Shown piece after piece: positions 1 to 64,000 of a DNA stretch of 64,000 nt. How positions within the stretch are numbered: the stretch's first letter is position 1; each line of letters starts with the position of its first letter. Made by a program: the position numbers and the translations under genes. The notes under the pieces are model-generated. The model saw only the letters and a program-made list of their open reading frames with translations, was not told the DNA's origin and searched no databases. Source of the DNA: Eledone cirrhosa (lineage: Eukaryota); assembly GCA_964016885.1 (NCBI GenBank), contig OZ024760.1, positions 25,544,001 to 25,608,000 of the forward strand. Direction: 5' to 3'.

Positions 1-15434: not shown

Positions 15435-18070
15435 CACGCACACGCACACGGGTGGACGCACACACATGGACGCACACACACGGACGCACACACACACGGA
15501 CGCACACACACACACGGACGCACACACACACATGGACGCGCGCGCACACACGGACGCGCCCACACACACGGACGTGCACACACACACGGACGCGCACACA
15601 CACACACACGGACGCACACACACACACACGGACGCACACACACACGGACGCACACACGCACGCACGCACGCACACACAAATGTGTGTGTGTGTGCGTGTG
15701 TATGTATATCTATCGATACCTATCTCCTCATATTTTCTCTTTTATTCCCTTGCTCCCTCTCTCCTCTCTGTCCCACCCTCTATCTCTCTCCCTCCACCCA
15801 CCCTCTCTCTCTTACCCTTCTACTCTCTCACCCCCCTCTCACCCTCACCCTCTCTCTCACCCCCTCTCTCACCCTCACCCCCTCTCTCTCACCCTCCCAT
15901 CCTCTCTCTCTCTCTCACCCCCACCCTGTTATATGTTGACACCCACCCCGTGTTAGTGTCCCTCACTCCCACCCCAACACTTTATTCTTTGGACCTCAAA
16001 ACAGACATTCACTGACCCCCCCCCCACACTAACACCCCCTCCACCTACTTCAAACATTACCCCTCCCCCCATTGCAGCTACAGCGAAAAGAATGTCAACA
16101 TTGCAATCCCTTCTCTTCTCCTCTCCGGATAGGTGAACAAACCCCACCACACCGCCACCCGCAACACCGCCGCCTCCACCACTGCCATCATTAGCAACAA
16201 AACCGCCAGCCCCACCCCCATCAGCGGCAACCCCATCGCCTACACCGTTACCACCACTACCACCACTACCGCCACCACTACCGCCACTACTACAACCACT
16301 ACTACCACAACCAACACCACTACCACCAACACCACCACCACTATAAACACTACCACCTCCACCGTTACCACCACTACCACCACCGCCACCACTACCGCCA
16401 CCACTACAACCACTACCACCACAACCAACACCACTACCACCAACACCACCATTACAACCACTGCCACCACAACCAACACCACTACCACCAACACCAGCAC
16501 TACAACCACTACCACCAGCACTACAACCACTACCACCACCACCACTATAACCACTACCACCTCTACCGTTACCACCACTACCACCCCCGCCACCACTACC
16601 GCCACCACTACAACCACTACCACCACAACCAACACCACCAACACTGCAACCACTGCCACCACAACCAACACCACTACCACCAACACCAGCACTACAACTA
16701 CAACCACTACCACCACCACTATAACCACAACCACTACCACCTCCACCGTTACTACCACCACCACCGCCACCACCACTACCAGCCTCATCGTTGACATCAC
16801 CACTGCCACCACTACAACCAACACCGCCACCACTACCAGCATTACACATTCACCACCACTACCACCACTACAACCAACACCGCCACCACCAGCAGCAGCA
16901 TTACACATTCACCACCACTACCACCACTACAACCAACACCGCCACCACCACCAGCATTACACATTCACAACCACTACCACCACTACAACCAACACCGCCA
17001 CCACCAGCACATTCATCGCCCTCACCGTCACCACCGCCATTACATCTTCATCACCGTATACGTCACCCCACCACCACCACCACCACCACCACCACCACCA
17101 CCATACCATCATTGACATATTATACAGACCTCTCATATATCTATCGACTTACATTTTATCACCGCCGCCACCACCGCCTCTCCCCTTTCTCTCCTCCTCT
17201 CCTACCTTCGCCTCCTACCTTCGCCCCTACCTTCACCCCCTACCTTCACTCCCCACCTTCTTACCATGTCCCCCGCCCCTCTCTGTCAAAGCCCCCCACC
17301 CCCACCCCTAAAACCTCATTCATTGATTTATTTGAAAAACTTCTCATATATCTTCTTAACCACCACTACTACCTCTACCACCACCACCATTAATACCATC
17401 ACAAACACCACTACTACCACTGATACCACAACTACTATCACTACTACTACCACCAAAGCTACCTCTATCACCACCATTAATACCATCGATACCACTAATA
17501 CCACTACCATCACAAACATTACCACCATCACTACCACCATCACTACCACTACTACCACCATCACTACCACCATCAATACCACTACTACCACCATCACTAA
17601 CACCATCACTACCACTACTACCACCACTACTACCACCATCACTACCAGTACTACCACCATCAATACCACTACTACCACCATCAATACCACTACTACCACC
17701 ATCACTACCACTACTACCACCATCACTACCAGTACTACCACCATCACTACCACTACTACCACCATCACTACCAGTACTACCACCATCACTACCACTACTA
17801 CCACCATCACTACCAGTACTACCACCATCACTACCACTACTACCACCATCACTACCACCATCACTACCACCACTACTACCACCATCACCAACATCACCAC
17901 CTTTACCACCACCATCACCACCACCATCACCACCACCATCACCATCACTACCACACACACCCCTCCCACCACCACAATTACAACCACCATTACCCCACCA
18001 CAACCCTCACCCCACCATCACCCTACAACCCCTCCCATTAACCACCAGCACCACCACCACCCCACTAACC
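15435..18070. repeat. (ca)n-ggacg minisatellite, CT-rich tract and ACC/ACT trinucleotide-type repeats
   Basis: Direct reading. Confidence 0.85.
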
Positions 18071-18360
18071 ACTTCTTCAATCCCATATATTGAAGCTGAA
18101 CTCCTTAATGTGTAACTCCTTAAAGTGGGACTAAATCAAGCATAAAACCTCACAAGAATCCAAATAGCTGAATTAACAGGTCCCTAATTAACATACCTCT
18201 AATTAACAGACCCTCTAAATAATATTTACTAATTTGACACAAGGCCAGCATTTAAATCAGTGCATTACTGGTACTTTATTTTATCGATGGGATTTGGATT
18301 TAGGCACAAGGTCAACCATTTGGAGGGAGAGGAAAGTCAATTAAATCGAACCCCAGTTCA

Positions 18361-19678
18361 TTACTGGTACTTCATTTTATCGCCCCTGTAAGGATGAAGG
18401 GCAAAGTTAACCCGTAAGAATGAAAAGCGAAGTTGACTTCAACAGGATTTGAACATGACTGCATGGGTGAGACGTGTTGTCACATGCTGCCTGTAAATTC
18501 TGTTCTAGCTGGCGTTTTATGGCTGGATGCCCTTATTCCAACGCAAAGTGCTGTAAAGCTATATGCTGTAAAGCATATTTTCTAGTGCTCCTTTCACAAT
18601 ATTCTGTTGGAACATGCATATGCAACCTACATGGGTCCTATCTTTGACAGGTAAATACCAGTAATATTACTAGTGTATTACTGGTACTTTATTTTATCGC
18701 CCCTGTAAGGATGAAGGGCAAAGTTAACCCGTAAGAATGAAAAGCGAAGTTGACTTCAACAGGATTTGAACATGACTGCATGGGTGAGACGGGTTGTCAC
18801 ATGCTGCCTGTAAATTCTGTTCTAGCTGGCGTTTTATGGCTGGATGCCCTTATTCCAACGCAAAGTGCTGTAAAGCTATATGCTGTAAAGCATATTTTCT
18901 AGTGCTCCTTTCACAATATTCTGTTGGAACATGCATATGCAACCTACATGGGTCCTATCTTTGACAGGTAAATACCAGTAATATTACTAGTGTATTACTG
19001 GTACTTTATTTTATCGCCCCTGTAAGGATGAAGGGCAAAGTTAACCCGTAAGAATGAAAAGCGAAGTTGACTTCAACAGGATTTGAACATGACTGCATGG
19101 GTGAGACGGGTTGTCACATGCTGCCTGTAAATTCTGTTCTAGCTGGCGTTTTATGGCTGGATGCCCTTATTCCAACGCAAAGTGCTGTAAAGCTATATGC
19201 TGTAAAGCATATTTTCTAGTGCTCCTTTCACAATATTCTGTTGGAACATGCATATGCAACCTACATGGGTCCTATCTTTGACAGGTAAATACCAGTAATA
19301 TTACTAGTGTATTACTGGTACTTTATTTTATCGCCCCTGTAAGGATGAAGGGCAAAGTTAACCCGTAAGAATGAAAAGCGAAGTTGACTTCAACAGGATT
19401 TGAACATGACTGCATGGGTGAGACGGGTTGTCACATGCTGCCTGTAAATTCTGTTCTAGCTGGCGTTTTATGGCTGGATGCCCTTATTCCAACGCAAAGT
19501 GCTGTAAAGCTATATGCTGTAAAGCATATTTTCTAGTGCTCCTTTCACAATATTCTGTTGGAACATGCATATGCAACCTACATGGGTCCTATCTTTGACA
19601 GGTAAATACCAGTAATATTACTAGTGTATTACTGGTACTTTATTTTATCGACCCCGTAAGGATGAAAGGCAAAGTTAA
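18361..19678. repeat. 317-bp tandem repeat, 4 near-identical copies plus a partial, containing SINE fragments
   Basis: ttactggtactt starts at 18361, 18678, 18995, 19312 and 19629 (spacing 317). Confidence 0.95.
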
Positions 19679-19804
19679 ACCCGGTTGGCGTGATGAAGTA
19701 GGTCCTTACAACTCGAGGGGCTCACTTCTGTGGGTGACCAACTCCGCCCCGATCGTACCAGTAATTTTCAGGTGCAAACATGTCACATTATTTCAGTCCC
19801 ACTC

Positions 19805-19991
19805 GTAGATTGGCAGTATCGGTAGAGGGTCGGACGCCATGCTTTGACGCATAAAGTTACGGCCCTTGCTATTCTGAGTTCAAATCCCGCTGAGGTTAAC
19901 TTTGCCTTTCATCCTTATGGGGTCGATAAAATAAAGTACCAGTAATACACTGGGTAATTGCTGGCCTTGTGCCAAAAGTAGAAACAATTAT
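19805..19991 (+). mobile_element. tRNA-type SINE family 1
   Basis: 18-bp TSD attatttcagtcccactc at 19787-19804 and 19987-20004. Confidence 0.9.
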
Positions 19992-20144
19992 TTCAGTCCC
20001 ACTCCCCTTCAGAATTTCTGATAGATAGATATATTGATAGAAAATGGTGTCTGATTTAGACACAAGGCTAATAATTTTGATTGAGAGGAAAGTTGATTAA
20101 ATACTGATTTACCTCATTGGACCCCGTACGGATGAAAGCCAACT

Positions 20145-20184
<40 letters not shown>

Positions 20185-20373
20185 CATGTGTATATGCATG
20201 TATATAATATATATATGTGTGTGTGTGTGCATGTATATTATATATAATAATATTTATAGTTATATATACACTATATACAACTATAAACAGGAAAGGTCAG
20301 TAATTTATTACTACCTTATTACCAGTAAGAACAAATAGCTCAATGTAAATACATGAGATGTTTTACAGAGCCG

Positions 20374-20432
<59 letters not shown>

Positions 20433-20438
20433 TAATGT

Positions 20439-20655
20439 TAAGATCAAAAGATGGTTAAAAGAGTTCCATGTATTTTATTATGCGCATTTCAAAAACAAAT
20501 ATCATCATGCGATGACATTTGCGTTTTCGTCAGATAAAATAGGGAGACATGATATGAAGGTTAAAAAACACTTGTGAATAGTGCAGTTTTAAATCAATAT
20601 TTTGAAATGCGTATAATAAAATACATGGAACTCTTTTAACCATCTTTTGATCTTA
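20439..20655. mobile_element. Fold-back hammerhead element with 56-bp inverted arms
   Basis: Arms 20439-20494 and 20600-20655 are near-perfect reverse complements; adjacent to (TA)n. Confidence 0.7.
20471..20541 (-). ncRNA. Type I hammerhead ribozyme, intact core
   Basis: Reverse complement: tattttat-CTGACGA-aaacgcaaatgtcatc gcat gatgatatttgttttt-GAAA-tgcgca-TA-ataaaata. Perfect 8-bp stem I, 16-bp stem II (1 mismatch, 2 G-U), palindromic stem III ATGCGCAT, AUA cleavage triplet. Confidence 0.82.
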
Positions 20656-20759
20656 TATATTATTTATACTCCAGTCCTACAAACTGTAGAGTGCTACTTA
20701 TCCGATATCTGCATTGCTTTATTGTACTACAATAAAACTGACCTCCTACATATATATAT

Positions 20760-20813
<54 letters not shown>

Positions 20814-20814
20814 A

Positions 20815-21140
20815 AACGAAAAATCAGTGATGTATCTGAACTCAATTTATTGTGTGTTACAATTGTTTCGCCGGCGGAGAGCTCGAGACACGATCATTGT
20901 GTGGATCTGTCTGATTCTGGATCCGCAGGTTCGACGGACACGTCTAATGATTTCGGAGCAAATTCTGTCACTGGGGTGTTAGCGCCAAAAACATCCTCTT
21001 CGCGCGTCCTGTTATTGGCTGCTGTTTTTCTACGTCATCGTAATTCGGACCAACAGGTATCATTCGACTGACCATCATCAGCTGTCCCGTTTCTGCCACA
21101 CTTTGATGAATTACTGCTGGGTTTGGTAGTTCACACGTCC
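20815..21140. mobile_element. Dispersed repeat related to 58700-59292
   Basis: ttacaattgtttcgccggcggagagctcgagacacgatc resembles ttacaatcgtttttctgttgaccagctcgaagaacgatc. The minus strand carries GAAACAATTGTA, a hammerhead 3' half. Confidence 0.5.
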
Positions 21141-21634
21141 ACGCGCGCACTCACACACACACATGCACACACACAATCACATAGATAACAACATCCATAT
21201 ATATATATATAGGAACGAGTAGGACCCCGACGGCTGAGCTCAAGCCGTTTCGACGGCTAATTCTGGTCCATATATAAAGGATAACAAAATATCGTGATAG
21301 GTAATCCAATTAAAGGTCGTGAATACTTCTTATTATGGACAGTTTTAGCGTACGGTGTTGCTTTACTCAACAAGAGGTTTACGTAGATGACAAGTTTATG
21401 ATTTCACTATTTAAGTTTATCTTGGAGTAATACATTGAAAAAGTGGAGAATAACAGTTTCTGAAGATCTAATAGAGTTAACATCGTATTTAATGACTGCA
21501 AGTAAATCTCGTTTTTTGTACTATTGACCATGTTATTCTCCACTTTTTCAATTATATATATATATACATACACACACACAGACAGACCCGTCCTTTGGTC
21601 CTTTTCCTGTTAACTTCCCTCCTCACTCCCTCCC

Positions 21635-21690
21635 GGAGTTCCTCCTTACTTTCCTGATGAACGACTTATGTCCGAAACTTCGTAACTTCA
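21635..21690 (+). ncRNA. Degenerate hammerhead motif
   Basis: CTGATGA(21654-21660)-acgacttatgtcc-GAAAC-ttc-GTA; stem I is not well paired. Confidence 0.4.
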
Positions 21691-21847
21691 CCCACTCTCA
21701 CTAAGCGTCAAGCTAATAACATTATGTACTATTGACTCCTGCGTTTGTTTGTCCTTTTGAAATATATATGTGGGTGTGTGTTGTATGAAATATGCAGCTT
21801 AACACACTTCTCAAACTCATCACAAATTTAACAATAGAACACACACA

Positions 21848-21926
<79 letters not shown>

Positions 21927-22724
21927 ACTCTTCGATTACGTCCCAATTATTTAAACGAAATACTTAACCTTTCACCTTAGCCGTCACAATAGGAAAGTAG
22001 GTAAGATCGAAGTCATGAATCGGCTCAGTCGATCAGGTAGCAACATGGAACAACAATAACCACCACAGTAACCACAACCACAACAACAACAACAATAACT
22101 ACCACAATAACAACAATAACCATAACCACAACAATAACCATAACCACAACAATAACCACCACAACAATAACCACCACAATAACAATAACCACCACAATAA
22201 CAATAACCACCACAACAATAACCACCACAACAACAACCACCACAACCACAATAACCACCACAACAACAATAACAACAACAATAACCACCATAACAATAAC
22301 AATAACCACAATAACTACCACAACAACAATAACTACCACAACAACAATAACCACCACAACAACAATAACTACCACAACAACAATAACTACCACAACAATA
22401 ACAACAATAACCAACCACAACAACAATAACCAACAACAATAACCAACAACAACAATAACCACCACAACAACAAGGACAATAAAGATGATAATGAAGTAGA
22501 TACTCTGCAATGATGAGTTCAAAGAAAACGGTTACTCTTGAAGGCAAAAGGTGTTTGGCGAATAAATTTAGTTCCATTAGATTTGTGTTTGGAGTAGGTA
22601 TTGGCTCTCTTTGATATGGCGTTAATGCCACCTGGTGGGGGAGGGGGTGATGTAGGTGGTGATATTTCTATATATTACCGAATATTTTGTGACCGGTTTC
22701 GATTGGTTGTATCGAACTTAAAGT

Positions 22725-23155
22725 TGAACCCAGATGATCTTGGGATTGGATTTGAACCCTGGTGATCTGGGGAGTAGATTTGAATCCTGGTGATCTGGGG
22801 AGTTGATTTGAATCCTGGTGATCTGGGGAGTTGATTTGATCCCAGATTATCTTGAGATTAGAGTTGAACCCAGATGATCTTGTGATTAGATTTGAACCCT
22901 GGTGATCTGGGGAGTAGGTTGGAACCCAGTTGTTCTGGAGATTAAATTTAAACCCATATGATCTTGGGAGTAGGTTTGAGCCCTGGTGATCTGGGGAGCA
23001 GGTTTGAGACCTGGTGATCTCGGGAGTAGATTTGAACCCTGGAGATCTGGGGAGTAGGTTGGAATCCAGTTGTTCTGGGGATTAAATTTAAACCCAGATG
23101 ATCTTTTGAGTAGGTTCGAACCCTGGTGATCTGAGGAGTTGATTTAAACCCTGGA
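22725..23155. repeat. Degenerate ~30-bp tandem repeat (tttgaaccctggtgatctggggagtag)
   Basis: About 14 diverged units. Confidence 0.85.
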
Positions 23156-23689
23156 CGTATGGAATGGGATAAATAACGCAATGCTTTCTATTAGATGTCT
23201 TAATCATTGGGTCTGTTGAATGCCTTATTTAGACATAAATATCTGTTTACGTGCTTGTATTTCTGTGTGTGTCTGTATATATATATATTTATGTGTGTGC
23301 GTCTAAATGTGTTTGTGTGTGTGTATATATGTTTATGGGTGTGTGTGTGTATATATGTTTATGGGTGTGTATGTATACATGTTTATGGGTGTGTATGTAT
23401 ACTTGTGTGGAGGTGTTTGTGTCTGTAAACAAGTGTAAGGATATGTGTGTATGGTGTATATATATACTTGTGTGTGTATATATACATATGTGTATGGTTT
23501 ATATATAATTTTGTGTGCGTATATACTTGTTTGCATATATACATCTACCTATGGTGTATATATACTTGTCTGTGTGTATGAATACATGTGTGTATTGTGT
23601 ATATATGCTTGTGTGTCTATATATATGTGTATGATGTATATATACTTGTGTGTATATTTATATACATGTGTATGGTGTATATATATATA

Positions 23690-25240
23690 TATGTTTATTT
23701 ATATATGTTTATTTATATATGTTTATATATATATATATGTTTATATATATATGTTTATATATATATGTTTATATATATATATATATGTTTATATATATAT
23801 ATGTTTATATATATATATATGTTTATACATATATATATATGTTTATATATATGTTTATATATGTATATGTTTATATATATATATGTTTATATATATGTTT
23901 ATATATATATATGTTTATATATATGTTTATATATATATATGTTTATATATATGTTTATATATATATGTTTATATATGTTTATATATATATGTTTATATAT
24001 ATATATGTTTATATATATATATGTTTATATATATATATATATATGTTTATATATATATGTTTATATATGTATATATGTTTATATATATATGTTTATATAT
24101 ATATATATGTTTATATATATATATATATGTTTATATATATATGTTTATATATATATATATGTTTATATATATATATGTTTATATATATATATGTTTATAT
24201 ATATATATGTTTATATATATATATGTTTATATATATATATGTTTATATATATATATATGTTTATATATATATATATGTTTATATATATATATGTTTATAT
24301 ATATATATGTTTATATATATATATATGTTTATATATATATATGTTTATATATATATATGTTTATATATATATATGTTTATATGTTTATATATGTTTATAT
24401 ATATATATGTTTATATGTTTATATATGTTTATATATATATATATGTTTATATTTATATATGTTTATATATATATATATATGTTTATATATATATATGTTT
24501 ATATATATATATGTTTATATATATATATGTTTATATATATATATGTTTATATATATATATGTTTATATATATATATGTTTATATATATATATGTTTATAT
24601 ATATATATATGTTTATATATATATATATGTTTATATATATATATGTTTATATATATATATATATGTTTATATATATATATATATGTTTATATATATATAT
24701 ATATATATATATGTTTATATATATATATGTTTATATATATATATATGTTTATATATATATATATGTTTATATATATATATATGTTTATATATATATATAT
24801 GTTTATATGTTTATATATATATATGTTTATATATATATATGTTTATATATATATGTTTATATATATGTTTATATATATATGTTTATATATATATATATAT
24901 GTTTATATATATATATATGTTTATATATATATATATGTTTATATATATATATATGTTTATATATATATATATGTGTTTATATATATATATGTGTTTATAT
25001 ATATATATGTTTATATATATATTTATGTTTATATATATATATATGTTTATATATATATATATATGTTTATATATATATATATATGTTTATATATATATAT
25101 GTTTATATATATATATGTTTATATATATATATATGTTTATATATATATATGTTTATATATATATATATGTTTATATATATATATATATGTTTATATATAT
25201 ATATATGTATATTTATATATATTTATATATATATATATAT

Positions 25241-25293
<53 letters not shown>

Positions 25294-25474
25294 TATATAT
25301 ATATATATATATATATATATGTTTATATATATATATAGATATATATATATATATATATGTTTATATATATATATAGATATATATATATATATATATGTTT
25401 ATATATATATATATATATATATATAAATATATGTTTATATATATATATATATATGTTTATATATATATATATAT

Positions 25475-25541
<67 letters not shown>

Positions 25542-25592
25542 TATATATATATATATATATGTTTATATATATATATATGTTTATATATATAT
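23690..25592. repeat. Compound microsatellite (TA)n-GTT
   Basis: Direct reading. Confidence 0.97.
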
Positions 25593-25594
25593 AG

Positions 25595-25765
25595 GAACTT
25601 TCGTCAAATCGGACCGAGGGAACAATGTTTCCGTTGGTCTTTCCAATTGCTAATACTATCTATCGGTCGCAACTCCAGGTAGAAGGAGCAACGTGAAATA
25701 AAGTGTCTTGCTCAAGGACATAACGCATCGCCTGGTCCAGAAATCAAACTCAGCCACAAGCCTTC
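25595..25765 (-). mobile_element. SINE family 2 (CORE-like domain)
   Basis: Reverse complement of 55720-55875; contains gtccttgagcaagacactt, similar to the CORE-SINE motif. Confidence 0.75.
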
Positions 25766-25993
25766 ACTTTGTATATATATAAATATATATATATGTTTGT
25801 ATATATATATATGATTATATATATATGTTTGTATATATATATATATATATATATATATGTTTGTATATATATATATATATATGTTTGTATATATATATAT
25901 GTTTGTATATATATATATATATATGTTTGTATATAAATATATATATGTTTGTATATATATATATATGTTTGTATATATATATATATATATGTT

Positions 25994-26042
<49 letters not shown>

Positions 26043-27113
26043 TATATATATGTTTGTAATAATAATAAAATTGAAGACTAAAATCCAAAGAGGGCTCGAT
26101 AAGGAAAATATATATCAAATATATAAGAACCGTAGAGCAAATATTTATTAAAATAACAGATTAAAGTTTAAGCTAAGAATCGCTGCTTTCACCCTTAACG
26201 GGATCTTCTGAAACTAACAAAGTCAATCTGTAAACGCAGAACTGGATATTTCAAAAAACGTTGCAACCGGAGGAAGACAGGAAGACGATACTTTGGTTCG
26301 TGGTAACGTTCGCTGGCAAAGAACCGGAAAAAACGAATAATACGTCATTAATAGGAGCGGTGAAAAACAATTACGCGCAAAGCCAAAGCCACGTTTATGG
26401 TATAAAAGTGGTCGTAAACTAATGTTCTCTTATGTGGTGCATAGAGACGTTCTCTGGCAATGAACGAAAAAACGAAGATAATAAGTCATATGTGGAGAGT
26501 GGAGAAGAATAGCACGCAAAGACAAAACCACGTAAATGGTATAGCAGGAATCGTAGACTAAAATTCTAACTAGGAGACCAAATGAATCTCCGCTACAGAG
26601 TTAAGAACAATGTAAATAAATACAATACAGAAGTAATAGAAACAAATAAATACATACACGCAAACAGATACGTTCATACACAAGCATACGCAAAACCTTA
26701 CCATGGGTATACAAAACCACGCACATATAAATATGTGTGTGTGTATGCTTGTGTACAAATAAATAAATAATTATATAAACGTATATAAGTAAATAAATAC
26801 GTATATAACAAGCGCACACATACCTACATATAAATACACGAATGTTCGGAGACGTAAGTCAACTAAAACAAGAAGTACACATATACACGCACCCACCATA
26901 CGTATGAATCTGCTCATTCACGCGGACGCAAAACTCCCGTGTACACATAGCCAAACCCTAAATACCAGAACATGTAAAAATTATACGCTATAACAGTCAA
27001 ATATACGTAGGAGAAGGTATACATACCTTCACAAAACATACGGGTAATATGTTTGTATATATATGTTTGTATATGTTTGTATATATATATACATGTGTTT
27101 GTATATATATGTT

Positions 27114-27151
<38 letters not shown>

Positions 27152-27313
27152 TGTATATATATATATATATATATATATGTGTTTGTATATATATATATAT
27201 ATATATGTATGTTTGTATATATATGTTTGTATATATGTTTGTATATAAATAAAATAAAATAACAGGAGGCTGTACTGTGTAAATCCTTGAAAGGTTTAGT
27301 ATACTATGATCAT

Positions 27314-27363
27314 TTCAATGACCGGGTTCCGTTTGAATCCGGTGATATCATCAGGTATTGGAA
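27314..27363 (-). ncRNA. Degenerate hammerhead motif
   Basis: Reverse complement: ttccaatac-CTGATGA-tatcaccggattcaaac-GGAA-cccg-GTC-attgaa; GAAA is mutated to GGAA. Confidence 0.45.
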
Positions 27364-27409
27364 TATAACAAAGGAATATGTAAAAAAACATGTGTGCGAA
27401 AAATCAGAG

Positions 27410-30390
<2,981 letters not shown>

Positions 30391-31425
30391 TTGTCTACTG
30401 ATTCCTGTATCCCTAGAGATAACTGTTTCTACTTTAGGCACAAGGCCAGCAATTACCCAGTGCATTACTGGTACTTTATTTTATCGACCCCGTAAGGATG
30501 AAAGGCAAAGTCAACCTCGGCGGGATTTGAACTCAGATCGTAAAGGGACGTAACTATGCTGGAAAGCATGGTGTCCGACTCTCTACCGATACTGCCAATC
30601 CACCGCCCTTGTGTATCCCTAGAGATAACGTCAGAGAATGACAGCTTCCTACTCCTAGTCAGGCTGGAGTCAGGGTACCAGCGCAAGAGAGCGGATATGA
30701 TTTCATTGGTGGCACAGTGACAGTGGCCACCAAATTGAGCTCTCCAGGATTTTAGAAGGGCAGAGGCTCGAGGGAGTTCGCCATTGATTTTAGACAAGGT
30801 GGGATGTCCTTTCCAGGATAGGTTTTGCACTCTCATTAAGAGGCGGGTATATGTGCCATCCAATCTCCTCTCAAGTTGTGATGTTAGTGTCCAAGTTTCG
30901 GATCCATAAAGTAATATGGGCTTAATGGTTGCTTGGAATATTTCCAGTTTTAGCTTGTTGGTAAGCTGAGATGTCTATATGGCGTGCATGTCATTGCACG
31001 CTGACCATGCCATACCCTTCCTAGTTAGAAAATCTTTTTAGGAGGAGGAGATATATGAGCCAAGATACTTGTAATCTTCCACCTGCTTAAGGGTGGTACC
31101 ATTAAGGGTTCTGATAGGGTAGTTTGGGCTGTTTGCGCATCTGTTCACACACTCAGTCTTGGATTCGTTGAGGTACAGTCCAACACAGTTGGACGCTTGC
31201 TCTAATGACTTCAAAGGACTCGCAGCATTTTCCAGTGACCGACTGATCAATGCGGTGTCGTCAGCAAAGTCGGTGTCGGTCAAGTATTTTGCTGGGTAGC
31301 ATAAGCTTCTCCTAGGCTGTAGTTGGTATCCCCTATCCTGAATCCTATCCACAGACATGCGCAAAACATAATCCACAACAATGATAAATAGATACGGAGC
31401 AAGGGTATCGCCCTGTAAGATTCCA
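30391..31425 (-). pseudogene. Decayed RTE-type non-LTR retrotransposon reverse-transcriptase fragment
   Basis: [37 protein letters not shown] and RLDGTYTRLL motifs; in-frame stops; interrupted by a SINE. Confidence 0.88.
30420..30610 (-). mobile_element. tRNA-type SINE family 1 inserted into an RTE-like fragment
   Basis: 18-bp TSD tgtatccctagagataac at 30406-30423 and 30612-30629. Confidence 0.9.
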
Positions 31426-31443
31426 TATATATATATATGTTTG

Positions 31444-31483
<40 letters not shown>

Positions 31484-31741
31484 TGTATATATATATACAA
31501 ATATATATGTATATGTTTATATATATATATGTTTGTATATATATATATTTATATATATATATATATATGTGTTTGTATACATATATGTGTGTTTGTATAT
31601 ATATATGTGTTTGTATATATATATATATATATATATGTTTGTATATATATATATATGTGTGTTTGTATATATATATGCGTTTGTATATATATATATATAT
31701 ATATATGTTTGTATATATATATATATACATATATATATGTT

Positions 31742-31775
<34 letters not shown>

Positions 31776-33128
31776 TGTATAGGTTTATGTTTGTATAGGT
31801 TTATGTTTGTATAGGTTTATATATATATAAGTTTATATATATATAAGTTTATATATATATAAGTTTATATATATATATAAGTTTATATATAAGTTTATAT
31901 ATAAGTTTATATATATGTTTATATATATGTTTATATACATATATGTTTATATACATATATGTTTATATATACATATATGCTTATATATACATATATGTTT
32001 ATATATATATATATCTGTTTATATATATATATGTTTATATATATATATGTTTATATATATATGTTTATATATATATATCTGTTTATATATATATGTTTAT
32101 ATATATATGTTTATATTATATATGTTTAGATATATGTTTATATAGATATATATGTTTATATATATATATATATGTTTATATATGTATATATATATATATA
32201 TGTTTATATATATATATGTTTATATATATATATATATATATATGTTTATATATATATATGTTTATATATATATGTTTATATATATATATATATATGTTTA
32301 TATATATATGTTTATATATATATGTTTATATATATATGTTTATATATTTATATGTTTATATATTTATATGTTTATATATATATATGTTTATATATATATA
32401 TATGTTTGTATATATATATAATATATATTTGTATAAGTTTATATATATATAAGTTTATATATATATAAGTTTATATATATATAAGTTTATATATATATAA
32501 GTTTATATATATATAAGTTTATATATATATAAGTTTATATATATATATATAAGTTTATATATATATATATAAGTTTATATATATATAATATAAGTTTATA
32601 TATATATATATAAGTTTATATATATATATATGTTTATATATATATATATATAAGTTTATATATATATGTTTATATATATATGTTTATATATATATATATA
32701 AGTTTATATATATATATGTTTATATATATATGTTTATATATATATATATAAGTTTATATATATATATGTTTATATATATATATGTTTATATATATATATA
32801 TATATAAGTTTATATATATATATGTTTATATATATATATATATATATAAGTTTATATATATATGTTTATATATATATATATATATAAGTTTATATATATA
32901 TGTTTATATATATATGTTTATATATATTGTTTATATATATATATGTTTATATATATATATATGTTATATATATATATATATGTTTATATATTTATATATG
33001 TTTATATATATGTTTATATATATATATATGTTTATATATATTATATATGTTTATATGTTTATATATTTATATATGTTTATTCATATATGTTTATTTATAT
33101 ATGTTTATATAATATGTTTATATATATA
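31426..33128. repeat. Compound (TA)n microsatellite (GTTTG/AAGTT/GTT variants)
   Basis: Direct reading. Confidence 0.95.
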
Positions 33129-33960
<832 letters not shown>

Positions 33961-34872
33961 TATATGTTTATATATATATATATATATGTTTATATATATA
34001 TATATATGTTTATATATATATATATATATATATGTTTATATATATATATATATATGTTTATATATATATATATGATTATATATATATGTTTATATATATA
34101 TATATTTGTTTATATATATATGTTTATATATATATGTTTATATATATATGTTTATATATATATATGTTTATATATATGGTTATATATATATGTTTATATA
34201 TATATGTTTATATATATATATATATGTTTATATATATATGTTTATATATATATATGTTTATATATATGTTTATATATATATGTTTATATATATATATATG
34301 TTTTATATATATATGTTTATATATATATATATGTTTATATATATATATATGTTTATATATATATATATGTTTATAATATATATATATGTTTATATATATA
34401 TATATGTTTATATATATATATATGTTTATATATATATATGTTTATATATATATATATGTTTATATATATATATGTTTATATATATATATGTTTATATATA
34501 TATATGTTTATATATATATATGTTTATATATATATATGTTTATATATATATATGTTTATATATATATATGTTTATATATATATATGTTTATATATATATA
34601 TATGTTTATATATATATATATGTTTATATAATATATATGTTTATATATATATATGTTTATATATATATATGTTTATATATATATATGTTTATATATGTTT
34701 ATATATATATATGTTTATATATATATATATATGTTTATATATATATATATGTTTATATATATATATATGTTTATATATATATATATGTTTTATATATATA
34801 TATATGTTTATATATATATATATGTTTATATATATATATATATGTTTATATATATATATATGTTTATATATA
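33961..34872. repeat. Compound microsatellite (TA)n-GTT
   Basis: Direct reading. Confidence 0.95.
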
Positions 34873-35523
34873 TGTTACGGGGGTTGAACTGGTAATGAAT
34901 TCTTTATACATTATTTTCAACCAGTTCAACCCCCGTAACACTCTTGTTCGCCCGTTTAAGTGCTTCTATTGCATGTAACACTCTGCCGCACTATAGAATT
35001 ATATAAACAAGACACACGTGCGTACCACTCGGCGTAATTATTGCACTCAATAACTGCTTATGACTATCCTATCGCATTAATTTCATGTTTGTATATTAAC
35101 CTTAATTTTTGATTTTTCCTCTGTTGATATGAATGTAACCTTTAAATGTACACTGCCACACTGAACATTATGATGGTTGTCGACCTGCCAAGCAACAATA
35201 TTTGCATATGTATCTGTATATCTCTTGGGTTGAAAAGGAAGTCAAATTTGTGATCATCCATTAATAAATTGCTCCGAAGAATCCAAACCTAGGTTTGGAG
35301 GAAACAATTGTAAGCATACAAATGATTTGATCAGAACTTTGATTCTTATAACTTATATATAACTACTCTGTAAAACATCTGATGTTAGTACATTGAGCTA
35401 TTTAACTTACTTATAATAAGGTAGTAATATATTACTGCCTATCACTATTTAGAGTTTGTAAAAATATATATAACTACAAAAGGTTTTTGTATTTGCATAA
35501 CCATAAATAGTATCCTTAATACT
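34873..35523 (+). mobile_element. ~650-bp element in (TA)n with a 5' 21-bp hairpin and an internal hammerhead motif
   Basis: Perfect inverted repeat 34873-34893/34920-34940; hammerhead motif at 35270-35316. Confidence 0.55.
35270..35316 (+). ncRNA. Minimal type I hammerhead motif (variant core)
   Basis: tgct-CCGAAGA-atccaaacctaggtttggag-GAAAC-aatt-GTA-agca. Stem I tgct/agca, palindromic stem III ACAATTGT; U4C change and a 10.1-11.1 mismatch. Confidence 0.6.
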
Positions 35524-37501
35524 ATGTCTATATATATATGTTTATATATATATATATGTTTATATATATATATATGTTTATATATATATATATGTTTATA
35601 TATATATATATGTTTATATATATATATGTTTATATATATATGTTTATATATATATGTTTTTATATATATATGTTTATATATATATGTTTATATATATATA
35701 TGTTTATATATACATGTTTATATATATATGTTTATATATATATATATATGTTTATATATATATGTTTATATATATATGTTTATATGTTTATATATAAATA
35801 TATGTTTATATATATATATATTTATATATATATATGTTTATATATATATATATATGTTTATATATATATATATGTTTATATATATATATATGTTTATATA
35901 TATATATATGTTTATATATATATATATGTTTATATATTTATATATGTTTATATATATATGCTTATATATGGTATGTCTATATATATATGTCTATGTATAT
36001 ATATATATATATATATGTTTATATATATATATGTTTATGTATATGAATTCATATTTCGTTTCTGAATTTGTTTATCAAGATTCTTTATCTGAAAATGTCT
36101 GTTGAAACCGATATTTTTATACTTTCGGAGGGTCATGTTGCCAAAAAGAAACACACCAGTTGCTTTCACTCCAATTTATTATAAATTAGATTCATAAATT
36201 TAAGAATTTATAAATTTCCGGTGGTTGGTTGGTTCCACAACCGGACGATTGTTTATATATTTTCAAAGTTCTTTCGTTACATATTCTGTGACCTCTCTTA
36301 TAAACATATATATATATATATATAATGTGTTTATATATATATGTTTATGTATATATATCTATACATATATATGTTTATGTGTGTATATATATATATATAT
36401 AAATGGAATAGAATGAAACGAAATTTCATTTCTCACTCTTAATACGGCACTTACTTAAATGTAAGTATGTATGTATGTATGTATGTATGTATGTATGTAT
36501 GTATGTATGTATGTATGTATGTATACGTACATACACATATGTATACAGGCGTACATTAGTATGTATATATATATATATAGATATATATATGTGTGCTTGT
36601 ATGTATATATATACATACTAATGTACGTCTGTATACATATATGTATGTACGTATACATACATATATACCTATATATGTTTATGTATGTATATATATATGT
36701 TTATGTATATATGTTTATGTATGTATTTATGTATATATGTTTATGTATGTATATATATATATATATGTTTATGTATTATATATATATGTTTATGTAAATA
36801 TATATATGTTTATGTATATATATATATGCTTATGTATATATATATATGTTTATGTATATATATATATGTTTATGTATATATATATATGTTTATGTATATA
36901 TATATATATATGTTTATGCATATATATATATGTTTATGCATATATATATATATGTTTATGCATATATATATATGTTTATGTATATATATATATATATGTT
37001 TATGTATATATATATATATATATGTGTGTTTATGTATATAAATATATATATGTTTGTGTTTATGTATATATATATATATATATGTTTATGTATATATATA
37101 TATATATATATATATGTTTATATATATGTTTATACGTATAGATATATAGATATATATATATATGTTTATATATATTATGTCTATATATATTTATGTCTAT
37201 ATATATTTGTTTATATATATTTATGTCTATATATAATATATGTTTATATATATTTATGTCTATATATAAATATGTTTATATATATTTATGTTTATATATA
37301 TATATGTTCATATATATTTATGTCTATATATAAATATGTTTATATATATATATGTTTATATATAAGTTTATATAAATTTATGTCTATATTTATTTGTTTT
37401 ATATATTTATGTATATATATATGTTTATATATATATATATATCTTTATATATATATGTCTATATATATATATATATATGTTTATATATATATATATATGT
37501 C

Positions 37502-37537
<36 letters not shown>

Positions 37538-37578
37538 ATGTTTATATATATATATATATGTTTATATATATATATATA

Positions 37579-37609
<31 letters not shown>

Positions 37610-37734
37610 GTTTATATATATATATGTCTATGTATATATGTTTATATATATATATATATGTCTATATATATATATATATATATATATGTTTATATATATA
37701 TATGTCTATGTATATATGTTTATATATATATATA

Positions 37735-37773
<39 letters not shown>

Positions 37774-37953
37774 GTTTATATATATATATATGTTTATATA
37801 TATATGTTTATATATGTTCATATATATATATATGTTATATATGTTGATATATGTTCATATATATATATATGTTTAGATATGTTTATACATATATATATAT
37901 ATATATATATATGTTTATATATATATATTTATATATATGTTTATATATATATT

Positions 37954-37986
<33 letters not shown>

Positions 37987-39170
37987 TTATACATATATAT
38001 ATATATGTTTATATATATATACATGTTTTATATATATGTTTATACATATATATATATATATATATGTGTGTTTATATATATATATATGTGTGTTTATATA
38101 TATATATATGTTTATATACATATGTTTATATATATCTTTAAATATATTTATATATATATGTTTATATATATGTTTATATATATATGTTTATATATATCTT
38201 TAAATATATTTATATATATGTTTATATATATGTTTATATATATGTTTAAATATATTTATATCTATGTTTATATATATAGGTTTATATATATATATATATA
38301 TGTTTATATATATAGGTTTATATATATATATATATGTTTATATATATATATATATGTTTATATATATGGTTATATATATATGTTTATATATATATTTATA
38401 TATATGTTTATATATATATATGTTTTTATATATATGTTTATACATATATATATATGTTTATATATATGTTTATACATATATATATATATATGTTTATGTT
38501 TATATATGTTTATATATGTTTATATATATGTTTATATATATATGTTTATATATATATGTTTATACATATATATATATATATATGTTTATACACATATATA
38601 TATATGTTTATATATATGTTTATATATATGTTTATAAATATGTTTTTATATATGTTTTTATATATGTTTATATATATATGTTTATATATATATGTTTATA
38701 TATTATGTTTATATATATATGTTTATACATATATATATATGTTTATATATATATGTTTATATATATATATATATATGTTTCTATATATATATATATATGT
38801 TTCTATATATATATATGTTTCTGTATATATATATATGTTTATATATATATATGTTTATATATATATATATATGTTTATATATATATATACTTATATATAT
38901 ATATATGTATGTTTATATATATATATATGTTTATATATATATATGTTTATATATATATATATATGTATATATATGTATGTTTATATATATATATGTTTAT
39001 ATATATATATGTTTATATATATATATATATGTTTATATATATATATATATGTTTATATATATATATATACGTTTATATATATATATTTATATATATTTAT
39101 ATATATTTATATATATGTTTATATATATATATATGTTTATATATATATATATGTTTATATATATATGTTT
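35524..39170. repeat. Compound (TA)n microsatellites with a short unique island at ~36045-36460
   Basis: Direct reading. Confidence 0.9.
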
Positions 39171-39612
39171 AGAGAGAGAGAGAGAGATCTTTAAATGTTG
39201 TGCACTCTGCCCTTTACATATATTGATATTTATGTCAGGATATCTTGAGTTACGTCTTGAAAAACATCACATAAATAGTATATATATATGTATATATATA
39301 TAACAGAAAAATGAATGGAATATCAACAACACCCAAACAAACAACACTGACCTAAGAGAAGTATAAATAAATAAATAAATAAATAAATACATACATAAGC
39401 ACAATAAAACAAACACATACAAACACACACTAGTAAACTAAGATAGAATACAATAACCAATACGCAGCCACCCAATCACGAACACACATCAAACAAAACA
39501 TTACACACACACGCAAACCCATGCGCAAAGAAGACAAAATAAACGAATAAATAAATAAATAAACAGCCTAAATAAAGATGGCATAGGCATACAATGCAAC
39601 GGGAGGAAACAT

Positions 39613-39668
39613 AATAGCACCACTGACGATGTTGCAGATGTGCAACGAAAGAACTTTGTTAGACTATT
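39613..39668 (+). ncRNA. Hammerhead motif (degenerate stem I)
   Basis: aatagcacca-CTGACGA-t-gttgca/gatg/tgcaac-GAAAG-aa-CTT-tgttagactatt. Confidence 0.5.
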
Positions 39669-39855
39669 TATATGTGTTTGTGTCTATATTGTATCTGTAT
39701 TTTTTACTGTTGGTCAGTCAATGGTAACATTGAGGACCGAATAAATTAAATTAACCGATATAAAAGACACAGAAGCGAAAACCAACCAAACGGTGAATGT
39801 TTTCTGTTATTAATTCTGGCAATATTATTACACAAATATGACCCTCCCCAAGTAT

Positions 39856-39906
<51 letters not shown>

Positions 39907-40216
39907 CGCGCACAGATATCTATATATATAATGAAGGTTTAGCAAATAAGATAAAGTTTCAAAATAAATTTTAAAAAATTAACTGTACTTACTATACTTA
40001 CTATGGTTACCTTTACCGAGTCGGTTTCGATTCTCAAAATAAACGGAGTCCATAAGGTCTTCGTTGCAAAGAAAGAATCTCGTCAGAAGGTTCTTTTCAT
40101 TCAGAGAATATAAAATTCTCGAATTCAAATTACGATATATATATATATATATATATACATATATACACAGAAACATATATATATATATATATATATACAT
40201 ATATACACACAAACAG

Positions 40217-40456
<240 letters not shown>

Positions 40457-40689
40457 ATATATGTATTCAGTGCAACAAAATGTTACCCGGTCGTGTACTG
40501 TACGATACGATATGTTAACCTTATATTAGTATATTTGCGATAATATATTTATTAATAAATATTTATATGAACTATATCAATTAAATTGAATTGGTGGAAA
40601 CTCATCTTTATGTCTTCTTGGTAAGCAACGTATAAAGTATTTCATGAACGGTAATAAAGTATTTTGTGCGTTTTCAAAGCAATTTCTTT

Positions 40690-41410
40690 AGTGTAATATC
40701 GGAGGAAACTGGCCCCGATTTGGTTTTAAATTTCCATGGGGATTTTTCCACTAATGACCAAATGACCATGGGTGTAACTTTCTCTGGTTCAAACTTAGGC
40801 AGAATGGTCTGTAGAAGGCCAATAGTTACCTATCGATGCAAGTCTTCCCTTTCTACGCCACCGATGTTGTCCAAGGGAATAATATAGGAGAAAAGTGGTG
40901 ACTTTGATCAAACATTTTCATAGAGAATTGTTCAAGCATGGCTAGCTGACCAAGGGTGTAACTTTCTGTGGCTCAAACCAAATCTGGGCAGTATGCTCTG
41001 TAGAAGTCCAATAGTTACCCATGGATGCAAGTCTTCCCTTTCTACGCCACCGATGTTGCCCAAGGGAATAATATTGGAGAAAAATGGTCACGCTTTGATT
41101 AAACCTTTACATAGAGAATTTTTCGCTTATGACTAGCTGACTAAGGGTGTAACTTTCTGTGGCTCAAACCAAACCTGGGCAGTATGCTCTGTAGGAGGCC
41201 AGTAGTTACCCATGGATGAAAGTCGTCCCTCTCTACGCCACTGATGTTGCCCAAGGGAATAATATTGGAGGAAATTTGCCACGCTTTATTTAGACATTTT
41301 CATAGAGAATGTTTCACGGATGACCAGCTGACCATGAGTGTAAACTTTCTGTGGCTGAAACCAAGCTTGGGTAGAATGGTCTGTAGGAGGCCAATAGTCA
41401 CCCATGGATC
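40690..41410. repeat. Diverged ~190-bp tandem repeat (~3.8 copies)
   Basis: ctacgcca anchors at 40853, 41042 and 41233. Confidence 0.85.
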
Positions 41411-41585
41411 ATCACTCGCCTTTATATGAGTGCTCCCTACAGAGTGCTCCATACTTGGGTAGTAGAGTGTTGTTTTATTATAACGTGTCGGGACTCGGAC
41501 GGCTAAACTCTTGCCGTTTCAACAGTGTGTCTGGCAGAATCTGTTGAAACGGCGAGAGCTCTGGTGGCGGGGTCCCGACTCTTTG

Positions 41586-41617
<32 letters not shown>

Positions 41618-41619
<2 letters not shown>

Positions 41620-42095
41620 GATATTAAATAAATGGAAACTATATTTATAAAACCATATTTATTTCATTATACATATTTCAGGGATACAAATTAAAATATG
41701 GTATGCCTCCATCAGACAAAATACAATATATAAACAGTTTTATAAATAATTTTGACGTACCCTATTAGATGCGACCATTATTTTTGGAAGCTGTCTGGAT
41801 ATCCAGACAGCTATCCAGACAGCTATCCAGACAGCTTCCAAAAATAATGGTCGCATCTAATAGGGTACGTCAAATTATTTATAAAACTGTTTATATATTG
41901 TATTTTGTCTGATGAAGGCATACCATATTTTAATTTGGTATCCCTGAAATATGTATAATGAAATAAATATGGTTTTATAATATAGTTTCCATTTATTTAA
42001 TATCGTATATCTACTCCAAAAACTTGTCGAGTGCTTTATATCGGTTATAAAATATTTACTTGTTGTATCCCAACAATTTTAAATAGAACTTTTGT
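41618..42095 (+). mobile_element. Penelope-pLTR-like fold-back element (palindrome 41618-42006 plus 3' extension)
   Basis: ~183-bp inverted arms; hammerheads at 41661-41722(-) and 41901-41965(+); homologous to 60554-60830. Confidence 0.7.
41901..41965 (+). ncRNA. Type I hammerhead ribozyme
   Basis: tattttgt-CTGATGA-aggcatacca/tattttaatt/tggtatccct-GAAA-ta tg t-ATA-atgaaata; 8-bp stem I with 2 G-U pairs. Confidence 0.7.
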
Positions 42096-42134
42096 ATATA
42101 TATATATATATATTATATATATATATACATATAT

Positions 42135-42701
<567 letters not shown>

Positions 42702-43197
42702 TTGAAAAAATAGTCGCCTATGGCAAAAGGAATGTGAAAGAATTAAAAAAATATGTGTGAAGACAGGAAAGTGAACAAATATAGAGAGTTCCATCTTATC
42801 AGTGAATCGCTATAGATACGTTATTTCAGTACTTTAAGATCGATACTACTGGCTCTAGTATAAATGGAATAGTATCAAATGGACAAAGGACAAGACGAGT
42901 GTCTTAACAATTATATATGCTACCCATTACAGCATAAGATATTCCTTTCTCTTCTCCAGATTTTAATAGATGCATACTAGTTGTTATCTCTTCCCCCTTT
43001 CTCTCTCTCTCTCTCTGTCTGTACATACATGTCTACATACATATGTATATATGTGTGGGTTTACATATGCATATATGTGTACATATGTGAGTATATACAT
43101 ATGTATATATATATATATATGTACACACGCACACATACATATATATATATTTATATATATATATATATACAGTGTCGTAGGTGTGTTTCAGATCTTT

Positions 43198-43397
43198 NNN
43201 NNNNNNNNNNNNNNNNNNNNNNNNNNNNNNNNNNNNNNNNNNNNNNNNNNNNNNNNNNNNNNNNNNNNNNNNNNNNNNNNNNNNNNNNNNNNNNNNNNNN
43301 NNNNNNNNNNNNNNNNNNNNNNNNNNNNNNNNNNNNNNNNNNNNNNNNNNNNNNNNNNNNNNNNNNNNNNNNNNNNNNNNNNNNNNNNNNNNNNNNN
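43198..43397. other. Assembly gap (200 N)
   Basis: Run of N. Confidence 1.
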
Positions 43398-43403
43398 TAT
43401 ATA

Positions 43404-43477
<74 letters not shown>

Positions 43478-43715
43478 GTATGTATGTATATGTATGTATG
43501 TATATGTATATATATATATATATGTATGTATATGTATATATATATATATATGTATGTATATGTAATATATATGTATATGTATATATATATATGTATGTAT
43601 GTATCTGTATATATATGTATGTATGTATGTATATATATATATGTATATGTATATATATGTATATGTATATATATATATGTATGTATGTATCTGTATATAT
43701 ATATATGTATGTATG

Positions 43716-43746
<31 letters not shown>

Positions 43747-43899
43747 ATTATATATATATATATATATGTATGTATATGTATATATATATATATATGTATG
43801 TATGTATATATATATATATATATGTATGTATATGTATATATATATATATATGTATGTATATGTATATATATATATATATGTATGTATATGTATATATAT

Positions 43900-43931
<32 letters not shown>

Positions 43932-44088
43932 GTATGTATATGTATATATATATATGTATGTATGTATATATATATATGTATGTATGTATATGTATATATA
44001 TATATATATGTATGTATATGTATATATATATATGTATGTATGTATATGTATATATATATATGTATGTATGTATATATATATATGTATG

Positions 44089-44132
<44 letters not shown>

Positions 44133-44190
44133 TATATATATATGTATGTATATGTATATATATATGTATGTATGTATATATATATGTATG

Positions 44191-44234
<44 letters not shown>

Positions 44235-44558
44235 TATATATATATATGTATGTATATGTATATATATATATATGTATGTATATGTATATATATATGTATG
44301 TATATGTATATATATATATATATGTATGTATATGTATATATATATATATATGTATGTATATATATATATATATGTATGTATATGTGTGTATATAAATATA
44401 TATATGTATGTATATGTGTATATATATATATATATGTATGTATATGTGTATATATATATATATATGTATGTATATATGTGTATATATATATATATATGTA
44501 TGTATATATATGTATATATATATGTATGTGGGTATGTATGTATATGTATGCATGTATG

Positions 44559-44592
<34 letters not shown>
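43398..44592. repeat. (TA)n/(TATG)n microsatellite
   Basis: Direct reading. Confidence 0.95.
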
Positions 44593-44593
<1 letters not shown>

Positions 44594-45182
44594 GCTACTG
44601 GTAACATGTATTCTAGTACAACCTGTCCCATGATCGGGTCCTTGGCGACTAAACTGGCAACCCCACCAAGGTTTCTTGGTGAGGAGGGTGACTGGACATC
44701 CAGCAGGAATAAAAACAAAACTTGTCAAATGGCAAAGGAGCTCTTAAGAGTCAATGGCCATCCAAAATCACTGGGCGAGATGACCCCTTAGCCTTTGTCA
44801 AGGCAGAATTCTAGGAGAAGGAAAACTCTGATATAACACCTGCAACCCTGATGGTATCCAATGATGTTGACTTGTTCTTGTTTTTGGTAAATATCATCTT
44901 GGTTAAAAGAGTGGGACTGGCTTTGTGCAGTGCCTTTCCTCACTATAAAAGCTTCACGGCACAGGCATTGCTTTATATCTTGAGATCTCTCTGCCCTTGC
45001 CGTCACATGGTTCCATGGGCCCAGCACTATGTGTCAATAATTGTCACAGGTGTAGTGTTTGTACCAGAGTTTTCAAGTCGCTGGCTGGACTGGAGGGTTA
45101 CACTCGTTCAGCGCATCGGTAGGGGTTCTCCTACATGGATATAAAGTAGTGGCCGTACTCGAAAACGAGTTGGCAGCCACCA
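44593..45182 (+). mobile_element. ~600-bp non-autonomous RTE-like element, copy 1
   Basis: Diverged direct copy of 50540-51140; ends gcagccacc(at)n. Confidence 0.65.
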
Positions 45183-45654
45183 TATATATATATATGTATA
45201 CACATATATGTATATATATGTATATATATGTATGTATGTATAATATATGTATGTATGTATTATATATGTATGTATTATATATGTATGTATTATATATGTA
45301 TGTATATATATATATATATGTATGTATTATATATGTATGTATATATATATATATATGTATGTATTATATATGTATGTATATATATATATATATGTATGTA
45401 TTATATATGTATGTATATATATATATGTATGTATTATATATGTATGTATATATATATATATATGTATGTATTATATATGTATGTATATATATATATATAT
45501 ATGTATGTATATATATATATGTATGTATGTATGTATATATATATATATGTATGTATGTATGTATATATATATGTATGTATATATATGTCATATATGTATG
45601 TATATATATATATGTATGTATATATATATATGTATGTATATATATATATATGTG

Positions 45655-45687
<33 letters not shown>

Positions 45688-45730
45688 GTAAATATATATA
45701 TATATGTATATATATATGTATATATATATC

Positions 45731-45761
<31 letters not shown>

Positions 45762-46033
45762 GTATATATATATGTATATATATATGTATATATATATGTA
45801 TATATATATATATATGTATATATATATGTATATATATATGTATATATATATGTATATATATATGTATATATATATGTATATATATATGTATATATATATG
45901 TATATATATATGTATATGTATATGTATATGTATATATATATGTATATGTATATGTATATGTATATATATGTATATGTATATGTATATATTATATGTATAT
46001 GTATATATATGTATATATATATGTATGTATATA

Positions 46034-47550
46034 TAACTTTGAATAACTTTGAAATGTTTTGGCCAGTATTGGCCCAGGCCATGTCTAACTTAATAGCACC
46101 ACCTGGCGAAGTCTTTCAATTCAGGATTTGGGCACCATGGCCCATTCGAGAAGAGAATTACTGTTTGCGGAGACATATCCGGGTGTGGGTGGTTTGTCCG
46201 GGATTACTTGGAGGAATTTGTCCAAAGATTTCTTGAATTTTGTGTGGTCAGTTTCTGTTTTGACGTGTCCTGGTGTGATGTTGAAGAGAGCAGGGCCGAT
46301 TGAGGTGAAATAATTGTGCCGTATTGTTGTTATGAGTTGCGATTTAGATTTTTGAATGGGACGGATAGCACGGGGGCCCAAGCCTTGGGTGTATCTTGAA
46401 GGCGATGCCAACATCATTTGGGCAGTGATGATGGAACATTTTCCACATCATGCAGATAATATAACGCTCACGGCGACGTTGGAGTGAGTAAAGTTTCAGG
46501 TTTTCCAATCGACCCCAGTAGTCAAGGTCTGACATGCCATCTATCTTTTTTGTGATTGCCCTTTGAGGAGCTTCAAGTTTCATGATACTTTGTTTCGTGT
46601 GGGGAGACCACAGTGGACAACAGTATTCAAGGTGTGGTCGGGCGAAAGTAGAGAAGAGAAGGATAATGGTGCGGGAATCTCTCGACTGGAAGGTTCTGAG
46701 GATCCAGGAACACATTCTGCGGGCCATGTCAACTTTGCTGCTTATATGCGTGGTCCAGCTTATGTTGCTGTCCACGGTTACTCCCAAGTCTCTGATGTTG
46801 TTAGATGCCACGAGAGTTTCCCCGGAGGGAAGGGAGTACGGGAGTTTCAGAGCATCCTCTTTTCCAAAGTGGATCAGTTCGAATTTGTCTTCGTTCAGTA
46901 ACATGTTGTTCTTTTCTGCCCATTGGGTAACAGCCAGTAGGTCTGACTGAAGGCTTATCCGGTCATCCACGCCATTGATGACCTTTTGGAGCTTGGAATC
47001 ATCAGCGAAAATTTTAATGTTGCTGTGTTTGATGATGTCAGTGATGTCATTAATATAGATGATGAAGAGAAGTGGGCCCAACACAGTGCCTTGTGGGACT
47101 CCACTACTGACTTTGGCTGGGCTTGATTTGACTCCCTCAACTACAACATGTTGGGTTCTGTTTGACAGGAAGCTCTTGATCCACTGCAGCAGCTTTCCAG
47201 TGACACCAATATTGGACAGCTTTCTCAGTAGAAGGTTATGATCAACCCTGTCAAAGGCCTTGCTGAAATCAAGGTAGATAACATCAGTGTTGGAACCCTC
47301 TCCCAAGGCTCTCAAAATGTCATCAAAGTGATGCAGTAGTTGCGTCAGGCAATCCCTTCCATTACGGAATCCATGCTGGTTGGAGTTCAGCATATTGTTA
47401 CTCTCAAGGAAGTGGGTCATTCGCGATCTCACCACTCGCTCAAATACCTTAATGATATGAGAGGTGAGTGAGATTGGACGGTAATTCACGGCAAGGGATT
47501 TGTTTCCCTTTTTGAAAACTGGGACAACAGACTGGGATAGAAGGTTTTCT
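46034..47550 (-). mobile_element. 5'-truncated CR1/L2-group LINE (RT domain to 3' UTR) with a 1-bp frameshift
   Basis: [40 protein letters not shown]; extra G near 46372-46376 relative to the + copy; tail (ttcaaagtta)2. Confidence 0.93.
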
Positions 47551-47921
47551 ATATATGTATATATATATGTATGTATATATATATGTATATATATATGTAT
47601 ATATATATGTATATATGTATGTATATATATATATGTATGTATATATATATGTATGTATATATATATATGTATGTATATATATATGTATGTATATATATAT
47701 GTATGTATATATATATATGTATGTATATATATATATGTATGTATATATATATGTATGTATATATATATGTATGTATATATATATGTATGTATATATATAT
47801 GTATGTATATATATATGTATATATATATGTATGTATATATATATGTATGTATATATATATGTATGTATATATATATCTATGTATATATATATGTATGTAT
47901 ATATATATATATGTATGTATG

Positions 47922-48008
<87 letters not shown>

Positions 48009-48415
48009 GTATGTATATATATATATGTATGTATATATATATATGTATGTATATATATATGTATGTATATATATATGTATATATATATGTATGTATATAT
48101 ATATGTATATATATATGTATGTATATATATATGTATATATATATGTATGTATATATATATGTATATATATATGTATGTATATATATATGTATATATATAT
48201 GTATGTATATATATATATGTATATATATATGTATGTATATATATATGTATATATATATGTATGTATATATATATGTATGTATATATATATGTATGTATAT
48301 ATATATGTATGTATATATATATGTATGTATATATATATGTATGTATATATATATGTATGTATATATGTATGTATGTATATATGTATGTATATATATATGT
48401 ATGTATATATATATG

Positions 48416-48448
<33 letters not shown>

Positions 48449-48474
48449 GTATATATATATATACATACATATAT
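47551..48474. repeat. (TA)n/(TATG)n spacer between the inverted LINEs
   Basis: Direct reading. Confidence 0.95.
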
Positions 48475-49978
48475 ATCCCAGTCTGTTGTCCCAGTTTTCA
48501 AAAAGGGAAACAAATCCCTTGCCGTGAATTACCGTCCAATCTCACTCACCTCTCATATCATTAAGGTATTTGAGCGAGTGGTGAGATCGCGAATGACCCA
48601 CTTCCTTGAGAGTAACAATATGCTGAACTCCAACCAGCATGGATTCCGTAATGGAAGGGATTGCCTGACGCAACTACTGCATCACTTTGATGACATTTTG
48701 AGAGCCTTGGGAGAGGGTTCCAACACTGATGTTATCTACCTTGATTTCAGCAAGGCCTTTGACAGGGTTGATCATAACATTCTACTGAGAAAGCTGTCCA
48801 ATATTGGTGTCACTGGAAAGCTGCTGCAGTGGATCAAGAGCTTCCTGTCAAACAGAACCCAACATGTTGTAGTTGAGGGAGTCAAATCAAGCCCAGCCAA
48901 AGTCAGTAGTGGAGTCCCACAAGGCACTGTGTTGGGCCCACTTCTCTTCATCATCTATATTAATGACATCACTGACATCATCAAACACAGCAACATTAAA
49001 ATTTTCGCTGATGATTCCAAGCTCCAAAAGGTCATCAATGGCGTGGATGACCGGATAAGCCTTCAGTCAGACCTACTGGCTGTTACCCAATGGGCAGAAA
49101 AGAACAACATGTTACTGAACGAAGACAAATTCGAACTGATCCACTTTGGAAAAGAGGATGCTCTGAAACTCCCGTACTCCCTTCCCTCCGGGGAAACTCT
49201 CGTGGCATCTAACAACATCAGAGACTTGGGAGTAACCGTGGACAGCAACATAAGCTGGACCACGCATATAAGCAGCAAAGTTGACATGGCCCGCAGAATG
49301 TGTTCCTGGATCCTCAGAACCTTCCAGTCGAGAGATTCCCGCACCATTATCCTTCTCTTCTCTACTTTCGCCCGACCACACCTTGAATACTGTTGTCCAC
49401 TGTGGTCTCCCCACACGAAACAAAGTATCATGAAACTTGAAGCTCCTCAAAGGGCAATCACGAAAAAGATAGATGGCATGTCAGACCTTGACTACTGGGG
49501 TCGATTGGAAAACCTGAAACTTTACTCACTCCAACGTCGCCGTGAGCGTTATATTATCTGCATGATGTGGAAAATGTTCCATCATCACTGCCCAAATGAT
49601 GTTGGCATCGCCTTCAAGATACACCCAAGGCTTGGGCCCCGTGCTATCCGTCCCATTCAAAAATCTAAATCGCAACTCATAACAACAATACGGCACAATT
49701 ATTTCACCTCAATCGGCCCTGCTCTCTTCAACATCACACCAGGACACGTCAAAACAGAAACTGACCACACAAAATTCAAAAAGTCTTTGGACAAATTCCT
49801 CCAAGTAATCCCGGACAAACCACCCACACCCGGATATGTCTCCGCAAACAGTAATTCTCTTCTCGAATGGGCCATGGTGCCCAAATCCTGAATTGAAAGA
49901 CTTCGCCAGGTGGTGCTATTAAGTTAGACATGGCCTGGGCCAATACTGGCCAAAACATTTCAAAGTTATTCAAAGTTA
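48475..49978 (+). mobile_element. 5'-truncated CR1/L2-group LINE with an uninterrupted RT reading frame (48476-49891)
   Basis: About 471 open codons with all RT motifs through ...[10 protein letters not shown]; no endonuclease domain or start codon present. Confidence 0.93.
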
Positions 49979-49994
49979 TATATATATGTATATA

Positions 49995-50041
<47 letters not shown>

Positions 50042-64000: not shown

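What the first reader, a model, noticed from the sequence alone, without database searches (positions are those of the whole stretch)
20439..20655. Best hammerhead candidate, embedded in a fold-back with an antisense copy of its own 3' half
Seen: an intact ribozyme at 20471-20541(-), with stem I tattttat/ataaaata, CUGACGA, a 16-bp stem II, GAAA, loopless palindromic stem III AUGCGCAU and AUA. The right arm (20600-20655) repeats GAAATGCGTATA-ATAAAATA and downstream sequence on the opposite strand. Known: such stem III palindromes favour dimeric hammerheads, and Penelope insertions often have inverted partial pLTRs. Inference: a read-through transcript would form a 56-bp dsRNA that sequesters the cleavage site.
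Basis: partly seen in the sequence, partly recalled or inferred. Interest (0 to 1): 0.75.

Follow-up and report, generated by a model that had tools for sequence, protein, structure and literature searches.

The report
Back-to-back Penelope retroelement end with hammerhead
This is one of many thousands of short, back-to-back insertion scars of a known kind of animal jumping gene, whose end carries a predicted self-cutting RNA fold; the fold-back is likely a by-product of how the element inserts, not a switch, and the scars suggest that the element copies capped, uncut RNA.

Summary
The hammerhead (20471-20541, minus) and the 56-bp inverted repeat are real. They are the end (pseudo-LTR) of a young, high-copy Penelope-like retrotransposon with the Hydra-clade signature: 17,477 exact matches to the core's 5' half, tandem 3.9-kb units, an intact 821-aa ORF elsewhere. 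The locus is a 5'-truncated head-to-head insertion in (TA)n: left arm without tail, right arm with a 95-nt tail. This layout is the family's norm (59 of 64 short insertions have an inverted arm) with junctions that differ from copy to copy, so the fold-back is an insertion by-product already described for Penelope elements. A read-through RNA would block the ribozyme, but RNA started at the element's inferred start would lack the antisense arm. Of more interest: 56 of 123 arm 5' ends fall in one 7-nt spot 70 nt upstream of the core, often with an extra G (cap-like; weak under the strict control), while ends at the cleavage site are not enriched. The templates were therefore likely capped and uncut. 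The scan reported this system before on other DNA of this genome. New member of a known kind.

The parts
20376..20428 (.). (TA)n target, left flank
   Evidence: sequence; all 30 loci have TA-rich repeat at both ends
20432..20600 (-). Left arm: pLTR copy without tail; 5' end at 20600, 2 nt short of the family's 5'-end hotspot; 98% identical to natural copy L102
20471..20541 (-). Type I hammerhead motif; predicted cut between 20479 and 20478 (triplet AUA)
20491..20526 (-). Stem II: 15 pairs, C-U mismatch (20523/20494), 4-nt loop; A-U closing pair
20480..20487 (-). Loopless palindromic stem III (8 nt), self-duplex -10.5 kcal/mol, not formed in the monomer
20600..20655 (+). Right arm: 5'-truncated pLTR copy starting 4 nt before GAAA; carries only the 3' half of the ribozyme, with one change in stem III
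20656..20750 (+). Tail, about 95 nt, present on the right arm only; in full-length copies it leads into the 5' leader and ORF of the next unit
20751..20808 (.). (TA)n target, right flank

Best explanation
The locus is a short head-to-head insertion of a Hydra-type Penelope-like retrotransposon into a (TA)n repeat, and the fold-back was likely made during insertion when each of the two nicked target strands primed its own cDNA on element RNA and the two cDNAs were then joined at their far ends. One cDNA likely began at the pLTR end (left arm, no tail) and ran almost to the RNA's inferred capped start; the other likely began about 95 nt further downstream (right arm, tail) and stopped early, just past GAAA. 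The hammerhead is the element's ordinary pLTR ribozyme, kept foldable in the active lineage, predicted to be weak as a monomer and to need a second copy or protein help. Shown: family, architecture, two fixed 3' ends, 5' hotspot. Inferred: double priming, RNA start, cap, catalytic activity.
For: Family: 40 of 40 scored candidates of 1824 match the whole unit at 90-100%. Sequence upstream of the pLTR runs through about 1.1 kb into an ORF; tandem units of about 3.9 kb with an intact 821-aa frame. Hydra motifs DKT, RW, CxCx5C, CxxC, CxH found, CX2-5CxxC absent. Two fixed 3' ends, each followed by (TA)n: 1,097 and 5,800 exact matches, controls 0. Of 90 insertions chosen by tail end only, 26 have a tail arm over 300 nt; of the 64 short ones 59 have an adjacent inverted arm, 45 of these ending at the no-tail end in (TA)n, none classed as tail on both arms, 14 unclear. 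32 minus-then-plus pairs among the first 100 listed core matches (hand count). 5' ends: 56 of 123 within -262..-256, whereas the longer stem III palindrome (-144..-137) holds 1 of 123. G before the -259 end in 33 of 70 against 21 of 139 elsewhere, p 1.5e-6. All 8 variable pairs of stems I and II keep pairing in 14 variants. The Anolis PLE protein cuts and extends both strands, starts internally at two sites bounding the tail and uses uncut RNA (PMC11167929).
Against: No RNA or biochemical data. Under the strict control the extra G is weak: 10 of 20 against 10 of 46 (p 0.04; p 0.09 when C is left out); many G's can be read as templated by the partner arm. No two-sided compensatory change, and 362 of 500 shuffles reach the observed score. 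Pfam and PDB do not recognise the protein, so RT and endonuclease are assigned from motifs, look-alike clusters and by-eye likeness to published Hydra proteins; no tree. One tail-selected insertion (L034) has tails on both arms. Self-priming gives similar palindromes (PMC3846280).
Confidence: 0.8

Rival explanations
1. The inverted arm arises by self-priming (snap-back) of one cDNA or of an antisense RNA at the short palindrome near -259, not by priming from both target strands.
For: 43 of 290 arm starts at the hotspot motif are perfect palindromes centred on ATAT; short snap-back and repeated copies of the first 10-15 nt occur. Proposed for rotifer Penelopes (PMC3846280, passages).
Against: Arms often differ in length with no palindrome at the joint, as at this locus. 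Simple snap-back does not explain why the second arm stops at the other fixed end, about 95 nt short of the tail end, directly in (TA)n.
Confidence: 0.12
2. One reading: the antisense arm works as a brake that sequesters the cleavage site in a read-through RNA.
For: Fold: MFE -115.9 kcal/mol and stem I probability 0.00 in the read-through RNA. An earlier scan note (e1-8806526, not tested here) reports ADAR-like edits in such dsRNA elsewhere in the genome.
Against: Breakpoints differ among copies and among contigs of another run (many joints from 20597). The locus is 98% identical to other young copies, has no ORF, and the antisense arm lies upstream of the inferred start.
Confidence: 0.05
3. 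The 315-nt unit is an independent non-autonomous element (MITE- or retrozyme-like) that moves as a unit.
For: 40 near-identical whole-unit matches; inverted ends; hammerhead.
Against: The inner junction varies among the 30 loci aligned; arms are contiguous with the autonomous element elsewhere; not in the tandem array that defines non-LTR retrozymes.
Confidence: 0.03

Closest known systems
Hydra clade of C-terminal EN+ Penelope-like elements (Craig et al. 2021, PMC8557442; section 11, passages and supplement searches read), e.g. Hydra-1_Obim
   Same: Single ORF, DKT, RW, CxCx5C linker, CxxC and CxH around the endonuclease end, canonical hammerhead, (TA)n targets, partial tandems, inverted 5'-truncated copy, one-sided tail.
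   Different: A distinct family: protein visibly diverged from Hydra-1_Obim and a different hammerhead (by eye). Unit 3.9 kb against under 3 kb; tail about 95 nt against 30-40; RWT for RWK; an Asn-rich insert of about 65 aa before the linker; very high copy number with many intact frames.
Hammerheads in pLTRs of metazoan PLEs (Cervera and de la Pena 2014, PMC4209133; parts 1-2 of 4 read)
   Same: Type I, long stem II, small palindromic stem III, mostly solo truncated copies, some pairs 100-700 bp apart on opposite strands; dimer-dependent, low activity.
   Different: A-U instead of the conserved G10.1-C11.1, no extra base after position 9, 8-bp stem I, 16-position stem II with a fixed mismatch.
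Poseidon_Ac of Anolis, in vitro (Frangieh et al. 2024, PMC11167929; parts 1-2 of 4 read)
   Same: Two internal RT start sites bounding the tail, AT-rich target, both strands extended, uncut RNA as template.
   Different: Other clade; there the ORF starts in stem II, here the ATG lies about 210 nt downstream of the cut. The parts read do not address inverted arms or a capped 5' end.
Inverted pLTRs with palindromic junctions in Adineta Penelopes (Arkhipova et al. 2013, PMC3846280; passages read)
   Same: Head-to-head inversion, tail on one arm, palindrome at the joint, Asn-rich inserts.
   Different: Read there as self-priming on antisense RNA; target-site duplications visible there, hidden in (TA)n here.

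Membership tests
Type I hammerhead ribozyme | CUGANGA and GAAA cores, NUH triplet, three helices closed by stem I | tested here: met
   285 of 311 family copies keep the pattern, only N7 varies in the core
Type I hammerhead ribozyme | G10.1-C11.1 pair (highly conserved, not obligatory) | tested here: not met
   A-U in the window, G-U in a minor subfamily
Type I hammerhead ribozyme | Structure-preserving variation | tested here: inconclusive
   8 of 8 variable pairs keep pairing, none two-sided, shuffles 362/500; slid controls 38-63% paired against 100%
Type I hammerhead ribozyme | Match to an Rfam hammerhead model | tested here: not met
Type I hammerhead ribozyme | Site-specific self-cleavage | not testable with these tools
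   needs an assay; genomic 5' ends show no excess at the site
EN+ Penelope-like elements | pLTRs from partial tandems, inverted 5'-truncated copy, one-sided tail | tested here: met
EN+ Penelope-like elements | Single ORF with RT and C-terminal GIY-YIG | tested here: inconclusive
   821-aa frame with QFDI, YRDD and an IY..YFG motif; Pfam and PDB blank (RVT_1 in 1 of 16 members at E 0.012); Atlas look-alikes score 0.95-0.98, some with GIY-YIG or RVT_1
Hydra clade | DKT motif | tested here: met
   SDKT at 143
Hydra clade | RWK motif | tested here: met
   RLRWT at 56, aligned with RWK/RWE of homologues; third residue differs
Hydra clade | CxCX5C linker instead of CX2-5CxxC | tested here: met
   CNCRIKNKC at 680; no CX2-5CxxC
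Hydra clade | CxxC and CxH flanking the conserved E and N | tested here: met
   780 and 808
Hydra clade | Insertion in (TA)n; canonical hammerhead | tested here: met
Hydra clade | Generally short (under 3 kb) | tested here: not met
   tandem period about 3.9 kb; a tendency, not a diagnostic
Hydra clade | Placement in the Hydra clade of an RT tree | not tested
   published sequences could be viewed only
Non-LTR retrozymes | Tandem protein-free units, each with a hammerhead | tested here: not met
   single inverted insertion continuous with an ORF-bearing element

The most novel reading that the evidence does not exclude
The thousands of fold-back scars of this family record the Penelope insertion reaction in vivo: reverse transcription starts internally at two sites near the 5' end of the capped mRNA, from both target strands, and runs off at the cap through an uncut hammerhead. 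The ribozyme would then act outside the copying step (for example in trimming tandem RNA or in translation), and the genome alone would map the start site, the cap and both priming sites.
Probability: 0.45. Interest if true: 0.6.

Novelty: new member of a known kind. Interest (0 to 1): 0.3.

Why it matters
The locus itself is ordinary. The family is useful: it is young, has many intact ORFs and over ten thousand junctions, so it offers a ready test of two open points named in the literature read: how Penelope elements form inverted ends and tails, and what their hammerheads do. The junctions suggest that cut RNA is seldom the template.

Tried and rejected
Rfam: no hammerhead hit. Idea that arms ending at the cleavage site are fossils of cut RNA: first suggested by five loci, not upheld. 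In one search, of 100 listed rows 28 were dropped by hand as internal deletions, duplications or a duplicate locus; of 72 junctions 11 end at the cut (-135) but 10 end at -130 and 10 at -138, which also end in AT. In one search, 3 of 123 end there, as at two other positions. In one search about 3 of roughly 60 hand-read junctions. A small share of cut templates is not excluded. MITE or retrozyme reading rejected (variable junction, continuity with the ORF). Neptune-clade guess rejected (no CX2-5CxxC). RNA: no RNA holder listed. Contigs of four runs of unknown kind hold the family and many other joints, but none was listed for this locus's own junction; a hole proves nothing. Pfam and PDB searches blank. 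The last fold used a wrong start and timed out; it is not used. Literature searches listed no paper combining Penelope-like elements with twin priming or a cap-derived G; subscription papers, Repbase and bioRxiv supplements were not searched, so this is no proof of absence.

Full report
Observation. The minus strand of 20471-20541 holds a complete type I hammerhead pattern: 8-bp stem I, CUGACGA, a 16-position stem II (15 pairs, one C-U mismatch, A-U closing pair), GAA, the palindrome AUGCGCAU and A17 at 20479. The inverted repeat 20439-20494 / 20600-20655 is 56 nt and 98% complementary. Rfam does not recognise the motif. The unit lies between two (TA)n runs, and the right arm continues for about 95 nt beyond the inverted repeat.

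A family, not a one-off. The window lies in a 3.0-Gb genome. A search with 20430-20745 gave 1824 candidates; all 40 scored match nearly the whole query at 90-100%. In 30 aligned loci both outer ends are fixed and flanked by TA-rich repeat, the left arm stops near the same inner point, and the right arm starts at different points. These loci were chosen by likeness to the query, so they are not used for junction statistics on their own. The 5' half of the core has 17,477 exact matches, control 0.

The parent element. In other loci the sequence upstream of the left arm's inner end continues through about 1.1 kb of untranslated DNA into a reading frame. A protein search gave 21,386 candidates, and many of the 150 scored lie in open frames of 821 aa. 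Full copies are tandems of about 3.9 kb: pLTR with hammerhead, tail, leader, ORF, 3' region, pLTR. The protein has QFDI and YRDD, SDKT, RLRWT, CxCx5C, an IY..YFG motif, CxxC and CxH, and no CX2-5CxxC; 15 homologues at 31-38% share these. These are the Hydra-clade diagnostics of Craig et al. 2021 (PMC8557442, section 11). By eye it is related to, but distinct from, Hydra-1_Obim. Pfam and PDB give nothing for it; Atlas look-alikes include GIY-YIG and RVT_1 clusters. No tree was built.

How the fold-back is built. Coordinates: last A of the tail = -1 (window 20750); pLTR end about -96 to -83; cut between -136 and -135; core -190. Both 3' ends occur directly before (TA)n: 1,097 and 5,800 exact matches. 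I took 90 of the first 100 listed tail ends. 26 have a tail arm longer than 300 nt. Of the 64 short ones, 59 have an inverted piece of the element next to them; 45 of these end at the no-tail end in (TA)n, 14 are unclear or run beyond the locus, and 5 show no inversion. One both-tail case was seen in another set (L034). The window's locus is a typical case: left arm from -257, right arm from -151, one shared T. Inverted truncated copies with a one-sided tail are described for PLEs (PMC8557442; PMC3846280). The Anolis PLE protein cuts and extends both strands and starts at two internal sites that bound the tail (PMC11167929). I infer that each target strand primed one cDNA, one at each site, and that the cDNAs were joined by short overlaps.

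The 5' hotspot. Among loci chosen by 3' end only, 56 of 123 arm 5' ends lie in -262..-256, 32 at -259, after a long pyrimidine-rich tract at a C|A step. The longer stem III palindrome holds 1 of 123, so palindromic annealing alone does not explain the spot. Over all loci, the base before a -259 end is G in 33 of 70, against 21 of 139 at other ends (p 1.5e-6). With junctions that the partner arm can explain removed, it is 10 of 20 against 10 of 46 (p 0.04; 0.09 without C). An untemplated 5' G is read as a copied cap in L1 insertions (PMC9341517, passage). Drosophila Penelope has an internal promoter (PMC2377424, passages). I infer a capped start at -259, about 70 nt upstream of the core; this is likely, not shown.

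Does the ribozyme cut the template? Arms that begin at -259 span the cleavage site, so their templates were uncut. Ends exactly at -135 are not enriched over neighbouring AT ends: 11 against 10 and 10 of 72 hand-read junctions (28 rows dropped), and 3 of 123. This agrees with the in vitro result that uncut RNA is the template. The fold still looks maintained: 285 of 311 copies keep the pattern, only N7 varies in the core, and all 8 variable pairs keep pairing, although none changes on both sides and the shuffle control is uninformative. Stem III has probability 0.00 in the monomer, and the palindrome self-duplex gives -10.5 kcal/mol, as expected for dimer-dependent PLE hammerheads of low activity (PMC4209133).

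In a read-through RNA the right arm would abolish stem I (0.00 against 0.87). But the right arm lies upstream of the inferred start, its length is arbitrary across copies, and the locus has no ORF. The duplex is a possible side effect, not a design.

Novelty. New family member of a known clade and known architecture. The scan's earlier notes on other DNA of this genome already describe hammerhead-bearing PLE ends, the two-end rule, Hydra membership, the stem II mismatch and a start-site reading; my reading was fixed before I looked. A look-up by sequence gave nothing. Papers seen: PMC11167929 and PMC4209133 parts 1-2 of 4; PMC8557442 abstract, passages, section 11, supplement searches; PMC3846280, PMC2377424, PMC9341517 passages; bioRxiv 10.64898/2026.07.22.740005 part 1 of 5 (its supplements are closed and could list related families). 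Interest 0.3.

Noticed in passing
window 41590-42100: A second, different hammerhead family with the same layout: fold-back of about 180 bp arms in (TA)n, complete hammerhead on the plus strand near 41901-41966 in the tailed arm, loopless stem III, and a C-C mismatch at the same fourth position of stem II where this family has C-U.
   Followed up: partly
window about 40000-40095, minus: A third hammerhead motif (5-bp stem I, long stem II, larger stem III) in a short TA-flanked element.
   Followed up: no
window 18352-19951 and 20050-20142: A 317-bp unit repeated four times at 99% identity, plus an inverted pair (19623-19678 / 19896-19951), built on a SINE-like repeat; the likeness to a cephalopod SINE is recalled, not tested.
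   Followed up: no
window 42246-42464 and 58921-59212: Further long fold-backs centred on (TA)n, seen as spurious miRNA matches.
   Followed up: no
L153 protein P0002, residues about 600-675: Asn-rich insert of about 65 aa between RT and the CxCx5C linker, absent from the homologues; similar inserts are described in rotifer Penelopes.
   Followed up: no
window 20661-20690; L153 just after the tail end: A small hairpin is predicted a few bases downstream of each of the two 3' ends; conservation not tested.
   Followed up: partly
L074; G000:C1:123807507: The first 10-15 nt of the inferred RNA start are repeated several times at some junctions, like repeated template jumps.
   Followed up: no
rows: About a dozen copies lack three bases at the cleavage triplet; most simply slippage in a short direct repeat.
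   Followed up: no
L095, L102, L110: Other Penelope-like ORFs lie near these copies; the one in L110 has Pfam RVT_1 and GIY-YIG hits.
   Followed up: no
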